Sequence record: PZ027503.1
Origin: a phage
Reading direction: 5' to 3' (one strand)
Length of the DNA: 64,000 bases
Of the stretch, positions 1-64,000 are shown one piece after another. Numbering within the stretch: position 1 is the first letter of the stretch; each line of letters begins with the position of its first letter. A program made the translations under genes and the position numbers. Below the pieces are notes generated by a model, which had not been told where the DNA came from, ran no database searches, and saw only the letters and a program-made list of their open reading frames with translations.

Positions 1-149
1 TGCTTCAATACAGTAATATACGACTCACGACGCGGAGAAAACGAAAATGAACCTTACATTGAAATTTCTAAGAACAAAGGTCAATGTATTTGTAAGAACT
101 GTGCAGTAGCTATTAAGGAGGTTGTAAATGAAAACGCTTGGGACCAATG
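1..149 (+). CDS. 3' end of an upstream gene (Cys-rich C-terminus, partial at window edge)
   Basis: Frame 1 is open from the window edge to TAA at 147-149; contains CxC..CKNC; overlaps next start by 22 nt. Confidence 0.3.
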
Positions 150-319
150 AAACTGGCGAAATCTCTCTTCAAGAAGTGACAAACGACAAACTGATTAAGC
201 TACGAGACGTAGCTCGTGACCATCTTCAAGAATCTTTTAAAGAATACATGGAAGCACGAGATCGTGTCATCCAAATCCAACAGGAAATGATTAAACGCGG
301 GATTGTAGCCGACAGTTAA
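128..319 (+). CDS. hypothetical protein (63 aa)
   Basis: ATG preceded by AAGGAGG; ORF track. Confidence 0.5.
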   Translation: MKTLGTNETGEISLQEVTNDKLIKLRDVARDHLQESFKEYMEARDRVIQIQQEMIKRGIVADS

Positions 320-335
320 TATAACGGAGGGGAGA

Positions 336-899
336 ATGATTTATTATATTACTCCCTATCTGACAGGAAATATCGGCAAGGCTATCAATGAAGCCATTGC
401 CGTTCTTCCAGATGATAGTTGGGTGTGTTTAAGAGATACCGATACAATGTTCCTCCTACCTGATCAACCATCTATGCTTGAAGAGCTTGTTATGTCAAAC
501 CCACCTTTTGATGTAATAGGTGCAACTTGTAACAGGTTAGGCAGTGGTTATCAGCTTTTCTCTAACCAAATTAACGATGATCCAGATATTCTAAACCATA
601 TAGAATATGCTAAGATTGCAAGAGAATATCATAAAGTGAGTGTTGAAGAAGTTCCTTTCGGAACACCTCTGGCAGGTTTCTTTTTGCTTTTTAGAAAATC
701 CTTGTGGAATGAAATTCCTTTCGAAGAAAAATCTATCCAATTCGACTTAATTTTCTCTCGCACTTTACATGAAAAAGGAAAGAGGTTAGGATTGATGCGG
801 GGAATGTATCTATTTCACATTTACAGATTAGGTCAAACAAATCCTCAACGGTCTATACATCATTTATTACACTGTCACGATCACAGTAAAACTATTTAG
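336..899 (+). CDS. putative glycosyltransferase (GT-A-like, DxD-type motif LRDTDT)
   Basis: ORF with GGAGGGG SD; DTD motif and GT-A-like N-terminal pattern; weak. Confidence 0.4.
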   Translation: MIYYITPYLTGNIGKAINEAIAVLPDDSWVCLRDTDTMFLLPDQPSMLEELVMSNPPFDVIGATCNRLGSGYQLFSNQINDDPDILNHIEYAKIAREYHKVSVEEVPFGTPLAGFFLLFRKSLWNEIPFEEKSIQFDLIFSRTLHEKGKRLGLMRGMYLFHIYRLGQTNPQRSIHHLLHCHDHSKTI

Positions 900-907
900 G
901 AGAGAAA

Positions 908-1591
908 ATGGAAAATATTAAAATCGGAGTGGGTGTTATCACTGTAGGTGTCCGTCCACTTAAAGACTACCTTGTAACAGATCCACGTGCAGATTTTCGA
1001 GTATTCAACGATCCAGACCGTAAAGGTGTAGCTTATGCCAGGAATGAACTTATGCACCAGTTTTATGAAGAAGGTTATGATTATTGGTTTATTTTTGACG
1101 ACGATTGCTACCCAGTCATGGAGGGATGGGAAACATATTTTGTAGATCAAGCTGTCTCTGGAGGATGGGATTTCTTTGGTATGCCGGAGTACTTCAAAGA
1201 TAAAGTTGTTGGAAGCAAAGGAGAAGTTATTCTCTGGGAACTTGCAATGTGTCAATTTGCAATGTATTCTCGTGCCGTTGTTGAGAAGATGGGTTATTTC
1301 CGTCCTTACACTCATGGTTATGGTTTTGAAGATGCTGAATGGGGACACCGTTTACAAGCTGCTGGTTTGAATCATGGTATTCAGGCAACACCTTGTCCAC
1401 TTCGTATCATGGCTTATATCCACCCAGACGATGTTTTTGGAAACAATCCTATGCCTTTTGCTAATCTGACAAAAGAAGAGAAAGAAGCTGCTATCGGGAT
1501 TAACTGGGAAGAATATAAAACATCTTTAGAGGATATTAAAAATGGGAAAATCCGAATTTCCTATGAGGAGGCACTAGCACATGTCAAATAA
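908..1591 (+). CDS. glycosyltransferase family 2-like protein
   Basis: WFIFDDDCYP (DxD) and GYGFEDAEWGHR motifs typical of GT-A/GT2 enzymes; SD AGGAGAG. Confidence 0.55.
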   Translation: MENIKIGVGVITVGVRPLKDYLVTDPRADFRVFNDPDRKGVAYARNELMHQFYEEGYDYWFIFDDDCYPVMEGWETYFVDQAVSGGWDFFGMPEYFKDKVVGSKGEVILWELAMCQFAMYSRAVVEKMGYFRPYTHGYGFEDAEWGHRLQAAGLNHGIQATPCPLRIMAYIHPDDVFGNNPMPFANLTKEEKEAAIGINWEEYKTSLEDIKNGKIRISYEEALAHVK

Positions 1592-2528
1592 AAAATGGTC
1601 TAAACTAAAAATTGATGCAAAACCTCACAGCGGTTGTGACTATCATCGTATTGTTATGCCATTTAACAACCATAATCTTCAACCTAAGAAAGATGTTGTT
1701 GTGTTTAACCGTATCCACTCTAAAGGTGCAGAATACGTTTTATCTTTGAAACGTCAAGGTGTTAAGATTGTTGTAGATTTAGATGATTTCTACCAACTTA
1801 ATCCAGAACATTATTTAGCAAGTCTATACGAGTCAAACACTCATGCTATTGTAGCTATGGTTAAGCTTGCTGATGTGGTTATTGTGACTACAGAATATTT
1901 GGCATATAAGATCCGTCACTTAAATAGGAATGTTGTTGTGATCCGAAATGCACTTCCTTTTGATAGTGGACAATTCACTTTGTCAAATGATCGTTCATCC
2001 GGTACCCCTGTTGTATGGGCTGGCGGTGCTAGTCACGAACCAGATTTACGACTAGTCTCTAATACTTTCGATGATGAACTTCTTACTATTGCGGGATATG
2101 AAGCATCACAGAGCATCACGGGACAAGAATGGATTAAGATTCGCAGAAATTTACCAAATGCCAAATATAAAGCCGCTGTAAAAGATTTAGATAATTACAT
2201 GAGTGTTTACGAAAGTCATGCTATTGCTATAGCTCCTTTGGTAGATAATGATTTTAATAATTGTAAAAGTAATCTCAAAATCCTGGAAGCTGGAGCAAAA
2301 GGTATTCCAATTGTTTGTTCTAAGGTATTACCTTATTTTAACCCTGTAGATGCTCGCGCTGTTGCTTACGCAGAGAATAAAGCAGAATGGCATTACGAAA
2401 TTGTTAAGCTTCTTCGCAATCCAAACTATCGGGAAGATCGTGGTTTGTTCTTGGCGGAACATGTTCGAACACATTATAATCTGGCAGATGCAAACGAGTT
2501 GCGACGCCAGGTTATTGAAAGTTTGTAG
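1581..2528 (+). CDS. GT-B fold glycosyltransferase (paralogue 1 of tandem pair)
   Basis: C-terminal KSNLKILEAGAKGIPIVCS resembles GT4-type E-x7-E sugar-donor motif; N-terminus CDYHRIVMP shared with neighbour. Confidence 0.5.
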   Translation: MSNKKWSKLKIDAKPHSGCDYHRIVMPFNNHNLQPKKDVVVFNRIHSKGAEYVLSLKRQGVKIVVDLDDFYQLNPEHYLASLYESNTHAIVAMVKLADVVIVTTEYLAYKIRHLNRNVVVIRNALPFDSGQFTLSNDRSSGTPVVWAGGASHEPDLRLVSNTFDDELLTIAGYEASQSITGQEWIKIRRNLPNAKYKAAVKDLDNYMSVYESHAIAIAPLVDNDFNNCKSNLKILEAGAKGIPIVCSKVLPYFNPVDARAVAYAENKAEWHYEIVKLLRNPNYREDRGLFLAEHVRTHYNLADANELRRQVIESL

Positions 2529-2535
2529 GTGAAGT

Positions 2536-3480
2536 ATGGGACAAATAATTCTTGACAATCGTAACGGAATCAATTATAGTGTCTGCGATTTCCATAGGGT
2601 AGTGCTGCCTTACTCAAGGCAGTTCTCTTCACAACCTAAGCACAACGTTTTCGTTTTTAACGGGGTGCCAACAAAAGGTAAACAGGGCTTTTTAGCCCTT
2701 AAAAACCTAGGCTTTAAAATGGTTATGGATTTGGATGACTCTTTAGTTATTCCAAAAGGACACATGTTAGAAGGTATTTTTGAATCAGGTATTCGTGAAC
2801 ATTTAAAATGGTTTTTAGAGCACAGCGATCTTGTCACAACTACGACACCTGCTTTGCAAGTTGAACTTTCACAATACAATGATAATGTGCACATAATCCC
2901 TAATGGACTTCCTTACGATGAAGGTCAATTTGTGTTGACCCGTGATCGCTACTCCAAAACTCCATTAGTCTGGGCTGGAAGTGAAACACATAAACAAGAC
3001 TTGGCTATCTTGCCCGATTTTGGTAAAGATCTTACAATATGTGGTTTTCGTAGGGATTCTGAAGTTTTAAGTAGTCGTGAATGGTCTGTAATCAGAGAAA
3101 ATGTAGCACCAACTTGTGTTTATGAAGGTGTAAGACCATATGCCAACTACATGGAATCTTACGATGGTCATCAAATCAGTCTTGCGCCATTGATTGATAA
3201 CGTGTTTAATAATGCAAAAAGCAATCTTAAAATTCTTGAGGCAGGTGCTAAGGGTTTACCTTTGATCTGTTCTCCTCGTGAGAATTATCACACGCAAGAG
3301 TTTAAAGATTTGTTATTCTTTGCTGAAACACCTTCCGAGTGGAAAGATATTACGGAATACTTATTAAGTGCTCCCGATGTTTGCATGGAGAAAGGATTAG
3401 CATTAGCTAAGTATGTCAGGACTCATTATCACATTGATGTGTTGAATGAGCGTCGTAGACTTTTATTTGAGGAGCTATAA
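2536..3480 (+). CDS. GT-B fold glycosyltransferase (paralogue 2 of tandem pair)
   Basis: Same length and motifs as 1581-2528 (CDFHRVVLP, KSNLKILEAGAKGLPLICS); tandem duplication. Confidence 0.5.
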   Translation: MGQIILDNRNGINYSVCDFHRVVLPYSRQFSSQPKHNVFVFNGVPTKGKQGFLALKNLGFKMVMDLDDSLVIPKGHMLEGIFESGIREHLKWFLEHSDLVTTTTPALQVELSQYNDNVHIIPNGLPYDEGQFVLTRDRYSKTPLVWAGSETHKQDLAILPDFGKDLTICGFRRDSEVLSSREWSVIRENVAPTCVYEGVRPYANYMESYDGHQISLAPLIDNVFNNAKSNLKILEAGAKGLPLICSPRENYHTQEFKDLLFFAETPSEWKDITEYLLSAPDVCMEKGLALAKYVRTHYHIDVLNERRRLLFEEL

Positions 3481-3758
3481 TGATTAACACTTTTGATTTT
3501 GAATACACCACTCGTAACGGGAAAGCCTTAGTTGTGGAGGTGGATTACTATTATGAAGAGCCTAACCCGCTTTCTCGTGAAAGTGATTGGGATTACCACG
3601 GAGGGCTTTTAATTGACGGTATTCGTTTTTATGAAGGCTCTACAGAAGTTTTTGAAAAAGATTTAAATGTAACTGTAGCAGAAATTGCTTTCCAATTTAG
3701 AAAGCATATGGAAGAACTAGAAGCAGAATATATGATGGAGACTAACGAACCATTTTAA
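3480..3758 (+). CDS. hypothetical protein (92 aa)
   Basis: ORF with GAGGAG SD, start overlaps upstream stop (TAATG). Confidence 0.45.
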   Translation: MINTFDFEYTTRNGKALVVEVDYYYEEPNPLSRESDWDYHGGLLIDGIRFYEGSTEVFEKDLNVTVAEIAFQFRKHMEELEAEYMMETNEPF

Positions 3759-3770
3759 CAGGAGAACAAA

Positions 3771-5549
3771 GTGTCGCACATTATAACTAAATATGGATTT
3801 GATGTTGATCTTAGCAAGGAAGGGCATACAGGTTGTCCGCGCTGCATGAAAAATGGCAAGGATCGCTCTCGTAATAACCTGATGGTTTATGGATTAGATT
3901 CTAATGGAGAGCATAAAGGTGCTAAGTGCTTTGCGTGTGAATACACTATTCCTAGCGTAGAATGGTTACGAGAAAATGGTGAAGTTTTAGAAGAAGAGGA
4001 GGAGATTGTGGGTTCGGAATTTAATAAACAGATTCATCGTAAAATTGTTCAAGAAACATCAACCAACCCACGTGGTTATCGAGGCATTAAAGAAAAAGTT
4101 TCATCTTTCTATGGTGTTCGTTATGAATACCGTCAGGAAGGGGATCAGATGGTAGTAGAAAGTTGTTTATATCCGACTACTATCGGTAAAGAATTGGTTG
4201 GTTTTAAGCGTCGTATTCATCCTAAAGATTTCAGTAAACCTATTGGTCAAGTAGGTAAAGATGTAGATCTTTTTGGACAAATTCGTTTTGCAGACCGTTC
4301 TCATACTGTGGTAATTACAGGTGGTGAACACGATGCTCTGGCAGCTTATCAAATGTTGTCTGAAAACTTGGACAACAAATATGAACTTCCAGCAGTAGTT
4401 AGTGGCACAACTGGTGAAACCAGTATGTATAAACAAGTTCAGGCACAATATCCTTTCTTTGAAAAATTTAAGAAGATTATTGTTTGCATGGATAATGACA
4501 AAGCAGGTAATGAGGCATTTGAAAATATTGTTAAGGTGCTGCCCCGTAACAAAGTCTACCGTATGCAGATGGATCTTAAGGATGCCAATCAGTATCTGGA
4601 AGAAGGTCGTGCAAAAGATTTCGTAAAAGCTTTTTGGAGTGCTCGTCTATACACCCCAGCAGGTGTTTATGCTTCTAATGTCTTGTATGAAGCTGCATTA
4701 GAATGCTTGGAATCCAAGATGATTACCTTGCCTCCTTTTATGCGTGTTGCTGCAAATATGCTGGGTGGTGGTTTAGTAGAGGAAGAGATTACAGTGATCC
4801 TGGCAAAGACCAGTATCGGTAAAACTTTGATGGTGAACGAGATCACCAAACATATTATTGTTGCTCACCCAGAACATACCTTGGGTATTCTGTCCTTGGA
4901 AGCAACTTATAAGAAATATTCTCGTAACCTGTTGTCCTCGTTCCTGCATATTCCTCTACACAGGAAAACACCGGAAGAGAAATTTCAAATCTTGGAAGAG
5001 AATAAAGAAAAAATCCTAGATTTTTACGAAAGAGAAGATGGATCACCACGTTTTTATGTGTGTGATGATCGTGGAGCAGATGTGGAGTCTATCAAAGAAA
5101 AAGTTTTGGAGATGATCATCTATTTTGGAGTAACAATTCTTGTTATCGACCCTTATTCTGATTTGCTTTCTGGTATGGATGTTCAAGCCCAGGAAGAGTT
5201 AGCAACATGGTTGAAGCGCATCATGAAAGAGTACGCTATAACTATTATCGTCATCTCACACGTTAAGAAATCGGCTAATGGTGGCAATGAACACTTAACA
5301 GAGGACGATGCAATGGGTAGTAGTTTCTTGGCTAAAGGTGCTGGTATTACCTTGGCTTTGGAACGAGATAAAGCCGCTGAAGACCCTGTAGAACGCAATA
5401 CGACTCATTGCTTTATCCTAAAAAACCGTGAGTTCTCGGAAACTGGTCCGGCAGGGCAGTTTTACTATGACATTAGAACTGCAACTCTGCATGACAAAGA
5501 GCAGTATTTCAACAATCCTGCTAATTTGCCTACGGATAGCAACTATTAA
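3771..5549 (+). CDS. bifunctional DNA primase-helicase (T7 gp4-like)
   Basis: N-terminal Zn-binding CPRC..CFAC, TOPRIM-like VITGGEHDALAAY, DnaB-type Walker A LAKTSIGKT and Walker B LVIDPYSD; GTG start with AGGAGA SD. Confidence 0.85.
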   Translation: MSHIITKYGFDVDLSKEGHTGCPRCMKNGKDRSRNNLMVYGLDSNGEHKGAKCFACEYTIPSVEWLRENGEVLEEEEEIVGSEFNKQIHRKIVQETSTNPRGYRGIKEKVSSFYGVRYEYRQEGDQMVVESCLYPTTIGKELVGFKRRIHPKDFSKPIGQVGKDVDLFGQIRFADRSHTVVITGGEHDALAAYQMLSENLDNKYELPAVVSGTTGETSMYKQVQAQYPFFEKFKKIIVCMDNDKAGNEAFENIVKVLPRNKVYRMQMDLKDANQYLEEGRAKDFVKAFWSARLYTPAGVYASNVLYEAALECLESKMITLPPFMRVAANMLGGGLVEEEITVILAKTSIGKTLMVNEITKHIIVAHPEHTLGILSLEATYKKYSRNLLSSFLHIPLHRKTPEEKFQILEENKEKILDFYEREDGSPRFYVCDDRGADVESIKEKVLEMIIYFGVTILVIDPYSDLLSGMDVQAQEELATWLKRIMKEYAITIIVISHVKKSANGGNEHLTEDDAMGSSFLAKGAGITLALERDKAAEDPVERNTTHCFILKNREFSETGPAGQFYYDIRTATLHDKEQYFNNPANLPTDSNY

Positions 5550-5568
5550 GGGCTTCGGCCCTTTTATT
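5549..5568 (+). terminator. rho-independent terminator after primase-helicase
   Basis: AGGGC-TTCG-GCCCT hairpin followed by TTTTATT. Confidence 0.5.
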
Positions 5569-5579
5569 AAAAATACCTG

Positions 5580-5608
5580 TTGACAACTTTGCGGAAGGGA
5601 CTTATACT
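5580..5608 (+). promoter_or_regulatory. sigma70-like promoter
   Basis: TTGACA - 17 nt - TATACT, upstream of ATG at 5641. Confidence 0.55.
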
Positions 5609-5640
5609 TGTCTCATCAACCAAACAAGAGGAGAAGTAAA

Positions 5641-6072
5641 ATGCGTATGACAATCGATCTGAATGCAAAAGTTAAAGCTGCTGGTGCTCTGGGTGCTGGT
5701 GTTATTAAACACAAACAAGCGTTGGCATTTGCCATCCCACATATGATTGTTGAGGATCATCCTGAAGAGTTTGCTGTAAAAGTTGTTGAGAACAATGTTT
5801 CTGTTATTGAACATATCCCAACTGGACGTTCTTACCGTGTTGTTTCTTCTAAAGGTTTCCGTTTCGATGTAAGCCCTTCTTTCACAAAAGGTGCTGGTCG
5901 TAGTAAAGTGGGTATTCTTTCTTACAAATATTATATCGATAAAGTTGCAGATGGTGTTGCATTCTGTCGTGTAAGTGAAGGTAAAGTAGATATCATCTTT
6001 AAAAATACTAAAAACATGGTTATTTCTGATGATGGTAAAGTTGACCTCACTATTGAGTTCGCTAACAACTAA
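5641..6072 (+). CDS. hypothetical protein (143 aa)
   Basis: ATG with GAGGAGAAG SD; the track start at 5608 (TTG) lies inside the -10 element so the downstream ATG is preferred. Confidence 0.45.
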   Translation: MRMTIDLNAKVKAAGALGAGVIKHKQALAFAIPHMIVEDHPEEFAVKVVENNVSVIEHIPTGRSYRVVSSKGFRFDVSPSFTKGAGRSKVGILSYKYYIDKVADGVAFCRVSEGKVDIIFKNTKNMVISDDGKVDLTIEFANN

Positions 6073-6081
6073 GGAGGACTA

Positions 6082-6876
6082 TTGAGCAAGTTGAACATAC
6101 TTGATCAATATTACACTAACCCCGCTTATGCGGGGTTCTTATGTGATAAGATCAAAGAAATTTTTGGAGAGGAAGCTAACTACGTAGAACCATCTGCGGG
6201 AGAAGGAGCTTTCTCTTCTTGTTTTAAAAACATAACTTCTTTTGATATTGACCCTAAGTTTGAAGATTGTATTGAGGCAGATTTTTTAGCTCAATCTGTT
6301 GAGTCTGTTGGTAGTGTAACTGCTTTTGTCGGTAATCCTCCGTTTGGAAAAAATGCCAGTCTTGCCATTAAGTTCTTTAACCATTGTGCTGAAATGTTGG
6401 ATAACGAAGGTGGTATTTGTTTTATCTTGCCTCGCACATTTCAAAAAATCTTTTTTGCACACAAACTAAATCCCCACATGCATCTTCTTTACGAAGAAGA
6501 ATGTCCAAAAGGATCTTTTATTCTTCATGGAGAACCTTGGGATGTTCCTTGTGTATTCCAGATATGGATTAAACGCAACGAGAAGCGTTCTCCCGTTGTT
6601 TTAGGAGAGAATCGACTATTCGTATTAGGTAACAGTAAAGACTACGATATAGCCGTTAGGAGAGCGGGAGCAAGTGCAGGTAAAGTGTTATCAGAAGAAG
6701 ATTCTTTATCTGAAGCATCTACCTATTTTTTAAAAGCCTTGACTTCTAATCTTAAAACGCGTATCATTGAGGCTTACCCGTTACTTAAAGCTGAAGCTAG
6801 TAAAACTGCGGGAGTAAGAAGTTTAAGTTTAAAAGAACTTCAGTGGGTTCTGGAGAACATTAGAAAGGAGGAATAG
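6082..6876 (+). CDS. DNA N6-adenine methyltransferase (gamma-class motif order), orphan
   Basis: QYYTNP, motif I YVEPSAGEGAF, motif IV VGNPPFG in that order; no adjacent restriction endonuclease. Confidence 0.6.
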   Translation: MSKLNILDQYYTNPAYAGFLCDKIKEIFGEEANYVEPSAGEGAFSSCFKNITSFDIDPKFEDCIEADFLAQSVESVGSVTAFVGNPPFGKNASLAIKFFNHCAEMLDNEGGICFILPRTFQKIFFAHKLNPHMHLLYEEECPKGSFILHGEPWDVPCVFQIWIKRNEKRSPVVLGENRLFVLGNSKDYDIAVRRAGASAGKVLSEEDSLSEASTYFLKALTSNLKTRIIEAYPLLKAEASKTAGVRSLSLKELQWVLENIRKEE

Positions 6877-9473
6877 TGAGTAAGTTTACATGGGATATTG
6901 AAGCAAACGGATTGTTGAATAATGACACTATCGATTATTTAGCTAGTCCTTATCGTCTCAAAGACACATTTCAAATGCACTGTATTGTCTTAGAGAACCA
7001 TGAAACAGGAGAAATAGTAGCTTTCCACGATGGCCCTAAATACATCTTTGATGGGCGTCCTTATGAAGAGTCAGATGGTAAATACACATATGTTCTTAAA
7101 GAGTATGTGGCGCAAGATTACACACATTTTCAACTAAAAGATTTCCCAGACTTTATTAATCATGAAGGTTATTTTAAAGATAAGCCTGAATATCTGGTTG
7201 AAATGGCTGTGGCTCACAACGGTATCAACTATGACTGGTTGGCTACAAAACTGTTTTATGGTTTAGATTACAGTGTTAAATATAATACGTGGGGCAAAAA
7301 TAAGGTAAAACTTATTGACTCCTTGATTTTGAGTAAAGTGTTAAACCCAGATCGAAAGATTGAGGGCAAATCAGGACATAGCTTGGCAGCACTTTCTCGA
7401 AAGGCAGGTGGTGATGTAAAAATAGATTTCCGTAAAGAGATTCCAGAAGAAGATCGATTTAAGACTTTTGCTGCGGATATGCTTTATTACTGTATCTATG
7501 ACAACAAAGCCAATACGAGCGTATATAATTACCTTATGGAAGAATGGGGTGATTATGATAAATGGGAAGGTCCATTTGAACTTGAACAACGTGTAGCAGA
7601 CATTATTACACGCCAGGAACACCGTGGGTTTGCTTTTAACATGAAACAAGCAGAAGAGAACCTTGCTTTTTTGGATGCAGAAATGGAGCGTCTTCGTTTA
7701 CTCGTTGAGCCTATTTTGCCACCTAAACCAGCAACAAAAGGTTATCTTAAGGCTTTTATTCCACCTAAGTTGCAAATTAAAAAGAACTTAGAGCCAACTA
7801 ACCATATGATCAATTTTGCTAAGAAACATGATGGTCATTTGGAAGAGAGGGATGGAGATTGGTGGTTAGTGATGTTGGGGAAAGAATGGAAACTGCCAGT
7901 TGCAGCAGATGAACCTTTGTGTGATCCTAATATCCCTGCAACATTGAACGATACTACCCATATTAAAAACTGGCTTGTAGGATTAGGTTGGGTACCGTCT
8001 GAATATAAAGATAAAGACTTGACTCTTAAATCTGGCACCAAGATTAAAAAGAGCGAGGAAGAACTTCAGAAAGGTATTCGAGCTTACGTTGAGCAAACTC
8101 TGTCTTCTAATTTTTGTCAGGATCGTTGTGATCATCTGGAGTGCACACCGGAAACCTTGGAGAGGAAGATTCAAGAGCGTATAGCAAAAGGTAAGGGTCG
8201 CGGTCTTAAAGTATTGACTAACCCATGTTTTACCAAAGGTCAGGAAAAAGAAATCTGTCCTAACCTGCAAGCTTTAGGTGAGAAATTCCCTTATGCTACA
8301 CAGATTGTAGAATACTTAACGTATAAGCATCGTAGGAACTCTATTTTAGGCGGTGGTGCTGATTGGGAAGAAGATGAGGAAGATCAAGAATATGATAAAG
8401 GTTTCTTAGCCGCAGTAAGGGCGGATGGTCGTATTCCTACCCCAGCAGCTACATGTGATGCTGCAACCTCTCGTATGAAGCATAGGTCTGTAGCTAATAT
8501 TCCTCGTGTCACATCTTTGTTTGGATGGGAGATGCGTAACTTGTTTGGTGTAGAGGTTCCTAAGTACTTCCAGATTGGCTACGACTTCGACTCTTTGGAA
8601 GCAAAAATTGAATCACACTACTGTTGGCGGTACGAGCCGGAGCCACACGAATATTGTAACGCTCTGTTGTTAGAGAAACCTAACGATGTTCACACAATGA
8701 TGGCAAAACGTATCACTGAAACTATTGGACGTAAATTTGAACGTAGTCCTGCTAAATCTGTTAAGTATGGTATTACCTATGGTGCACAAGCCGACAAGGT
8801 TGCTAAAACAATTGGTAGCGACAAGTTTACAGGTCAATTGGTGTTCGATGCTTTCTGGGAAGCTGCATTCCCATTGGCGCGTCTTAAAGAACGTTTAAAT
8901 GATTTCTGGGTTAAGACTGGTAAACAATATGTTTTGGGTATTGACGGTCGTAAGGTTCCTACTCGTTCTGCTCACGCGATTCTTAACTCTCTGTTCCAAA
9001 GCGGTGGGGTTATCTGTGCTAAACGTGCAATGGTTATTTATGATGACATGATCGAAGAAGAAGGGCTAAGTGTTGACTTCTTTAAAGATGACTGGAAGAA
9101 TAAAGACTTCGTGCAACAAATGATTGCATATCACGATGAAGCCCAGCTTGAAGTTTCTCGTAACCTTGTAGAATTCAAATGGTTTTCACCTGAATCATTA
9201 GGTTGGAAGAAAGTAGACGATCCTGAAGAACAAAAGAAAATTGATAAAGAATGCCTTGCTAAAGTCGAAGAATGGAAGCATAATAAGGAAAAAGAGACAG
9301 GGCAAATTTGGGCTAACATTCATGAATCTCCCAAAGGTGGATGGTTTACAGCCTATAGTCGGGCAGGTGAACTTGCTGCTTTAGCTGTTACTAAGGCTGG
9401 AGAATTTTACAATCTTAATGTTCAGCTTACTGCTGGATATGACGTGGGGAATTCCTGGGCCAGTTGTCACTAG
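6876..9473 (+). CDS. family A DNA polymerase with 3'-5' exonuclease domain
   Basis: Exo I WDIEANGL; motif A-like GYDFDSLEAKI; motif B RSPAKSVKYGITYGA; motif C YHDE; GTG start with GGAGG SD. Confidence 0.85.
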   Translation: MSKFTWDIEANGLLNNDTIDYLASPYRLKDTFQMHCIVLENHETGEIVAFHDGPKYIFDGRPYEESDGKYTYVLKEYVAQDYTHFQLKDFPDFINHEGYFKDKPEYLVEMAVAHNGINYDWLATKLFYGLDYSVKYNTWGKNKVKLIDSLILSKVLNPDRKIEGKSGHSLAALSRKAGGDVKIDFRKEIPEEDRFKTFAADMLYYCIYDNKANTSVYNYLMEEWGDYDKWEGPFELEQRVADIITRQEHRGFAFNMKQAEENLAFLDAEMERLRLLVEPILPPKPATKGYLKAFIPPKLQIKKNLEPTNHMINFAKKHDGHLEERDGDWWLVMLGKEWKLPVAADEPLCDPNIPATLNDTTHIKNWLVGLGWVPSEYKDKDLTLKSGTKIKKSEEELQKGIRAYVEQTLSSNFCQDRCDHLECTPETLERKIQERIAKGKGRGLKVLTNPCFTKGQEKEICPNLQALGEKFPYATQIVEYLTYKHRRNSILGGGADWEEDEEDQEYDKGFLAAVRADGRIPTPAATCDAATSRMKHRSVANIPRVTSLFGWEMRNLFGVEVPKYFQIGYDFDSLEAKIESHYCWRYEPEPHEYCNALLLEKPNDVHTMMAKRITETIGRKFERSPAKSVKYGITYGAQADKVAKTIGSDKFTGQLVFDAFWEAAFPLARLKERLNDFWVKTGKQYVLGIDGRKVPTRSAHAILNSLFQSGGVICAKRAMVIYDDMIEEEGLSVDFFKDDWKNKDFVQQMIAYHDEAQLEVSRNLVEFKWFSPESLGWKKVDDPEEQKKIDKECLAKVEEWKHNKEKETGQIWANIHESPKGGWFTAYSRAGELAALAVTKAGEFYNLNVQLTAGYDVGNSWASCH

Positions 9474-9491
9474 TCTAACGTATTGTTTTAT

Positions 9492-9512
9492 AAGGGGCTT
9501 CTGCCCCTTTAT
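9492..9512. terminator. hairpin, weak terminator or attenuator after DNA polymerase
   Basis: AGGGGC-TTCT-GCCCCT followed by TTTAT; downstream gene starts 10 nt later. Confidence 0.3.
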
Positions 9513-9522
9513 AGGAGAAGAT

Positions 9523-9714
9523 ATGAGTTACGATTTAGATTGTTTTGGTATGCCTTACCTACCAGATGAATTTGAAGGTAAAGAAGAACGTGAATGGGAC
9601 GATGGGGATATCCGTTGTTGGTCTTGTGGTAAAGATATGTCTTATGAACAACATATGCACAATGATGGTTTCTGCATACATTGCTATAATGAAATTGATC
9701 TGGAGGAAGATTAA
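9523..9714 (+). CDS. small zinc-ribbon protein (63 aa)
   Basis: ATG with AGGAGAAG SD; CWSCG..CIHC; the longer track ORF from 9418 overlaps the polymerase and has no SD. Confidence 0.45.
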   Translation: MSYDLDCFGMPYLPDEFEGKEEREWDDGDIRCWSCGKDMSYEQHMHNDGFCIHCYNEIDLEED

Positions 9715-9881
9715 TGGGAAATGGTATCATGATTTGCTATAAAATTGTGCGTATTGTCGGAGACGAAATTACCACTCGGTATTTTATGATAGAGTCTCAA
9801 GCCGATGAGGTTTACAATGACTGGCTTGAAAAAGGTGGATACGATTTTGTATCTAAAGAAACTTTCCGTTTAGAAGTATAA
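9714..9881 (+). CDS. hypothetical small protein (55 aa)
   Basis: ATG overlapping upstream stop (TAATG); below the ORF-track length cutoff. Confidence 0.3.
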   Translation: MGNGIMICYKIVRIVGDEITTRYFMIESQADEVYNDWLEKGGYDFVSKETFRLEV

Positions 9882-9891
9882 GGAGAAAACA

Positions 9892-10110
9892 ATGCGTAAA
9901 TTAGTGAGCTTTAATGTTTCAATTCTTGTTGATGAACAAAATGAAGATGTTATTAAAGGTCTTGCAAATAAGATTGCAGGTGGAATGACGGAAGCTGAAG
10001 TGTGGGAAGAATGTGCTCGACTTTATGAGGAAGGTGTTATTGAGGTCTTGGGGGATGAGATTAATATGGACGATGTTGTAAAAGTAACTGTGGAGCGTAT
10101 CAATGACTAA
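9892..10110 (+). CDS. hypothetical protein (72 aa)
   Basis: ATG with AAGGAGAAAA SD. Confidence 0.45.
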   Translation: MRKLVSFNVSILVDEQNEDVIKGLANKIAGGMTEAEVWEECARLYEEGVIEVLGDEINMDDVVKVTVERIND

Positions 10111-10696
10111 ATCAAAACAAATCAATATTGCCAAAGAAATTCTTACCGTATTAAAGATCGCTGATCCTAATTCTGTCTTGGCTGGCGGTGCTGTTCGTGA
10201 TTGGCGTATTCTTGATATTGCTGGACGTGATCTGGATTTCTATACATCCCTTCCTGCACATCGGACTGAAGAACAAATACAAGGATTAATTGCATCTGCT
10301 TTAATGGGAACCAATATTCGTAAACTAGGAAACAAAGAGGCTTCTGACAATTATGAAGGTGTTACTGGTCTTAAACACGTTTTTGAGTTTGAACGTGATG
10401 GTCAGCTTTGCAACCTTATGATTATGGAACCAAGCGTAATGACAACCTTTCTAAATGAGTTCGATCTGTCCATCTGCCAGGCTGCATTTGATGGGAAGGA
10501 TTGTTATTATTCTAAAGATTTTGAAACAACCTTGGAAACAGGGATCTGCTTCTTGCACAAAGACGTTAGAGAAGATGCCAAACACGTTATTAAAATTGCT
10601 ACACGTTTCCCATATCTTCGTTTTGTGAAAGAGGTTAAGGTTCCACGTCCACCTCAAGTAGATACCAGATTGGAAGAAGATGATATTCCTTGGTAA
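10103..10696 (+). CDS. minimal Pol-beta superfamily nucleotidyltransferase (CCA-adding / poly(A) polymerase head-domain type) with acidic SSB-tail-like C-terminus
   Basis: LAGGAVRDWRILDIAGRDLDFYT matches the GGxVRD...DxD catalytic signature of CCA/PAP enzymes; ends EEDDIPW. Confidence 0.55.
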   Translation: MTKSKQINIAKEILTVLKIADPNSVLAGGAVRDWRILDIAGRDLDFYTSLPAHRTEEQIQGLIASALMGTNIRKLGNKEASDNYEGVTGLKHVFEFERDGQLCNLMIMEPSVMTTFLNEFDLSICQAAFDGKDCYYSKDFETTLETGICFLHKDVREDAKHVIKIATRFPYLRFVKEVKVPRPPQVDTRLEEDDIPW

Positions 10697-10703
10697 TTAA
10701 AGC

Positions 10704-10733
10704 TTGACAATATTAAACATTTTATGATAGGAT
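10704..10733 (+). promoter_or_regulatory. sigma70-like promoter (TTGACA-N18-TAGGAT), nearly leaderless relative to the ATG at 10742
   Basis: Perfect -35 hexamer, 18-nt spacer, TAGGAT; same motif recurs at 52898-52927 and 53485-53514 on the minus strand. Confidence 0.5.
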
Positions 10734-10741
10734 AGCATTCA

Positions 10742-11134
10742 ATGACTGAACGTTCTAAGATAGCTGTTGAAACTGTTTATGGAAACTATACCAGTTTGAC
10801 ACTAGTTGAGAAAAATGTTGTAGGTCTTGACAACTCTTTTTATTTTCAAATTTTGGTTATTCAAGGTGGAAACAAGAAGCTAACTGCTCGTGTTGAAACA
10901 TCTGAAATAATTGAAACCACTGTTACAAACAAAGAATTCATTTCACTGCAAGATACAATCCGAAACGTTATAGACGAAGAAGGCAAAGCTGCCACAATTA
11001 AACTCGGAGGTTTTCCAGTGCAAATAGTTCATTTCCCTAATGGTGAAATTGGAGTTGGAATAGGTAAAGGTAAATACCTGTTAGAGCAAGATGATATGGA
11101 AAGACTCCGCTCTTTCTGTGCAAAATTAATGTAA
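10742..11134 (+). CDS. hypothetical protein (130 aa)
   Basis: ORF track; start immediately after promoter. Confidence 0.45.
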   Translation: MTERSKIAVETVYGNYTSLTLVEKNVVGLDNSFYFQILVIQGGNKKLTARVETSEIIETTVTNKEFISLQDTIRNVIDEEGKAATIKLGGFPVQIVHFPNGEIGVGIGKGKYLLEQDDMERLRSFCAKLM

Positions 11135-11150
11135 TGTAGAGGAGATAATA

Positions 11151-12038
11151 ATGTCCGTAATTAATACTGAAACTGATCGTAAAGGCAAAACCGTAACTTA
11201 TGCAACTGGTATCGTAGACTACGTTAAACTGGATAAATTCGCTGAACCTAAAACTTTTCATTGGGAAGGAAAAACGATTGTTTCAACTCACCGAGCTTCT
11301 CTTGTTCTGAAAGAGAAAGGTGCTAAACCAGATGAGAAAGGTGTTTGGATTTCTCTTGGTGACATTGAACTGAAAGAAGGTTATGAAAACCTGCAAGTCA
11401 AAGAAGGTGATAATTGGATCACTATTGAAAAAGGTGTAGAAGTAAGTATTGATATTGATCGCGTTGATAATAAAGGCGGTAAAACTTACTACAATACTAA
11501 AAAATCTCGTATTACAGTATTGTCTACCGATGGTGTTCAGAAGTCTAACAAATCTTCTGGCAATAAAGGTTCCAACGATGCTGCTCCTAAGCAGTCCTAT
11601 AAAAAACGTGATACTGTAGGTCTGGAAACTGGTCACGCAGTAAATGGTGCACTGGAACTGATTCGTAATGGTGTTAAAGGTGATGCTTTCGATATCGCTG
11701 GGGTTGTTCAATCTGCAACTGTCACGCTGAAATCGGAAATTGCTGAATCTCGTGGCGTTGACATTAATGATTATGATCTTGGGGCATCTGTTGGTCACGC
11801 TATCCTCAATGCTTGTAAAGACCATACCATTAAGACTGTATCTGTAGAAGATTTGATTGACTCTGCTCGTAAAGTTCTAGCTTTGTCTGATAAAGTTGCT
11901 GCTGCCATTCGTGGTTCCGCAGAACAACCTAAGAAAGAAGAGAAGAAAGAAGTTAAAAAACCTGAACCACAACCAGAACCAACTCCAAGTAATCAAGAAG
12001 AACCTCCAATGGACTTCGATGATGATATTCCATTCTGA
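11151..12038 (+). CDS. ssb: single-stranded DNA-binding protein
   Basis: C-terminal PPMDFDDDIPF acidic tail matching the E. coli SSB tail as recalled; Gly/Ser-rich linker; SD GAGGAG. Confidence 0.8.
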   Translation: MSVINTETDRKGKTVTYATGIVDYVKLDKFAEPKTFHWEGKTIVSTHRASLVLKEKGAKPDEKGVWISLGDIELKEGYENLQVKEGDNWITIEKGVEVSIDIDRVDNKGGKTYYNTKKSRITVLSTDGVQKSNKSSGNKGSNDAAPKQSYKKRDTVGLETGHAVNGALELIRNGVKGDAFDIAGVVQSATVTLKSEIAESRGVDINDYDLGASVGHAILNACKDHTIKTVSVEDLIDSARKVLALSDKVAAAIRGSAEQPKKEEKKEVKKPEPQPEPTPSNQEEPPMDFDDDIPF

Positions 12039-12071
12039 TCTTATTGATCTATAAAGAGTTTTTATAAAAGA

Positions 12072-12100
12072 AAGGAGCCAAATGGCTCCTTTTCTTATTT
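12072..12100. terminator. bidirectional rho-independent terminator between convergent operons
   Basis: AGGAGCC-AAAT-GGCTCCT hairpin with T-tracts on both strands. Confidence 0.55.
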
Positions 12101-14767
12101 ATAACCCGAAGGAATATTGTTATAATCAGAAAGTTTTGTGCAATACCTGAATAGGTAACTATTAGCTACTCCGCCTAATGTATTTGTTAATGTTGTTCCT
12201 GTTCCTGTAAGATTTGTGCATCCACTAAAGAAAGAAGATAATGCTCCACGTTTACCACAAACAGTTAACCCTGGGTTGTCATTAAAGATTTTATTAAAAT
12301 CTGTAAGTGCTAAACAACCTTGGAATGTAGCTGTTAAAGAGGTCACTTTCGTTGGAATATTATCAAACATTCCTGCTGGAACTTCTGCAAGAGAGGTGCA
12401 ATCTTTAAAGGTGTAAGAATATCTTGTAACTTTTGATAGATTTTTAAATAAATCTGAAGGAATAGATGTTAAAGATGTACAACCTTCAAACGTGCTTGAC
12501 ATTGTTGTCATTGAAGGAAATAAAGCATCACTGAATAATCCTTCAGGGATAGCTGTCAAACTTGTACAGCCAGAGAAGATACCACTTATAGATGTTCCGG
12601 TGTAAGATGTGTTACTAAAACAATCAGAAGTTATTCGTCTTAAGTTAGCACAACCTTTTAAGAATTGTGAGGCTGGGCTTGTAGAATAACCAATTCTGTT
12701 GCCGCCCCATAATTCTAAAAGATCTGGATTTGCTTCCATAGACACATCAACACTATTCACTACTGAAGCACTTGCAAATTCAATAGCCAGTCTATATTCT
12801 CCTGCTGGATAACTATCCACTGTAGAGAAAGCTTTATTTCTAAATATTACTTTATTTGAAGGTATTACAACGTCATCCACCTTAACTACAAAGTTAGCTG
12901 GTGTGACAGTACCCGATAAAATTGGGAACGTAATTGCCCCATCTGCCGAGTGGTTGAAATATCCGTTTAGAACCGTTAAACTACTACTCGGAGATGGAGC
13001 TAACTCCTTTCCCGCAACAGCGTTCACCGTTAAATAAGAACTATCAGAAGCGGTAACAACACCTTGATATGTAGCTGTGCAACCAATTCTACAACCACCA
13101 TCACCAACACCAGTTATTACACCAGTTGTAGGATCTACTGTAGCAACATTAGGATCTGTAGTTGTATACTCAACAACCATACCAGGTAAGCTTGCTGCTC
13201 CTGTTGGCGTTATTTCTGCTACCATTGTTTGTGTTGTTCCTACATCCATCGCAGATAAGCTAGGGGTGTAAACACTCAATGTTGAAGCATATCCTCCAGA
13301 GGTATCTGATAAAGTTGTTCCTTCAGCGTTTAAGGCTGTCATACCTGCATCAAAACCACCTTCTGCATGGAAAGTCATTAAACCAGTAGATGATATTGTC
13401 ATGTTTGCAGGGGCAGAAGAAGTGTATTTAATATTGAAAAGTTTACCTCCTTCTGGGCTAACAGAATGTGTCAACTGTTTAGTTCCACCTACAATACAAA
13501 TTCCTAAAGAATCTGTAGTTAAGCCAGTTGCCAGAACATCCCCCGTAATCACGGAGCTTGCTATTGGTGTGAATTTATTATAGTTTAGACCACTATTGAA
13601 CAGATACGAGGCTTTCCCATCTTTCCAAATACCGGAATAATACATATCCCCGTTATAAACGAAAAAGGTTCCTTGATAACCTAATTGGTTAGTAATATCC
13701 ATATTCAACGTATGAACGCTTGTGAGCTTGTTTATATCCCAGGAACCCACTCCTTCAGGTTTAACTGGTTTTCCCACTTGGAGTGGATCTCCGCTCGCAG
13801 AATCATATCCCAAACCTAAGTTTGCAGTGTAGTTCTTACCAATAGCCCACAAGGAATTATTGATCCCAACGAAAAAAGAGTGGCGGCTTGGTGGAAATTT
13901 CCATGTTGAGAAACCTGCTGCAAAGGTGTCCAGTTTAGTGTAGGTTGTTTCTGTATTAGATCTAACATATAAGTAGTTTACTGTACCCGCGCCACCGGAG
14001 GTATCTCCTACAACTATTGTCTGGGAAACTGTATTGATGTAATCTTTGACATACACTGTTTCAGTAGTGGATATCGTGGCATTGACAAAAGCGGTTGTTG
14101 TGTTATTATTACCTGCTAAACCTTTACTAGCTCCACAAACACGCAAGGTTCCCGCATTGTTGACATAAGAGCATTGGTTATAACCTGCATCAAAAGCAAC
14201 TGCTGAACTTGTTATCTGACGGGGAGTAGAAACTTCGTTAGTAGTGCTTGCACCTAAACTGCCTACTGTGTTTTGACCCGATCCATAAAGAACACCGCTA
14301 TTCATTAACCAAAGAGTATTGTTATACCCTCCTTTAACCTCTTTAAGATTGGCTAAAGAGATAGTCCCTGTTATTACAGATGGAAAGCTGGTCCAAGTAG
14401 TTACACATGCATCCGTACCACCTGCTGCTATAGATCCTACCAACCCTGCTGTCAATCCTGAATATTGCCATCCCCCGCTGTTAGTTTTAATAACAAAACA
14501 ACGATCTGCGGTAAACACATCCGCTACTACAGTAGAAGCTAAGTGGAAATTATTGAATCGTGCACTACGAGTTCCATCTGCAATCTCACCAAAAAGGTTT
14601 GCGCCTTGAGTAAACAATCTACCATCATTAAGCAAAATTGCTAAACTGCTGTTAGAATTACCAGCATTATCTGGGTAATCTAAAGTGATTACTTTTTTAA
14701 CAATACCCGCTGGCAGAGGAACGACACCAGTGCTGGTCATAATAGTAAATATTGGAATTGGAAACAT
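12095..14767 (-). CDS. tail fiber / receptor-binding protein with C-terminal BspA-type leucine-rich repeats
   Basis: 890 aa; repeated FxGCTSLTxIPxxLF units (FSGCTSLTAIPEGLF, FEGCTSLTSIPSDLF, FKDCTSLAEVPAGMF, FSGCTNLTG) near the C-terminus. Confidence 0.7.
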   Translation of the reverse strand: MFPIPIFTIMTSTGVVPLPAGIVKKVITLDYPDNAGNSNSSLAILLNDGRLFTQGANLFGEIADGTRSARFNNFHLASTVVADVFTADRCFVIKTNSGGWQYSGLTAGLVGSIAAGGTDACVTTWTSFPSVITGTISLANLKEVKGGYNNTLWLMNSGVLYGSGQNTVGSLGASTTNEVSTPRQITSSAVAFDAGYNQCSYVNNAGTLRVCGASKGLAGNNNTTTAFVNATISTTETVYVKDYINTVSQTIVVGDTSGGAGTVNYLYVRSNTETTYTKLDTFAAGFSTWKFPPSRHSFFVGINNSLWAIGKNYTANLGLGYDSASGDPLQVGKPVKPEGVGSWDINKLTSVHTLNMDITNQLGYQGTFFVYNGDMYYSGIWKDGKASYLFNSGLNYNKFTPIASSVITGDVLATGLTTDSLGICIVGGTKQLTHSVSPEGGKLFNIKYTSSAPANMTISSTGLMTFHAEGGFDAGMTALNAEGTTLSDTSGGYASTLSVYTPSLSAMDVGTTQTMVAEITPTGAASLPGMVVEYTTTDPNVATVDPTTGVITGVGDGGCRIGCTATYQGVVTASDSSYLTVNAVAGKELAPSPSSSLTVLNGYFNHSADGAITFPILSGTVTPANFVVKVDDVVIPSNKVIFRNKAFSTVDSYPAGEYRLAIEFASASVVNSVDVSMEANPDLLELWGGNRIGYSTSPASQFLKGCANLRRITSDCFSNTSYTGTSISGIFSGCTSLTAIPEGLFSDALFPSMTTMSSTFEGCTSLTSIPSDLFKNLSKVTRYSYTFKDCTSLAEVPAGMFDNIPTKVTSLTATFQGCLALTDFNKIFNDNPGLTVCGKRGALSSFFSGCTNLTGTGTTLTNTLGGVANSYLFRYCTKLSDYNNIPSGYK

Positions 14768-14777
14768 TTAAACCCTC

Positions 14778-14805
14778 CATAAAAAGAAAGCCCCTTTCGG
14801 GGCTT
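14778..14805 (-). terminator. rho-independent terminator or attenuator after collagen-like fiber gene
   Basis: AAGCCCC-TTTC-GGGGCTT hairpin followed on the minus strand by CTTTCTTTTTAT. Confidence 0.45.
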
Positions 14806-14808
14806 CTG

Positions 14809-16833
14809 TTATCGTGTTACAACAACCATGTCCACGACATTACCCACACCAGGATACGTTAATTGCAAAATTGTTACTGCGTTAGCAGTAGTTGCTATTT
14901 CTGTATCATTCAGTGCTCCATAAGACGCATCTAGTGTAACCGTGTGTCCCGTTGTATCTTGAATCAAATAAATCATTGCTGAAAACGCTTTAGGCTTTGT
15001 AGAGCCAGTGACACCAGGCCATGCTCCAACTGTTAAAGCATCTGTTACTGTAACAACATACATATTGGAAGTTCCAGAAGGAGTCCAAGATGCTCCAGAG
15101 TTGGCAGTAGTTGTTTCAAGTTCCATGAAACCTGCTGTAACTTTAGTTGGTGTTATAGCTTCCGTAGGATCTGATCCTGATATTTCAATCCAGTTACCAT
15201 CAGAACGACCATACGTCAAGCCATCTTGAGGGGCTTCTGGTATACTAGGAAGAGTTCCTATAAGTGTCCACGTAGAAGAATCTGTTTTCTTGAACACTGC
15301 TCCAGTGGTAGTATTGAAGGCGTAATCATTGATAACACCGTCTCCTGCGACTGGATTAGTTGTTGCTACAAACCACTGTGCGCCGTCCTTACCGTTGGTC
15401 CCATCAGTACCGTTGGTTCCGTTTGTTCCAGGATCACCCTTATCTCCTTTATCTCCTTTTTCACCTTTGTCGCCTTTAATACTTCCCATGTCAACAAAAG
15501 ATGCGGAATTGGTGTCTTGATCGTAGGTATAGATGTAAAGATTACTAGTGTCTTCAGTTAAGTAGGCATCACCATAGTTATTATAAACAGGGAGAGCTTC
15601 ACTGTTCGGAACATGACCTTTAGCTGTAATTGATGTTCCTCCAAGACTGCCAACATTCATCCATTCCGTAGCATCTTGAATCCAAACATACAAATCATTA
15701 TTAATTTTATATGCATCACCTACTTCTCCAGTAGGAGGAAGTTCAGCTTCACTGTTCAGAACCCCGATAATCTCTAAGCCTGATCCTGTTGCACCCACTG
15801 GTCCTTGTGGACCTAGTTCACCTTGTGGACCTCGCTCTCCTTGATCACCCTTGTCTCCTTTTGGACCTTTAAGTGAGGCAATAAAATCTACTTCTGTCCC
15901 TTCATTACCAGCATCCAGCCAACTTTGATATGCAGATTTCCCTTCATCTCCATCTGTTCCATCAAGACCGTCTTTACCTGCCTCACCTTGTGGACCTTGA
16001 GGACCAACAATATTACCCATGTTGACCCAAGCTGTCCCATTAGAGACATAAAGATTACCATTGATAGAATAAGCTTGACTTACGTTTTCAGAGTTTGGTT
16101 GTGGTAAGTTACTTGTAGAAGGCAAATCCCCACGATAATCAAAACCGTTGGCGTTAACACCAGGTGCTCCCTGTGGCCCTGTAGGACCAACATCGCCTTT
16201 ATCACCTTTTATAGAGGTAAGAAAATCATAAACAGATCCTGTATTACCATCTGCCAACCATACCTCGTAAGCTGATTTACCTTCTGGCCCAAGAGAAGAA
16301 ATAAGTTTCCAAACAGAACCATCCCAAGCGTAGATTACATCACCTACGATATAACCATCCCCTGCAACGTTACCTGTGGATGGTAGTTCACTAGTGCTTG
16401 CTAATGATCCTTTAATATTAAGTTGAGCACCAGTATCCCCTTTCAAAGAAGCAAGCCATTGTGCTTCTGTTCCAACAAAACCATTATCAAGTGCGATCTG
16501 ATAAGCCGATTTACCAGCTTCAGGTATTGTTTCCGACAGATCATCAATCTGTTGCTGCATTGCCGTAAACTTGGCATTGATAATTGCTATATCATCAGCG
16601 GTCCCAACACTTTGCCATGCAAGGGAAGAAATACCACCTGTGGTGGCTGGCGTAGAGTTTGCTGGAACTACTTTAGGAAAAGTTCCTTTCCATTGGTAAT
16701 AATTCCCTTCTGCTGCTAACAGCAAAACTTCACGGGAATTACGTAATGTAAAACCTGCCTCAAAGCTGCGACGTTTTCGATAAGTAGCTTCTACCAGATC
16801 GGCTATCGCACTATTAGGTCTTGTTAAATTCAT
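14809..16833 (-). CDS. tail fiber protein with collagen-like Gly-X-Y repeats
   Basis: 674 aa; GDKGEKGDKGDKGDPGTNGTNGTDGTNGKDG, GPQGPQGEAGKDGLDGTDGDEG, GPKGDKGDQGERGPQGELGPQGPVG. Confidence 0.75.
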   Translation of the reverse strand: MNLTRPNSAIADLVEATYRKRRSFEAGFTLRNSREVLLLAAEGNYYQWKGTFPKVVPANSTPATTGGISSLAWQSVGTADDIAIINAKFTAMQQQIDDLSETIPEAGKSAYQIALDNGFVGTEAQWLASLKGDTGAQLNIKGSLASTSELPSTGNVAGDGYIVGDVIYAWDGSVWKLISSLGPEGKSAYEVWLADGNTGSVYDFLTSIKGDKGDVGPTGPQGAPGVNANGFDYRGDLPSTSNLPQPNSENVSQAYSINGNLYVSNGTAWVNMGNIVGPQGPQGEAGKDGLDGTDGDEGKSAYQSWLDAGNEGTEVDFIASLKGPKGDKGDQGERGPQGELGPQGPVGATGSGLEIIGVLNSEAELPPTGEVGDAYKINNDLYVWIQDATEWMNVGSLGGTSITAKGHVPNSEALPVYNNYGDAYLTEDTSNLYIYTYDQDTNSASFVDMGSIKGDKGEKGDKGDKGDPGTNGTNGTDGTNGKDGAQWFVATTNPVAGDGVINDYAFNTTTGAVFKKTDSSTWTLIGTLPSIPEAPQDGLTYGRSDGNWIEISGSDPTEAITPTKVTAGFMELETTTANSGASWTPSGTSNMYVVTVTDALTVGAWPGVTGSTKPKAFSAMIYLIQDTTGHTVTLDASYGALNDTEIATTANAVTILQLTYPGVGNVVDMVVVTR

Positions 16834-16868
16834 TTATCTCTCCTATCATTAGACCATTCTATTGGAAG

Positions 16869-16890
16869 AAGAGGGGGGAATCCCCCTCTA
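16869..16890 (-). terminator. hairpin, putative terminator after tailspike gene
   Basis: GAGGGGG-GAAT-CCCCCTC hairpin; moderately U-rich 3' flank on the minus strand. Confidence 0.35.
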
Positions 16891-16895
16891 TTCCA

Positions 16896-19800
16896 TTAGG
16901 TTGTTGGCACATCTACTACTGGCGTTGGGCGAATAACCGCAGTATTACCTACAGAAACATTACTGGAATCATTAGGTATGGTTTTAATTCTAACTCCAGC
17001 ACTTGTAGGCGTTACAATTGGATCTGCAATGTCTATTTTAACTGGGTTAGTCCACGTATCATTATCTTGATAAGGTGCACGAGTAATAACTGTGTCCAAA
17101 TCTGCTCCACCTACGCCAGCACCAGGAATACGGATACGTGTCCCTGCTGACAGAGGGTAATGATACAACCAAGAAGCATTTGTTGCTGTCCCGTTAGGAG
17201 TCAAGTTCTGTGTCAGGAAGGTATCTCCTGCCTGTGTAGCTCGAATACCGAAAGCTGGGATATCTGGAATATATGCCCCACTTGTTGTTACAAGGAAGAA
17301 CGTATTATCCGCCTTGACTATCATATCCCCTTTGTCAAACTCTTTCCCTGTTGGGAAATGCATTCCATCAATGTTTCGACTAGGATTAGGCTCTAAGTAA
17401 TAAACTTTGCCCGTTGTCCCTACAATAGCTCCAATACCACCTGCGATATTGGTATACATATTAGCTTCAACATTACAGTTGACACGATGAATATCCGAGT
17501 AACGGCAACGGCTCCACTGTGGACGACCAGTAACCATCGTCTTGCCATCTGGGTAACAGTTTACGTTAACCATTTCAAGAACAGATTTTTCTCTACGGAA
17601 GAATCCATCATAAAATGTCCCTGGACCAGATTCAGGTTGACCAACACAATCGAAGATATTACAGGTGATGTTAGACATTGAAAGCCAAGAAGCTATACCG
17701 AACAACTGCAAGGCAGCGCAACGAATATTTTCAAAGCTAACTCTGTTTTCATAACCTGGCCCAGCGGAAACTCCCGCAAAAACACGCCCAGTTTTGGTGT
17801 GAATGTTACGAACAGAATAGTTAAAGCATGGGTTTGAAGGTCTGCCCTGTGCCGGAACTACCGGATTACCCTCTTCATCCAGAACTGCGTTAGTTCCCCA
17901 CTCCAAGTAAATCATACGGATATTACTTGCAAGTGTGCTACCGTCTGTTTTAGGCTCTCCATAAACACCATCAATCGTAAAGTCTTTACTTCCATACATT
18001 ACAACTGCGCCAGTTGCCAAACCTGTCCCAACAGATACGGTTTGATCTGGATCGCCATGAATGTTTTCGATAGAGATATTACGACCAACTTCTACGTGGA
18101 CAATCTGACGACAACGTTTTGCAAAAACGTTACGAATTGTAATGTTCTTACAATATTGATCATCAGGGATTCCGTAACCATATGGTCCTTTACCAGCTAC
18201 ACCGATACCGATACCCCAGTTGGACAGAGGAATAGGAGCGTTAGTCCCATCGATATTAGACAGGTAAATATTCTCAATCACACAACCATCGTCATAATGT
18301 TTATTGATGACGTTCAGTTCTATTGCATCACCTTGCATGTCCATGAAGGTAAGGTTACGGAAGACACCGCGTGTTACTGGTTCCCCTGTTCCTTGTTGAA
18401 GAATGCCATATAACCCGTTTTTAAAAGTACAATTATCAATTTCAAAAGTACCTGATATTGGGTTGCCTTGGAATACCAAGCTACCAACTTGACCTGCGCG
18501 AGGAGCACCGTCCCACAAACAATCGAACATGCGCACAGCACCACCCCAATACATAACACGAGAGTTACGGAAAGTTGTGCCTTCTACTGTAGCATTCTGC
18601 ACACGATAGTCGCGTTGACCACGGAACACACCACCACGCAAAGTGATATCTTGAATATCAAAAGAGCTTGTCGTGAAAGTCATGTCGCAACCGTAAGCAT
18701 CGAGAATCTTGCTTTTCGAAGCTTTTGCTGCTAACAGTGCCGCCTGGAAAGCTGCTTCTGGTGTGGTATAGGTAGTTGTATTGTTAGCAAATTCTGACAA
18801 GTAGACAACATCGAATAGATCGTTGTATGTTCCACCACGAGGGGTTAACAGTCCTTCTGTATTAGTCAGAACCCATGCATTTGGACCTAATCCTCCGCTT
18901 GTCTCCAATGTATCAGAGGCCAAAATACTTTTTGGTAAACTTCCAGCCCAACGATAACGACCAGCACCACGTCCAATCGTCTGATTTTTAGCTGTCAGAG
19001 TTACGTTATTACCAAAGCTTGTAGGCAAATGAACAAACTGTCCACGCTCAACAGCCAGTGCAGAAAGGTCTACAGATCCTCCAGAATAAGTCATTACTCC
19101 AGAAACAGATAAAGATGTTAAAGTTCCTGTGATGTTAGGAGGTAATGTGTAGGAAGACTGTGCTACCGGATCATACAGAGCTTTAATCCCTGTTAACGAT
19201 TGACCTGCTGTTGCGTAAGCCACCTCATCATCTAACAAACCATACTTACGAGCAATAGCTTGCAGAGGGACTTTATCCATGCTTTCTGTTAGTTCTTCCG
19301 TTTTTGTTTCTAAACTAACAAGACGGTTCTCTAGATTAGGATCTGTATCTGCTGAAGCTACGATTTTACCAATATAAGCAAAAAGCTTGTTTGGCAGTCC
19401 TGTTGCAGGATCGTGTCCCAAAGGTTCAGATAAGATGATCTTACTGTCTTCTATACGGAAAGCTTCCCCCAGAACCTGAATAACACCATTGATCGTAACA
19501 ATAGCACTATCAAAGATGTAAGGAGGACTAATTACTGTTTCATAACCAGTTGCACCAGAGTATACCCACGGGGTGACTTCTGTTGCTAATTGTTCTGTTT
19601 TCAGTCCCCACAATACCCAGTTGTTATCTCCTACTGGAGTCCCTTGCATAGGGATTGGGTTAACCAATGTAGCGTTAGGAGCATAGTAATAACCGCTCAA
19701 TACTCCATTCTGGAAATAACGAAGTTGGTTAAAAACTGTTTCGTTTGTGCCTTGCGCCCAATCTAATGGGCTTTTAAAGAAAAAGTTGTCAACAAGGGCT

Positions 19801-19949
19801 TTTCTCAGGGTTGGTATCAACCCTGATTCTGTTTCAATACTCTCTGTAGCACTTCCATTAATAACATCATGGAGTTGGTTAGATGAGAAAATAACCAGAT
19901 CTACGCCCTGTTCGAGAGACGTTGCTGGATATGTTGGGAATGTTGCCAT
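16896..19949 (-). CDS. large tailspike / tail fiber protein (1017 aa), probable beta-helix depolymerase-type
   Basis: Size, position in fiber cluster, Gly/Asn/Thr-rich repetitive beta-strand-like composition. Confidence 0.6.
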   Translation of the reverse strand: MATFPTYPATSLEQGVDLVIFSSNQLHDVINGSATESIETESGLIPTLRKALVDNFFFKSPLDWAQGTNETVFNQLRYFQNGVLSGYYYAPNATLVNPIPMQGTPVGDNNWVLWGLKTEQLATEVTPWVYSGATGYETVISPPYIFDSAIVTINGVIQVLGEAFRIEDSKIILSEPLGHDPATGLPNKLFAYIGKIVASADTDPNLENRLVSLETKTEELTESMDKVPLQAIARKYGLLDDEVAYATAGQSLTGIKALYDPVAQSSYTLPPNITGTLTSLSVSGVMTYSGGSVDLSALAVERGQFVHLPTSFGNNVTLTAKNQTIGRGAGRYRWAGSLPKSILASDTLETSGGLGPNAWVLTNTEGLLTPRGGTYNDLFDVVYLSEFANNTTTYTTPEAAFQAALLAAKASKSKILDAYGCDMTFTTSSFDIQDITLRGGVFRGQRDYRVQNATVEGTTFRNSRVMYWGGAVRMFDCLWDGAPRAGQVGSLVFQGNPISGTFEIDNCTFKNGLYGILQQGTGEPVTRGVFRNLTFMDMQGDAIELNVINKHYDDGCVIENIYLSNIDGTNAPIPLSNWGIGIGVAGKGPYGYGIPDDQYCKNITIRNVFAKRCRQIVHVEVGRNISIENIHGDPDQTVSVGTGLATGAVVMYGSKDFTIDGVYGEPKTDGSTLASNIRMIYLEWGTNAVLDEEGNPVVPAQGRPSNPCFNYSVRNIHTKTGRVFAGVSAGPGYENRVSFENIRCAALQLFGIASWLSMSNITCNIFDCVGQPESGPGTFYDGFFRREKSVLEMVNVNCYPDGKTMVTGRPQWSRCRYSDIHRVNCNVEANMYTNIAGGIGAIVGTTGKVYYLEPNPSRNIDGMHFPTGKEFDKGDMIVKADNTFFLVTTSGAYIPDIPAFGIRATQAGDTFLTQNLTPNGTATNASWLYHYPLSAGTRIRIPGAGVGGADLDTVITRAPYQDNDTWTNPVKIDIADPIVTPTSAGVRIKTIPNDSSNVSVGNTAVIRPTPVVDVPTT

Positions 19950-19952
19950 TAA

Positions 19953-20288
19953 TTACCCCTTATTCTGTGTACGTTTAACTATGTCATCTAGCATCATTTG
20001 GATAGTCGCATTCTTGAGGTCCATAATCTTTTCAATTTTTTGCTCAAGGGTGTTGTTATTTGCCATTAATGTAGAGTTAATTTGATTTAGCATCTGGGTA
20101 AGTTCGGCTTTAGTTGCATAAGTTGATTCAACAAAGACCAACTTCTTCTCTAGCTCTCGACTTTTCTCCTCCATTTCCTCAAGATCAGAGCCGAATTTAT
20201 CCATTTTTTGTTTGAAAAAGAACCAGATGACTCCGATTAAAGGGATTATTGCATCCTTTGCAAGTCCCCATGCTTCTTGAAATTCCAT
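19953..20288 (-). CDS. hypothetical membrane-anchored coiled-coil protein (111 aa)
   Basis: N-terminal hydrophobic helix IIPLIGVIWFFF followed by charged coiled-coil region. Confidence 0.4.
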   Translation of the reverse strand: MEFQEAWGLAKDAIIPLIGVIWFFFKQKMDKFGSDLEEMEEKSRELEKKLVFVESTYATKAELTQMLNQINSTLMANNNTLEQKIEKIMDLKNATIQMMLDDIVKRTQNKG

Positions 20289-20297
20289 AGTGATCCC

Positions 20298-20843
20298 TTA
20301 TTCCGTCGGTAATGTAGGCCAATCTATAGTGTAAGGATAATCTTTTTGAAGCGGAACACGATTTAGTTTAACCACATAAACTTGAAGATTTTTAAGATAA
20401 GCTAATTCTTCTTCAGTAGCCATTTCTAAATCTTTAGCATACTGTAAAGGTGTTATAAGTGCTACCGCTGTTTCTTGTAAAGAGCGAATTTTTGCACTAG
20501 CTTGTGTCATCAACTCTTCACGGGAATACTCTTTATCCTTAAGAGTTAAGGTTTCTAAATCCAGAACCTTGTTTCTAATATCCTCAAAAGTATCTATATT
20601 AAAGTCTACTTGTGCTATAGAAAGATCTTCAGGGCAAAGTAGGGTAGGATCAGTATTCCAAAACACAATACGATTTTGATCATCAAAAACGACTTTCATT
20701 TTATCGTTATTGAATTCTGTGCTACGTAAATCATACCAATCGTAACCTTGATCGCAACGAAGAAAAAGAATGTTCTCTGCTTCTACCAATTCTTTTAGTT
20801 CAGGATCTTCAGGAATATATTTTTTAAAGTTTGTAAATATCAT
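20298..20843 (-). CDS. hypothetical protein (181 aa), possibly tail fiber assembly
   Basis: ORF track; position between fiber genes. Confidence 0.4.
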   Translation of the reverse strand: MIFTNFKKYIPEDPELKELVEAENILFLRCDQGYDWYDLRSTEFNNDKMKVVFDDQNRIVFWNTDPTLLCPEDLSIAQVDFNIDTFEDIRNKVLDLETLTLKDKEYSREELMTQASAKIRSLQETAVALITPLQYAKDLEMATEEELAYLKNLQVYVVKLNRVPLQKDYPYTIDWPTLPTE

Positions 20844-21905
20844 TTAGCCTCCAATATCGTACCAGTTTCCGTTAACGTTGCGCTGGAGGCGTTTGAAGTA
20901 AACCCCACCGATGTTATCCGCAGAGCTACGTCCTGTTTCCTGTACGATAATACCAGAAAGAACATAACCAGAAGAACAGATATAAGTCCAAGAAACCTCG
21001 TTCCCTGGTGGATAATACACACCTTGGCTAGTATAACGAATATCTCTTACAAAGGTTCCGTTAGCATAGTTGTAGTTATTTGTAATCTGACTTTGATGAT
21101 TACTTTCTACATTGTTTATACGGGAAGAAAGATTGCTGTTAACATTATTCAAGTTATTTTGAACAGTGTTAATATTCGTCTGCAATGTGTTCTGAAGGGA
21201 AGTCAAACGAGAGTTCAGATAATCTAAACGAACTAAAGCATTTCCGTTAGAAGTATCTTGTCCACTGTTAGATCTTGGATTATCAATTAGAACATAACCC
21301 GCATCATATAAACGAATACCTGCCGATACACCACCTGTACTAGGATTTCTACGATAGATGTAAAGCTGACCTCCGCTTTGATACTCGGCAGAAATCTCAC
21401 CATTTGTTTGTCCTGCGAAGTTTTTGAAGAACAGTGTTGCAGGATCTGTTGTGGAAGTACCGTTAACATAAACATCGCCACCATAAATAGCACCACCCGC
21501 ATCACGTTTTACCAACACGTTTGGTGTTACTGTTGAACTAGTAGCATCTGTAATGTTTGCTGACAAGTGATTATGACTGTTATCTTGAACTTGGATAGAT
21601 AAAGTAACTTCTTTGTTACCGTTCCAAGTGGCCTCACCAGTAGCATCACCTGCCATTGTAATCTTAGTTCCCACTAAAGGCAAGTAGGTATTAGGTAAAG
21701 TTGGAAGAAAATCATCCACCAAATAGCGAATCCATAAACCGATATTATTAAGAATCCAGTTCATTTCTTCGCAAGTCATGATTTGACCATAATCCATACC
21801 GACTGTGCGGATAGTTTCTTTAGGTCTAATTTTGTTTGTGTTTAAAGTTCCTGGGAGCGTTACAGTTTGTGTAGCCCAGTCAGGATAATATATTGGCTTC
21901 GCCAT
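20844..21905 (-). CDS. tail fiber-like protein (353 aa)
   Basis: Asn/Gln/Thr-rich coiled-coil segment (NTLQTNINTVQNNLNNVNSNLSSRINNVESN) typical of fiber shafts. Confidence 0.5.
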   Translation of the reverse strand: MAKPIYYPDWATQTVTLPGTLNTNKIRPKETIRTVGMDYGQIMTCEEMNWILNNIGLWIRYLVDDFLPTLPNTYLPLVGTKITMAGDATGEATWNGNKEVTLSIQVQDNSHNHLSANITDATSSTVTPNVLVKRDAGGAIYGGDVYVNGTSTTDPATLFFKNFAGQTNGEISAEYQSGGQLYIYRRNPSTGGVSAGIRLYDAGYVLIDNPRSNSGQDTSNGNALVRLDYLNSRLTSLQNTLQTNINTVQNNLNNVNSNLSSRINNVESNHQSQITNNYNYANGTFVRDIRYTSQGVYYPPGNEVSWTYICSSGYVLSGIIVQETGRSSADNIGGVYFKRLQRNVNGNWYDIGG

Positions 21906-21914
21906 TTAAACTCC

Positions 21915-22544
21915 TTAATCTATTTGCTTGAGAAGCGTACACATGCGTCCTGTTTCATCCCCAGTAGATTCCATGTACAGGGAACCTAAACCACCAATAC
22001 CATGAGGCGGTTTGGTAGCATAATAAGAACTAAAACCAAAAGCTGATCCTGCTTTTGCTCCAAGACGGTAGCTACTAATAATAGGGAAAACACTTAGCAA
22101 CTGCTCTAAAGCTTGATCAGATTGAAGACACAGGTTGTAGAAAAACACATCAAAGGTTTTATTCAAACCTACGTAAGTATTAAGCGTTTCACGCTCTGTT
22201 CCTGTGAAACGGGCGAAGATATCAATTATGTCACCACGAGTCCCCGATGAGGCTACGCGGTAAGCCCTGATTTTTAATATTGTTCTATACTCTTCATCAT
22301 CAGAGCCATTACGTTCGATCCCCATTTCTTCCCCTAGAATATCTAGGTATTTGCCTGTAGCTGTAGAGATCAAGCGGTGTTTAGCAAGATAGATCATTGC
22401 CTGATCTATCTTTTGCTTTTCACTGGATACGATGTAGAGGAGCTTGACAATGTTAGGAGAAGATTTAAAATCTTCAATCAGAAGGTTTTTAACGTCTTCA
22501 TTGATACTGGCCCAAGTTGTTACATGGTCAACACTCACTGCCAT
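21915..22544 (-). CDS. putative baseplate protein (209 aa)
   Basis: ORF track; synteny. Confidence 0.4.
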   Translation of the reverse strand: MAVSVDHVTTWASINEDVKNLLIEDFKSSPNIVKLLYIVSSEKQKIDQAMIYLAKHRLISTATGKYLDILGEEMGIERNGSDDEEYRTILKIRAYRVASSGTRGDIIDIFARFTGTERETLNTYVGLNKTFDVFFYNLCLQSDQALEQLLSVFPIISSYRLGAKAGSAFGFSSYYATKPPHGIGGLGSLYMESTGDETGRMCTLLKQID

Positions 22545-22546
22545 TT

Positions 22547-24034
22547 TTACACTCCATACTCGTAAGAAATGTTATCAAGGTCAAAAGAAGGGACAACATT
22601 ATAAGCAGGAACTATATTATTCTCTGTATATTTACTGTCATCCTCAGTATTAAGTTTAACATAAACACGAAGAGAAGTCAAGCGTCCAAAAGCAAGTGCT
22701 GCATAAATAACACCTTTGATTTGATCGTTCGTTACTGAAGAACCTAACTCAAAGTAAGCTTGCAGGTTTTGTAAAGCTTCTACGATGTTTTGTTTTTCTG
22801 TTCCACTTAAAGTCGTTCCGTTGACAGTTTGATAAACAAGTTTTACGGAATACATAGCAGAAGCACCAGGAGAGAAGCGAATAATTTCTTGTCCTCCATC
22901 TTCTGTTGTAACTGTTATGTTAGTTGTTCCGTGTGTCAAAGTGTTGATTGGTTTGGTTTTATAGATAACATTTGCAATTTCTTCTGCACTGCCACCATAA
23001 ACTATAGTCTGGAAAGTCATAGCTGGAGCGTGTTCTTGATCATGTAACGTAGGGTTATCATAAATCTTCACCTTAGTAACACCATCTGTAAGCAACAAAG
23101 CTTTCACAATAGCTGCTCGTGTCCCTGCGTTAGCTTCATCAACGTTGTCATTGAAACGAGAGCGGAATTCTGCGTCTGTCTCAACATCTCGACCAGGAGA
23201 AAATGAATAGAAGTTACCACTGTCAAGATAACCTGTAAAGGTGGAAGATATCCCTGTAATAGACTCCACACCAACAGGATTGTATCCTTTCTCTGCTGCA
23301 ACTACCGGAATCTCACTCCATTTGGTTCCAACCGGAACACTAGCATAAAATTTAATAGGAGTTACCAGCCCCACTGGAGTATCACTGGTTAAAGAAGTAA
23401 AACCAATTGATAAGTTACCTGAATCAGAAAATACAAGACTACGATCAGCTTCTGTTAAATTTGCCTTGATAAAAGTTTCAAGATCGGTTATAAATGTAGA
23501 AGAACCAGGTGCAAGTGTTTTACTGTTTAGTCCTCCATCGACCGCACTTTGTGCATAAAAAGTAATATTTGGAACACCTGTAGCAGTTGCATTAGCACGA
23601 GAGATTTGATAAGCTGCAATCTTAGCATTCAACATAGTTGGTGTGCTAACATAGTAGTTCATATCACTATCAGAGTTGAAGTAAATATCCGTGCCTAGCT
23701 CATAAGTCCAAGCTGCTTTGTTATTACTCTTAACATATGCATAACCTGTACTTGCTGCTGCACCTGCTCGATAGAAACCGCGTTTAGAAAAGATTTCATC
23801 AAGATAAATACCTTCTGCACCATCCAGTGTTTGAGTATTATAAACACCTTGCATACCTTCCCACAATGTGTAATCTGTGTATGCAATTATTCTAAACAGT
23901 TGTCCGATCACAGTATCTTCCGAAGTGGCTGCATCTGCACCAAATGTGTTTTTTACTGCTGTCATGTAGTTGTTTAAAACATCGTCAAAAGTTGGGATTA
24001 CAAATCCCGCATCTGTCAAACCATATTCGTCCAT
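22547..24034 (-). CDS. putative baseplate wedge protein (495 aa)
   Basis: ORF track; size and synteny. Confidence 0.45.
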   Translation of the reverse strand: MDEYGLTDAGFVIPTFDDVLNNYMTAVKNTFGADAATSEDTVIGQLFRIIAYTDYTLWEGMQGVYNTQTLDGAEGIYLDEIFSKRGFYRAGAAASTGYAYVKSNNKAAWTYELGTDIYFNSDSDMNYYVSTPTMLNAKIAAYQISRANATATGVPNITFYAQSAVDGGLNSKTLAPGSSTFITDLETFIKANLTEADRSLVFSDSGNLSIGFTSLTSDTPVGLVTPIKFYASVPVGTKWSEIPVVAAEKGYNPVGVESITGISSTFTGYLDSGNFYSFSPGRDVETDAEFRSRFNDNVDEANAGTRAAIVKALLLTDGVTKVKIYDNPTLHDQEHAPAMTFQTIVYGGSAEEIANVIYKTKPINTLTHGTTNITVTTEDGGQEIIRFSPGASAMYSVKLVYQTVNGTTLSGTEKQNIVEALQNLQAYFELGSSVTNDQIKGVIYAALAFGRLTSLRVYVKLNTEDDSKYTENNIVPAYNVVPSFDLDNISYEYGV

Positions 24035-24276
24035 TAGTCATCCTCTTTGGTAGATTGTGATCTGCCCCAGCGTAAATCAATAAGATTTTTCATGAGGCGA
24101 GAAGGAGTTATCATGAAAACAAAAGCCCAACCCATCCATTCAGGAATTTCTTTTTCTATTCCTAAAAAGATAAACATGCCTGTCATAACCGACATGCCTA
24201 CAGCGTTCCAGACTTTCGTAGAACTGACTTTATTATCAGGATATGTACAGAACATACCTATTAAAAATTTTCTCAT
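24034..24276 (-). CDS. small membrane protein (80 aa, two predicted TM helices)
   Basis: Hydrophobic segments MSVMTGMFIFLGI and WMGWAFVFMI. Confidence 0.4.
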   Translation of the reverse strand: MRKFLIGMFCTYPDNKVSSTKVWNAVGMSVMTGMFIFLGIEKEIPEWMGWAFVFMITPSRLMKNLIDLRWGRSQSTKEDD

Positions 24277-24581
24277 AGTGCGTTCTCATTACTTTTTAAA
24301 TCACGATATACAGCTAATTCCCCAAGGTCTACAGAACCCGCTGAATGCACAAGTACAGCAGCACTAAGACTAATGGCAGTAGTACCTGGGGCAATATCAG
24401 CAGGTAATGAGTAAGCCCTCTGTGACACTTTGTCATAGATGACTTTGTAACCTGTAAGCAGAGCACCTACTGAGAAGTAAACAACCTCAGATTGTTTAAC
24501 CCCAAAGTGACGGGCTACTGCTTGCTTGTTGGTTAGGATTCCTGTTGAACCCTTACCACCTTGGGAGAATAATTCGTTCAT
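24273..24581 (-). CDS. hypothetical protein (102 aa)
   Basis: ORF track; start overlaps upstream stop. Confidence 0.4.
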   Translation of the reverse strand: MNELFSQGGKGSTGILTNKQAVARHFGVKQSEVVYFSVGALLTGYKVIYDKVSQRAYSLPADIAPGTTAISLSAAVLVHSAGSVDLGELAVYRDLKSNENAL

Positions 24582-24733
24582 AAGTACCTCTTTGTTTTTC
24601 TAAGTAAGCCCCTCCAAAGAGGGGCATGCAGTGGTAATGACAGCATTTTGAGTTAGTATGCTAGTAACTAAAGACAAGATTAATCCTGCTATGATGCGTT
24701 TCATCCTGTCCTTTGTTTATTGCGTTCCAGCTT

Positions 24734-26524
24734 TTATGGTGTAGTTCTCATGGAATAAGTAAACGCCTCATTTTGCCCTGTCAATAAAGGCACGTCACCA
24801 GAGGCATTAATTATCAGATCTACTTGTGAGTTTGCTAGTTCATCTTCAGTTTTCCCAGTCATGACTTCATCTCGAATTGTGATGCGTATAGTGGATAGCG
24901 GATCACCTTGATAGAATGTGGCTCGAATCAACTGCTCACCCTTGTCATTCGTTAAACCTGCGGCAGCGCCGTAATACACGTAATCGTGTGTCCAGATACC
25001 TGCCTTTTTATAAACAGAAACCAGAACCCCAGAGTCCTGAAGTTTACTAGATAGTATGACACCCTTATTTGATATTTTTGAAATCCTGCAATCAAATTGA
25101 TAGCCGCCATCGGTGTTTAAGAAGTTCCCATTCACCGAAAAGTTTATATCACTCTTCAGTATTGAGCTTCCTCTAACAGTGCCTGAGTACTCCCATAAAA
25201 GCGGTAGCTCACGCAATTCAGATTCACCAGTCCATTTAGGGTTAGTGTTCTGATTGTTTGTTTTTAGGACTATCGCATTAACCTCTTTTGAGGCCGTGCC
25301 ACAAAGCCCTTCATAATACCCGGAAGATGCGTTAAAGGCACTTTTTGTAAACGGAATACTGTCTGTGTTTGTACATCTCGGAGCAGGACTTATTGTAATA
25401 CCATCTAGAGCGTATATTTGTTTAGCCCTAGAGAATGAATTAGAAAAAGACCCTGGGAGATACGAACCATTTATCATTGCAGTAGCATATGCGTCGATTG
25501 TTATAAAATTCTTTGTTGGTAATGCTGTAGAAGGTCTAGAATTATTAACAACAAGAGATCCATTATATGCCCAGATAAAATCTTCTATAGATGCCTCCGC
25601 TCCGCAACCATTTATAACAACGTACCCGCCATGCAGTTCAAAACCTTTAGCTGACGCGTTGTTTGTCGGCTGCTCCCCGAACGAGCACGCATTAACTTCA
25701 GAGTATGTTGATTTCATCTGAATACCGGCCCATAACGGGTCTACTGCCCACACTCTGTTTACTATATTTGATGTACCATAGGCTCTCAGTAGTACACCGC
25801 AACTGTAGCTCGTTAAGTCTTCAAACCGAGACATCCAAGAATGAATATCTATACCGATGAAGAATTTAGAAAACGTACATCTAGTAAAAACAGATTTTGG
25901 ACAATTACTGCCCCCCTCCTTTTTTTGTATCCATCGTGTTGGGTATACGTCTGCACTATCGCCAACCGCCCAAAATACCCTATTGTTGGCAGCTACTACT
26001 CCTGCTGTTCCACCCAGGCTATTTAAGTTCTCAAACGCAAGGTTATCAATTTCAACCTCACCTTCAGGCCACTTACCATCCCCTTCATATGAAATAAAAG
26101 CCTCTCCATTAGCCAAATCGCACAGAAACAGACTGATATTAGTGTCAATTGTTGATGCGCTATATCTGTTACCTGCGCCAAAAAGTTTAAATCCTTGTTT
26201 TGCAATGAGTGGCTTACACTTGTAGCGACCAGCAGGTACATATATTTTTTTACCGAATGGGTTTGCGGCATTTATAGCAGCTTGAATAGAACTTGTATCA
26301 TCCGTAATCCCATCACCTACTGCACCAAAGTCTTTAACGTTAATTACATCAGCAAATCTATCGGCTAATGTTCTGGGTGTATCACTCCCCGCAGCAACCA
26401 CCCCAATGTTAGTAAGAAAGTTGGAAACTGTGCTTTTAACGGTTTTATCAGGTTGGTCTAAAACTAGGTAATCAGAACCATTAACTTTTGAGGTTTCCGG
26501 TAAATTAGTAATTGTAGTTGACAT
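24734..26524 (-). CDS. tailspike protein with pectate-lyase-like right-handed beta-helix
   Basis: N-proximal VKDFGAVGDGITDDTSSIQAAINAA signature of Pectate_lyase_3-type tailspikes. Confidence 0.7.
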   Translation of the reverse strand: MSTTITNLPETSKVNGSDYLVLDQPDKTVKSTVSNFLTNIGVVAAGSDTPRTLADRFADVINVKDFGAVGDGITDDTSSIQAAINAANPFGKKIYVPAGRYKCKPLIAKQGFKLFGAGNRYSASTIDTNISLFLCDLANGEAFISYEGDGKWPEGEVEIDNLAFENLNSLGGTAGVVAANNRVFWAVGDSADVYPTRWIQKKEGGSNCPKSVFTRCTFSKFFIGIDIHSWMSRFEDLTSYSCGVLLRAYGTSNIVNRVWAVDPLWAGIQMKSTYSEVNACSFGEQPTNNASAKGFELHGGYVVINGCGAEASIEDFIWAYNGSLVVNNSRPSTALPTKNFITIDAYATAMINGSYLPGSFSNSFSRAKQIYALDGITISPAPRCTNTDSIPFTKSAFNASSGYYEGLCGTASKEVNAIVLKTNNQNTNPKWTGESELRELPLLWEYSGTVRGSSILKSDINFSVNGNFLNTDGGYQFDCRISKISNKGVILSSKLQDSGVLVSVYKKAGIWTHDYVYYGAAAGLTNDKGEQLIRATFYQGDPLSTIRITIRDEVMTGKTEDELANSQVDLIINASGDVPLLTGQNEAFTYSMRTTP

Positions 26525-26532
26525 TTTTACTC

Positions 26533-28686
26533 CTATATATAAAATTTTTGTGTTGTTACTAAATCTTCTCCAGATTTAGTGGCTAATGTAATTCCACTTA
26601 TAGTGGCAATCTCAACATTTACCTGTTTAAGAGTGATATCCTGTAAATAAACGTTCAAAGGCACGTTACCCATATAGAAAACTTGGGATTGAGAATTAAC
26701 TACTGTGATAGAATCATGCATTATTTGAGGATAGGCCCATATATATTGTGTAAGTCCGTCAAACTTATTGGCGTTCAACACTATGTTACCTATAATCATC
26801 TTCCAAAGATATGTGCGGTAGTTTGATTTAGGATCAAAGCCATACAAAGGTGCAAGAGTAGCATCTGGAACAAACCCTGCAAGATAATGTATCTTATCGT
26901 AACTAAAACCTAGTTGCTCATTAGGTATAGTAATTGCATCAAACGCTTTCATCATCTTACCTTCCAGAAGCCAGTCATAACACTCTGAACAGTAAAAATC
27001 AAAAGCTTCAGGAATGTAGTAATCAGACGGAAAGTTAACTTTCTCCATCAAACCGTTGCCGATAATCGATGGTAAGAACGGAAGCAATGTTACTTTAGCT
27101 CCTGGGTAAGTTGCTCTAGTATCTGTTGCAAACTTTGTAACTCTTAATCCTAGTTTACGAGACAAAAACGCATAGTATTCGTCAAACGGTGTTCCTGTTT
27201 TATAATTATCTATTGTTCCTGCATCTTGTGCAAATAAGCCAGTTTCTGTGTTGAATGCCAGTTTGGTAGTGTAATCGTATATGCAAGGCATTTTACTTGC
27301 TGTATTATACCACCACCAAGGCTCACCAATTTGAATGACAACTGGAATATTATTAGCTTGCGAAATAGATGCTATTTTATTAATAACATTTTGCAAATAT
27401 TCCATACCTTCGTCAATAGTTGGAGACAACACGTAACTAGGAGGCTTATACCCTGTTGCTGCAAGAGCATCGTTCCAATCATGCTGGACCCATTCAACAG
27501 GACAAACTGTGCTCATCAACTCAAAACTCAAAGAGTTCATTATTGTGTAGCCATTTTCATTAGCTATAGAATGGAAACTGTTAAGCCAAGCTTCTGTAGC
27601 CGGATTCAGGAAAACAGATCTATTTAAAGCCCAAGATGTTCCGTTCCATGAGAACTCATAATAGTGAGACATTCCGTTGTAATGGTTAATCATTCCACGA
27701 TAACCTAGTGCATATGTATTATAAATAACTCTCTCTGGAGTCAGGTTATACATATCATCATAAGATGTGCACATGCGAATATCATGTTCAGGCTGGACAA
27801 GGTTGCTGACTTTCATCATACTGTAACCAGAAGTAGGTTCAAGAAGAGTGAAAGTAAACCAAGCCTCTTGACTGTCAATAGGTACAACCTCTTCTATTTT
27901 TTCATACCTTGCTGTAATCAAAGAGAAGAAAATATTATCTACAGCACTCATATCCAAAGGAATATCATTATTAGGGCCAGAAAAGATATTACCAAAATCT
28001 AACTTGATTGTAGCTGTTTTACCATCTTCTGAAATATCCGAAGCGTAGAATCCTAAACTGACATAATGAACACTTTTATCCAGGAGAGTTACAGTCAAAG
28101 TCGGCACCAAAGGTTCTTCTTTAAAACCTGGCATGTTTTGACTAATTTCCATTTTAAACCAAAGTTTCTCTGAACTTAAATCTGTGTGAGGCAAATACCC
28201 AACACCTTTATGGTCATATTTGTCAACTGTGCTCCAGATAACCCCTGCCAAACCTGCTGTTGTTCTGTTTACAAATCTTGCAGTAAAAGAGTCTCCATGA
28301 GATACAATAGAACAACTTTCCGTTGCTTGAGAATCTATTGTCCAATACATAGGAGAGAACATTTTAACGTCTTTTGTAGTCCAAGTTATTGGAGTAGTAT
28401 TTTCTTGGATAGTAGTTATAATACAATTGATGGTTGTTTCAACCATCATGTTATTTTGACTAATCCCTGAAACTTGGAGGGAGAAGTTAAGATCTATTGA
28501 GTTCTTTGGTCGTTCAAATACTTCAACCACAATAGTAGCAGAATCAGCATCATCAGGGAACACAAGTGTTCCCGATTTTGCAATATAATCTCTACCAGCG
28601 ACTGCTGTTCCGTCAACAGTCGTGTAGTTAAATGAACTCGCATTTACTCTCTTGTCTCGCGTGACAGTAAATATAGCTTGTTTCAT
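26533..28686 (-). CDS. tail fiber / tailspike protein (717 aa)
   Basis: ORF track; large protein in fiber cluster. Confidence 0.5.
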   Translation of the reverse strand: MKQAIFTVTRDKRVNASSFNYTTVDGTAVAGRDYIAKSGTLVFPDDADSATIVVEVFERPKNSIDLNFSLQVSGISQNNMMVETTINCIITTIQENTTPITWTTKDVKMFSPMYWTIDSQATESCSIVSHGDSFTARFVNRTTAGLAGVIWSTVDKYDHKGVGYLPHTDLSSEKLWFKMEISQNMPGFKEEPLVPTLTVTLLDKSVHYVSLGFYASDISEDGKTATIKLDFGNIFSGPNNDIPLDMSAVDNIFFSLITARYEKIEEVVPIDSQEAWFTFTLLEPTSGYSMMKVSNLVQPEHDIRMCTSYDDMYNLTPERVIYNTYALGYRGMINHYNGMSHYYEFSWNGTSWALNRSVFLNPATEAWLNSFHSIANENGYTIMNSLSFELMSTVCPVEWVQHDWNDALAATGYKPPSYVLSPTIDEGMEYLQNVINKIASISQANNIPVVIQIGEPWWWYNTASKMPCIYDYTTKLAFNTETGLFAQDAGTIDNYKTGTPFDEYYAFLSRKLGLRVTKFATDTRATYPGAKVTLLPFLPSIIGNGLMEKVNFPSDYYIPEAFDFYCSECYDWLLEGKMMKAFDAITIPNEQLGFSYDKIHYLAGFVPDATLAPLYGFDPKSNYRTYLWKMIIGNIVLNANKFDGLTQYIWAYPQIMHDSITVVNSQSQVFYMGNVPLNVYLQDITLKQVNVEIATISGITLATKSGEDLVTTQKFYI

Positions 28687-28694
28687 TTTACCCC

Positions 28695-31571
28695 TTACTC
28701 GGTAACGTCCACACTAATGTTTGCCATTGTCAAAACAGTAAGTGCAGGAATATTGCTCGAATCCAAAACAGGTAATGCATTTTGGGGATTAAGTTTTTTG
28801 TATAAAGCATACAACCCAAAACCACGTAACAACTCTCCAGCGTGGAAGCCAAAGAAGACTCCGTTATCACTGTCTGGTCTAGGAGCAGCACTCCAACAAC
28901 CATTCATAACGTGATTAGGACCAAGAACAATATAATTTTCCTGAATAAGTTCAAAACAGCGATCTGCTACTATTTTAATGTTAGGAATTTCTGAATCATA
29001 TCCAGCCATCCCCATTATAGCACATCCCGCCATAAAGAGCGCAGACATGTGACTTGTAAAGTCATCTACAGGCGCAGCCACTTCTCCGTTGGGATAAAAT
29101 ATTGTTGGTGTTCTTCCTTCGTTGTTATCTTGGAACCACTTCAGGTAGTTGATCCAGTTTTTACAAACTGTTAAAAGTTTTTCAGGAACTTCGGCTCCTC
29201 GTCGCTTTAGTTCGTATACCGTATGACACGCACAGAAGAATGCTCTTGCTTCATAACCATCCCAAGCTTTATCGTTCCAATGATACATTGTGAACTCATT
29301 TTTGTTTCCATATTTATGAGCATCCCAACGATCCCAAACATAAGCTTGTGCCATTGGCCCAGGCATTACAGGGGCAAACTTATTATAAAACCACATTTGT
29401 GAATCATATAAAAAGTCTATACTGTTGTTCATACGAACCCAGTCAATATCTCTCCCTTTAAAACAATATAAGGATGGGTATTGATAACCTGGGTAAGGAA
29501 TACCACGCCAACCGTCATATAATGCTGTATTAGGATCACTAATATTGGAAAATGGGATGATTCCTGGAGTATAATTCAAACTGTCAAGTTTGTAGTCCAG
29601 TATTGTACAATCTCCAAGTTTTGCTGTATAAGGATTTTCAGATGAAACTGTAACCCTGAAATACATTGTGTAATCATCACCAGCGGCTGAAGAATACAAA
29701 GATGGGATATCGTTAACGCAATAAAAGTCGATTGCCCCTGTCAAGCCATTTGCAGGTTCAGAATCCAATGCAATGTTCATCTGATCAACAGCAGTCAGGT
29801 TTATTGACGAAGGTTTTGTCTCTGTGTCATTGTGATTAGGTTGCCAAGTACTTAATTTGAAATCAGCAGGACTTAAAGCTTTAGTAACCCATGCAGAATT
29901 TGTTTTTTCTAACATGGCCCACCATCTCCAACCTGCGGAATCCGTAATAGTGATGTTAAAATCATCTGCGTATGAACGATACGTAATAGATTTTAAATTG
30001 GTTGTTTTAGTTGGTGTTAACCAAAACCCAATAGTAAAACCACCATCTGAATCCATATTAGCAGAAACTATCTGATCACTATTTGTCCCAGCAATACCAG
30101 TTGCATATTTATATTGTATCACAGTATTGCTTCCCCAGTCAACAATGATTCTAGGTTCAGCAATAATATATACACCACCTCCAGGAGGTTCAGTGCGCAT
30201 AAAACTGGATAAAGGTATATCCATCTTAGTCATATTAGCTGCACCAAGAGGTAAGCCACAACGATATGTCACTGTGTCTGTTTCACTCTTAGTCTTGCTT
30301 AATTCTAGCTCTGGACGGAAAAGAACACCTTCCCCTGCATCATCTACACCTTGAAACTCAATACGCAGTTTTGAATTCTGATCTACTCTGAACCAAACTG
30401 CCTGTTGTTCTAGAGTTGTTTGTGCTGCAACATCTTGGCGAATTATTGTGTATCCTAACTCGTCACGAGAATATTTAGGTATTGCTGTAGATGGGTATGA
30501 GTAATCATACGAGATACCATCTGTAAAAGGAATTATTGCTGTCGTAGATCTACGAAAGAATTTATCAAACATATCGATGTTTGAATAGTCTTGACACAAC
30601 AATAAAGAAGATTGCCAGCAAAGCCAGTATTTTCTCTCTCCTGTGATCTGATACATCAAGTAGTTTGCATCACACCACCACGTTTCAGCATCGGAAGCAT
30701 TGTCTTGATAACCTAACTCTACCGGAACGTTTACAGGACGGTTATGCCACATCTCATTACGCTTAAGCAGATATCCACCGTGTTCTACAGGGTTGCATGT
30801 AGCGTAGTTGAATTTATAGTCACCGTTCACAGAAGCGTTTTTAAGTTGCACTGTTCCATATTCTGCAAAGCTATGACCAGTAGATAAAATATTACCATCC
30901 CAATCAACTTTACGTCCTAGACGATCTATAATCCATTCAACGTCCCACTGATCTCCATATTCTTTCCAGTTGGTTGAACCATCTGGGTTAGTTGCATACA
31001 CTGTTGCGTTAACAGAGTTCCAACCAAGATTACCATTGAAAGCAAACCAAGCTTTATCTAAGTATTCTCCCCAATGTGGCGCACCTTTAGGAATAACAGT
31101 CCTTCCGTTAATCCAAGTCATCATGCTACCTTTGAACCCACCGTGCGTAGGATACCCATCATCTGTGAGAGGGTAGTGTGCTAAACGTGGTTCTTTACCA
31201 TTGATGATCCAGTTGGGACGATACTTAGCTGGAGGATCAGGAATAGGTTGGCCCCCGAAGAAGTGATCTATATATGCTTGCCAATACTTCTCGGCAGATT
31301 CAAGATATTTTTTATCTCCTGTAGCCAAATATGCATAAGCAAAACCAGTGATAAGCACAGATTGACCTTCGGTAGTAGCGTCACCGTTTGGTTGCCCTTC
31401 CTGCGCTGTCCAGTTAATAAAGTGTCTGTTGTTCGCCAATACGTTTTGTGGGTTGATAATGTAGTGCTGAACCGTAGGATCTATGGTAAGACCAGTATTT
31501 CTTTCCAAAAACTGAACCAACCCTTCAATCAACTGAAACGTGTTGTCAATATTGTGCTTAACTCTTGACAT
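28695..31571 (-). CDS. large tail-associated protein (958 aa), possible carbohydrate-active receptor-binding protein
   Basis: ORF track; Trp/Tyr-rich globular composition; synteny. Confidence 0.5.
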   Translation of the reverse strand: MSRVKHNIDNTFQLIEGLVQFLERNTGLTIDPTVQHYIINPQNVLANNRHFINWTAQEGQPNGDATTEGQSVLITGFAYAYLATGDKKYLESAEKYWQAYIDHFFGGQPIPDPPAKYRPNWIINGKEPRLAHYPLTDDGYPTHGGFKGSMMTWINGRTVIPKGAPHWGEYLDKAWFAFNGNLGWNSVNATVYATNPDGSTNWKEYGDQWDVEWIIDRLGRKVDWDGNILSTGHSFAEYGTVQLKNASVNGDYKFNYATCNPVEHGGYLLKRNEMWHNRPVNVPVELGYQDNASDAETWWCDANYLMYQITGERKYWLCWQSSLLLCQDYSNIDMFDKFFRRSTTAIIPFTDGISYDYSYPSTAIPKYSRDELGYTIIRQDVAAQTTLEQQAVWFRVDQNSKLRIEFQGVDDAGEGVLFRPELELSKTKSETDTVTYRCGLPLGAANMTKMDIPLSSFMRTEPPGGGVYIIAEPRIIVDWGSNTVIQYKYATGIAGTNSDQIVSANMDSDGGFTIGFWLTPTKTTNLKSITYRSYADDFNITITDSAGWRWWAMLEKTNSAWVTKALSPADFKLSTWQPNHNDTETKPSSINLTAVDQMNIALDSEPANGLTGAIDFYCVNDIPSLYSSAAGDDYTMYFRVTVSSENPYTAKLGDCTILDYKLDSLNYTPGIIPFSNISDPNTALYDGWRGIPYPGYQYPSLYCFKGRDIDWVRMNNSIDFLYDSQMWFYNKFAPVMPGPMAQAYVWDRWDAHKYGNKNEFTMYHWNDKAWDGYEARAFFCACHTVYELKRRGAEVPEKLLTVCKNWINYLKWFQDNNEGRTPTIFYPNGEVAAPVDDFTSHMSALFMAGCAIMGMAGYDSEIPNIKIVADRCFELIQENYIVLGPNHVMNGCWSAAPRPDSDNGVFFGFHAGELLRGFGLYALYKKLNPQNALPVLDSSNIPALTVLTMANISVDVTE

Positions 31572-32044
31572 TAAATAACTCCTGCTAAAACTAAGCTACC
31601 TGTCCAAGTTGCTCCATTATCATAACTGATAAACTCAAAAGTGTCTGTTGCACCTTGACGATAACTCAAAACTGGGGGGCGACCAAAACTCCATTTTACA
31701 GAAGAAGGCCATACGACTTTATTTGCACCACTTCCTTGACGCAAAGCTAAAGTAAAGTTTAAAACTGCATTTGTTGCTACTGGAATATTAGTAAAACTAA
31801 TTGTGCACGTTGCAGAAGATAAAGTTGCAGAAAAATATTCTGCTGAACTAATATCTAATGCCAAGGTGCTAGTTACTGTTCCCCGTGCATTCAGACGGTT
31901 TCTAGTTACCCCTGCACCACTCAACAGCACTTTCAAAGAAGTTTTCTTTGTTATTCCAGCCTGATCTGTTACAAAGAAATCTGTATCAGACACAGAGGTT
32001 GTTTGTGTAAGATCAGAAATTTTGATCGTAGTTAAATCTGCCAT
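31571..32044 (-). CDS. hypothetical tail/baseplate protein (157 aa)
   Basis: ORF track; start/stop overlap with neighbours. Confidence 0.45.
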   Translation of the reverse strand: MADLTTIKISDLTQTTSVSDTDFFVTDQAGITKKTSLKVLLSGAGVTRNRLNARGTVTSTLALDISSAEYFSATLSSATCTISFTNIPVATNAVLNFTLALRQGSGANKVVWPSSVKWSFGRPPVLSYRQGATDTFEFISYDNGATWTGSLVLAGVI

Positions 32045-32670
32045 TACTCTTCTACTCCTGTCATAGCGGTTATACCGAAGTCATTGTTTGTAGCTAATGC
32101 ATCACCTTTTTCGTTAACCATGATTCTTTCCACTGCTGACTCTGTAGACCATTCATTCCACCAAGTAGAGTAGGTATCACGTGGCAAACCAACAAAGTTG
32201 ATAAAGCGATAAAGTCTATTCGAATTCTCAACAATACTGTAAGCTTCACAAATGATCGCTGCATTGTCTTCACCAGCTTCAGGGTAAATAAACTCTTCAG
32301 AAGGTTGAGTATTGAATATAGATGTTACTGTATCTGCTCCAACTGTGACCATAACTGTCATTGAGTAATAACGTTGGTCCATATCATAAGCAGATTTATA
32401 ACTGTTTATTGTATCTACGTAAACGTTTTTGGCAATCTCTGCTAAAAATATTCTATCTACAATATCTTTCTTTCTGGCAACACCAATAATCTCTTGTAAA
32501 TAAGGAACACCGAAGTTAGTATTTAAAAACCACTCTCCACGATACGTGTTCAGAGTTATCCCAAGAGTTTGTGCTGCAATTTCTGTTCTGGTTGTGGTAA
32601 GGACCAAATCCCCATCGTCCATGATGAGGTCGTTGTTTGGTCCAAGTTTTAAGTCAAAAGGGATTCCCAT
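32044..32670 (-). CDS. putative baseplate protein (208 aa)
   Basis: ORF track; synteny. Confidence 0.45.
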   Translation of the reverse strand: MGIPFDLKLGPNNDLIMDDGDLVLTTTRTEIAAQTLGITLNTYRGEWFLNTNFGVPYLQEIIGVARKKDIVDRIFLAEIAKNVYVDTINSYKSAYDMDQRYYSMTVMVTVGADTVTSIFNTQPSEEFIYPEAGEDNAAIICEAYSIVENSNRLYRFINFVGLPRDTYSTWWNEWSTESAVERIMVNEKGDALATNNDFGITAMTGVEE

Positions 32671-32671
32671 G

Positions 32672-33406
32672 TTAGGCTCCTGTTGGTTTTAAGGACTCGG
32701 CACTTGAGCTACCGCTCTGAATATTACGAACCGTGTGCGTGTGAGTATGGAATCCGATGCCATTACCATCTGTCATCAAACCGTTCTGATCTATTTTAAG
32801 ACCATTGATATCTGCTACGCCGCCTTTGAAAGTTAAATTACCACCTTTTAGATCCAAAGTCCCTGTGCCGTCTGTAATAGTAATACCGGAGGTAGTAATA
32901 TCTATTTTCATCCCTTGACTATTCCATATTGAAATATTACCTGTAGGGTCGAAAGAAGCGTACGTGTTTTTGTTATTAGAAATAACTACCTTTTCAGAAT
33001 CTACAGCTTCTGTTGAATCTGTTCCTGTAGCTATTTTGGGAATAAAACAAATAGGGTATAATCCACAAGGCTGCATAAAAGTGGATGATGAAGAGGTTTC
33101 TCCACTAGTTTGCAGTGCATTAGAAGGATCTCTTTCAGAAAATATAACAGTTCCTAAATCGCCAGCTTTAATAGGGAATGAGATTCTTCCTGTCCCACCC
33201 CCATTAACCATAAAAGGAACATCTTCAAAAGTAGGGTAATCTATTTCATCTTCACTAGATCGTGTGTTTTTAACAATAGATTCTAAAGTGACAGTTTTAG
33301 CACTATAATTAACGCCAGTCACACGGACTGGCAGGGCTGTATGGACTTCTGCTAATTGTTCTGTCATTAAGCCACGCATTGCTGTGACAAAATTTAATGC
33401 ATCCAT
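32672..33406 (-). CDS. putative baseplate central spike protein
   Basis: C-terminal GFHTHTHTV His-repeat resembling metal-binding spike-tip motifs. Confidence 0.4.
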   Translation of the reverse strand: MDALNFVTAMRGLMTEQLAEVHTALPVRVTGVNYSAKTVTLESIVKNTRSSEDEIDYPTFEDVPFMVNGGGTGRISFPIKAGDLGTVIFSERDPSNALQTSGETSSSSTFMQPCGLYPICFIPKIATGTDSTEAVDSEKVVISNNKNTYASFDPTGNISIWNSQGMKIDITTSGITITDGTGTLDLKGGNLTFKGGVADINGLKIDQNGLMTDGNGIGFHTHTHTVRNIQSGSSSAESLKPTGA

Positions 33407-34416
33407 TATTTCTCCTTAGTCATTATTTCAGACACGGATACACATTCCACTTCAGTAACCCACTCTTTACCTTCTTTATCCCCATTGTGGGAAACAGAGA
33501 CTACTTTAAATGGACCATCATAATCTCGGCTTTTTAACCAGATTGTTTTTTCTGGTAAGATTGCACCATTCATTTGGCATTTAAATTTAACACCATCTGT
33601 AGGTTTCTTTGCCTTCTTAGAGGATTTGGTAACTTTTTTAGTAGGTTTAATATCGTTGTGGAATGGTTCTGGGCTTCCTATTAAACCAGTTTCAGGACTA
33701 ATGTAGGCGCTACGTGCACTAGACATTTGGGAACGTGGAGTAACATAAACAGATCCGTCTTGTATTGACACATTGTGATCAATACTCTTACAAATATGTT
33801 CTAGGTAATGTGAAGTGTTCCCACACATAGCTGTTGCTGAAGATAAGGTTTGGTCATTGTCTACATGTATATTACCTTCTGTAGTCCCTAAATCCTTTAC
33901 CAAATCTGTCACAACACGTTTGATTTTAGTTCCTTTTGGGTAACTGCGGCTTGTTCTTGCTTCTGCAATGTTAATACCACCATCCAAACAGTGTAAAGTG
34001 GTTTTCCTGTCTACCGAGTCAAAAGTATCACTAACCCACTGGATAGTTCCTTTGAAGATCATAACCAACTCTTCACCTTCGTATCCTACCGCTAAAGCAA
34101 CAGCCAAGTTATTTCGGATACCACGGTTTATATAGTTAACAGTATCATCTGAAAGGTTATAAACTACAATCTCTGCTTGGTTAGGATCTTTGTTATTATC
34201 TTTCTTAATACTGAAGGTTATTTGATGGTCTTGCAACAAATACAAATTAGAAGAGGATTTTTCTGTTGTCCCTAACTTGGTATCCAAATCTACTGTAGAT
34301 TTAAATGCCGAGTTCTTAGTTCTCTTCTGTATTGTGTTTGTGGCAGAACCAATTAATAATTTGTATGCCCTGTTTAAATTAGGGGCAGGGGCTTTTGTAT
34401 ACTCTCTTTCTGCCAT
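33406..34416 (-). CDS. putative baseplate hub protein (336 aa)
   Basis: ORF track; synteny. Confidence 0.45.
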   Translation of the reverse strand: MAEREYTKAPAPNLNRAYKLLIGSATNTIQKRTKNSAFKSTVDLDTKLGTTEKSSSNLYLLQDHQITFSIKKDNNKDPNQAEIVVYNLSDDTVNYINRGIRNNLAVALAVGYEGEELVMIFKGTIQWVSDTFDSVDRKTTLHCLDGGINIAEARTSRSYPKGTKIKRVVTDLVKDLGTTEGNIHVDNDQTLSSATAMCGNTSHYLEHICKSIDHNVSIQDGSVYVTPRSQMSSARSAYISPETGLIGSPEPFHNDIKPTKKVTKSSKKAKKPTDGVKFKCQMNGAILPEKTIWLKSRDYDGPFKVVSVSHNGDKEGKEWVTEVECVSVSEIMTKEK

Positions 34417-34425
34417 ATTATCTCC

Positions 34426-34839
34426 TTACGCCTGATTAGGTTTGTTATCAATATAAACCAATACAAAACGTTTATCTCGACCTGTAGTTGTATACCCAGG
34501 ACGACCATTAATCTTAACTGTATCTACTATATACAATTGACCATCTGGTACACTTTCAAGATATTTATAAGGTTTAAGAAGATCTAAACCATTTGTAACT
34601 TTGAAACTTATACTCGGATCATCTCCAGATAATCCCATTTGACATTGCCAAGATTCGTCCCTAGTGTTCCACCTTAAACGAATGTCATAATCAACTCCAT
34701 CCAATGTAACTGTATATGTTTGATCAGGGTACTCTTCAGTTTTCAGATACCATGCAAAATAAGTAGAATGGTCCTCCAGATAAACTGCACTGTAGCCAGT
34801 ATTACTTGTAGACCTTGTTGTTTTAGAATAAGTTGTCAC
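34426..34839 (-). CDS. hypothetical tail protein (137 aa)
   Basis: ORF track. Confidence 0.45.
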   Translation of the reverse strand: MTTYSKTTRSTSNTGYSAVYLEDHSTYFAWYLKTEEYPDQTYTVTLDGVDYDIRLRWNTRDESWQCQMGLSGDDPSISFKVTNGLDLLKPYKYLESVPDGQLYIVDTVKINGRPGYTTTGRDKRFVLVYIDNKPNQA

Positions 34840-34841
34840 TA

Positions 34842-35543
34842 TTAACCTCCGTTGTTTGTTGGGGTATTAGTAGCTTCAGCAGTTCTTACTGTAATATCTG
34901 ACTTAGGACCATTAGAAGCAACTTGACCTTTCACATCACCGCCAGTTGACTTATTTGGTGCTGTTTTTACAGCAATAGCGTTAGTAGTGGCCTTAGAAAC
35001 GAGACGGATTTGTTCAAACTCTAAATCAAATTGCATAGCAAATTCAGATTTATAATCATATGAATAACCTTTGAGAATAACATTTTCAAAAGTTCTGTGT
35101 TCTGTCAAAAGAACTATTGGTTGTCTTGACTCAAATATTTGATCTAGATATTCTATTGCTTGAGAAATCCTTGCCCCATTTACACCTGCACTGTATAATT
35201 GATCTCGCATAAGCCGAATTGGTGTTTCGGTAATTATACCTGAAAGTTTAAATCTGTTGTTTTTTATTTGAACGTGGTCGCTTACATCCGATCCCGATTC
35301 TACTGGAAAACTTGTAACATCTGCCTCACGAGTTACACCTATTTCAGGGACTGAATCGAAAGTAATTGCTTTAAAGTTTTGAATGTATTGATCACTTGAA
35401 CTATTATAAACACTTGCTAAAATGCAGAAACCATTATCACCCTTTACAGTAGATGCCGAGGTATTTTTATTCTCGGTAGAGTTGATTTCCTGTTCTGCCT
35501 TATAGACGGCTCTCACCGACTGTTGTGGAGTCATTGCTGCCAT
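34842..35543 (-). CDS. hypothetical tail protein (233 aa)
   Basis: ORF track. Confidence 0.45.
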   Translation of the reverse strand: MAAMTPQQSVRAVYKAEQEINSTENKNTSASTVKGDNGFCILASVYNSSSDQYIQNFKAITFDSVPEIGVTREADVTSFPVESGSDVSDHVQIKNNRFKLSGIITETPIRLMRDQLYSAGVNGARISQAIEYLDQIFESRQPIVLLTEHRTFENVILKGYSYDYKSEFAMQFDLEFEQIRLVSKATTNAIAVKTAPNKSTGGDVKGQVASNGPKSDITVRTAEATNTPTNNGG

Positions 35544-35669
35544 GATAACCTCGTAGTAATGATAATGCCAAAAGGAAGATGCAAGATCTTCCCATATTGA
35601 TTATTGTAACACATATAGAAACTTCGTGTCAAGGGAAACGAAAAAACCCCGCCGAAGCGAGGTATTTTA

Positions 35670-37658
35670 TTAACCACCAGTGTTAGATTGTCCACTTAGA
35701 GTTGAAAGAGACAAACGTTGGAAAATGCTATTTCCGCTATTTTGAATTCTTGCATCAAGAATATTTCCAAACTCGGAAGAAGGGCTGATCGTAACTTTGA
35801 TAAGATCACTTGGTATTGCTACCGTATTCTCAACAACAGGTTGATTACGAGCCAAACTTACGTTAGGTGTATAGGCTGATTCACGTAAATCTTCAAGAGG
35901 ATTACCAAATCCAAAAGCACGTGTCCTTGTTTGTTCTCCTCTCCACATACGACCAATATCTTGTGTATCAATACCTGTTAAATTGTACAACCAATCTGCT
36001 ACAGGGTTACTGTCTCCACTTTGCGTTGCCTCGTATGCTTTTTGTGCCATAGATTTATTAGGATCTGTGTTGTCTCCGAAGGTATCTGGGAATGTTTCTT
36101 TAAGCCAATTGGTAAAAGATCCGAAACCATCTCCCAATTCTTTAGCAAAACCACCAAGTTGAACTGTTGTTTTACCAAGTTCTTCACCTAAATCTTTGGC
36201 AAACTGATCTAGCACTTTAACGTTATCCAACCAAGAATCATCTTTAGGTAAGGCTTTCACAAAACCCTCTAAGAAATGGTTCTGCATACCTTGACCTACA
36301 AGCTGAACTGTTGCAGCAAAACGAGTAAACTCTTTAGAAGCATCTATTTGTTCTTGAGTTAATGTTGCACCTGTTCTTTGAAGCATTTTCAATACCTCAT
36401 TATACCCTTCGCCGTTTTTACTAAACATGCGCTGGTAGTGCATAAGGTCGTCACCAAGGTTTTCAAGAAGTCGCCCGATTTGAGCAGAGTTCATACCTCG
36501 ACGCTCACCTTCATTAACAGTAGCCTGAATAAAAGCTAAAGGGTCGTTCTGTAAAGGTTTAAGCTGTTCTGGATTCCATCCAAACAAGTTCATAATGTCA
36601 TTTATGCCATTATCCCCGCCTTTCCACTTCCCTTCTTTCTCATTCCATTTTGAGGCTAAAACTGTATTACCAAGACGTTCACGAACGTCTTTAATATTAT
36701 CTATTGATTTAATAATATTTGCAGAGTCTACACCGTTCTGTTCACCCCAAGCTGTCATTGCCAAAATAGCGTTGGCGTTTGTCTGAACGTTTTCAGCGCC
36801 ACGACTTACAAGTTTAATTCTTTCGTTAGTATTCATCAACGTGTTACCAACTACAGAACCACCTGCAAACAGCCCAGCACCTATCAAAGAGGATGCAATC
36901 ATACGTGGATTAAGACCTGCTGCACCTTCTTTTAATTGTCCATATCGACGATCACGATCACGTTTTTGTTGAGCTAATTCACGCTTACGGTTGCGTTCTA
37001 TATCTCTAAGTTCACGATTTCGCATACGTATACGCATTTTAGCTTCTGCTTCTAGCTCTCTACGAATACGGCGACGACCGCGAACCTCGTCTTCTATTTC
37101 AGCATTCTTTTCACGATGAGATCTGCGTAAGGCATCTAACTGGTGAGCAAGAGCTTGGTTCATACGTTGAAGAGTTATTTCACCCTTTTTGTATTGCTCT
37201 ACAGCTTTACCCATAACGTCTCTAGCTTCTTGCATAGCGCCAGGGCTGGCTTTACTAAATGCTTTTGCTCGGTAGTTAAAGTTTTGCAAACGAAGATTAC
37301 CTAAGTCTTCCCTACGTGCTGCTGCTTTAGCTTCGCGTTCAGCCGCTTTACGAGCTTTTTCTTCTTCTCTTCCTTGCGGGGTTTTAGGAGTTCTTGGTCT
37401 GCCAGATCCACCTACAGGAGCACCCGCTCCAGCGGGAGTAGGTGCTCGCATAGGTTTTTGACTTTGAGTTTGAGCTTTCTTAAGTTCACGCTCAATCTCT
37501 TTCATTTGTTGTCTAAACTTGGTCATGTTCATAGTGGGTTGCATTTTATTTGCAAACTTCTGAACACTCAACACGGCATCTTTTGCTTCCTTGAGACTGT
37601 TCTTGTCCACCTTAAACGTAACCACGTTACTAATTTTGGAGGCGTTAATTTCTAACAA
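35670..37658 (-). CDS. tape measure protein
   Basis: 662 aa; Arg/Glu-rich coiled coil (RRIRRELEAEAKMRIRMRNRELRDIERNRKRELAQQKRDRDRR), hydrophobic glycine-rich segment IGAGLFAGGSVVG; sits between tail chaperones and baseplate. Confidence 0.6.
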   Translation of the reverse strand: MLEINASKISNVVTFKVDKNSLKEAKDAVLSVQKFANKMQPTMNMTKFRQQMKEIERELKKAQTQSQKPMRAPTPAGAGAPVGGSGRPRTPKTPQGREEEKARKAAEREAKAAARREDLGNLRLQNFNYRAKAFSKASPGAMQEARDVMGKAVEQYKKGEITLQRMNQALAHQLDALRRSHREKNAEIEDEVRGRRRIRRELEAEAKMRIRMRNRELRDIERNRKRELAQQKRDRDRRYGQLKEGAAGLNPRMIASSLIGAGLFAGGSVVGNTLMNTNERIKLVSRGAENVQTNANAILAMTAWGEQNGVDSANIIKSIDNIKDVRERLGNTVLASKWNEKEGKWKGGDNGINDIMNLFGWNPEQLKPLQNDPLAFIQATVNEGERRGMNSAQIGRLLENLGDDLMHYQRMFSKNGEGYNEVLKMLQRTGATLTQEQIDASKEFTRFAATVQLVGQGMQNHFLEGFVKALPKDDSWLDNVKVLDQFAKDLGEELGKTTVQLGGFAKELGDGFGSFTNWLKETFPDTFGDNTDPNKSMAQKAYEATQSGDSNPVADWLYNLTGIDTQDIGRMWRGEQTRTRAFGFGNPLEDLRESAYTPNVSLARNQPVVENTVAIPSDLIKVTISPSSEFGNILDARIQNSGNSIFQRLSLSTLSGQSNTGG

Positions 37659-37678
37659 AGTATGTTCCTCGTGTTGGA

Positions 37679-37897
37679 TTAAACAAGTTTCTTAAACAAA
37701 TCTGACATTTTATTTGTCTGGTTTTGATGTTTTCTCTTTATTGAAGTGTCTTTAACATACATGGCTTCAACATACTCTTCGTATGTTAAATACTCATATA
37801 GTTTTAAAAGATAATCTACACCGTAGTTATCCAATGTTTTCAGTGTTTCCGAGGTATCTTTAACGACTTTGCAAAGAATAACCTCATACCACTTCAA
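37679..37897 (-). CDS. hypothetical protein (72 aa), possible tail assembly chaperone
   Basis: ORF track; position upstream of tape measure. Confidence 0.4.
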   Translation of the reverse strand: MKWYEVILCKVVKDTSETLKTLDNYGVDYLLKLYEYLTYEEYVEAMYVKDTSIKRKHQNQTNKMSDLFKKLV

Positions 37898-37944
37898 AGT
37901 AAGGGTTTTCGTTGCTGTGTCGATAGCATGTTCAATCGCAGGTG

Positions 37945-38427
37945 TTAATTTGCTGCTAAACTCGTCATCGCCTGAAGCTGTGTGAACAGTTTTCCGAAAC
38001 CTCGTTTGAAAAAAGGGCCGTAGTTTACCTCCAGAACTTTAGCAGTAAGATCTAACACTAGTTCTGGGTGAGCCATAAATAATTCATCAAAATTTTCTGC
38101 AACGTTATAACCGTCTTGAGTATAAACCTCATCTAAAATTTTACGCAAAAAGACAGTTAAATTCTTTTCTTCCAAACCTGCAAAAAGTTGGATCAGTGCC
38201 ATAGCAATACGTGACTCAAGGTCTTCGTCTGCGGACATTGTTGCTGTGCTATACATAGTCATAGGAACAACCAGAACACTACCTAATTCTGGAATCCTGT
38301 CAAACACTTTAGATGGACTCCACTTCATAATACGGAAAGTAACAGATCTGTTTCCATCTAACGGAATCTCAACTACTTCTTCTGGTCGAGCATATTTTTG
38401 AATTGTGTTATCTTGTTCTTGTGACAT
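37945..38427 (-). CDS. putative tail assembly chaperone (160 aa)
   Basis: ORF track; synteny. Confidence 0.4.
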   Translation of the reverse strand: MSQEQDNTIQKYARPEEVVEIPLDGNRSVTFRIMKWSPSKVFDRIPELGSVLVVPMTMYSTATMSADEDLESRIAMALIQLFAGLEEKNLTVFLRKILDEVYTQDGYNVAENFDELFMAHPELVLDLTAKVLEVNYGPFFKRGFGKLFTQLQAMTSLAAN

Positions 38428-38443
38428 ATTTTCCTCTCTAATG

Positions 38444-38470
38444 ATAAAAAGGGCATTTCTGCCCTTTATT
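38444..38470 (-). terminator. rho-independent terminator or attenuator after tail tube gene
   Basis: AAGGGCA-TTTC-TGCCCTT hairpin followed on the minus strand by TTTTTATCAT. Confidence 0.45.
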
Positions 38471-38472
38471 TA

Positions 38473-38952
38473 TTATTGAATTGTCAGAGCAGAGATTGAG
38501 TTAAGGGTGCTCAAACCTACACCAACTTCATTACGCAGAAGGCTTGCATCTTTAAGACCAATAACCCATTGGTTCTCTGTAATCATTTCGCCAATAGTAT
38601 CTTCAGGCTGACTTTGAATCCATCCAATCGTGCTAATGTAATAGCCACGTGGGTCTTCCAAGTAAACGCTGAATGCTACTTGACGAGTAGAATACATTGT
38701 TTGTGCATATGTTGCAAGTACTTCGTTAGCTGGAGATGTGCGTTGCAAAGACATTGTGAGTGTTCCCAAACGGTTACGACTCAAAGCTAGTGAAACGTCA
38801 CCATCAGTCCCTGAATAAGGGTTGATAATATCGTTAGATTTAGCAATAACGATTTTAGTATCAGCCGCAAAACCCCACGGTTCCCAACCACCTAATGAAA
38901 GGATAACTTGAGATGGGTCGTAGGCCATTACGCCAGTAAGCATTTTATCCAT
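38473..38952 (-). CDS. putative tail tube protein (159 aa)
   Basis: Size and position immediately downstream of sheath gene. Confidence 0.5.
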   Translation of the reverse strand: MDKMLTGVMAYDPSQVILSLGGWEPWGFAADTKIVIAKSNDIINPYSGTDGDVSLALSRNRLGTLTMSLQRTSPANEVLATYAQTMYSTRQVAFSVYLEDPRGYYISTIGWIQSQPEDTIGEMITENQWVIGLKDASLLRNEVGVGLSTLNSISALTIQ

Positions 38953-38998
38953 TATAGATCCTCTTTATTTTGATAACGGGGGCTTAACCCCCGCCGTA

Positions 38999-40372
38999 TT
39001 AGTTTGCAGTACGGTTAGTCAGGACGTTGACCTGAACTTTAACGTAATGGAAGAAGCCAGCGTAAACATATTCAATCTTCATCCCATCGACCAGACGAGC
39101 ATTGATTTGCGCATCAGTCATATCAGCACGAGAAGGAATATAAACAATAGGTTTCAGATCGACACGCAAACCAGTCTCTTCAGAAGTAACAACTTCATTA
39201 GCGATGGAACCGTTGAGGATACCTACTTGGATCGGGTTAGCCAGAACAGCTTGTCGAATCAAAGCCAGACCGTTTGAAGTAGCACGAACGCCACCACCCA
39301 GCATAGACTGTTGTTTAAACAGTGTAAACAGTGATTCTTCTGTGCGAGCTTTAAACCACAAAGCATGAACAACATAGTCAACAAAGAAACCGCTAACCAT
39401 CAATCCATCACGATAGAACAGAGTTCCATGCTCTTTACGATAGATGTTGCCGTTCTGTTGAACAATATTGTTTTCCGAAGTCTGATCCAGTTTCTCGATC
39501 TCTACACCTACCAGTGTTTTACCGTGAAGAGTAGTTAAACCAGGCTGACGAGAACAGATTGCACCAACAACTGCTGCTTCTGGGAATACAGAATCTGCAT
39601 CGGTCATCCACAAAGCAAAGCAAGTGTTATTATAACCGAGGTCATTCAGTCGTTCCAGAACGTTATCTTCTGCTTTCGTTTTAATTCCAGGTTCAGAGCT
39701 AGAGAAGAAGTAAACTTTATCATTCTCTTCTACCCATGCAGCCAAAGCTAGAACATCTTCTGTTTCATGGGAATCTGAAAGGGTCCAGAACCAGCTACTA
39801 TCAATATCATGCAGAGCAGCAATATCTTCCGTAATAGCATTAGCATAGACAGTTTTTTGAGTGAAACCTGTGCTGTCAATAGAACCAAACTTACCTTCTA
39901 CTGGAGTGAAAGTCATTGCAGCGCCGTTGTTAGCTACTGTAAACAGTGGGCCATAAACAAGATCTGCATTGATCATTTCAGTCAGACCAACTACAATCTC
40001 TTGTGCAGTTGCAGTGTCATCAGCAATGAATTTAAATTCTTTTTTCTTGGTACCATTTTTGATGGTAATTGTGTAAGTTGCACTATCTTCTACGATTGGA
40101 GTTAGAGTAAAGTTTGTAACTTCACGCTTACCAACCATGACTTGATCTGGTGGGAACAAACCGTTAAACAGTTTGACTGCCATAATATACGCTGGATCAT
40201 TTAATCCATAACCTGCTTCCAAAAGTGCATCGGAAGAAGAGTAATATTGAATCGCTTCGCCAGTTACGTTCTGACCTGTAAGGATCAGGGGAATATCGAA
40301 CTGGGTTTCACGAATTGATGTAGCACCATACAGTAAAGTTACGGTTGCTACCTTTTCACGAAAAGTTGCCAT
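38999..40372 (-). CDS. putative tail sheath protein (457 aa)
   Basis: Size and position upstream of tube gene. Confidence 0.55.
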   Translation of the reverse strand: MATFREKVATVTLLYGATSIRETQFDIPLILTGQNVTGEAIQYYSSSDALLEAGYGLNDPAYIMAVKLFNGLFPPDQVMVGKREVTNFTLTPIVEDSATYTITIKNGTKKKEFKFIADDTATAQEIVVGLTEMINADLVYGPLFTVANNGAAMTFTPVEGKFGSIDSTGFTQKTVYANAITEDIAALHDIDSSWFWTLSDSHETEDVLALAAWVEENDKVYFFSSSEPGIKTKAEDNVLERLNDLGYNNTCFALWMTDADSVFPEAAVVGAICSRQPGLTTLHGKTLVGVEIEKLDQTSENNIVQQNGNIYRKEHGTLFYRDGLMVSGFFVDYVVHALWFKARTEESLFTLFKQQSMLGGGVRATSNGLALIRQAVLANPIQVGILNGSIANEVVTSEETGLRVDLKPIVYIPSRADMTDAQINARLVDGMKIEYVYAGFFHYVKVQVNVLTNRTAN

Positions 40373-40406
40373 TTATGCTCCTGTTAGAAACTTAATTCCA
40401 ATGAGT

Positions 40407-41066
40407 TTATTCGGTAGGGTTGTTAAATAATGATCCATTTTGATTAACTGACGAGTATTCGCCTGGAACCAAAGTAATTGCATAAACCCTGTTTAGAATT
40501 AAATCTAAAGGGATAGGATCATTGTAACTATCTCTGAATGAACGGATGTGCATGTTGATTGCTTCTATTGGTGTAGTAGCAATATCTTCAATACTCATAC
40601 GAGTGTTGAACGTCATAACCATACGCGCTCTTAATTCAGTCTTATCTCCGTCTACAATTGTATTGGCTTGAGCTATATTAGAGGCTCCTAAAAAACCAAG
40701 ACCTTTAGAATAGAGATGTTTGTATTTTAATTCCTCTGCACCACGGAGAGCAGCCAGAACATAGCTCATCAAAGTGGTAGGTCTTCCACGATAGGCTACA
40801 AGTTCAATCTCGTAGGTATTATCCATCTCGTAGGAATACATATCATTTTGAATAGAGCTTCGGTAAGACCAACCTCCAGAATCGCTGGAAGTGATAATAC
40901 GTAGTGCTAGGTAAGGAGTATCCGGTTTAATGAATGGCTTATCCATAACATAGACTGGCAACCCCACTAATTCTTGAAGGAAGCCACCTATATTTAAGTA
41001 GATGGCATTTTCGTATGCTTCTATTTGTTGGTAAATATTAGCCAAAGTTTCCTCCTTCTGTTCCAT
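40407..41066 (-). CDS. hypothetical head-tail joining protein (219 aa)
   Basis: ORF track; synteny. Confidence 0.45.
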   Translation of the reverse strand: MEQKEETLANIYQQIEAYENAIYLNIGGFLQELVGLPVYVMDKPFIKPDTPYLALRIITSSDSGGWSYRSSIQNDMYSYEMDNTYEIELVAYRGRPTTLMSYVLAALRGAEELKYKHLYSKGLGFLGASNIAQANTIVDGDKTELRARMVMTFNTRMSIEDIATTPIEAINMHIRSFRDSYNDPIPLDLILNRVYAITLVPGEYSSVNQNGSLFNNPTE

Positions 41067-41487
41067 AAGACCAGGAGTTGTTTTGATCGTCTAATATCGC
41101 AACACAGTGATGATGGACTAAGAAAGATGTTCTGGTCCAATCTTTAAGGGAATAAACAGAATACCATTTACCATCTATCAATATCTGATCTGATAACTGT
41201 TCTGTTCCTTGTTGTAACCCCTTCATTTCTGTTTTAGTCCAGAAACTATATTGAGCCTTAGATCTGTAACCTTCAGGTAGTGCATTCAGTGTTTTACCAG
41301 ATATCGGTTGTAAGCTTGCCGCTTCAATAGTAAATGGTTCATATTCTACACTACTTTCTAAGTTAGCAATAACTGAACCAACTGCCTCTTTGTAGACTCG
41401 TCTACGACCTTGGTATTCAGTTAGATCAAGGAGAGTAAATTGATCTAGTAACACTTGTATCTCCTTTTTAGTATACATCAAAAACAA
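41038..41487 (-). CDS. hypothetical protein (149 aa)
   Basis: ORF track. Confidence 0.45.
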   Translation of the reverse strand: MFLMYTKKEIQVLLDQFTLLDLTEYQGRRRVYKEAVGSVIANLESSVEYEPFTIEAASLQPISGKTLNALPEGYRSKAQYSFWTKTEMKGLQQGTEQLSDQILIDGKWYSVYSLKDWTRTSFLVHHHCVAILDDQNNSWSYGTEGGNFG

Positions 41488-41499
41488 AGTTTATGCAAG

Positions 41500-41988
41500 T
41501 TATTTTTTAGACTTGCTTTTTGTGATTTTTGTTTCGATTGCATTTATCATATATGCCGTATCTATTAAGATATGATTAGAATAGTTGCCTTTATCTTGTC
41601 GTATCTTAATTGTCACAGGAGATAAAGGACGATAACGTTGCATTGCAATCGCTTGAGCTATTCCTTCTCTAGAGGCTCTCGCTATAGGCTCAAAAACAGC
41701 TAATCCGACATTGTTCATTAGGTAATTTGCAAAAACCTGCTTCATCTTTTTAGCGATATTGTTCTGTGAGATAACAGCACCATCTGTTATAAAAGGACGA
41801 GCAGGTATGTTATTTGTTTCATTACCATATTGTTGAATAGCTGCTATTGCAGGAATAGTGAGATCTGATTCAGGATGCCTTTTGTTTGTTAAAAAACCAG
41901 CTTCGATTTGAACTTGTTCGAGATCCATCATCTTTTTGATAATGGTTTCCCAATCTGTATCATCACCTGGTAAGATCTCACTTTCCAT
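41500..41988 (-). CDS. hypothetical protein (162 aa)
   Basis: ORF track. Confidence 0.45.
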   Translation of the reverse strand: MESEILPGDDTDWETIIKKMMDLEQVQIEAGFLTNKRHPESDLTIPAIAAIQQYGNETNNIPARPFITDGAVISQNNIAKKMKQVFANYLMNNVGLAVFEPIARASREGIAQAIAMQRYRPLSPVTIKIRQDKGNYSNHILIDTAYMINAIETKITKSKSKK

Positions 41989-42536
41989 TATTTGTCCCTA
42001 CGATAAAAAGAAACAGGTCCGTAATTTCGCAAATAATTAACGTTGCGTGTATTACGATCAACACTTGCAACATTACCAAGACCATTCACAGAGTTAGGAT
42101 CGCTGTTTACTCGATCAATCTCACGAGCATCAACACCGCCAATAAGAACTTTACTGGTTGCCCCTCGTCCTGCCGTGCACCCAGGAATGACCATAAGACC
42201 ATTTAAATAGTTATGATAGATATCTTCCCACGGAGACTTATAAGTTACTTGACCGTTGTTAAATTTAACTTCAACTTCGACTTCACCCATCTTTTCTCTG
42301 CGGGACATAGCTCCTCCTGTTTGAGTACTATTGTTAAGAACATCGTTGTTCCATAAATACTCTAAAACAGAAATCAAGCTGTTCCACAATACTGCACACT
42401 TATCCTTATCTTCATTCCCTATAATATCAATCCAAGTTTGGATGATCTGAATCAGCATTGCATCTGGCAATACTTCTTGAGAAGGGTTATAAACAAGAAT
42501 TCGGATCAGTGGTGCCAACTCTACCGCATTCAGCAT
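41988..42536 (-). CDS. hypothetical protein (182 aa)
   Basis: ORF track. Confidence 0.45.
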   Translation of the reverse strand: MLNAVELAPLIRILVYNPSQEVLPDAMLIQIIQTWIDIIGNEDKDKCAVLWNSLISVLEYLWNNDVLNNSTQTGGAMSRREKMGEVEVEVKFNNGQVTYKSPWEDIYHNYLNGLMVIPGCTAGRGATSKVLIGGVDAREIDRVNSDPNSVNGLGNVASVDRNTRNVNYLRNYGPVSFYRRDK

Positions 42537-42545
42537 AAGCCCACC

Positions 42546-42944
42546 TTATTTTTTACGAAGGGAACGTTTTTTAGCTGGAGTGTCTACCGCTTCTACTTTT
42601 AAAACTTCTTCTTTGATTTTTACAGGTGCATAGTCTTCGTAACTTACAAGATAGTAACCCATGTGTTCTTCACTTGCAAAAGGATGCACAAGAATACCTG
42701 TTTCTTCTCTCAAACGCGTGAGGAAGTGGATGAAGTTTCCACCTAATGCAATACGACCATCTTTCAGATAGAAAGACATTGGTGGCGCAGATACTAATGT
42801 TTTATCAGCATCGATCAGTGGTGAAAGCGATTCGAAATCACGAATCATTTCGTGATAACTAAAGTAACGTTTCAATTCTGGGTTTGACATATCAATCTCC
42901 TCGTTGTAAACTCTTATTGTAAACAGAAAAGGCTCGCCCATCAC
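42546..42944 (-). CDS. hypothetical protein (132 aa)
   Basis: ORF track. Confidence 0.45.
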   Translation of the reverse strand: MMGEPFLFTIRVYNEEIDMSNPELKRYFSYHEMIRDFESLSPLIDADKTLVSAPPMSFYLKDGRIALGGNFIHFLTRLREETGILVHPFASEEHMGYYLVSYEDYAPVKIKEEVLKVEAVDTPAKKRSLRKK

Positions 42945-42955
42945 GGACGAGCCTC
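42920..42955 (-). terminator. rho-independent terminator or attenuator after major capsid gene
   Basis: AGGCTCG...CGAGCCT stem followed on the minus strand by TTTTCTGTTTAC. Confidence 0.5.
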
Positions 42956-42974
42956 TAATCTTAACAGAGTTCTA

Positions 42975-43976
42975 TTAAGCCGTAGTCAGTTTAACTACCA
43001 GTTCTGGACGGGTGTTAACTGCGAGCAGCGAGAATTCAGACTGAAGCTGAATAGTGCGGTGCTGGCTGATCATGAAGGTATACAGTTCACGAGCCTGGGT
43101 GTTAGCCAGTTCTGGAGTATCCGCAGGAGCGTAGTGCGCCTGGAACATACCTTCGATACCCATAGGCAGAACATATGCTTCACCAGCAGGGATGTTACCG
43201 TGGATATCTTCAATGTAAGTTACACCGTTCCATTCGAACACCTGAACATCCATGTTACCGCTAAGGCGATCACGCAGAAGGTTAGGAGTTCCCTGGAAAT
43301 ACTGATATGCCTGGCGAACAAATGGAGAGTTAACCAGAGATGCGAAAAATTCACGAGAACACAGAGCTACGATACGAGTAGCGGTAGAGCCATCTTGTTT
43401 AGTATCGATGATGTAAGCACGAGCTTCTTTCTCGATAGTGGCTGCTGGAGAAACAGTGGTAGAAGCAAAGTCTACAGCAACAGATTTCTGGGTAGCACCC
43501 CATTCGGTATACCAGTTGTATGCAGAGTTAGCTGCACCACCTACGCCGTTATAGGCACGACCCATAACTGCTTCTGCAAAGATTTTCTCTTTGGTTTTTG
43601 CTACGTCACGCAGAATCTGGGACATATAGCGGTTAACAACTTCAGCGTCTGTGCGCAGAGAGTCATTGATTCCTGCCATTGCAAAGCTACGGAAAGATTG
43701 AATATCTTGAGCTTTGATGTTTTTATCCAGAGGGAAGAACGGAATGCGGAACGCTTTCAGTTCTGGATTTTTCATGCTCAGGAAGTTACGCTCACCACCA
43801 CGCTCACGAGCGGAGATCAGAGCATCTTCAGCTTTTTCTTTACCGATTTCAATAGCGGTAGTTGAATGATAGTCAACACTGAACAGATTCAGGCTGGCAA
43901 TCAGTGTATCAGGGGAATCCTGAAGTTCGATCATAGGGCTGAAATCTACAACCTGATCTAAAATTACTGCTGGCAT
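42975..43976 (-). CDS. major capsid protein
   Basis: 333 aa; position between scaffold/decoration genes and head-tail genes; strongest terminator downstream. Confidence 0.65.
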   Translation of the reverse strand: MPAVILDQVVDFSPMIELQDSPDTLIASLNLFSVDYHSTTAIEIGKEKAEDALISARERGGERNFLSMKNPELKAFRIPFFPLDKNIKAQDIQSFRSFAMAGINDSLRTDAEVVNRYMSQILRDVAKTKEKIFAEAVMGRAYNGVGGAANSAYNWYTEWGATQKSVAVDFASTTVSPAATIEKEARAYIIDTKQDGSTATRIVALCSREFFASLVNSPFVRQAYQYFQGTPNLLRDRLSGNMDVQVFEWNGVTYIEDIHGNIPAGEAYVLPMGIEGMFQAHYAPADTPELANTQARELYTFMISQHRTIQLQSEFSLLAVNTRPELVVKLTTA

Positions 43977-43997
43977 TATATTAATCTCCTATTAAAA

Positions 43998-44396
43998 TTA
44001 AGAAGTGAAAACGACTTTTTCGGTCAGTTTCAGATCATGTGTTTCCAGTGCTGCTACGCCAGCGTCATCTACCAGGGAGCCATCTTTGTAGTATACTGCA
44101 AAGCGGTTCAGAGTAAGATCACGTACGCCAACAACTGCGGTGAAAGTGTCACCTACTGCTACATCGTCAATACCGAACAGAGCATCAGTCCAAATCAGAA
44201 CTTTAGCAGCATCGGCAGCTTCAGCTTTAGCAGCTTCAGTGTTGTCAGCTTTCAGGATAGAACCAATTTTCATGGTTGCTGTTTTAACCAGGTTAACTTC
44301 ACGTACACAGTGTCCAAGGTCAGAGCTAAACACTCCACCCAGAACCAGGTGTCCGAATTCCTGGCGAGAGTTAGATAAAGTAATTCCTTTAGCCAT
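43998..44396 (-). CDS. putative head decoration / capsid accessory protein (132 aa)
   Basis: Small protein immediately upstream of capsid gene. Confidence 0.4.
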   Translation of the reverse strand: MAKGITLSNSRQEFGHLVLGGVFSSDLGHCVREVNLVKTATMKIGSILKADNTEAAKAEAADAAKVLIWTDALFGIDDVAVGDTFTAVVGVRDLTLNRFAVYYKDGSLVDDAGVAALETHDLKLTEKVVFTS

Positions 44397-44415
44397 TTAA
44401 TTTAATCTCCTAAGA

Positions 44416-45531
44416 TTATTGTTTCTGGGCTTTTTTAAGTTCAGCAGCTTTCTGACTAATCAGTTCAGAAGAAGATTTAGCTACAGGTTGAGTATTGATC
44501 ACGTCAACACCACGTTCTGTTCCAAATTCTTTCTTAACTGCGTCCACTTCTGCACGTGCTTTTTCGAATGCTTTGACGATAGTTTCAGCGATATCTTTAT
44601 TGTCTACCAGATATTTAACGAGAGCTTCAACTTTGTCTTCTTCTACGAAAGAATAGGATTTAACAACAGTTGTATATTCTTCTTCGATACGAGCTTGTTC
44701 AGCTTTACGAAGTTCTTCTGCTTCCTGTTCTGCCTTAGCGATTTTTTCCTGTGCTTCAAGTTCTGCGGCTGCACGTGCATCTGCTGCTGCTTTTTCTACA
44801 GCTTCAGCGATCTGTGCTTTCATCAGTTCTTGGAATTCAGCAGATTTCAGGAATTCTTCTTTGTTGATATTTTCCAAAGGGGTTTCTCCTTTATTGATTC
44901 CAGTTGTGTTTGCAGATTTATCACCTGCGGGGTTAGCCTCTGCATCCACAGAGTTTGTATTAGCTTTAGCGTGAGCTTTCACTAAATAATCTTTAACTTG
45001 ACTTTGTTTCAAGGAACTCTTAACGAGATTACTCAAAGCATCGTCTAAAACGTCCTCAAAGAAATCAATGGAGATCATTACATCACCATCAACAACTTGA
45101 TAATCAGTAACACGAACAACAGGTTTAGCAACCTCTTCAACTTCAACATTCAGTCCGTCAACTTTAAAGCCAACAGAGAACATACCGTTATCTGAACAGA
45201 AAATTGCAACGTTCGCATCGAAGTCAGCATCAATAACGTAAACCCAATCCCAACCAGCTTCAAATTTTTCACGCACTTTTTCAGAAATGCGATCCATCAC
45301 TTGTTGAATATAGCTTTTACGTAACTCTGTAACATCTTCTCCCATTTTAGTGAGAGCTTCTAACTTTTCAAAAGTTATGTCTGGAGATCCGTCTGACTTA
45401 AATAAAAGGGGGGTATTATAACCAGATGCCGCTCCACCTTGAAAATCAAAAGTGTAAGCAATATGAGCACCTAGTGACTCTTCCGTAGCTTTTCCTGAAA
45501 AGTCTACGTTAGTTAAATATGTATTTGCCAC
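44416..45531 (-). CDS. putative scaffolding protein
   Basis: 371 aa; Ala/Glu/Lys-rich coiled coil (AAELEAQEKIAKAEQEAEELRKAEQARIEEE); precedes capsid gene. Confidence 0.55.
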   Translation of the reverse strand: MANTYLTNVDFSGKATEESLGAHIAYTFDFQGGAASGYNTPLLFKSDGSPDITFEKLEALTKMGEDVTELRKSYIQQVMDRISEKVREKFEAGWDWVYVIDADFDANVAIFCSDNGMFSVGFKVDGLNVEVEEVAKPVVRVTDYQVVDGDVMISIDFFEDVLDDALSNLVKSSLKQSQVKDYLVKAHAKANTNSVDAEANPAGDKSANTTGINKGETPLENINKEEFLKSAEFQELMKAQIAEAVEKAAADARAAAELEAQEKIAKAEQEAEELRKAEQARIEEEYTTVVKSYSFVEEDKVEALVKYLVDNKDIAETIVKAFEKARAEVDAVKKEFGTERGVDVINTQPVAKSSSELISQKAAELKKAQKQ

Positions 45532-45533
45532 GA

Positions 45534-46013
45534 TTAGTCCTTCTTGACTTTAACGCCCATTGCGCCTATACTCAAACCTTTAAGAACGCCGTCTTTACGA
45601 GCTTGATATAATTCAGGGTCGTTGAATTGGATTTTAACGAGGGGAGTTCCTTCCACAACGAGTTCGTCACCAATGTAACAATCGACTTCATTTACCCAAG
45701 CTTTAATTGGAGCAAACTTATCGGTGTTCTTCATGTGACCAAGATTACCGCTAATATTGGTAATATTCTCATTGAAGTTGTCAACCATCTTCCTGATTTC
45801 CAAATCAGACATGCGCTCTCCGTGGAGATCGTCTTCTTCAGGTGGACAATACAAGACCTCAATAACCTGCATCTTTTCTTCATCAAATTTATTTTGTTTG
45901 ACTAGAGTTTCAGGTTTTTGAGATGGTATAGAATCTTGTTGGGATTCAGAATTCTCTTTAAAACCAGCGAAGGTTTTGAAGAGTTCCCACAGTGTATCTT
46001 TATTGAGTTCCAT
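45534..46013 (-). CDS. hypothetical head morphogenesis protein (159 aa)
   Basis: ORF track; between portal and scaffold genes. Confidence 0.4.
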   Translation of the reverse strand: MELNKDTLWELFKTFAGFKENSESQQDSIPSQKPETLVKQNKFDEEKMQVIEVLYCPPEEDDLHGERMSDLEIRKMVDNFNENITNISGNLGHMKNTDKFAPIKAWVNEVDCYIGDELVVEGTPLVKIQFNDPELYQARKDGVLKGLSIGAMGVKVKKD

Positions 46014-46049
46014 TTGAAACCTCTTAAAAACAGATATCCCATAAATCTT

Positions 46050-46078
46050 AGTCTACAGGATATTTGTTGTTTTGTCAA
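46050..46078 (-). promoter_or_regulatory. sigma70-like promoter on minus strand
   Basis: TTGACA - 17 nt - TAGACT read on the minus strand; upstream of gene starting at 46013. Confidence 0.4.
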
Positions 46079-46106
46079 TAGAAAAATTAAAAAATATTAA
46101 ATATTT

Positions 46107-47672
46107 TTAATTCGACAGGTTTTGTGCTGAAGGATCTAGAGCAGAAACAGTATCAGACGTTCCAGTTCCCGCTGTAGCTAAACCATCTCCTGATCGTGAA
46201 GTTTTGTCAGGCATATAGTTATCCATGAATTCAAAGAATTTCTCTTTATTGGCAACAATATCATCAGGGATGCGATATTCAAAACCAATTTTTTCAAGAA
46301 ACTCGTTAATAACTTCTGGGGTTAAAGGTATCGCACCAGAGGCTACCAACTGCTGAATAGCTTTAGCATTTACTTCAATATCAGGATCACCCATTTCACC
46401 ACTGACAAACTTAGGCATATCTTCATCAGAAAGGAAGATATTGTTTAGTCGTAGTGTTTGAGGGATCAGTTGAGAGTTTATAGCTTCTACAACAATATCT
46501 ACATCTCGCTCAATAAAATGAGACAATAGTGTTTGTTTGTTGTCAGAAAGCGCAAAACTTCCTGCATCACCATCACCCATAATCAACACACCCGCACCAA
46601 AGCGGTTATAAATATCCAGTTTACGTTGTTTGATTAGTGCTTGAGTGTCAAACTGTTTACCCGTGCCATCAACACCTTGGAATACAAGATCGTATTGACG
46701 CATCACTGTGCCTTCATAAACGTCTGAAGGCAACACCATGTAGGCTTGCTCACCAGAGTGCAGGTTAGCGATGTTGGCTTGGAGAACTCGAAGAGATTGT
46801 GCTTCATCCCCCGCAGGATCTAAAGATGCCCTGTTTAGAATGTCACTTGGAACCTTAAGAACTGGCATACCGCCTAAATCTTTAGATACCCCAATAACCT
46901 CAAATTCCTGAATAAGAGATTTTTCACGCCAGCTACGATATACAGCTAACAGCGGACTAACTCCTAATGGGTTATTCTCTGTAATGTTGCTACCAACAAA
47001 TAAAACTTTACTGAAAGGAATTTCTTTAATACCCGTTTCTAAAGTTGTATTACCTGGAGCTAACATCGTATTGGTGATATTCTGGTTAACAGATAGAATA
47101 GAACGTCCGTCTGCCGAATATGTAAAAGGTTGAGCCATGTGAAGAGTGTCTTGTGGTCTAAAAGCCAATTTGGTCAATCGCCAATACCCAAAGTAAGGAC
47201 TTTTAGGATCTTCATCCAACTCATAAACTTTCTCTGCGAATGCAAAACCATATTGCTTATATGTCAAAAGTGATCTAACATATTGACGTAGAGGGGCTTG
47301 CATATTGCGTAACATGTAATCAATAAACTTAGCAGCTTTTCTTGACTTTGCCGAGTTTACATTGTATTTTATCTTGAAATCAAAGAATGCTCTATCTACA
47401 AAGATATATGTAGCGTCAAGAGCAGTAGCTACATCAGGGTCTTCACCCATCTCTTTAAAAGTGCGAATACATTCTGGGAAACGAGTCTCATAAGGTTGCA
47501 TGAAATTCGTAAATGCTTTGATTGAGTTTAATCCGATCGTTCCTATTTCAGGTGACAGGAGTAACGTTTTCTCTTTCTCTGCTTCTTTTGTTGGAGAGAG
47601 AGCAGCTTTATTTGCAGCACCTTTGTCCCAGTATTCTGACTTTTTAGTGTACGTTCTTTTTCCTGTTGACAC
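46107..47672 (-). CDS. portal protein
   Basis: 521 aa; immediately downstream of large terminase. Confidence 0.6.
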   Translation of the reverse strand: MSTGKRTYTKKSEYWDKGAANKAALSPTKEAEKEKTLLLSPEIGTIGLNSIKAFTNFMQPYETRFPECIRTFKEMGEDPDVATALDATYIFVDRAFFDFKIKYNVNSAKSRKAAKFIDYMLRNMQAPLRQYVRSLLTYKQYGFAFAEKVYELDEDPKSPYFGYWRLTKLAFRPQDTLHMAQPFTYSADGRSILSVNQNITNTMLAPGNTTLETGIKEIPFSKVLFVGSNITENNPLGVSPLLAVYRSWREKSLIQEFEVIGVSKDLGGMPVLKVPSDILNRASLDPAGDEAQSLRVLQANIANLHSGEQAYMVLPSDVYEGTVMRQYDLVFQGVDGTGKQFDTQALIKQRKLDIYNRFGAGVLIMGDGDAGSFALSDNKQTLLSHFIERDVDIVVEAINSQLIPQTLRLNNIFLSDEDMPKFVSGEMGDPDIEVNAKAIQQLVASGAIPLTPEVINEFLEKIGFEYRIPDDIVANKEKFFEFMDNYMPDKTSRSGDGLATAGTGTSDTVSALDPSAQNLSN

Positions 47673-47773
47673 TTGTTCCTCCAGTCAGGTATAAAATCGT
47701 TAAGGCAAGGCTGTATTATATACAACCTCACCTATCTAGTTATAATACACTTTAAAGTGACTTTTGTCAACAA

Positions 47774-49849
47774 TTATCTTTTACGGACACTATACGGTTG
47801 GTGAAATCCGCTGTTCATTCTACTGTATCCTGTAGGAGCATTTGTTGTTGTAGGGATAGCTACTGCCTTGAAAGTATTCTCTTTTGACAGAGTATTAAAA
47901 CAAGAGGCAGCAGCATCGGGAATGTCATCTTTAATAGTGGCTGTAGATCTTTCACCATTGAAAGATTCCAATTCTTTATAAAAGTGGGTTAAAGTTTCCA
48001 CATTAGGGAAAGAATCTTCAACAATATAAACAAAACCGTTTTGACACGCACTACTAAAAGGCATAAAACGCTGAAGCTTTTTCTTGTTACCTGGCATAGC
48101 ATCTGGTTTAACAACAAAACCTTCCAGAATGAGTTTCTTTGCAGACTCTGTATATTCTATTGTCCCAGCACCAGATGGGTCTTTAGGAAGAACTACTGTA
48201 ACTTCTGGTCCATCGATCTTACATTGATTTAGAATCAGGTTATCCCTTTCCCCAGGTAGTCTTCGAAACCTTCCAAAAATTTTACTTTTCTCATCCACAG
48301 CATCATAATCATAGTCGCCAAAGATGTAGATATTACCATCTTGGTCTTTACCCATTTTGACAGATGTTGTATAGTCTGGATAACGGTAAGTTTCTGTAGG
48401 AACTGAAACAGCTTTATCCCATGCTCGCATTAGTTTAAGATTGTTAGGAACATCTTTATAAGATATTTTATGTAACCATTCACGTTGAAAGAAAGATTCT
48501 TTCTGAATACGTGCAAACCAACAACCGTCCAGAAGCTGTGCTCTTTTAATCGCTGTTTGTGATTTAAGCTGTGCTAAATAATTAGGGTTAAGCCTAATGA
48601 GTTCTGGGTTATCAAATATTGTCCCACCAATAAATACGAAAGTTTGTGGTTCAATAACAACTGTCTCCCCTGTATTAGGGTTTTCCATGAAACAGTTTTC
48701 TGGATATTTTTCTTTCAGTTCTTCAGGTGTGTCAGCAAAAACAGGTTCATCGTTAACAATGATGAAATATTTTTGTTTACCACACATATCTTCTCTAGGA
48801 TAACCACCCTCATCAAGATAAGGTAACACCCAATTCAAAACCCAACTATCTGCGTCAGGGTTACATGTGCACAACATGAAACTTGTTTCTGACTCTGAAC
48901 GCATACGTCCCAGAAGATAGAGCATTTCATATTGTGTGAAGTGGGTTAACTCGTCAAAACCTACCATTGAATACTGTGTACCCTGATGGTTTGTTTCTGC
49001 TGTTACGTTATCATTTTCCAAATGGTCAAATTTGAGGGTTCCACCACCAGTGGCTTCAAAAATGATATCCATTGTACTTTCTTTTACGTGCGGTTGTAAA
49101 GGAAGATACAAACGTTTTGCTTCTGTAAACAGACCACCTGGTTTACGGTGAGCAGTGGTGTTCTTACGGAAAAGTATTCCACCAAACAAAGGGTCTTTGT
49201 AGGCGTATTTTAAAGCTTTCAGCAATAGCAGACGAGACTTGCCGCTATTCCCAGTAACGAAGCAGTGATCGCCACGTCTAAAGACAATATAACTGCTTGG
49301 AGTCTCAAAACAATATTTCTTATCATCTGTTGAAATAACCTCGTGTATTTTTAAGTAAGTGCTCTTTTTACCAGGTATGTTAAAAGGAACACGTTTACCG
49401 AATGGATTTTCTACATAACCTTGAAGGGGTTTTCCTATTTGCTGTAATGCAATAAGATCTCCTACAAGAATCTCGAAATGTTTCTTTGATTTCTTTTTCT
49501 TATAGAATACAAAACGGTGTTCCATACTAAGTTCTTGGAACAATCCTACACCATTTGTTATTCTGTATAGGTTATCTCCATTTAAATCGTATTCTACAAA
49601 ATAAGGTGTTACCAATTCTAAACGCTTATTCTTAGGATTGTATTGGTAAATATCCTCTCCCGAATATTCACTAATCTGCCTCCAACCATCTTTTGTAAGA
49701 TATTCTGTTTCAGCAGAAACACATCCAGCGGCACCACCATAAATCATAACTTCTGGCATTAAATCCATTGCAAGAGTCTGTTTACCTGGTTGAGCCTTTA
49801 CTTCAATATCTACTCCAGCTAAACTACCTGCTGCCTTTTTCTTTGCCAC
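47774..49849 (-). CDS. terL: terminase large subunit, intein-containing precursor
   Basis: 691 aa; Walker A reconstituted only after removal of residues 43-202; 531-aa mature size; ATPase/nuclease-type composition. Confidence 0.8.
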   Translation of the reverse strand: MAKKKAAGSLAGVDIEVKAQPGKQTLAMDLMPEVMIYGGAAGCVSAETEYLTKDGWRQISEYSGEDIYQYNPKNKRLELVTPYFVEYDLNGDNLYRITNGVGLFQELSMEHRFVFYKKKKSKKHFEILVGDLIALQQIGKPLQGYVENPFGKRVPFNIPGKKSTYLKIHEVISTDDKKYCFETPSSYIVFRRGDHCFVTGNSGKSRLLLLKALKYAYKDPLFGGILFRKNTTAHRKPGGLFTEAKRLYLPLQPHVKESTMDIIFEATGGGTLKFDHLENDNVTAETNHQGTQYSMVGFDELTHFTQYEMLYLLGRMRSESETSFMLCTCNPDADSWVLNWVLPYLDEGGYPREDMCGKQKYFIIVNDEPVFADTPEELKEKYPENCFMENPNTGETVVIEPQTFVFIGGTIFDNPELIRLNPNYLAQLKSQTAIKRAQLLDGCWFARIQKESFFQREWLHKISYKDVPNNLKLMRAWDKAVSVPTETYRYPDYTTSVKMGKDQDGNIYIFGDYDYDAVDEKSKIFGRFRRLPGERDNLILNQCKIDGPEVTVVLPKDPSGAGTIEYTESAKKLILEGFVVKPDAMPGNKKKLQRFMPFSSACQNGFVYIVEDSFPNVETLTHFYKELESFNGERSTATIKDDIPDAAASCFNTLSKENTFKAVAIPTTTNAPTGYSRMNSGFHQPYSVRKR
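49244..49723 (-). mobile_element. mini-intein (160 aa) inserted in the terminase P-loop
   Basis: Starts CVSAETEYLT (Cys1), ends FVTGN with +1 Ser; excision joins MIYGGAAG to SGKSRLLLL giving GAAGSGKS; SMEH block-B-like motif. Confidence 0.65.
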
Positions 49850-49858
49850 ATTCCCTCC

Positions 49859-50203
49859 TTATTCAGCAATAATACCTTTTTCTTGCAGTGTTTTAATATA
49901 TGTTTGTAAACCTAAAACCTTTCGTCTATCTTGCTCCCAAAGAGCATTGTTTTGAGTTTGGTTGTTAACAACTTCAGATCTACTAACCCCTTTTGCAATT
50001 TGATTTTTAGTGTATGGCACAGGTGTCGATACTTTATCCATCAAGTCCGAATCTGGACCTTTAACCTTTTCTATGGCTACAGCCTTACACTCATCAATAA
50101 GAACTGGGGAAACTTTTGTTGATGATGAACAACCCGTCATCATTAGGGGCAAAGCAAGACATACTGCCAGAATTAGTTTTTGCATAATTCGTTGTATCCT
50201 CAT
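49859..50203 (-). CDS. o-spanin-like outer-membrane lipoprotein
   Basis: Signal peptide ending in lipobox-like LMMTGC; gene overlaps the C-terminal end of the upstream i-spanin-like gene in another frame. Confidence 0.55.
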   Translation of the reverse strand: MRIQRIMQKLILAVCLALPLMMTGCSSSTKVSPVLIDECKAVAIEKVKGPDSDLMDKVSTPVPYTKNQIAKGVSRSEVVNNQTQNNALWEQDRRKVLGLQTYIKTLQEKGIIAE

Positions 50204-50486
50204 TGATCGTTTGTTTCTTCTTCTCTAAATCTGCTTTTAATTGTGCATTGTTTTTAGACAAGTTGTTTATTTGAGTATTTAATAATGCTCTTTCTTCATC
50301 TGCTCTTTTTTGAAGAACATCAAAATCTTGTTTTGCTTTTGCTTGGGCTGCTTGATATACTTGCGTTTGATAGGCAACACCATCTTTGTAGCCAGACTCA
50401 CGTATCTTGTTATAAGCAAACATTCCGGCAAGAATAAGAACAACAATTAAAACAAAACTTAATACAGTTTTAGTCTTTAGATTCAT
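50094..50486 (-). CDS. i-spanin-like protein (N-terminal TM helix plus coiled coil)
   Basis: TM segment VLSFVLIVVLILAGMFAY then periplasmic coiled coil; SD GAGGAAG. Confidence 0.55.
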   Translation of the reverse strand: MNLKTKTVLSFVLIVVLILAGMFAYNKIRESGYKDGVAYQTQVYQAAQAKAKQDFDVLQKRADEERALLNTQINNLSKNNAQLKADLEKKKQTINEDTTNYAKTNSGSMSCFAPNDDGLFIINKSFPSSY

Positions 50487-50607
50487 TATCTTCTACTTCC
50501 TCATAAAATTTTATTTTAGGAAGAGAAGGGGCGTTGTTAACTATCTTCTTCACTTCCATTGGTTGAGCCTCCGCTAGGATCTCTTCCCAAGTCTTCTCTG
50601 TCATCAT
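50470..50607 (-). CDS. hypothetical small protein (45 aa)
   Basis: ATGATG start with GGAGG SD on the minus strand; track ORF extends to 50685 without SD. Confidence 0.3.
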   Translation of the reverse strand: MMTEKTWEEILAEAQPMEVKKIVNNAPSLPKIKFYEEVEDNESKD

Positions 50608-50762
50608 AAAGTTCTTCCTCCAAGTTCCAAACCCGTGTGTAATCATTCTTTTTATCTTTATGATAAGAAGAACGGTTAAAATCATTTTTAACTACAAAAT
50701 TGCGCATATTTTATCCTCCTCATATCTGATCTTATCACAAAATGATATACAATTGCAAGCAT

Positions 50763-50798
50763 TAAAAATAAAAAAGCCCCTAACCTTTCGGAGAGGGG
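50763..50798 (-). terminator. rho-independent terminator
   Basis: CCCCT...AGGGG stem followed on the minus strand by CTTTTTTATTTTTAAT. Confidence 0.45.
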
Positions 50799-50847
50799 TG
50801 TTAAAAATAACAAGGAGGAGGGGCAAAGCCCCAAGAGAGGAGAGGGA

Positions 50848-51144
50848 TTAGATTACGATCTTTTTAGGAACGTCATCTGTATTCTGCACGGCAGGGGTTT
50901 CTTCTTCCATAGCTTCATAATGTTCTTCTAACCATTCTTCTACTTGCTCTTTAATAGCTTTAGCTGCTTGGAAGCGGAGAGGTTTTGCTGCATCCTTATC
51001 ATTAACAAGTTCAACAATATACCGCATAGCTTCTAAATAATGCTCTGCAAATAATTCTTTTACACTTGCTTGCGCCGCATCCATTGCGTAAATCTGTTGC
51101 ATTTCGGCTGTTGGTCTTCCACGACCACGTTTTAGTTTAGGCAT
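50848..51144 (-). CDS. hypothetical DNA-binding protein with AT-hook-like motif (98 aa)
   Basis: N-terminal KRGRGRP motif; acidic C-terminus. Confidence 0.45.
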   Translation of the reverse strand: MPKLKRGRGRPTAEMQQIYAMDAAQASVKELFAEHYLEAMRYIVELVNDKDAAKPLRFQAAKAIKEQVEEWLEEHYEAMEEETPAVQNTDDVPKKIVI

Positions 51145-51209
51145 AATAAAATCCTCCTAAACTTTATCTTAACATATAAAAAATAATAAGTCAAGTTTTA
51201 TTCAATATA

Positions 51210-51236
51210 TAGCAAAAAGCCTCCAATAAGGAGGCT
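51210..51236 (-). terminator. rho-independent terminator closing the tRNA array
   Basis: AGCCTCC-AATAA-GGAGGCT hairpin followed on the minus strand by TTTTTGCTATAT. Confidence 0.5.
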
Positions 51237-51351
51237 AATAAATACTGTTAATTTGAAATGCTTTATTATAATTGTGCGTTAAGGAGTCGCACCCCTCCAT
51301 CTTAGAAGGAACCAGGCAAGGTCTTCAAAGATACCGCTGGCAAGCGATATT

Positions 51352-51430
51352 TGGAGGCGGGAATTGGATTTGAACCAATGATCTCCAGCATATGAAACTG
51401 GCGAGGACGACCAGACTCCTCTATCCCGCT
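51352..51430 (-). tRNA. tRNA-Met or Ile2 (anticodon CAT)
   Basis: Manual fold: anticodon stem CCAGT/GCTGG, loop TTCATAT, T-arm ATTGG-TTCAAAT-CCAAT, encoded CCA; A1:C72 mismatch. Confidence 0.5.
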
Positions 51431-51436
51431 ATTAGG

Positions 51437-51506
51437 TATCCCGTGCTGGATTCGAACCAGCATCACAATAAGTTGTGGAACTCTTATCCTGTAAGTCTAA
51501 CGGGAA
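51437..51506 (-). other. degenerate tRNA-like element
   Basis: T-arm GCTGG-TTCGAAT-CCAGC and acceptor-like pairing but no canonical anticodon arm and no CCA. Confidence 0.3.
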
Positions 51507-51508
51507 AT

Positions 51509-51582
51509 TGGTTGTTTCGACAAGAATCGAACTTGTGTCTCACGATTATCAGTCGTGGGTTCTACCATTGAACTACGAAACA
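51509..51582 (-). tRNA. tRNA-Ile (anticodon GAT)
   Basis: Manual fold: perfect acceptor TGTTTCG/CGAAACA, D-stem GTTC/GAAC, anticodon stem CACGA/TCGTG loop CTGATAA, T-loop TTCGATT, CCA. Confidence 0.65.
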
Positions 51583-51588
51583 TTAAAT

Positions 51589-51665
51589 TGGTCGGAATTG
51601 CAGGATTCGAACCTGCGACCCTACGCTCCCAAAGCGTATGCTCTACCAAACTGAGCTAAATTCCG
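51589..51665 (-). tRNA. tRNA-Pro (anticodon TGG)
   Basis: Manual fold: acceptor CGGAATT/AATTCCG, D-stem GCTC/GAGC, anticodon stem TACGC/GCGTA loop TTTGGGA, T-arm GCAGG-TTCGAAT-CCTGC, CCA. Confidence 0.65.
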
Positions 51666-51670
51666 TTATA

Positions 51671-51746
51671 TGGCTGGTCTGTCTGGATTTGAACCAAACC
51701 TACGACAGTCAAAGTGTCGTGTGCTACCTGACTACACTACAAACCA
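51671..51746 (-). tRNA. tRNA-Gln (anticodon TTG)
   Basis: Manual fold: anticodon stem CGACA/TGTCG loop CTTTGAC, T-loop TTCAAAT, CCA; D-stem pairing imperfect. Confidence 0.55.
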
Positions 51747-51844
51747 ATAAATCATTTAATGAAGGGCAACCAGAAGAGGTGTGAGAGAAGGAGAAAACCA
51801 TGAGTAAAAGAGAAAGTTTTCTGGCAACCCTTTATTAAATAATT

Positions 51845-51918
51845 TGGAGCGTTCTACGAGGATCGAACTCGTGCCGCCGACTTGGAAGGACGGAATGCTA
51901 CCGCTACACCAAGAACGC
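51845..51918 (-). tRNA. tRNA-Gly (anticodon TCC)
   Basis: Manual fold: acceptor GCGTTCT/AGAACGC, anticodon loop CTTCCAA, T-arm ACGAG-TTCGATC-CTCGT, CCA; one anticodon-stem mismatch. Confidence 0.55.
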
Positions 51919-51929
51919 CCTACATCTTT

Positions 51930-51959
51930 ACTATACTACATTTTACTATTGGTTGTCAA
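51930..51959 (-). promoter_or_regulatory. sigma70-like promoter for downstream tRNAs (minus strand)
   Basis: TTGACA - 18 nt - TATAGT read on the minus strand; ends about 12 nt upstream of tRNA-Gly 5' end. Confidence 0.55.
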
Positions 51960-52232
51960 TAGTTTTATTGAGTGGGACAGTGACGAGTATCCCATTGGGT
52001 GACTAGCCCTACGTTCGGTAAGCTAACTTAAAATAATACAAAACCAAAGTCAAATATTATTCTTCGTTGCTGTCGATGGGAGAGCCGCTTCTTCTTTTGC
52101 CCCATCCAACCCTACTCCGGTCAAGTTTCAGGTGACTCTTTGTGTGATCAACACAATACTAAGAACACTGTCTTTCGAACAGACCTTGTGCACAGGATAC
52201 GACGATCAATCACAGTGCCCTTAATGTTATGT

Positions 52233-52307
52233 TGGTGCTCCCACTCTGAATCGAACAGAGATCCACGGATTACAAAACCGTTGTAATAGCCATTATACTA
52301 TAGGAGC
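52233..52307 (-). tRNA. tRNA-Thr (anticodon TGT)
   Basis: Manual fold: acceptor GCTCCTA/TGGGAGC, anticodon loop TTTGTAA, T-arm CTCTG-TTCGATT-CAGAG, CCA; U31:U39 mismatch. Confidence 0.5.
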
Positions 52308-52313
52308 AAAACT

Positions 52314-52390
52314 GGGACTCGGCAGGATTCGATACCTGCAATTCCAGAAGCCTCTTGGCGACTGGGGGTTTACCTTAACTCTACAAGTCC
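52314..52390 (-). other. degenerate tRNA-like element
   Basis: Acceptor-like pairing GGACTTG/CGAGTCC and T-arm with 8-nt loop TATCGAAT but no canonical anticodon arm, no CCA. Confidence 0.3.
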
Positions 52391-52397
52391 ATAATTC

Positions 52398-52483
52398 TGG
52401 CGATGAGTATAGGATTTGAACCTATATCGTTCTTTCGAACACGGATTAACAGTCCGCCGCTTAAACCATTCAGCCAACTCATC
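52398..52483 (-). tRNA. unusual tRNA: Asn-type anticodon arm (GTT) in a class-II body with 15-nt variable region, G73
   Basis: Manual fold: perfect acceptor GATGAGT/ACTCATC, anticodon stem GCGGA/TCCGT loop CTGTTAA, variable hairpin GTTC-GAAA-GAAC, T-arm ATAGG-TTCAAAT-CCTAT, CCA. Confidence 0.45.
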
Positions 52484-52489
52484 TTAATT

Positions 52490-52577
52490 TGGTGGTGAGT
52501 GATGGAGTCGAACCACCCGAATCGCAATGATAACAGATTTACAGTCTGCCCCGCTACCCCTACGGAATTAACTCACC
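52490..52577 (-). tRNA. tRNA-Tyr (anticodon GTA)
   Basis: Manual fold: acceptor GGTGAGT/ACTCACC, anticodon stem GCAGA/TCTGT loop CTGTAAA, long variable arm, A73, CCA. Confidence 0.6.
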
Positions 52578-52707
52578 TAAATACTAATATTTAAATTCTT
52601 TTTAAAATAGCCAGTGTTCACACCACTAACTATGAGTTATCGGTAAAGTGGTTACCGCCACTTGCCGAAGATTTACTCTGCTAAAGTAAGCTATATTAAA
52701 AAGAACT

Positions 52708-52793
52708 TGGCGGTAGATGTAGGACTCGAACCTACACGCCGTTTCCGACTACAGTTTAGCAAACTGTCGTGGCTACCATTTCACCAATCTACC
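52708..52793 (-). tRNA. tRNA-Ser (anticodon GCT)
   Basis: Manual fold: acceptor GGTAGAT/ATCTACC, D-stem GTG/CAC, anticodon stem ACAGT/ACTGT loop TTGCTAA, long variable arm, T-arm GTAGG-TTCGAGT-CCTAC, G73, CCA. Confidence 0.65.
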
Positions 52794-52798
52794 TAATC

Positions 52799-52889
52799 TG
52801 GCGGAAGGAGGGAGAGTCGAACTCCCAAGGCTCTTTCAAGCTCGGCGGTTTTCAAGACCGTTTTCGTCGCCACGTCGATTTGCCCTTCC
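52799..52889 (-). tRNA. tRNA-Ser (anticodon TGA)
   Basis: Manual fold: acceptor GGAAGGG/TCCTTCC, anticodon loop CTTGAAA, long variable arm, T-arm GGGAG-TTCGACT-CTCCC, G73, CCA; D-arm irregular. Confidence 0.5.
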
Positions 52890-52897
52890 ATACTTAT

Positions 52898-52927
52898 AAT
52901 CTAACATAAAATAATGTTAGTTGTCAA
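52898..52927 (-). promoter_or_regulatory. sigma70-like promoter inside tRNA array (minus strand)
   Basis: TTGACA - 18/19 nt - TTAGAT/TAGATT; about 10 nt upstream of tRNA-Ser(TGA) 5' end. Confidence 0.45.
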
Positions 52928-53123
52928 TAGTTTTTTAAAACATTTTACCATGAATGGTGACTCCACCAACCCCCGTTCTCAACGAACGGTGCTCTTCGAG
53001 CATTTATGTCTTCTAATATAACCGTGGCCTTTGTTTATAATGTCTGACATACTTGCCTCATTCTCTGCCACCATGATCAGTAGTGGGTTCAAATCACTTG
53101 AGCTAATTCATGTTAAAATGTTC

Positions 53124-53198
53124 TGGTGTCTTTACAAGGAATCGAACCTTGACTAAGAGTTTAGAAGACTCCTGTGCTATCCATTACACCATAAAGAC
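53124..53198 (-). tRNA. tRNA-Arg (anticodon TCT)
   Basis: Manual fold: acceptor GTCTTTA/TAAAGAC, D-stem GTGT/GCAC, anticodon stem GGAGT/ACTCT loop CTTCTAA, T-arm CAAGG-TTCGATT-CCTTG, CCA. Confidence 0.65.
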
Positions 53199-53200
53199 GT

Positions 53201-53275
53201 TGGTGGCCCTGGCTGGTTTCGATCCAGCTACCTATCGGTTATGAGCCGACAGCTCTCCCATTGAGCTACAGGGCC
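53201..53275 (-). tRNA. tRNA-Met (anticodon CAT)
   Basis: Manual fold: acceptor GGCCCTG/CAGGGCC, D-stem GCTC/GAGC, anticodon stem GTCGG/CCGAT loop CTCATAA, atypical T-loop ATCGAAA, CCA. Confidence 0.55.
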
Positions 53276-53484
53276 ATAAATGTGGTAACAGAGACGCTGA
53301 CGATTGTAGAGAACCGCTACATTCTCTAAGACCAAGCCCAACTTTCAGCGTAAAAGTTCTTGAGCCGAGACTATTCCTTTTCCTCTTTGGTAGCTAACCT
53401 CTGAAGAAGTAGTCTCTAACACTACCGCAGTGCAAGCCCCTCTTAACAAAAGTCAACGACCCTGTTACCACACTTGATGAACGT

Positions 53485-53514
53485 ATCCTAACATATGAAG
53501 GATACGTTTGTCAA
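53485..53514 (-). promoter_or_regulatory. sigma70-like promoter at the head of the tRNA array (minus strand)
   Basis: TTGACA - 18 nt - TAGGAT read on the minus strand; followed by about 200-nt leader before tRNA-Met. Confidence 0.5.
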
Positions 53515-53521
53515 TAGTTAT

Positions 53522-53771
53522 TTAAGCATATTCTGCTACCTCTTCACTATCTTTCTTTTCCAGAAGAGCAACAACCAAAGCTTCTGCGTTAAAAGTATTA
53601 ATTTCAAGATCCATCTCTCGCATCAGAGCCAAGAAATCAATAACTTTAACATCTTTAGTGATTACAATAGAAGTTGTACCATTGTTTTCAGATGTGTATT
53701 TTTCTGGATGGAAAAGAAAAACTGCATTGCCGTTACCATCTTCAAACACGTGTTTTTCTAATAGAGACATT
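53522..53771 (-). CDS. hypothetical protein (83 aa)
   Basis: ATG with AGGAGG SD on the minus strand; track ORF extends further upstream without SD. Confidence 0.4.
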
Positions 53772-53778
53772 GTTCCTC

Positions 53779-53994
53779 CTAATCTGTTAGTTGTTCGTCC
53801 TCTACCAAGTTTGACACGAGAACGTCTGTTATACATTGATGCTGATAAACCCTTTCGGGACTATCATCAAAAGCCAAACCTGTGCAAATAGAACAGAGGT
53901 CTGATTCCTTGATGACTCCATTTTTATCACGTCTGGAGTGGTTTGTCAAATGCCTATTACAAGCACGGCACCTAAAATAAAAGCTGTTTTGCAT
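53779..53994 (-). CDS. hypothetical zinc-finger protein (72 aa)
   Basis: CRAC...CSIC; ATG with GAAGGA SD; track ORF extends to 54030. Confidence 0.4.
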   Translation of the reverse strand: MQNSFYFRCRACNRHLTNHSRRDKNGVIKESDLCSICTGLAFDDSPERVYQHQCITDVLVSNLVEDEQLTD

Positions 53995-54067
53995 ATATCC
54001 TTCGAACCCCAAATGGGGAGTGATCGGCATCTCCTCACTTCTAGTTTAGCACGAAGGATATCTTAAG

Positions 54068-54253
54068 TCAACTAGGAATAATTTTATCCTTTTTGGTTTC
54101 ATAACCAGTCCAATCTAAATCCTCCCAGCCTTCATCATCGTCTAACACATTGTCGTCATCATAAGATGCAATGTTATAAATAGAACGTGGATTACAAGAC
54201 ATACAATCTTTAATAGGCACATGATGCCATTTGCACGGATTCTCACTAATCAT
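54068..54253 (-). CDS. hypothetical Cys-rich protein with acidic C-terminus (61 aa)
   Basis: ATG with GGAGG SD on the minus strand; CKWHH..CMSC then DDDNVLDDDEGWEDLD. Confidence 0.4.
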   Translation of the reverse strand: MISENPCKWHHVPIKDCMSCNPRSIYNIASYDDDNVLDDDEGWEDLDWTGYETKKDKIIPS

Positions 54254-54736
54254 TGCACACCTCCATTCTTGTTAAGATGTTCCGTACTGTACTTCATACT
54301 GATCTATAGATCAAGTATTATTTATAATAATTTATTATTTTATTTTTAATTGATAGAAGTTGATCTGTACGTACCAGTTCTGATACACTGTACCTGTTGG
54401 TTAGATCTAATAATTATTTATTATTAATATTTAATAATTATTAATCTAGTACGGAATACAGTACTTGAGTACAGAGTACTACATCAACAACCTTAAAACC
54501 TTAACTCGCTGCGCTCGTTAATAGATTTCTAGGGTAGCATACTTCGAACACAAAAGTCAAGAGTTTTATTAAAAAATTATTTTCTGTGTGCAAAAACCTT
54601 GCTTAAACAGGTAGCAATAGTATAGCCTATAACACAAGCTTCATAAGAGGCTCGTAGAGCAAGTTTACTTACTAGGTAAGGTGATTTATCATCTTATATA
54701 TAAAAAGTGCGTCAGAGACGCGTTTAGGAGGCCAGA
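54254..54736. promoter_or_regulatory. AT-rich divergent intergenic control region with palindromes and GTAC/GATC repeats
   Basis: 483 bp without ORF between divergent operons; palindromes GATCTATAGATC, TTAGATCTAA, GTACGTAC; inverted TTCCGTACT / AGTACGGAA; long AT tracts. Confidence 0.4.
54286..54314 (-). promoter_or_regulatory. candidate promoter for minus-strand gene ending at 54253
   Basis: TTGATC - 17 nt - TACAGT read on the minus strand; weak match. Confidence 0.3.
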
Positions 54737-55060
54737 ATGAGATTTACAAGACAAGAGGTAGTTGTGCTGGACGAAGCAATGACAATGATCGTCTTTTACT
54801 ATGAAGATATCTTCTGTGCAGCATATCATTTAAATGACATTCAGATTGAATGGCAGCAGATAGCATTCCTGTTGGACAAGAGTAATCATTTGGATGGCTT
54901 TGAGTATTTGGAGTGGGATGGTGCAAAGGAAGTTAAAATTGTAGGGTTAAATCACGATCAGATTGTTGACATGCAATGTAAGTTGTGTCATTATCAGTTC
55001 TCAAACAAAGTCAAACTCGAAAGGCAATTGGAGGTGGTTAAAGATGATAGCACTAATTAG
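54737..55060 (+). CDS. hypothetical early protein (107 aa)
   Basis: ATG with AGGAGG SD. Confidence 0.45.
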   Translation: MRFTRQEVVVLDEAMTMIVFYYEDIFCAAYHLNDIQIEWQQIAFLLDKSNHLDGFEYLEWDGAKEVKIVGLNHDQIVDMQCKLCHYQFSNKVKLERQLEVVKDDSTN

Positions 55061-55160
55061 TGAGAATCCAGTCCTGACAACAATTGTTCTGATTTTTGCC
55101 ATGTGTGTGGTTCACGATGTTCTGGTAAGTTATTTTGACAACAAAGGAGGTAAGAAATGA
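55044..55160 (+). CDS. hypothetical small membrane protein (38 aa)
   Basis: ATG with GGAGGTGG SD; single TM helix VLTTIVLIFAMCVV; track ORF from 54963 overlaps the previous gene. Confidence 0.3.
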   Translation: MIALISENPVLTTIVLIFAMCVVHDVLVSYFDNKGGKK

Positions 55161-55351
55161 AAGACGTTATTCAAATGGTATTCCGTGTAACTCTAGATGG
55201 TATACACGTTGTTAAAGGCACACAGAACTACACAGAAGCGAAAGAACACTTCTTAGAGTGGATTGATACACTGAAGACACAAGATGTGTCCTACAGCCGT
55301 GTTACGCTTACTGGCGACCATACCCCAATCATGGAGTACGTAAAGAAATGA
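55157..55351 (+). CDS. hypothetical protein (64 aa)
   Basis: ATG with GGAGG SD. Confidence 0.45.
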   Translation: MKDVIQMVFRVTLDGIHVVKGTQNYTEAKEHFLEWIDTLKTQDVSYSRVTLTGDHTPIMEYVKK

Positions 55352-55587
55352 GCAACTATCCAATTACAGGCGTAACCTATTCTTGTGTAGCAAAAGGTGG
55401 TTTATATACGGTAGTGGAATTTCCAAAACCTGCCGGAATATCTAAAGTGTTTGATCCTGTGGTTATCTATGAAGATCTTAGAACAGGTCAACGTTACTGG
55501 AGATTTGTGAATGACTTTTTAGATCGTATGGAGGTAGTAAGTGGCGAAAACACCGAAGAAGTTATCAAAGCCAAAGAACGTTACTAA
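55348..55587 (+). CDS. hypothetical protein (79 aa)
   Basis: ORF track; overlapping start/stop. Confidence 0.4.
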   Translation: MSNYPITGVTYSCVAKGGLYTVVEFPKPAGISKVFDPVVIYEDLRTGQRYWRFVNDFLDRMEVVSGENTEEVIKAKERY

Positions 55588-55894
55588 GAAACCGAAAAAC
55601 GAGGTTCTCAAAGTAGCCAAATCAGTTCCTAAGAAAGATAAATTTGATACGGAGGCATTCGTCTTTGACACACCAATCGAGAAGATTGAAGAAGCGTTGC
55701 AACGTCTTGAGGAGCAGGAGGCAGATCCAATGGCTGAACCACTCACGGCAGACCAAATTTATTGGTGGGGAATATGGACTTTGCAACTGCCAGAAGCAAA
55801 AAGAAGAGGAATGACTTCAGTTCCTACTTGTGCAAAAGAAGCGGCTGTGTTAGGTTTGTATGAGAAATCTAAAAAGAGGAGCAAAAAGAAATGA
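55541..55894 (+). CDS. hypothetical Lys-rich protein (117 aa)
   Basis: GTG with GGAGG SD; N-terminal KKLSKPKNVTKKPKNEVLKVAKSVPKK. Confidence 0.4.
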   Translation: MAKTPKKLSKPKNVTKKPKNEVLKVAKSVPKKDKFDTEAFVFDTPIEKIEEALQRLEEQEADPMAEPLTADQIYWWGIWTLQLPEAKRRGMTSVPTCAKEAAVLGLYEKSKKRSKKK

Positions 55895-56172
55895 TCAAGA
55901 CTTTTCTGAAGTGTGTAAAAGCAACAGATAATGAGTGGTACTCTGGATTATTCACTGCTGGCAAGAAATACGAGATCCTCAACGGAACAGGCAAGAAGTT
56001 TTCTCTTGTTGTAAATGATGAAGGAACGAAGCAAATGGTATTTGCTGAAAGTTCTGTTTATGGTATCTTTGAAGTAGTGCAAGAAGGCTCTCCAATGATT
56101 CTGGAGTATCATGGCACTAATAAACCATATACTGCTATGGATGTTATCAACAACAAGAGGAATGCAAAATGA
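55891..56172 (+). CDS. hypothetical protein (93 aa)
   Basis: ATG with GAGGAG SD. Confidence 0.45.
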   Translation: MIKTFLKCVKATDNEWYSGLFTAGKKYEILNGTGKKFSLVVNDEGTKQMVFAESSVYGIFEVVQEGSPMILEYHGTNKPYTAMDVINNKRNAK

Positions 56173-56351
56173 TTTTACTCTATTCCGGTAAGGCAAAATA
56201 CATGCAAGGTGTTAAACGTGTAGAGGTTACTAAGACAGTAACAATCGGGAAATCTTTTATCGTTTATTATTTCCTTGTTAATGGGAAGGAGTATGCTGTA
56301 GCAAAGACCTTGGTTGATAAGGGTAAAACGTGGAAAGTGGAGGCACTATGA
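56169..56351 (+). CDS. hypothetical protein (60 aa)
   Basis: ATG with GAGGA SD. Confidence 0.4.
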   Translation: MILLYSGKAKYMQGVKRVEVTKTVTIGKSFIVYYFLVNGKEYAVAKTLVDKGKTWKVEAL

Positions 56352-56554
56352 TCCCTATAGCTGGGTGGGTGGTATTGGCAACACTTAATGGGAATGTTAC
56401 TGTGGAGACTAAAACCATCTTCAAAGCACCAGAAGATTGCTATAACTCCTTGGTAACTTGGCCTCGTGATGAAGATGATAAGTCAGAGTATCAGTGTTTT
56501 TACATTGAGGGCAAGCCTGTAGAATTTGAGGTTAAAGTGAAGGAGGAAAAATGA
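56348..56554 (+). CDS. hypothetical protein (68 aa)
   Basis: ATG with GGAGG SD at 56348; the track start at 56330 lacks an SD. Confidence 0.4.
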   Translation: MIPIAGWVVLATLNGNVTVETKTIFKAPEDCYNSLVTWPRDEDDKSEYQCFYIEGKPVEFEVKVKEEK

Positions 56555-57021
56555 AAATTAAAGTAACTAAAGCTTACGATGATAACCCGAAGTTTATCTC
56601 TTTGAATAAGAGCTATGGTATCGAAAACGGTGATGAGTTCGAGGTTATCGATCTTTTTGAGGACCACGGGTATATTGTCAAAGCCCCAATCACAGAGCAG
56701 GCTATTATCATCTTACGCACAGAGGCTGTTGAGGTAGGTTCTGATGAGCCTCAATATGACAGCCCATACATGACAGAGTGGATCGTAGCTGTGGATGTTG
56801 GAGGTATGGTTTCTGTACTGAAAGCTCCTAATCTCCATCCTGGTTTTACAGAGAACGGTAAGACAGCTTTGGATTATGGGTTGCCAGAAGATGTTGAGAA
56901 TACACCGCCAGGTATGTACCGTTGGATTTGCTCTTTCCATGAAGAGAAGGATTGGGAATCAGGACTTGTTGATGATTGGCATTTTGAAGTGGAAAGTTCT
57001 TTTTTGATCATGCCAGCTTAA
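56551..57021 (+). CDS. hypothetical protein (156 aa)
   Basis: ATG with AAGGAGG SD. Confidence 0.45.
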   Translation: MKIKVTKAYDDNPKFISLNKSYGIENGDEFEVIDLFEDHGYIVKAPITEQAIIILRTEAVEVGSDEPQYDSPYMTEWIVAVDVGGMVSVLKAPNLHPGFTENGKTALDYGLPEDVENTPPGMYRWICSFHEEKDWESGLVDDWHFEVESSFLIMPA

Positions 57022-57031
57022 AGGAGGTTAT

Positions 57032-57376
57032 ATGAAAGTTTGGATAGATGATATGCGGAACCCAGCCGACTATGGACAGGAAGATGCAATTTGGTTTAAA
57101 ACGTCACAAGAAGCTATGGCCTTTCTCAATGATCCTGCTAAACTGTATCGAAGAGTAACCGAGTGGTCTTTTGACAATGATTTAGGTATGGAGTCAGACC
57201 AAGATGGGTATGATGTTTTCCTGCACCTGGAAGAACTTCTGGCGTTTGGTAAACCTTGCTTTGGTTCACCTACCATTTTCGTGCATACTTCTAATCCCGC
57301 CGCTGGGGATAAATTCATGCTTGCAAAAGAATCCATGCAGCGTTATGGTATTAAAATGATTCGTGTGCACTACTAA
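57032..57376 (+). CDS. hypothetical protein (114 aa)
   Basis: ATG with AAGGAGG SD. Confidence 0.45.
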   Translation: MKVWIDDMRNPADYGQEDAIWFKTSQEAMAFLNDPAKLYRRVTEWSFDNDLGMESDQDGYDVFLHLEELLAFGKPCFGSPTIFVHTSNPAAGDKFMLAKESMQRYGIKMIRVHY

Positions 57377-57385
57377 GGAGAGAAC

Positions 57386-57529
57386 ATGCATCATTCGGTT
57401 TGGTCGGAACAAGAAGAGGACGAAGGTTACTTTATCTACAGAGAAGAAGAGGATTGGCCCGACACAAGCAATGATCTTTTACTTCCAGATACTAGTTTTT
57501 TCGAGGATAATTTAAGAGAGGAGGATTAG
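57386..57529 (+). CDS. hypothetical small highly acidic protein (47 aa)
   Basis: ATG with AAGGAGAG SD; about 40 percent Asp/Glu; below the ORF-track cutoff. Confidence 0.35.
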   Translation: MHHSVWSEQEEDEGYFIYREEEDWPDTSNDLLLPDTSFFEDNLREED

Positions 57530-57535
57530 GAAACA

Positions 57536-57892
57536 ATGAGTGGTATTGAAAACAACATTTGTTACCAACCTCTTACCTGGATGGGTGAGGGTCATTATGC
57601 GCAACGTGTTATTGTCTGTGCTGCAAATAAGTATATTTTGAATAATGGCGAAGAGTTAATTATTCCTTGTGTTCGACATGCAAATCCTGTACTATATGCA
57701 CAGTTAAACGTGTTGAAAGAAGCAGGTGTAATCAACAAAACTTTGTGCACACCAGATAATCAAGGCTTTATCGATCAGTATTACAATTGGTGGAGTCGTG
57801 CGGATGCTTACATCATCGCGGAAAATGCTGACCAGATCGACCATGAGCGTAATGGTCACGACCATGAATTATTTAGCGAGGGATTATACTAA
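57536..57892 (+). CDS. hypothetical protein (118 aa)
   Basis: ATG with GAGGAGG SD. Confidence 0.45.
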   Translation: MSGIENNICYQPLTWMGEGHYAQRVIVCAANKYILNNGEELIIPCVRHANPVLYAQLNVLKEAGVINKTLCTPDNQGFIDQYYNWWSRADAYIIAENADQIDHERNGHDHELFSEGLY

Positions 57893-58443
57893 TGTTTATT
57901 ACAAGCGATTTGCATTTTATGCATAAACGCATTCGAGAGTTTGCTCCTGAATATCGTCCGTGGGAAGATATGGACCACATGACAGAAGCCTTGATCGAAG
58001 CATGGAACAAATGTGCTACTACCCCTGGTGTTAAGATGTGGCATTTGGGCGACTTCTGTTTCGGGACTGAAGAAGATACCCGTAAGATTGCTTCCCGTCT
58101 GCAAGGGGATATCACTTATCTTGTTGGGAACCATGATTACAGCAAGCACCGAGAAGTGCTTGCAGAGTATGGCGAAGTGGTGTATTATGACGAAGTGAAA
58201 TACCAGAAGCTGTTCTTCGTCTTAAGTCATTACCCTATTGCCTCCTGGAATAAACAAGGTCGTGGATCAATCATGCTACACGGGCATTCCCACGGATCTT
58301 TCCCTGATGAAGCTTATGGTAAAATGTTAGATGTGGGTTGGGATGCACACGGAAAAATCTTGCATTTTGATGAGATAATTTCTATGATGAGTAAACGAGA
58401 TATCGTGACTGTAGACCATCACAAAATAATCAAAGGAGAGTAA
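57892..58443 (+). CDS. calcineurin-like metallophosphoesterase (putative RNA 2',3'-cyclic phosphate / 3'-phosphate healing phosphatase)
   Basis: Motifs SDLHF (DxH), LGDFCFG (GD), VGNHDY (GNHD), LHGHSHG (GH). Confidence 0.6.
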   Translation: MFITSDLHFMHKRIREFAPEYRPWEDMDHMTEALIEAWNKCATTPGVKMWHLGDFCFGTEEDTRKIASRLQGDITYLVGNHDYSKHREVLAEYGEVVYYDEVKYQKLFFVLSHYPIASWNKQGRGSIMLHGHSHGSFPDEAYGKMLDVGWDAHGKILHFDEIISMMSKRDIVTVDHHKIIKGE

Positions 58444-58444
58444 T

Positions 58445-59377
58445 GTGACTAAATTTAATTGCGACGATTTGGTTGAAAAAGGTTTAGTTCATAAGAAAAC
58501 ATATAAAGAAGGAGAGTATTCTGGTCTATCTATTCTTAAGTATAAGAACAAAGTTTTCTGGGATAACTTATGGAGCATTGATTCTCGTCTTCTAGAATGT
58601 CGCGGAATCGTTGTTGATGCTGATGACAATGTTGTTATTTGGCCTTTCACTAAGATTTTTAATCGTTTTGAGAATGGCACAGATCTACCAGCGGATGAAC
58701 TTGTAGATGTGGTTCGTAAAGTAAATGGTTTTATGGCCTCTGTAGGTGTATATAAAGGTCAACTTATTGTATCGACAACAGGAAGCCTTGAATCAGATTT
58801 TGCAAGTATTGCAAAGAATCATATTGTTTCAGAGTGCGATGACATAGAACATTTCATCAAATGGGCAGAGAGTGCAAAAGCAACTTTCCTGTTTGAAATC
58901 TGTGATCCTTCTGATCCACATATTGTCGAAGAAGAACCAGGTGCATACTTAATTGGTGCCAGAATTCAAAATCCTGATGGGACAAGTTTTATGTTACCTG
59001 AAGGTGCTCTTGATGGAATTGCTTCTGTCACCAAATTTAAGCGTCCTGAAGTTCATCCAATGGTTAAGTTTTCAGATGTTGTTGAAATGTCTAAACATTG
59101 TAAACACGAAGGGTTTGTAGTTCGTGAAACAAACTATCCGTTCAACTTACTTTTAAAAATTAAATCACCACACTATCTTACTAAGAAGTTTCTTATGCGT
59201 GGTGGAGATAAAAAGTGGGATCTGATTTGGGATAATCCAAAAAATGCCAAACAAATTGTTGACGAAGAATATTACGCTTTGTTAGAATGGATTCGAAATA
59301 ATTTTACGAAGACTCAATGGGCTGCTTTAAATCAGCAAGAGCGACGTGAAAAAATCGAAAACTTCTTTGGAGGATAA
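58445..59377 (+). CDS. RNA ligase (T4 Rnl1-like)
   Basis: Nucleotidyltransferase motif I RKVNG, motif IV EGFVV, motif V LKIKSPHYL (compare T4 Rnl1 FKIKSDHYL as recalled); GTG start with AAGGAGAG SD. Confidence 0.6.
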   Translation: MTKFNCDDLVEKGLVHKKTYKEGEYSGLSILKYKNKVFWDNLWSIDSRLLECRGIVVDADDNVVIWPFTKIFNRFENGTDLPADELVDVVRKVNGFMASVGVYKGQLIVSTTGSLESDFASIAKNHIVSECDDIEHFIKWAESAKATFLFEICDPSDPHIVEEEPGAYLIGARIQNPDGTSFMLPEGALDGIASVTKFKRPEVHPMVKFSDVVEMSKHCKHEGFVVRETNYPFNLLLKIKSPHYLTKKFLMRGGDKKWDLIWDNPKNAKQIVDEEYYALLEWIRNNFTKTQWAALNQQERREKIENFFGG

Positions 59378-59782
59378 ATGAAACAACTTATCATTTTACG
59401 TGGCGTTTCAGGTGCTGGTAAATCTACGGTAGCAGAAATTATTTCTGAAGGTTATTGGCCTATCTGTGAGGCAGATCAATATCATTACACAGAAAGTGGT
59501 GTTTACGATTGGAAGCCAGAAAATGTAGGTAAAGCACACGCATGGTGTCAGAGTATTGTTCGTGATGCTATGGCATCTAATCTTAACAAGATTATTGTTT
59601 CTAACACTTCAACCACAGAGAAAGAACTTAAACCTTATCTAACTCTTGCTGAAGAGTTTGGTTATCAAGTTATCTCTTTAGTTGTTGAAAATAGGCACGG
59701 TAATGATTCAATTCACGAGGTTCCACAATATATTCGTGATCAGCAAGAGAAACGTCTTCGTGGTTCACTTAAACTTCAATAA
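59378..59782 (+). CDS. P-loop polynucleotide 5'-kinase-like protein
   Basis: N-terminal Walker A LRGVSGAGKST; 134 aa; adjacent to ligase and phosphatase. Confidence 0.55.
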   Translation: MKQLIILRGVSGAGKSTVAEIISEGYWPICEADQYHYTESGVYDWKPENVGKAHAWCQSIVRDAMASNLNKIIVSNTSTTEKELKPYLTLAEEFGYQVISLVVENRHGNDSIHEVPQYIRDQQEKRLRGSLKLQ

Positions 59783-59791
59783 GGAGTAATA

Positions 59792-60118
59792 ATGCAGATT
59801 TATACAGATGATCGTAAATATGAGACAATTTTAGATGAAAACACGGGACGAATCACAATCTTGCGCCACGGGGAAGAGTGGCGAGATGAAACTGGGGATA
59901 ACTATATCTTGTCTCTGATTCATCTTATTGAACAAATGCGTGATGATTACGCTGAACTGCATTATGAAAATGAGGCTAATAAAGTAAAATTTGAAAATGA
60001 ATTAGAAGAGAAAGAATCCGAAATGGTATATCTAAAAGAAGAGATCTCCCGTTTGGAGGAAGAGATTGATGCTCTTCAAGAAGAGATTTACGAACTCAAC
60101 AACGAACTTAACGCTTAA
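59792..60118 (+). CDS. hypothetical coiled-coil protein (108 aa)
   Basis: ATG with AAGGAG SD; C-terminal heptad-like EEISRLEEEIDALQEEIYEL. Confidence 0.45.
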   Translation: MQIYTDDRKYETILDENTGRITILRHGEEWRDETGDNYILSLIHLIEQMRDDYAELHYENEANKVKFENELEEKESEMVYLKEEISRLEEEIDALQEEIYELNNELNA

Positions 60119-60126
60119 GGAGGATT

Positions 60127-60318
60127 ATGAAAAAAGATATCGTTGTTGTTGGTTGGCTGACTTGCCCTTGTGGTAGTAATGACATAACTGTAAACACAGA
60201 GGGTGATAAAAATTATTTATTCTACGGGGATAAAATCACTTGCAATACCTGCGGACGTGTTGGTATTATAGAAACCGATGATTGTTGTGCTTTTGAATCT
60301 TGGGATGAAGAAGAATGA
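60127..60318 (+). CDS. small zinc-ribbon protein (63 aa)
   Basis: CPCG...CNTCG; ATG with AAGGAGG SD. Confidence 0.45.
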   Translation: MKKDIVVVGWLTCPCGSNDITVNTEGDKNYLFYGDKITCNTCGRVGIIETDDCCAFESWDEEE

Positions 60319-60536
60319 GTACTGCATTTTATGTTCGTAGCGGAGACGAGGATTTTCTAGCTACTTTTGATGACGGTGATCTTGAAGATATGTATGAAGA
60401 TATGCTTGACTATGCCAAAGGGCAAGGTTTCACAAGCATTGATTACATGTTGGCAACATCTACAACGTTACTCGACGCAGATTTGGATGAAGTGTGTAAC
60501 AGATTGAAAATTTCAGTTTTTAAATGGGAGGACTAA
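60315..60536 (+). CDS. hypothetical acidic protein (73 aa)
   Basis: ORF track; stop overlaps next start. Confidence 0.4.
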   Translation: MSTAFYVRSGDEDFLATFDDGDLEDMYEDMLDYAKGQGFTSIDYMLATSTTLLDADLDEVCNRLKISVFKWED

Positions 60537-61651
60537 TGCAACAAACAAATCAAACGCTGTATGGTAAAGATTCAAAAGGAAAACTTAAACAGTGGACAGT
60601 GTATACAGATGGTGCAGTTGTTACTGTAGCTCATGGAAGAGTAGGTGGAAAAATCACAGAAAAATCTTATACAGCAGAAGCAAAAAACATTGGTCGTTCC
60701 AATGAAACAACACCGGAAGAACAAGCTGAACTTGAAGCTTTTGCCAAATGGACAAAACAGTTAAAGAATGGCTATTATAGAACAAAAGAAGAAGCTGAAA
60801 ACCATGTTCCTTCCACACCAATGAAATGCCAGGATTATAAAGATTATCCTGAAAGGGTTGTGTTCCCTGGTTATGCACAATACAAACTGAACGGGTTACG
60901 TTCTATGATTAACATGAAAGGAGAGTGTTTATCAAAAGCTGGGGAAGTGTATAACCTGCCACCTCATTGGAAAGGTATTCCAAACTTTATTAGTGAAGTT
61001 GTTGGTCATCCTCTTGATGGTGAAGTGTTTGCTGGGTTAGGTGTCCTTAGTCTGCAACAAATTAACAGCGCCTGGAAGAAGCATAATGCAAATACACCTT
61101 TGCTGAATTATTACGTATACGATATTCCAGTTCCAGATCTACCGTTTGAAAAACGTGTTGATGTTCTTGCTGCTCTTAAGGCAGTAGTTGAAGATTATGG
61201 TCTTGACGAGCTTATTTGCGTAGTTCATACAGAGTATATTGAAAACCAAGAACAGTTTGATGCTTTCTATGAAAAAGCTTTACTTGAGAAAGCTGAAGGT
61301 GTAGTATATCGTAATGCTCACGGAGTTTACGAATTTGATAAACGTTCTTATGACGTTATTAAACGTAAGCCTCGCCACACCCTTGAAGTTAAAGTAACAA
61401 ATTCAAAAAGTGATAAAAATGGTGATGGAGTGTTGACAGGTGAGATGGAAAATGGTAAAGTAGTCGAATTCTTAATGCGTAAAGATGCTCATGAGACTAT
61501 CAATTATCGTAAAGCAGAGAATGCTTCTACCTTGATTAATCAGTTCGTTGAAATAGAGTATGAAGAATTTTCAGATGAAGGTATTCCAACAAAACCTGTT
61601 GGTGTTCGTATTCGAGAAATGATCCCAGGCACTTGGGAACCAGCAGAATAA
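60536..61651 (+). CDS. ATP-dependent ligase (probable DNA ligase)
   Basis: Motif I KLNGLR, motif III LDGEVF, motif IV EGVVYR, motif V VIKRKP; ATG with GGGAGGA SD (track start at 60524 lacks an SD). Confidence 0.6.
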   Translation: MQQTNQTLYGKDSKGKLKQWTVYTDGAVVTVAHGRVGGKITEKSYTAEAKNIGRSNETTPEEQAELEAFAKWTKQLKNGYYRTKEEAENHVPSTPMKCQDYKDYPERVVFPGYAQYKLNGLRSMINMKGECLSKAGEVYNLPPHWKGIPNFISEVVGHPLDGEVFAGLGVLSLQQINSAWKKHNANTPLLNYYVYDIPVPDLPFEKRVDVLAALKAVVEDYGLDELICVVHTEYIENQEQFDAFYEKALLEKAEGVVYRNAHGVYEFDKRSYDVIKRKPRHTLEVKVTNSKSDKNGDGVLTGEMENGKVVEFLMRKDAHETINYRKAENASTLINQFVEIEYEEFSDEGIPTKPVGVRIREMIPGTWEPAE

Positions 61652-61660
61652 GGAGGAAAA

Positions 61661-61855
61661 ATGTTCTTAGCCATTTTAATCGTTTTCAGTGTGCTTTCTT
61701 TTTATTGTATGAATGCTTCGGAAAGCTTTCCTAAGAATTCAAAGAAAAGAACCGTATGTATTGCGATTGATTCATGTATGTCTGGAGTTGGGTATGCGGT
61801 AGTTTCTTGCTTCTTAGCTTATCATTGTGCAAAATACCTGGAGGCATTTTTATGA
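61661..61855 (+). CDS. hypothetical small membrane protein (64 aa)
   Basis: ATG with AAGGAGG SD; N-terminal TM helix. Confidence 0.4.
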   Translation: MFLAILIVFSVLSFYCMNASESFPKNSKKRTVCIAIDSCMSGVGYAVVSCFLAYHCAKYLEAFL

Positions 61856-62034
61856 TAATTTTAGCAACAATTCTTATGATGTTGATAGCAATTGCTATTG
61901 TAATTCTGGCATCTTTTCCGGCGGATAAATGGTATTTCAATATTCCACGTATGCTTGTTTTCGGTTTCGCAGGAATTTACATGGGTGAGACTGTAGTAAA
62001 TATTAGCAACTTTCTAGAAAGCTATTTTAAATAA
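61852..62034 (+). CDS. hypothetical small membrane protein (60 aa, two TM helices)
   Basis: ATG with GGAGG SD overlapping upstream stop; track ORF from 61774 lacks an SD. Confidence 0.4.
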   Translation: MIILATILMMLIAIAIVILASFPADKWYFNIPRMLVFGFAGIYMGETVVNISNFLESYFK

Positions 62035-62043
62035 GGAGTTATA

Positions 62044-62769
62044 ATGATCGAGAATTTTTTTAAAGATATTAAATTCGATACTGAATTTTTCAAAAATGCA
62101 GCAAAGCACGTGATTGATTGGAATGCCAAAGCACGAGGTGGTGAACAACCTGAATTCACTCAAGAGCTATTTATGTCCCAAATCGGGTTCGTTCGTGAAG
62201 AGCTTAAAGAGTATGAAACAGCCGCGAAAGTAAACGATCATGTAGAACTCTTGGATGCAGCAGCGGATATTTTTGTAGTATCCAGTTATCTTACTTACAT
62301 GTTCTTTGGTGAAGAACATACGATGAATTTCTTGGACTATGCTGTAGGCGATGTTTTTACTCCAACTGTGTATACTGATTTTGATGCTTTGGAACAAACA
62401 TTTACAGAGCCAGTTCAAATGGCACTAATGGCTGCTGGTATTATGCGTATGTCTCGTGACACTCTAATCCGTTCAAAATATCCAGAAAAGAAAGTTATTA
62501 AAGAGGTATTGAAAAGTAATGATTCCAAGTATCCAACTAAACAACAGTTGCTGAAAACTTGGAAAACTTCAGATATCGATTCAGCCATTGCACAAGAATG
62601 CGCTGCAATTGAAGAACGAAATGCCAATCGTCCAGAAGGGGCATACACTGGTGTTCATGCTGTTTATAATGAAAAACAGAAAGTGTATGTGTTCTTTGAT
62701 GATAAAGGTAAGATCATGAAACCATCGACCTTTGTCAAACCTAATATTGCAGGTATTATTAACAAGTAA
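62044..62769 (+). CDS. putative MazG-like nucleotide pyrophosphohydrolase (241 aa)
   Basis: REELKEYETAAK...VELLDAAADIFVV resembles the MazG EExxE...ExxD metal-binding helices; tentative. Confidence 0.4.
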   Translation: MIENFFKDIKFDTEFFKNAAKHVIDWNAKARGGEQPEFTQELFMSQIGFVREELKEYETAAKVNDHVELLDAAADIFVVSSYLTYMFFGEEHTMNFLDYAVGDVFTPTVYTDFDALEQTFTEPVQMALMAAGIMRMSRDTLIRSKYPEKKVIKEVLKSNDSKYPTKQQLLKTWKTSDIDSAIAQECAAIEERNANRPEGAYTGVHAVYNEKQKVYVFFDDKGKIMKPSTFVKPNIAGIINK

Positions 62770-62825
62770 TGTTGTAAGCCGCCCTTTACGGGCGGTAATG
62801 TGAGATGTATTAAATAGGAGGAAAC

Positions 62826-63704
62826 ATGTTTGTAAAATCTTTTAAATCCGCTCTGCCTATGGTTGTTGGTGACAATGCTTCTGTAGCATCCCTTAACAAC
62901 ATTACAGATATTCCTCTGGAATTTGTAACAGCAGAAGGCTCCCAGTCACACACTATCGGTCTTGTTCGTTTCGAAGATGACTCTAAATTTGTAAAAGAGT
63001 TCTCAGATCTTGAACTACTTAATGTAGGTCAATCTGTGAAGAAGGTAGATAAAAAGAAAGTTAAACGTATTCTGAATGAACGTCTAGAAGAAATGCGTCA
63101 GGACATGGAGAGCGAAGGTAAAGAGTTTTATGTCGATAAAGAAGTAGTCAAAGCAATGAAGGAAGATATTGAATTTGCACTATTGCCTGAAACAGAACCT
63201 GAAGATTTCTTTAACTATGTTGTCTTGGATAAAACTACGAATCTTCTTTATGTTCTTAATGGAAGTAAAAAGGTTGCAGAAGAGATTACTTCTTTCCTCC
63301 GTTCCGTTCTGGGGACTTTCCCTTCGGTAGGTTTTAGTGTGCACGAAGAAGCTATTGTAAAAGGTTTTGGTGAATTGCTGGAGAATCATGAAGCAGATCG
63401 TATTACTCTCGGAAATTATATCAAAATGGAGGATAGCGAGGGCGTTGTTGTTTGGAGTAAAGAATCCCTATATGAGTCTAAAGCTGTCGAACTAAAAGAA
63501 GATGGTAAAGATGTGGTTGCAATCGGTCTTGAATATGACGGTGTTGTAGATTTTGTAGTGGATAAAGAGTTTAAACTTTCTAAACTACGTTTTCCGAAAT
63601 ATTTTGCAGACGAAGAAGGTAGTATTGAAGCTTCAGTCCTTCTGTGCTTCAATGAGATTCGAGGTCTGATGGAAGATTTAACCAAAGCAACAATCCTTAA
63701 ATAA
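62826..63704 (+). CDS. hypothetical protein (292 aa)
   Basis: ATG with AGGAGG SD. Confidence 0.45.
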   Translation: MFVKSFKSALPMVVGDNASVASLNNITDIPLEFVTAEGSQSHTIGLVRFEDDSKFVKEFSDLELLNVGQSVKKVDKKKVKRILNERLEEMRQDMESEGKEFYVDKEVVKAMKEDIEFALLPETEPEDFFNYVVLDKTTNLLYVLNGSKKVAEEITSFLRSVLGTFPSVGFSVHEEAIVKGFGELLENHEADRITLGNYIKMEDSEGVVVWSKESLYESKAVELKEDGKDVVAIGLEYDGVVDFVVDKEFKLSKLRFPKYFADEEGSIEASVLLCFNEIRGLMEDLTKATILK

Positions 63705-63708
63705 GTTC

Positions 63709-63737
63709 TTGACTTGCGGGATTAGTTATGATATTAT
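63709..63737 (+). promoter_or_regulatory. sigma70-like promoter
   Basis: TTGACT - 17 nt - TATTAT; immediately precedes a hairpin. Confidence 0.45.
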
Positions 63738-63766
63738 GCCTACCTACTTAATGAGGTAGGCTTTTT
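63738..63766 (+). terminator. rho-independent terminator
   Basis: 8-bp stem GCCTACCT/AGGTAGGC with 8-nt loop followed by TTTTT. Confidence 0.45.
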
Positions 63767-63776
63767 AGGAGGCGTT

Positions 63777-63986
63777 ATGAAAAAGATTCTGACAGTCGTT
63801 CTTTTAGCTTTTAGTTTCACAGTAGCAGCAGGTCAAATTACTTTAATCTTGTCTGATTCTGAAGTTAATGGCAACACAAAATATTGCTACTATTCTAACG
63901 CTAACCAAGATGAAGTTATAGCAATCCCGAAAAGTCGTCAATGTCCGTATACTAAAACATTCTCAACAGAGGATGATGATGAATAA
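63777..63986 (+). CDS. small secreted protein (69 aa) with signal peptide
   Basis: N-terminal MKKILTVVLLAFSFTVAAG; two Cys; acidic C-terminus; AGGAGG SD. Confidence 0.45.
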   Translation: MKKILTVVLLAFSFTVAAGQITLILSDSEVNGNTKYCYYSNANQDEVIAIPKSRQCPYTKTFSTEDDDE

Positions 63987-64000
63987 TTAGGGGGAAATAT

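Follow-up and report, generated by a model that had tools for sequence, protein, structure and literature searches.

A Phapecoctavirus tRNA array that probably also encodes conserved small RNAs and tRNA mimics

What occupies the long stretches of a phage tRNA array that lie between its tRNA genes? The question is raised by the minus strand at positions 51218-53514 of a 64,000-nt stretch of phage DNA (record PZ027503.1; the window). This locus is a tRNA array, and the phage is a Phapecoctavirus, from an established group that infects E. coli. Escherichia phage SKA64 is 99.5% identical to the array, and the whole array is present in 70 phage records. Phapecoctavirus is a well-sampled genus. The array contains 12 tRNA genes, three sigma-70-like promoters, folded spacers, two tRNA mimics and a single terminator (Table 1). 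The preferred reading, given a probability of about 70%, is that this is one operon combining the tRNAs with conserved folded RNAs, tRNA mimics and non-coding blocks, and that its spacers accumulate as stable small RNAs.

The initial annotation had listed 12 minus-strand tRNA genes, all encoding CCA. ARAGORN, Rfam and the tRNAscan-SE annotation of the near-identical phage ASO2A (12 tRNAs and a terminator) bear this out. ARAGORN finds 10 of the 12, and tRNA-Tyr(GTA) is added by Rfam, whose match spans 52493-52577. The Rfam match of tRNA-Ser(TGA) is to the tRNA-Sec model and falls under that model's threshold; the gene is annotated in ASO2A by tRNAscan-SE. The tRNA with anticodon GTT has a long variable arm (GUUC-GAAA-GAAC) and G73. 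The two CAT tRNAs differ as had been described, one having an A1:C72 mismatch and the other an ATCGAAA T-loop; the counterpart of the former is labelled a pseudo-tRNA in the Mt1B1_P17 record.

Table 1. Features of the tRNA array, listed from the P1 end to the terminator (positions are those of the window)
Feature	Position	Strand	Basis
Promoter P1 (TTGACA-N18-TAGGAT, TG upstream, AACTATTGACAA before it)	53485-53514	-	Promoter scan, shared motif
gapA, candidate RNA, ~200-nt 5' leader	53276-53476	-	Covariation (A7), MFE z = -6.2
tRNA, CAT anticodon, probably Ile2	53201-53275	-	T-loop AUCGAAA, CCA; Ile-CAT in ASO2A (tRNAscan-SE)
tRNA-Arg(TCT)	53124-53198	-	ARAGORN, Rfam; CCA end
gapB, candidate RNA, ~185 nt, after tRNA-Arg	52938-53122	-	Covariation (A1), z = -3.6
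Promoter P2 (TTGACA-N18-TAGATT, TG upstream)	52898-52927	-	Scan, shared motif, conservation
tRNA-Ser(TGA), D arm atypical	52799-52889	-	tRNA-Sec 37.4 bits; ASO2A annotation; CCA end
tRNA-Ser(GCT)	52708-52793	-	ARAGORN, Rfam; CCA end
gapC ('Tyr-leader RNA'), candidate RNA, ~116 nt	52592-52707	-	Covariation (A2, 13 sequences), model R2
tRNA-Tyr(GTA), class II	52490-52577	-	Rfam 39 bits; ASO2A annotation; CCA end
tRNA with Asn anticodon GTT, class II shape	52398-52483	-	ARAGORN, Rfam
tl2, tRNA-like RNA, T5 RNA3 family	52314-52390	-	Rfam tRNA 20.3 bits (<29); model R1
tRNA-Thr(TGT)	52233-52307	-	ARAGORN, Rfam; CCA end
gapD (hairpin D1 52131-52232 at the 5' end; block D2 51973-52130)	51973-52232	-	Sequence conservation
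Promoter P3 (TTGACA-N18-TATAGT, 11/12 matches)	51930-51959	-	Scan, shared motif, conservation
tRNA-Gly(TCC)	51845-51918	-	ARAGORN, Rfam; CCA end
gapE, candidate RNA, 98 nt, between Gly and Gln	51747-51844	-	Covariation (A6), z = -5.3
tRNA-Gln(TTG)	51671-51746	-	ARAGORN, Rfam; CCA end
tRNA-Pro(TGG)	51589-51665	-	ARAGORN, Rfam; CCA end
tRNA-Ile(GAT)	51509-51582	-	ARAGORN, Rfam; CCA end
tl1, acceptor and T arms intact, no CCA	51437-51506	-	Rfam tRNA 25.2 bits (<29)
tRNA-Met(CAT), A1:C72 mismatch, 5-bp D stem	51352-51430	-	ARAGORN, Rfam; CCA end
Conserved 3' tail after last tRNA	51268-51351	-	Sequence conservation
Intrinsic terminator (AGCCUCCUUAUUGGAGGCU then UUUUU), operon end	51218-51236	-	Predicted; terminator in ASO2A annotation

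Three TTGACA-N18-TAnnnT sites had been proposed to split the array into sub-operons, and all three are found. They share an identical 14-mer (AAAACTATTGACAA), and their TTGACA is retained in diverged relatives. A generic promoter scan returned 9 sites against 7.9 expected from shuffles, which is no enrichment, and the case for P1-P3 therefore depends on the extended motif that they have in common and on the conservation of that motif. In the lineage used to compare constraint (L003 and L023, percent identity to the window, element by element), TTGACA and TGTTAAGAT of P1 are retained and P3 is 93% identical; a TTGACA promoter is also present at P3 in L008. The predicted starts of P2 and P3 lie immediately upstream of tRNA-Ser(TGA) and tRNA-Gly, respectively. 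The proposed split is supported at the level of sequence, by the conserved promoters, but a search of the array found no internal terminator, so transcription from P1 is likely to read through.

Four gaps had been described as lacking a tRNA or convincing ORF, and they indeed show no tRNA and no conserved ORF. The further suggestion that small RNAs lie in them has support from covariation at 53276-53484, 52936-53123 and 52578-52707, and weak support at 51960-52232. Covariation also supports a small RNA at 51747-51844, a gap absent from that list; this element and the conserved 3' tail had been left out of the initial annotation. The covariation alignments are small (3 to 13 sequences, drawn from 2 to 4 lineages), and the four folded spacers (gapA, gapB, gapC and gapE) have MFE z-scores of -3.6 to -6.2.

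The predicted gapC fold has four helices, one of them an 18-bp closing helix. In alignment A2 all 513 of 513 cells at its 40 pairs are paired, with seven compensatory pairs, compared with 39-56% paired in slid controls. Covariation is 0.177 versus 0.110 in shuffles, and 0 of 500 shuffles reach the score, in a control that ignores relatedness. Model R2 scores the sense strand at 131 bits and the antisense strand at 45. The element always lies no more than ~100 nt upstream of tRNA-Tyr or Lys-Tyr, in four phage lineages (Phapecoctavirus, Justusliebigvirus, Vequintavirinae and some T5-like phages); the order in T5-like HK6 is sigma-70 promoter, gapC leader, tRNA-Tyr. The gapA fold is multi-branched, with a 16-bp closing helix (GUGGUAACAG...CUGUUACCAC), many G-U pairs on the minus strand and an end 2-3 nt ahead of the next tRNA. 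Alignment A7 (three sequences, ~80% identity) supports 73 pairs, 12 of them compensatory. The gapB element has a closing helix and the invariant motifs AUUAGCUCA, ACUGAUCAU, GAGAAUGAG and GGUGGAGUCACCAU; alignment A1 (Phapecoctavirus, PsgM04F type and Seunavirus) contains 60 pairs, 18 compensatory. This element also adjoins tRNA-Arg in GAP31 and travels with it.

Short ORFs do occur in the gaps, several GenBank records place a 'hypothetical protein' over gapA, gapB, gapD and RNA3 homologues, and automated CDS calls cover gap regions in PsgM04F, R7, KE22, NFG_5581, Tr1 and SP15. That the gaps encode small proteins is nevertheless barely credible. Close relatives differ by 1-nt indels in the gaps, gapA and gapB included, which rules out coding in gapB. 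Substitutions cluster as compensatory pairs and not at third codon positions; no gap ORF persists from one lineage to another, and the annotated CDSs vary in strand and frame between records. In the one ORF retained in gapA, 11 of 34 residues are replaced, mostly radically, versus three synonymous changes.

The fourth folded spacer, gapE, has a ~24-bp stem and a pyrimidine-rich loop of ~40 nt that carries the invariant 18-mer CUCAUGGUUUUCUCCUUC. Its G-U pairs favour the minus strand, and in alignment A6 (seven sequences) the stem covaries (24 pairs, 7 compensatory) while the loop is invariant. This pattern could reflect a trans-acting antisense RNA that prevents ribosomes from binding to an mRNA of the host or the phage, as a strong translation initiation region (GAAGGAGAAAACCAUGAG) is perfectly complementary to the invariant loop. 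In 3830 of 5426 genomes, the window's loop matches an E. coli type I GAPDH gene (WP_000048659.1) over 20 nt that run from the Shine-Dalgarno sequence as far as codon 3. The best predicted duplex within the window (-31.5 kcal/mol, start at 57536(+)) lies 5 sd from the mean of 1386 candidate starts. However, the complement of the 18-mer is a generic strong ribosome-binding site, occurring in 26 mostly unrelated viral contigs, so the 20-nt host match is far less surprising than its E-value implies. Relatives of gapE carry ...AUGAGCG..., with which the GAPDH match would shrink to 16 nt, and a search of Phapecoctavirus genomes found no second perfect target site. An antisense role for gapE is thus regarded as quite doubtful.

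All folded spacers are closed by a helix joining both ends, as in rRNA processing stalks. They might therefore be passive scaffolds or insulators that fold on themselves and so leave the folding of adjacent tRNAs undisturbed, offer RNase III or RNase E sites and are degraded after cleavage, with no function of their own. The tRNA-Tyr leader of T5, unrelated in sequence, also has a closing helix, which suggests that shape outweighs sequence, and some strains, but not others, have an additional 89-nt element, likewise closed by a helix. A pure insulator, however, would keep its pairing and not its loops, whereas gapE combines an invariant 18-nt loop with a varying stem, gapB retains four motifs, single-stranded or at junctions, that do not vary across 30% divergence, and gapC is 74-97% identical between distinct phage subfamilies and families. 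Moreover, many neighbouring tRNAs of the array are only 2-7 nt apart, so processing requires no spacer. Purely passive spacers are considered unlikely.

Sequence is conserved in both gapD and the 3' tail, with weak support for RNA structure. Three local hairpins with six compensatory pairs are all that is predicted in gapD (z = -1.35 for D1 and 0.0 for D2). The D2 block ends CCGAACGUAGG..GUCACCC..GGGAUACUCGUCACUGUCCC, directly upstream of P3; its homologues in Tr1, KP2025, L007 and L008 lie between tRNA-Thr and tRNA-Gly. The 3' tail is 80-94% identical across all Stephanstirmvirinae loci examined, with one compensatory pair and z = -1.9. Given the little covariation, the lack of a thermodynamic signal and the position of D2 just upstream of P3, D2 and the tail may act as DNA rather than RNA.

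Two elements, tl1 and tl2, had been described as tRNA-like and lacking a canonical anticodon arm and CCA. Both are recovered at exactly the positions first given: the anticodon arm is unaligned by the Rfam tRNA model, no CCA follows, ARAGORN calls neither, and their scores lie below the gathering score of 29 bits. The tl1 element has a 4-nt loop in the anticodon-loop position; in tl2 an acceptor helix and a T arm (8-nt loop, UAUCGAAU) are combined with a variable hairpin that takes the place of the anticodon arm. Covariance model R1 scores tl2 at 86.4 bits and T5 RNA3 at 86.8, and the family occurs in 354 phage records of T5-like phages. With the same model tl1 scores 23 bits and is not a member. 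Like RNA3 in T5, tl2 directly follows tRNA-Asn, with which it travels.

Of the two possibilities raised for these elements, structured RNAs with another function and decaying tRNA genes, the evidence favours the first. Decay, with the gaps as neutral remnants of lost genes, would be in keeping with the scores below the tRNA threshold, with the anticodon loop of tl1 (7, 4 and 3 nt among relatives) and its poorly pairing D arm, and with the absence of tl2 from the Asn-Thr junction of Tr1 and KP2025, where the two tRNAs simply adjoin. However, tl1 and tl2 are as conserved as the adjacent true tRNAs. In L003 and L023, tl1, tl2 and gapE are 97-100% identical to the window (tl1 97%; tl1 and tl2 together 97-99%), versus 70-82% for the other spacers (~79% for gapA) and ~40% for the unconstrained distal tail. 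The acceptor and T helices of both are maintained through compensatory changes; alignment A5 of tl2 has 17 pairs, 93% paired and 11 compensatory. A tl1 homologue with two compensatory changes, likewise uncalled by ARAGORN, is kept at a different position in another subfamily, directly after tRNA-Tyr in the Vequintavirinae phage W70. Decay is accordingly judged very improbable, and for tl2, a homologue of RNA3, it is largely refuted.

The operon model preferred here can be set out as follows. Host RNA polymerase would read the array from P1, P2 and P3 as sigma-70-type promoters and stop at the single terminator. The transcripts would contain at least four folded RNAs (gapA, gapB, gapC and gapE), tl1, tl2 and the two conserved non-coding blocks (gapD and the tail). 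The host enzymes that excise the tRNAs would also free the intervening RNAs: RNase P would cut at the 5' end of every tRNA or tRNA-like element, RNase E and 3' exonucleases would act as well, and RNase III would possibly cut the long closing stems. Each folded spacer has its own 5' and 3' ends paired in a closing helix, which would protect the freed RNA from exonucleases. The spacers would thus build up as stable small RNAs resembling T4 RNA species I/II and the T5 'stable RNAs of unknown function'. The mimics tl1 and tl2, retaining only the acceptor/T-arm half, would be processed like tRNAs and be unable to decode. Elements behave as modules: gapC with tRNA-Tyr, gapB with tRNA-Arg and tl2 with tRNA-Asn.

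The elements of the array are of a kind long known yet never explained in phages T4 and T5, a precedent that, like the phage genus, went unrecognised in the initial annotation. The T5 RefSeq record (NC_005859) has eight stable or tRNA-like RNAs annotated within its tRNA region, and several internal promoters. RNA3 ('putative tRNA-like RNA', 33877-33949) shares with tl2 the sequence GUAGAGUUAAG(G)UAAACC and a three-helix tRNA-like fold with an 8-nt T-like loop (YAUCRAAU). The two differ in that RNA3 ends in ACCA while tl2 lacks CCA, and in the length and sequence of the hairpin replacing the anticodon arm. The RNA3 family was previously annotated in T5 only; in hundreds of records it is unannotated or lies under spurious CDSs. 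The T5 stable RNAs (RNAI, RNAIII, RNAIV, RNA2H and RNAX) and tRNA-like RNA1 and RNA2 occupy the same setting as the array spacers: they are non-coding, ~100-200 nt long and interspersed with tRNA genes on the same strand; the setting includes internal promoters, and several of the RNAs have predicted closing helices. A BLAST comparison of these T5 RNAs with the window's spacers found no similarity, and the gapC model has no match in the T5 and SP15 tRNA regions. None of these T5 RNAs is in Rfam; gapA, gapB, gapC, gapD, gapE, the tail and tl1 match no Rfam family and no T5 stable RNA. With tl2/RNA3 as the sole homologous pair detected, the array and T5 are alike in the kind of RNA they carry rather than through shared families.

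Species I and II of T4 are cut from a tRNA precursor. These small RNAs are encoded within the T4 tRNA gene region (PMC2330249), and the likeness to the array is drawn from this setting. T4 has two such RNAs and the array six to eight candidates. Processing signals that resemble tRNAs are found in mitochondrial 'tRNA punctuation' and in the MALAT1 mascRNA. Such signals are comparable with tl1 and tl2, which keep the acceptor/T-arm half and lose decoding features. It is this half that RNase P requires and that further enzymes acting on tRNAs recognise. Unlike punctuation signals, however, tl1 and tl2 are flanked by true tRNAs at 2-7 nt and so would be unneeded as cleavage signals.

Phage tRNAs can also serve in counter-defence, as with T5-like tRNA-Tyr against Retron-Eco7 PtuAB and tRNA-Lys against PrrC and PARIS. 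The T5-like phages need their tRNA-rich region only on hosts that carry such defences, and T5 and SP15 are viable after deletion of the entire region (PMC11555353), so any function of the array RNAs would be accessory. The 'phage tRNA-Tyr promoter' fragment of that study comes from SP15, without the gapC element. The array, like these phages, carries tRNA-Tyr, here linked to the gapC leader across lineages, and at a guess its RNAs, like the tRNAs that they accompany, play an accessory part in taking over translation or in countering defence.

Over positions 51200-53600, a search of a phage collection finds 99.5% identity with Escherichia phage SKA64, and at least 80% of this region is present in 70 phage records, all of them Phapecoctavirus-type myoviruses of ~150 kb (Stephanstirmvirinae). 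The feature is thus the tRNA array of a well-sampled coliphage genus. The large terminase gene is encoded on the same strand, ~1.5 kb downstream of the array, and the vB_EcoM_ASO2A record already annotates the same twelve tRNAs and the final terminator. Three records with 85-99% identity to the array carry other host names: MG065650 (Campylobacter phage B15), MH252123 (Klebsiella phage ZCKP1) and OR584014 (Pseudomonas phage PsgM04F). These host labels may reflect contamination or mis-assignment.

Elements of the tRNA array in order of transcription (all on the minus strand), with alignment statistics for the folded spacers
Element	Unit	Coordinates	Sequences aligned	Pairs (with compensatory change)	MFE z
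P1, promoter-like site	1	53514-53485			
gapA, spacer	1		3 (~80% identity)	73 (12)	-6.2
tRNA-Ile2(CAT)	1	53201-53275			
tRNA-Arg	1				
gapB, spacer	1	52938-53122	7	60 (18)	-3.6
P2, promoter-like site	2	52927-52898			
tRNA-Ser(TGA)	2	52799-52889			
tRNA-Ser(GCT)	2				
gapC, spacer	2	52592-52707	13 (four lineages)	40 (7)	-4.4
tRNA-Tyr	2				
tRNA-Asn(GUU)	2	52398-52483			
tl2, tRNA-like element	2	52314-52390			
tRNA-Thr	2				
gapD, spacer, part D1	2	52131-52232			
gapD, spacer, part D2	2	51973-52130			
P3, promoter-like site	3	51959-51930			
tRNA-Gly	3				
gapE, spacer	3	51747-51844	7	24 (7)	-5.3
tRNA-Gln	3				
tRNA-Pro	3				
tRNA-Ile(GAT)	3				
tl1, tRNA-like element	3	51437-51506			
tRNA-Met(CAT)	3	51352-51430			
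Tail	3	51268-51351			
Intrinsic terminator	3	51236-51218			

The alignments of four spacers, gapA, gapB, gapC and gapE, argue that these are folded RNAs with conserved secondary structure. All four lie between tRNA genes on the tRNA strand and lack an ORF, and each is closed by a helix between its first and last nucleotides. In the gapC alignment, standard pairs are found in 513 of 513 cells, compared with 39-56% pairing in slid controls. Its covariation score is 0.177 versus 0.110 in shuffles (0/500 reach 0.177), and its covariance model (R2) scores 97-137 bits on the tRNA strand versus 23-45 bits on the opposite strand. GapB has four invariant motifs that are unpaired or at junctions, and close relatives differ from each other by 1-nt indels, which rules out a reading frame. 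GapA contains many G-U pairs, which would be A-C mismatches on the other strand; in its sole retained ORF, 11 of 34 residues differ, often radically, versus three synonymous changes.

The spread of the spacers was assessed with all non-tRNA pieces joined as a single query against the phage collection, which matched roughly 220 records. Relatives of gapC (74-97% identity) are present in Vequintavirinae (JES2013 and W70), Justusliebigvirus (phi92 and alia), Certrevirus PBES02 and a subset of the T5-like Tequintavirus phages (HK6, Kenya-K18 and NFG_5581). GapB has relatives with ~70% identity in Seunavirus phages of Cronobacter, Salmonella and Enterobacter, and ~80% variants of gapA and gapD are found in an IMG/VR contig (L003/L016) and in PsgM04F (L023). 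Relative to L003 and L023, gapE (100% identity), tl1 (97%) and tl2 (97-99%) are conserved on par with the true tRNAs; identity is 69-83% for gapA, gapB, gapC and D2, and ~40% for the distal tail. Pattern scans of IMG/VR added almost no diversity: the gapC hairpin pattern gave four chance matches with no tRNAs near them, and the gapB and D2 patterns recovered known lineages only. In the Salmonella phages R7 (L027 615-985) and SSE121 (L028 516-871), an HNH endonuclease gene directly follows the gapB homologue; T5 and T4 likewise have homing endonuclease genes within their tRNA regions.

The spacer matches are almost never annotated, and where they are, the annotation is a short "hypothetical protein" whose strand and frame differ between records. 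Such CDSs lie over homologues of gapA, gapB, gapC or RNA3 (a T5 stable RNA) in GenBank/RefSeq records (L023 1033-1137 and 1435-1560, L068 11474-11605, L027 472-645, L029 484-603 and L032 350-496; strands vary) and are very probably false gene calls.

In HK6, gapC fills the interval from a promoter (TTGCCC-N17-TATAAT, extended -10) to tRNA-Tyr, where it would be the leader of the primary transcript. The tRNA-Tyr leader of T5 (L014 9429-9560, minus strand), which follows promoter P14a, is unrelated to gapC in sequence and has a predicted 14-bp closing helix. The tRNA-Tyr leader position seems to be one that interchangeable folded RNAs can fill. GapC was also considered as the "strong phage tRNA-Tyr promoter" of Azam et al. 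2024 and rejected: that promoter comes from SP15, and because SP15 and T5 are without the gapC family, the experiment says nothing on gapC. An extra element of ~89 nt is found between Gln and Pro in some Phapecoctavirus strains, such as ASO2A (L001 1967-2059; closing helix AUAACAAAGGU...ACCUUUAGAAUGUUAU), and is absent from the window at 51666-51670. This variable presence suggests that spacer RNAs come and go as cassettes.

GapE, which was not among the gaps listed in the initial annotation, forms a 24-bp stem whose loop contains an 18-mer, CUCAUGGUUUUCUCCUUC, that is invariant in the seven-sequence alignment. The loop (51775-51803, minus strand) is the exact complement of GAAGGAGAAAACCAUGAG, an idealised ribosome-binding site followed by AUG. 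It matches 20 nt, from the Shine-Dalgarno sequence to codon 3, of an E. coli type I GAPDH gene (WP_000048659.1; L058 151-170), and this match is found in 3830 of 5426 genomes. An IMG/VR scan finds the 18-mer in 26 viral contigs, most of them unrelated. It is a strong ribosome-binding site of a generic kind, so the GAPDH match is a weak lead only; the loops of gapE relatives would match the GAPDH start over just 16 nt. Among start regions in the window, the top predicted duplex with gapE is an outlier at 57536 (plus strand), at a 118-aa ORF. A small plus-strand ORF (Shine-Dalgarno sequence and ATG) antisense to the loop was considered and rejected: relatives do not keep its frame, it would encode peptides of 8-15 aa whose C-termini are unrelated, and the G-U pairs fit a minus-strand RNA better.

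The case for folded RNA is weaker for gapD and the tail, which are conserved non-coding blocks. Across the subfamily, homologues of D2 lie between Thr and Gly; D2 contains three local hairpins only, and a thermodynamic signal is absent. Since the most conserved block is directly upstream of P3, D2 could act as DNA. The tail is 80-94% identical at every Stephanstirmvirinae locus examined and shows one compensatory pair.

The two tRNA-like elements, tl1 and tl2, lie exactly where the initial annotation placed them, and ARAGORN calls neither as a tRNA. With the Rfam tRNA model (RF00005) run on each region alone, tl1 scores 25.2 bits and tl2 20.3 bits (gathering score 29); the alignment takes in the acceptor and T arms and leaves out the anticodon arm. 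Resolution of the pair by software as standard tRNAs had been named as a refuting outcome and did not occur. Both have a 7-bp acceptor helix with the T arm stacked on it, the T loop of tl2 being 8 nt rather than 7. Neither has a canonical anticodon arm (5-bp stem and 7-nt loop with U33, anticodon and purine 37). In its place tl1 has a 4-nt loop (CUUA) and tl2 an extended hairpin with an AAGA loop, and loop lengths vary among homologues. The 3' CCA encoded by all of the true tRNAs is also absent (tl1 is followed by UACCUAAU and tl2 by CAGUUUU). The elements had been proposed to be either decaying tRNA genes or structured RNAs of another function. As they are as well conserved as the true tRNAs, the reading as structured RNAs is supported and that as decaying genes is not, and both elements are, on this comparative evidence, under selection.

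Tl2 is identified by its covariance model as a homologue of T5 RNA3, newly recognised outside the T5-like phages. This model (R1) gives tl2 86.4 bits and T5 RNA3 86.8 bits; its training alignment contains tl2 itself and RNA3 from HK6. Members overall score 80-87 bits, T5 RNA3 and the SP15 copy included, versus at most 25 bits for true tRNAs. The top non-member match (25 bits) is the Ile2-type CAT tRNA. An alignment of seven sequences (window, phi92 and T5-like types) supports 17 pairs in three helices, with 93% paired and 11 compensatory. Tl2 and RNA3 have in common GUAGAGUUAAG(G)UAAACC and an unusual 8-nt loop, YAUCRAAU, and the hairpin in the anticodon-arm place differs freely in length and sequence. 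The element directly follows tRNA-Asn(GUU) in the window, T5, HK6, S124, vaffelhjerte, SP15, phi92 and AMO3598. Of the homologues, which occur in 354 phage records, hardly any are annotated.

Tl1 was rejected as a member of the RNA3 family, since its R1 score (23 bits) is at the level of ordinary tRNAs. Its homologue in W70 (Vequintavirinae) is located right after tRNA-Tyr, has compensatory changes in the acceptor and T stems and is likewise not called by ARAGORN. The loop at the anticodon position is 7, 4 or 3 nt among relatives, and constraint seems to act on the acceptor/T half of tl1 alone.

The twelve CCA-encoding tRNA genes of the initial annotation are all accounted for. ARAGORN calls ten, Rfam adds Tyr-GTA (39 bits), and Ser-TGA scores just 37.4 bits, with the tRNA-Sec model, and is called by tRNAscan-SE in ASO2A; CCA is encoded at 12 of 12 ends. 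On inspection of sequence and models, the peculiarities of both CAT tRNAs are also as described. The Ile2-type tRNA has the T-loop AUCGAAA (A54, A60), a type that marks eukaryotic initiator tRNAs and is uncommon in bacteria and phages. In tRNA-Met(CAT), an A1:C72 mismatch recalls bacterial initiator tRNA; the anticodon stem is without the initiator's three G-C pairs, the D stem has 5 bp and the D loop 9 nt, and one GenBank record labels this gene a pseudo-tRNA. The GUU (Asn) tRNA is class II, with a 3-bp D stem, the variable arm GUUC-GAAA-GAAC, G73 and an encoded CCA, and its acceptor stem is similar to that of the neighbouring tRNA-Tyr. Class II GUU tRNAs with covarying variable-arm stems are also found in HK6, vaffelhjerte, phi92, KP2025, Tr1 and GAP31; T5 and S124 have an ordinary class I tRNA-Asn at the corresponding place.

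The three TTGACA-N18-TAnnnT sites proposed as promoters are present, share the 14-mer AAAACTATTGACAA and are kept in diverged relatives (L003, L023 and L008). They conform to sigma-70 promoters in their -35 and -10 hexamers (10-11 of 12 matches), in a spacing within 16-18 nt and in this conservation, and two have a TG extension. Reliance on many sigma-70-like promoters, 11 of 33 with an extended -10, has been reported for rV5-type phages (PMC3606486). The 14-mer occurs once more in the 64-kb window, slightly altered, at 46081 (minus strand; TTTTTCTATTGACAAAAC...TAGACT), upstream of a 521-aa ORF (46107-47672) outside the array. Only one intrinsic terminator was found outside the tRNA genes, at the end of the array. 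The three sites had been taken to split the array into sub-operons; as predicted promoters they hold, and separate units are improbable, because internal terminators are absent; P2 and P3 probably boost read-through transcription instead. The putative starts of P2 and P3 would lie a few nt ahead of a tRNA, and the P1 transcript would begin with gapA as its triphosphorylated leader.

Rfam 15 at the gathering threshold identifies only tRNAs in the whole window, and with E-values up to 5 it gives no credible family in any gap of 51100-53700. Weak RyhB, MicA and YrlA matches were discarded because they overlie the terminator or true tRNAs. The bacterial Y RNA YrlA (RF02553), which combines a closing stem with a tRNA-like module, scores 22.8 bits (threshold 69) over the tRNAs at 51525-51644. 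Absence from Rfam is no evidence of novelty in kind, since the T5 stable RNAs are themselves not in Rfam. When the eight stable RNAs of T5 were compared with the array by BLAST, RNA3-tl2 was the sole match other than T-arm or tRNA-like fragments, and R2 found no match in T5 or SP15. A literature search covering Phapecoctavirus RNA-seq and Northern analyses, tRNA-region transcriptomics of phAPEC8, rV5 and T5, and the T5 stable RNAs returned nothing usable. As far as these tools show, gapA, gapB, gapC and gapE are undescribed families of a known kind.

The proposed model for the array is as follows. The enzymes that process the tRNAs would at the same time release the RNAs in between. Once freed, the spacer RNAs would have their ends shielded by the closing helices, and the long stems of gapE, gapA and gapC are plausible RNase III substrates. 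The invariant loops and motifs argue for specific partners over mere spacing, and the linkage of each element to one particular tRNA suggests cassettes that travel with that tRNA. Phage tRNA clusters are now known as counter-defence loci, and to our knowledge the small RNAs within them have had no explanation since their discovery in T4 and T5. The most reasonable guess is an accessory role in translation takeover or counter-defence, because T5 and SP15 need their tRNA-rich region only on hosts that have tRNA-targeting defences (PMC11555353). A more far-reaching proposal, which we consider unlikely, casts the spacer RNAs and the tRNA mimics as active weapons, not by-products, in tRNA-linked cassettes (gapC-Tyr, gapB-Arg and RNA3/tl2-Asn). 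They could serve as decoys or inhibitors of tRNA-targeting host defences (PtuAB, PrrC and colicin-like anticodon nucleases), with gapE an anti-ribosome-binding-site RNA that silences chosen mRNAs and the class II tRNA-Asn part of the same evasion strategy.

The anatomy of the array is solid; neither the phage and its tRNAs nor the general phenomenon is new. Small RNAs of tRNA clusters are absent from Rfam and, in GenBank, missing or mis-annotated as proteins, so the annotation of hundreds of phage genomes could be corrected. Alignable targets are now available: a 116-nt tRNA-Tyr leader, an RNA3 family across T5-like phages and Stephanstirmvirinae, and an anti-ribosome-binding-site hairpin with an invariant loop. 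T4 and T5 are not alone in having such RNAs: in the phAPEC8/phi92/rV5 group, two tRNA mimics and no fewer than four new folded families are under selection, and several elements move between phage families as tRNA-linked modules.

The RefSeq record of T5 lists eight misc_RNAs in the tRNA region, described as "stable RNA with unknown functions" or "tRNA-like stable RNA", and a passage in PMC2330249 places RNA species I and II in the tRNA region of T4. No homology to the described T5 RNAs was found for gapA, gapB, gapC and gapE, which resemble the T4 and T5 stable RNAs in setting and structure; RNA3 directly follows tRNA-Asn in T5 as tl2 follows the GUU tRNA here. The best-supported account, by this analogy, is that the arrangement would be the same in kind as that of the RNAs in the T4 and T5 tRNA regions.

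Follow-up and report, generated by a model that had tools for sequence, protein, structure and literature searches.

The stretch of DNA that we analysed (hereafter the window; 64,000 nucleotides of sequence record PZ027503.1) comes from a phAPEC8-like Escherichia phage and includes a cluster of tRNA genes in a single orientation, on the minus strand, which extends from position 51352 to 53275 and is supported by ARAGORN, by Rfam and by the annotation of related phages. The cluster encodes tRNAs for Met, Arg(UCU), Ser(UGA), Ser(GCU), Tyr(GUA), Asn(GUU), Thr(UGU), Gly(UCC), Gln(UUG), Pro(UGG), Ile(GAU) and again Met. The tRNA-Ser(GCU) and tRNA-Tyr(GUA) genes, whose proximity a first-pass annotation had pointed out, were located at 52708-52793 and 52490-52577; the latter scores 39 bits with Rfam and was missed by ARAGORN. 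Elsewhere the window has what looks like an RNA repair cassette, made up of genes for a kinase, a phosphoesterase and an Rnl1-type RNA ligase. The sole Asn tRNA of the cluster is a gene with a long variable arm, and it is this gene that we examine here.

The gene occupies positions 52398-52483 of the minus strand, a strand that the first-pass annotation did not give, and its 86 nt read GATGAGT TG GCTG-AATGGTTT-AAGC G GCGGA-CTGTTAA-TCCGT GTTC-GAAA-GAAC-GAT ATAGG-TTCAAAT-CCTAT ACTCATC G CCA. ARAGORN calls it tRNA-Asn(gtt); the Rfam tRNA model (RF00005) matches it with 62.0 bits (E=3e-12) and a 12-nt insertion in the variable region; and the minimum-free-energy structure computed with ViennaRNA (-23.7 kcal/mol) is the same five-helix cloverleaf with its extra arm. 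The two strands of the acceptor stem lie at 52477-52483 (positions 1-7, GAUGAGU, with G1, A2 and U3) and at 52402-52408 (positions 66-72, ACUCAUC), and 7 of its 7 pairs covary across relatives. U8 and G9 precede a D-arm (GCUG-AAUGGUUU-AAGC; 52459-52474) which, from the sequence and its alignment, has 3 bp and a G13.A22 mismatch. The anticodon arm (positions 27-43, GCGGA-CUGUUAA-UCCGU; 52441-52457), nearly invariant among the relatives described below, presents the anticodon GUU at 52448-52450 on a stem of 5 bp that includes a G27.U43 wobble. Immediately 3' of position 43 stands the variable-arm hairpin (GUUC-GAAA-GAAC; 52429-52440), a 4-bp stem closed by a GNRA tetraloop; the letters of the variable arm are GUUCGAAAGAACGAU, and three unpaired nucleotides (GAU; 52426-52428) separate its stem from that of the T-arm (AUAGG-UUCAAAU-CCUAU; 52409-52425). 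The discriminator G73 is at 52401 and the encoded CCA at 52398-52400. The proportions are the canonical ones of a 7-bp acceptor and a 5-bp T stem, with covariation support for all pairs. The description already given in the first pass, of 86 nt with a perfect acceptor stem, a T-arm, an encoded CCA and a 15-nt variable region that forms a GTTC-GAAA-GAAC hairpin, is borne out in each of these particulars. Related phages carry 100% identical copies annotated as tRNA-Asn, and the same architecture is widespread in phages; hundreds of phage genomes have it, with compensatory changes, which is far beyond what chance would produce. The 86-nt gene is a real phage tRNA gene.

In E. coli the identity of tRNA-Asn is set by the three anticodon bases together with G73, a combination that can be transplanted into tRNA-Lys (Giege and Eriani 2023). 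All of these are present in the phage gene (G34, U35, U36 and G73). The E. coli asnT sequence, which was fetched directly for this comparison, likewise has G73, and positions 26-43 of the phage gene match those of the K-12 genes asnT, asnU, asnV and asnW at 18 of 18 sites, in agreement with the original impression of a tRNA-Asn-like anticodon arm. The same note had counted G73 among the features of Ser-type tRNAs; the base is indeed there, but E. coli tRNA-Asn has it too, as discriminator and as identity element, so that it is not specifically a mark of Ser. The phage and bacterial tRNAs thus have in common the GUU anticodon, the discriminator, the anticodon arm, the codons read and presumably the synthetase. 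They differ in that the variable loop of the E. coli tRNA measures 5 nt, its D stem is a regular one of 4 bp and its acceptor begins UCC with a U1:A72 pair, whereas the phage tRNA has its 15-nt variable region with a 4-bp hairpin in place of the class I loop of 4-5 nt, a 3-bp D stem with G13.A22, U8 G9, and G1:C72; their overall identity is 59%. The class I loop is a descriptive feature of known tRNA-Asn and no documented determinant for asparaginyl-tRNA synthetase (AsnRS). The U1:A72 pair is a tRNA-Asn/Gln hallmark used by the amidotransferases of the GatCAB transamidation route; E. coli uses AsnRS, and position 1:72 is not among the listed AsnRS determinants (Giege and Eriani 2023). A BLAST search of the 86-nt gene against 5,426 E. 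coli genomes, with one place listed per record, produced nothing but a chance match of 35 nt inside yobD.

The gene belongs to a family of long-arm GUU tRNAs of which we collected 69 non-redundant members, using a pattern that required an E. coli-like anticodon arm and that biases the sample accordingly. The carriers are T5-like, T4-like, phi92-like and jumbo phages as well as mobile tRNA arrays. The 86-nt gene shows every one of the family's traits, namely GUU, G73, a variable region of 11-19 nt with a hairpin of 3-5 bp, mostly GNRA-capped and followed by 3-4 unpaired nucleotides, and a place in a phage tRNA cluster; its identity to T4-like, T5-like and phi92-like members is 76-83%. G73 occurs in 67 of the 69 members and U1:A72 in 43, a pair that is found in just 1 of 157 Ser, Tyr and Leu tRNAs from the same loci, and position 2:71 is G:C in only 31 and C:G in 29. 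The arm ends in a tetraloop in 51/69 (GAAA in 32/69) and leaves 3-4 unpaired nucleotides on its 3' side in 59/69.

The helix of this arm is conserved as a helix. In a fixed-register alignment 56 of 56 cells were paired, and all four pairs (4/4) had changed on both sides. A test anchored on the tetraloop found pair 3 paired in 90% of cases versus 47% in shuffles; as pairs 1-2 are paired by construction in that test, the fixed-register alignment is to be preferred. A search of the family alignment for covariation of the 15:48 tertiary pair revealed no consistent pattern. As judged from these aligned sequences, the covariation indicates that the variable arm is under selection. Of the alternatives raised in the first pass, the one that sees here a genuine Asn tRNA into which something has been inserted is supported: the 18/18 anticodon arm, GUU with G73 and the distribution among arrays given below speak for a genuine Asn tRNA, but "insertion" is too weak a term for a conserved, covarying helix. 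An origin as a single-base variant of the neighbouring tRNA-Ser(GCU) or tRNA-Tyr(GUA) gene, also proposed there, is rejected, since the identities are just 66% and 62%.

Within the arrays the long-arm gene generally stands alone. Of the 38 arrays that bear a long-arm gene and comprise 15 or more tRNAs, 33 have no second GUU tRNA, and in each of the five arrays that cover the 20 amino acids (5/5) no other Asn tRNA accompanies the long-arm gene. Eight viral loci carry a class I and a long-arm Asn gene together, which hints that the two forms are not fully redundant. The arm can come or go with little else altered: the Asn tRNAs of Serratia phage CHI14 (long) and Proteus phage PM2 (class I) differ essentially by an 8-nt indel that corresponds to the hairpin, the D-arm of the 86-nt gene is the same as that of the class I tRNA-Asn of PM2, and a tRNA-Cys gene precedes both the class I Asn gene of T5 and the long-arm Asn genes of T5-like phages. 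Arms also occur in phage arrays on tRNAs of other isotypes (Cys, Thr, Ile-UAU, Trp, Met, Glu and Phe).

The long-arm form is far from rare in viruses. One sample of viral Asn tRNAs comprised 15 long and 94 class I genes (~14% long), and inside arrays the same sample held 12 long and 35 class I (~26% long). Among 185,579 species genomes there were only 17 long-arm Asn genes, 11 of which lay in dense tRNA arrays; long-arm tRNA-Asn is nearly absent from cellular genomes. Matches without the tRNA were set apart in both searches: 39 of the 64 matches of the genome scan had no GUU tRNA, and about 20 of the 120 in the viral search were one recurrent chance match in protein-coding sequence. Our literature search turned up no account of a phage tRNA-Asn with a long variable arm; in the sources consulted, a review of non-canonical tRNAs mentions "phage" 0 times, a Schlafen paper has nothing on Asn, and the PARIS paper (PMC12409363) uses the word "variable" 0 times and does not mention the extra arm. 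The family is apparently undescribed.

Taken together, these sequence comparisons indicate that the product of the 86-nt gene is probably a functional tRNA of the phage, which the host AsnRS charges with Asn and which decodes AAC and AAU; the gene belongs with the other class II-shaped tRNA-Asn that are widespread in phages and mobile arrays. The host enzyme would attach Asn to the 86-nt tRNA, which would then read AAC and AAU as Asn, and the family would have taken on a class II-like shape through its 3-bp D stem with a 13.22 mismatch and its short GNRA-capped hairpin. Class II synthetases approach the tRNA from the variable-loop side, so that the arm could in principle hinder AsnRS; we infer that the enzyme tolerates it.

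What, then, might the arm be for? The nuclease AriB of the PARIS defence system cuts host tRNA-Asn(GUU) at 40|41 (PMC12409363). The arm would protrude directly 3' of the anticodon stem, beside cut positions 40/41, and could make the tRNA a poor substrate for host tRNases that read its shape, with the anticodon arm left untouched for AsnRS, the modification enzymes and the ribosome. That the arm shields the phage tRNA from host defence tRNases is our leading suggestion, and a tentative one. The setting is that of the known escape tRNAs: the isoacceptor concerned, tRNA-Asn(GUU), is a nuclease target, phage clusters supply replacements, and the window has in addition its RNA repair cassette. In the known cases, however (T5 tRNA-Lys, Thr and Asn against PARIS, and phage Thr(UGU) against OLD), escape depends on point substitutions in the anticodon stem-loop, located at the cleavage site or close to it, whereas the 86-nt gene keeps the anticodon arm of the host unchanged and differs by its added arm, its D-arm and its acceptor stem.

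The published rescue data speak both for and against such a shield. The T5 reference has a tRNA-Asn of class I whose anticodon stem has diverged, and T5 appears to use the alternative route of mutating that stem; because this tRNA is class I, the T5 data on PARIS rescue, like the T5 annotation that an amber-anticodon version of tRNA-Asn is not a suppressor, bear only on the class I form. Phage Bas33 (HildyBeyeler) carries both a long-arm Asn and a long-arm Thr(UGU) gene and needed only tRNA-Lys to escape PARIS, but Bas34, which carries an 83-nt long-arm tRNA-Asn, still needed the T5 tRNA-Asn (PMC12409363). Against the OLD tRNase the long-arm Thr(UGU) of Bas33 gave a strong rescue and the class I Thr of T5 only a partial one, but the class I tRNA-Thr of T4 rescued as well as the long-arm ones. 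From the Bas34 and T4 tRNA-Thr data it follows that the arm does not suffice against PARIS and is not required against OLD. More speculatively, and we regard this as possible rather than probable, the addition of a variable arm could be a general and unrecognised counter-defence strategy of phages, by which isoacceptors of class I (chiefly Asn, with Thr(UGU), Cys, Ile(UAU), Trp and others as well) assume a class II shape and become poor substrates for PARIS- or OLD-type Toprim nucleases and for other tRNases, while keeping their anticodon arm and discriminator. If so, the 86-nt gene would be one case of a "shape-switching" escape that complements point mutation of the anticodon stem-loop.

The Bas34 and T4 results, which speak against a simple shield from either nuclease, lend some weight to an arm without any role in defence. 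Short GNRA-capped hairpins are generic stabilisers, and the arm could be a neutral or stabilising hairpin (for example one that offsets poor modification of rapidly made phage tRNAs or aids the maturation of a polycistronic precursor) that has spread by exchange of tRNA clusters on an otherwise ordinary Asn decoder; its presence on several isotypes beyond the known nuclease targets fits this account. In a neutral insertion, though, perfect pairing would not be maintained by compensatory changes in lineages far apart, nor would neutrality lead one to expect some 14-26% of viral Asn tRNAs against a near absence in the cellular genomes. A stabilising role is conceivable. A defence-free arm is thus an unlikely but serious alternative.

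We consider it improbable that the tRNA serves mainly as a decoy and not in translation, by binding and titrating a host defence tRNase or some other tRNA-binding factor through its host-identical anticodon arm while the extra arm blocks productive cleavage. The authors of the PARIS study do suggest that overexpressed viral tRNAs may inhibit AriB by competition (PMC12409363), the identity with the host target extends over the UAAUC|C cleavage context, and the eight loci with both forms of Asn gene would suit such a function. Yet Northern blots in the OLD system showed that the phage tRNA supplements the pool and that the nuclease is not inhibited, everything required for charging and decoding is kept (the perfect acceptor stem, G73, CCA and the T-loop), and a gene that is the only Asn tRNA in most large arrays fits a decoding role.

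To return to charging by AsnRS, its competitors are the enzymes of the true class II tRNAs. With Ser, Tyr and Leu tRNAs the 86-nt gene shares the tetraloop-capped arm and the 3-bp D stem with a 13.22 mismatch; it departs from them in lacking the G2:C71 and A3:U70 of tRNA-Ser and the A73 of tRNA-Tyr and tRNA-Leu, and in having an Asn anticodon on an Asn-type anticodon arm. In vivo the identity of a tRNA is set by competition between synthetases, and as elements of two identity sets are combined in this gene, a tRNA charged mainly with Asn might also receive a low, possibly tolerated amount of Ser or Tyr by virtue of its shape, with a slight ambiguity at Asn codons. The resemblance to Tyr lies in G34 and U35, which tRNA-Tyr also has, and in the geometry of the arm: the family has 0-1 unpaired nucleotides on the 5' side, a stem of 3-4 bp and 3-4 unpaired nucleotides on the 3' side (0, 4 and 3 in the 86-nt gene), and 22 of 35 phage tRNA-Tyr likewise have 3 unpaired nucleotides 3' of the arm stem. 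Against this, the gene has G73 and GUU and not the A73 and GUA of tRNA-Tyr; A73 is invariant in phage tRNA-Tyr (40/40) and tRNA-Leu (58/58), and G73 is among the listed antideterminants for TyrRS and LeuRS (Giege and Eriani 2023). For Ser, the gene lacks G2:C71, the principal determinant of SerRS in the acceptor. We give a dual identity only a slim chance.

The proposal that this is a missense-recoding tRNA, charged with Ser and reading Asn codons, had been the most striking element of the first-pass annotation. It has a rational basis. Ser identity is independent of the anticodon and depends mainly on the variable arm, with a contribution of G73; the 86-nt gene has the long arm and G73 together with G1:C72, C11:G24 and a somewhat Ser-type D-arm (a near-identical D-arm is found in class I phage tRNA-Cys), and the tRNA-Ser(GCU) of the window resembles it in the length of the variable region (15 nt) and in an arm of only 4 bp capped by GAAA. 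When only the tRNA bodies are compared, the nearest neighbours of the gene are its Asn relatives, and tRNA-Ser comes second at ~0.70; from these likenesses some serylation is conceivable. The acceptor stem argues otherwise. G1:C72 and G2:C71 are described as "absolutely conserved" in bacterial tRNA-Ser, and phage tRNA-Ser of comparable loci have G2:C71 in 59 of 59 and A3:U70 in 56 of 59 cases; the 86-nt gene retains G1:C72 but has A2:U71 and U3:A70, and the window's two tRNA-Ser, an internal control, both have G1:C72 and G2:C71. Nor is the geometry of the arm that of Ser: phage tRNA-Ser arms have stems of 4-8 bp (at least 5 bp in 46/59), mostly with 1 unpaired nucleotide on the 3' side (0-2 in 56/59). 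G73, present in just 34 of the 59 phage tRNA-Ser, does not discriminate between Ser and Asn because it is common to both. As the family mostly has U1:A72, and in 29 of its members C2:G71, a pair that in E. coli tRNA-Leu is listed as an antideterminant against SerRS (Giege and Eriani 2023), the long-arm Asn genes are evidently under no SerRS constraint. Asn makes up 5.9% of the window's codons, so that misinsertion of Ser would damage nearly every phage protein, and complete arrays have no other Asn tRNA than the long-arm one. With the complete Asn identity set conserved as well, charging with Ser is very improbable.

Precedents for such recoding exist, and the gene differs from them. The nev-tRNAs of nematodes, tRNA-Gly(CCC) and tRNA-Ile(UAU), are similar lineage-specific and recurrent cases of a variable arm on a tRNA with a class I anticodon (Hamashima et al., PMC4300185), but they are encoded in a nuclear genome, and their identity is of the Leu type, with Leu as the amino acid attached in vitro. 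The phage gene has neither A73 nor G2:C71 and possesses the Asn set, and since its identity elements match its anticodon no recoding is predicted. The allo-tRNAs of bacteria and some phages, proposed to be SerRS-charged missense or nonsense suppressors (Mukai et al. 2017, PMC5389517), likewise combine a long variable arm and G73 or U73 with non-Ser anticodons; they have 8/4 or 9/3 acceptor/T stems and tRNA-Sec-like D arms, whereas the 86-nt gene is 7/5 and is devoid of the SerRS acceptor determinants. A class II shape combined with a mismatched anticodon need not, it would seem, mean recoding.

According to the textbooks, long variable arms in bacteria are restricted to the tRNAs for Leu, Ser, Tyr and Sec. 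A tRNA that joins the full Asn identity set to a selected, covarying arm breaks with this restriction, and would constitute a natural test of whether the class IIb AsnRS tolerates a long arm, which may be useful in the design of orthogonal tRNAs. The published rescue experiments have in fact already employed a long-arm tRNA, the Thr(UGU) of Bas33, with its shape unremarked. For the phages themselves, a change of shape that leaves the anticodon arm intact offers a testable idea of how their tRNAs may evade the tRNA-cleaving immune systems, of which more and more are known.

ARAGORN places a tRNA-Asn(gtt) gene, hereafter the window gene, at 52398..52483 on the minus strand, and the Rfam tRNA model matches it at 62.0 bits (E=3e-12), placing 12 extra nucleotides in the variable region, a layout shared with the adjoining tRNA-Ser(GCU). 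The minimum-free-energy structure of its RNA (GAUGAGU-UG-GCUG/AAUGGUUU/AAGC-G-GCGGA/CUGUUAA/UCCGU-GUUC/GAAA/GAAC-GAU-AUAGG/UUCAAAU/CCUAU-ACUCAUC-G-CCA) is exactly the five-helix cloverleaf. The GUU anticodon, extra hairpin and encoded CCA described in the first-pass annotation are thus all borne out by ARAGORN, Rfam and folding, with the minus strand as an amendment. Public records already list the gene itself as a tRNA-Asn, and copies identical or near-identical to it bear that label in dozens of GenBank phage entries. The source is a phAPEC8-like Escherichia myovirus (Phapecoctavirus), whose cluster of twelve tRNA genes, all in one orientation, is 99.6% identical to that of phage SKA64. ARAGORN misses the cluster's tRNA-Tyr(GUA) (52490-52577, minus strand; A73, CCA; Rfam tRNA model, 39 bits), labelled 'tRNA-Pseudo-GTA/tRNA-OTHER' in some GenBank relatives, as well as a class II tRNA-Ser(UGA) with an unusual D-arm (about 52800-52889, minus strand). 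The latter was found by Rfam only, through a match solely to the tRNA-Sec model (37.4 bits, under the gathering score of 47), and its acceptor stem (GGAAGGG/UCCUUCC) with G73 is of the canonical Ser type.

In E. coli, asparagine identity consists of the three anticodon bases and G73, a set that can be transplanted into tRNA-Lys, and U1:A72 is a hallmark of tRNA-Asn and tRNA-Gln; serine identity does not depend on the anticodon and is carried by the long arm, G1:C72 and G2:C71 being 'absolutely conserved' and G73 contributing moderately (Giege & Eriani 2023). G73 is also an antideterminant against TyrRS and LeuRS, as is the C2:G71 of tRNA-Leu against SerRS (Giege & Eriani 2023). The whole Asn set (anticodon and G73) is present in the window gene, whose positions 26-43 are 18/18 identical to those of all four E. 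coli K-12 asn genes and whose acceptor contains A2:U71 and U3:A70. All ARAGORN tRNAs of the window and of 124 phage loci were then parsed into standard positions, and the counts that follow hold among the matches listed. G2:C71 is present in 59/59 phage tRNA-Ser and 31/69 long-arm GUU tRNAs, those with a hairpin in the variable region (C2:G71 in 29); A3:U70 in 56/59 and 11/69; G1:C72 in 54/59 and 25/69 (U1:A72 in 43); and G73 in 34/59 and 67/69, respectively. The arm stem has 4-8 bp in the 59 Ser tRNAs, with mostly 1 unpaired nucleotide 3' of it, and 2-5 bp in the 69 long-arm GUU tRNAs, with 3-4 unpaired nucleotides in 59/69, a geometry of the tRNA-Tyr and not the tRNA-Ser type. A73 occurs in 40/40 phage tRNA-Tyr and 58/58 phage tRNA-Leu, and U1:A72 is essentially absent from phage Ser, Tyr and Leu tRNAs. 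As an internal control, both Ser tRNAs of the window carry G1:C72 and G2:C71.

Three readings of the window gene had been proposed, and it is that of a genuine tRNA-Asn with an insertion which is upheld, by the Asn identity set, by the E. coli anticodon arm and by the gain and loss of the arm among Asn tRNAs. The long-arm tRNA-Asn of phage CHI14 and the class I (short variable loop) tRNA-Asn of Proteus phage PM2 differ by little more than an 8-nt indel, which corresponds to the hairpin; among otherwise near-identical Asn tRNAs, some have the arm and others lack it. T5 has its class I tRNA-Asn directly after tRNA-Cys, which is also where T5-like phages have their long-arm one. Among the matches listed, the long-arm gene is the sole GUU tRNA in 33 of the 38 long-arm-bearing arrays of at least 15 tRNAs; these 33 include each of the five arrays with tRNAs for all 20 amino acids. 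The proposal of a Ser-charged missense tRNA could draw on the long arm and G73, but A2:U71, U3:A70, the Tyr-like arm geometry and the full Asn set tell against it; moreover, Asn codons make up 5.9% of the codons in 42 window ORFs, so that substantial Ser misinsertion would damage nearly every virion protein. The recoding idea is very probably wrong, and predominant serylation of the window gene is highly improbable. Nor does the gene differ from a Ser or Tyr gene by a single base, since it shares only 66% identity with the neighboring Ser(GCU), 62% with Tyr(GUA) and 53% with Ser(UGA), versus 76-83% with other phage Asn tRNAs.

Membership of other known groups was considered and rejected: the window gene lacks the G2:C71 and arm geometry of tRNA-Ser, the A73 and GUA of tRNA-Tyr, the 8/4 or 9/3 stems of allo-tRNAs, and any class II synthetase identity set that would make it a nev-tRNA-like mischarged species. 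Structurally it resembles the class II tRNAs, with a Tyr-like arm, and functionally it is predicted to resemble an ordinary tRNA-Asn. To judge from its sequence, it probably yields an Asn-charged, Asn-decoding tRNA. This would be transcribed together with the cluster, matured with its encoded CCA, and charged through G34 U35 U36 and G73 by a host AsnRS that presumably tolerates the arm; it would then decode AAC and AAU as Asn and supplement or replace the host tRNA-Asn during infection.

The same architecture occurs in phi92-like phages (85 nt), Klebsiella and Raoultella myoviruses, the T4-like Serratia phage CHI14 (84 nt), Klebsiella JD18-like T4-likes and many T5-like siphoviruses (83-86 nt; e.g., IrmaTschudi/Bas28, HildyBeyeler/Bas33, IrisVonRoten/Bas34), and a single BLAST search gave 580 phage records with homologues. 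A pattern scan of IMG/VR, constrained only by the anticodon arm, the distance to the T-loop and GGTTC, returned at least 120 matches, including at least about 74 non-redundant long-arm GUU tRNAs on very diverse contigs of up to 405 kb; among the matches listed, these have several unrelated D-arm and acceptor types. From lineage to lineage the two strands of the arm stem change together: the stem is GUUC/GAAC in the window gene, AUCC/GGAU in T5-likes, GAAC/GUUC in phi92 and GUC/GAC in CHI14. Fourteen members that share a 15-nt variable region in one register were chosen for a fixed-register alignment. There the arm helix has 56/56 cells paired, and 4/4 of its pairs have changed on both sides; over the whole structure pairing is 99.4%, versus 70.6% in shuffles, of which 0/500 reached the observed value, and sliding the partner columns by one to three abolishes the signal. 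The arm is therefore a helix under selection.

A widened pattern, matched by class I and long variable regions alike, gave at least 120 viral stretches; among the matches listed for 120 of these there are 15 long-arm and 94 class I Asn tRNAs (12 versus 35 in loci with at least five tRNAs, 3 versus 59 as solitary genes), frequencies that are rough because the family-collecting patterns demand an E. coli-type anticodon arm and so miss lineages with other anticodon stems. The long-arm pattern, applied to one genome each for 185,579 bacterial and archaeal species, matched only 64 stretches, when by arithmetic estimate (an 18-base pattern, nine spacings, 596 Gb) on the order of 100 are expected by chance; only 17 of the 64 proved to be genuine long-arm GUU tRNAs. 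Eleven of these 17 belong to dense tRNA arrays, with 7-36 genes per 8 kb, in Micromonospora/Verrucosispora, Methyloprofundus, and Flavobacteriales and Bacilli MAGs. Such arrays are typical of prophages and mobile elements, and this setting, together with the cellular rarity, marks the long-arm design as a trait of phages and mobile arrays.

Some individual loci deserve mention. Four Micromonospora/Verrucosispora chromosomal loci (L130, L131, L140, L180) hold 23-36 tRNA genes within 8 kb, for up to all 20 amino acids, with a long-arm Asn member of 89-90 nt bearing U1:A72 and G73; they look like mobile 'tRNA arrays' inside actinobacterial chromosomes. In Azoarcus sp. L1K30 (L187:114-200), the 'long arm' of an 87-nt tRNA-Asn looks as if the 3' anticodon stem and variable loop of an ordinary class I tRNA-Asn had been duplicated in tandem (CCGTAGGTCAT CCGTAGGTCCC), and could be a snapshot of the arm's origin or an assembly artefact. 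Eight viral loci among the matches listed (L012, L051, L054, L057, L070, L082, L087, L093) carry class I and long-arm tRNA-Asn(GUU) together, the class I copy having another anticodon stem, which suggests that the two forms are not simply redundant.

Long arms are not confined to Asn. In the viral loci with long-arm GUU tRNAs, among the matches listed, they occur on Cys-GCA (7/33), Thr-UGU (7/34), Trp (4/34), Met (4/79), Glu (3/41), Phe (3/30) and Ile-GAU (3/44) and also on Asp, Gly, Pro, Val, Gln and Ala tRNAs; none was found on 59 Lys, 31 His or 71 Arg tRNAs of the same listed matches. The non-Asn hairpins are mostly GNRA-capped (e.g., loci L009, L054, L056, L057, L061, L067, L068). Seven of 12 non-redundant Ile-UAU tRNAs among the matches listed are long forms of 91-96 nt (L021, L024, L026, L028, L029, L060, L086; also L146), with a roughly 20-nt variable region (arm, intron-like insert or other) and a recurring CAGAU(U/A)-like motif. 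T5-like phages (IMG/VR contigs L017 and L103; Bas33, L192:6001-6087) have an 87-nt tRNA-Thr(UGU) whose long variable-arm hairpin reads GGAG-UAAU-CCC... and which combines A73 with G1:C72/C2:G71 in the acceptor, whereas that of reference T5 is a 75-nt class I version.

Published work on host defence bears on such tRNAs. Growth under PARIS, whose nuclease AriB cuts host tRNA-Asn(GUU) at 40|41, is restored by co-expressing the three T5 counterpart tRNAs; for escape, tRNA-Lys alone is enough for Bas33 and all three T5 tRNAs are needed for Bas34 (Belukhina et al. 2025). As the T5 tRNA-Asn is class I, with a diverged anticodon stem, that rescue is no test of the long-arm form. Bas33 has long-arm forms of both tRNA-Asn (86 nt) and tRNA-Thr(UGU) (87 nt), and Bas34 has one of tRNA-Asn (83 nt). 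Against the P2 OLD tRNase, the Bas33 tRNA-Thr(UGU) is a strong counter-defence, the T5 class I version rescues partially and the T4 class I tRNA-Thr equally well as that of Bas33; the phage tRNA supplements the pool and does not inhibit the nuclease (2026 preprint). Among class I isotypes, at least one long-arm tRNA has therefore been shown to work in E. coli in place of its cognate host tRNA. The PARIS and OLD reports make no mention of the variable arm, including that of the Bas33 tRNA-Thr(UGU).

A few kb from the tRNA cluster, the window holds an RNA repair-like cassette (57032-59782, plus strand): a cyclic-phosphate-processing receiver domain (57032-57376; PF20274, 62.4 bits), a weakly matched metallophosphoesterase (57892-58443; 22.6 bits), a T4 Rnl1-type RNA ligase (58445-59377; PF09511, 56.6 bits) and a P-loop kinase (59378-59782; AAA_33, 40.5 bits); a DNA ligase (60524-61651, plus strand) lies beyond. 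The cassette is analogous to the T4 Pnk/Rnl1 kit, which repairs anticodon-nuclease damage, and by that analogy would fit a lineage pressed by tRNA-cleaving defences. Near the T5 tRNA region, gene T5.081 (L125, NC_005859; 16618-17052, minus strand, locus coordinates) is annotated as a 144-aa 'tRNA amidotransferase' and might be relevant to Asn/Gln-tRNA metabolism.

Our leading, and still tentative, explanation of the arm is steric protection from defence tRNases that read tRNA shape: the hairpin starts right after position 43, three nucleotides away from where AriB cuts, and the anticodon arm is still host-identical. A stabilising or processing role is a possible and serious alternative; a decoy role and partial mischarging are minor ones. 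In the searchable literature we found no description of a tRNA-Asn variant of class II shape that is widespread and phage-enriched and whose arm covaries, or of the same remodelling recurring on other class I isotypes. The long-arm shape itself is a genuine and general trait of phage tRNAs.
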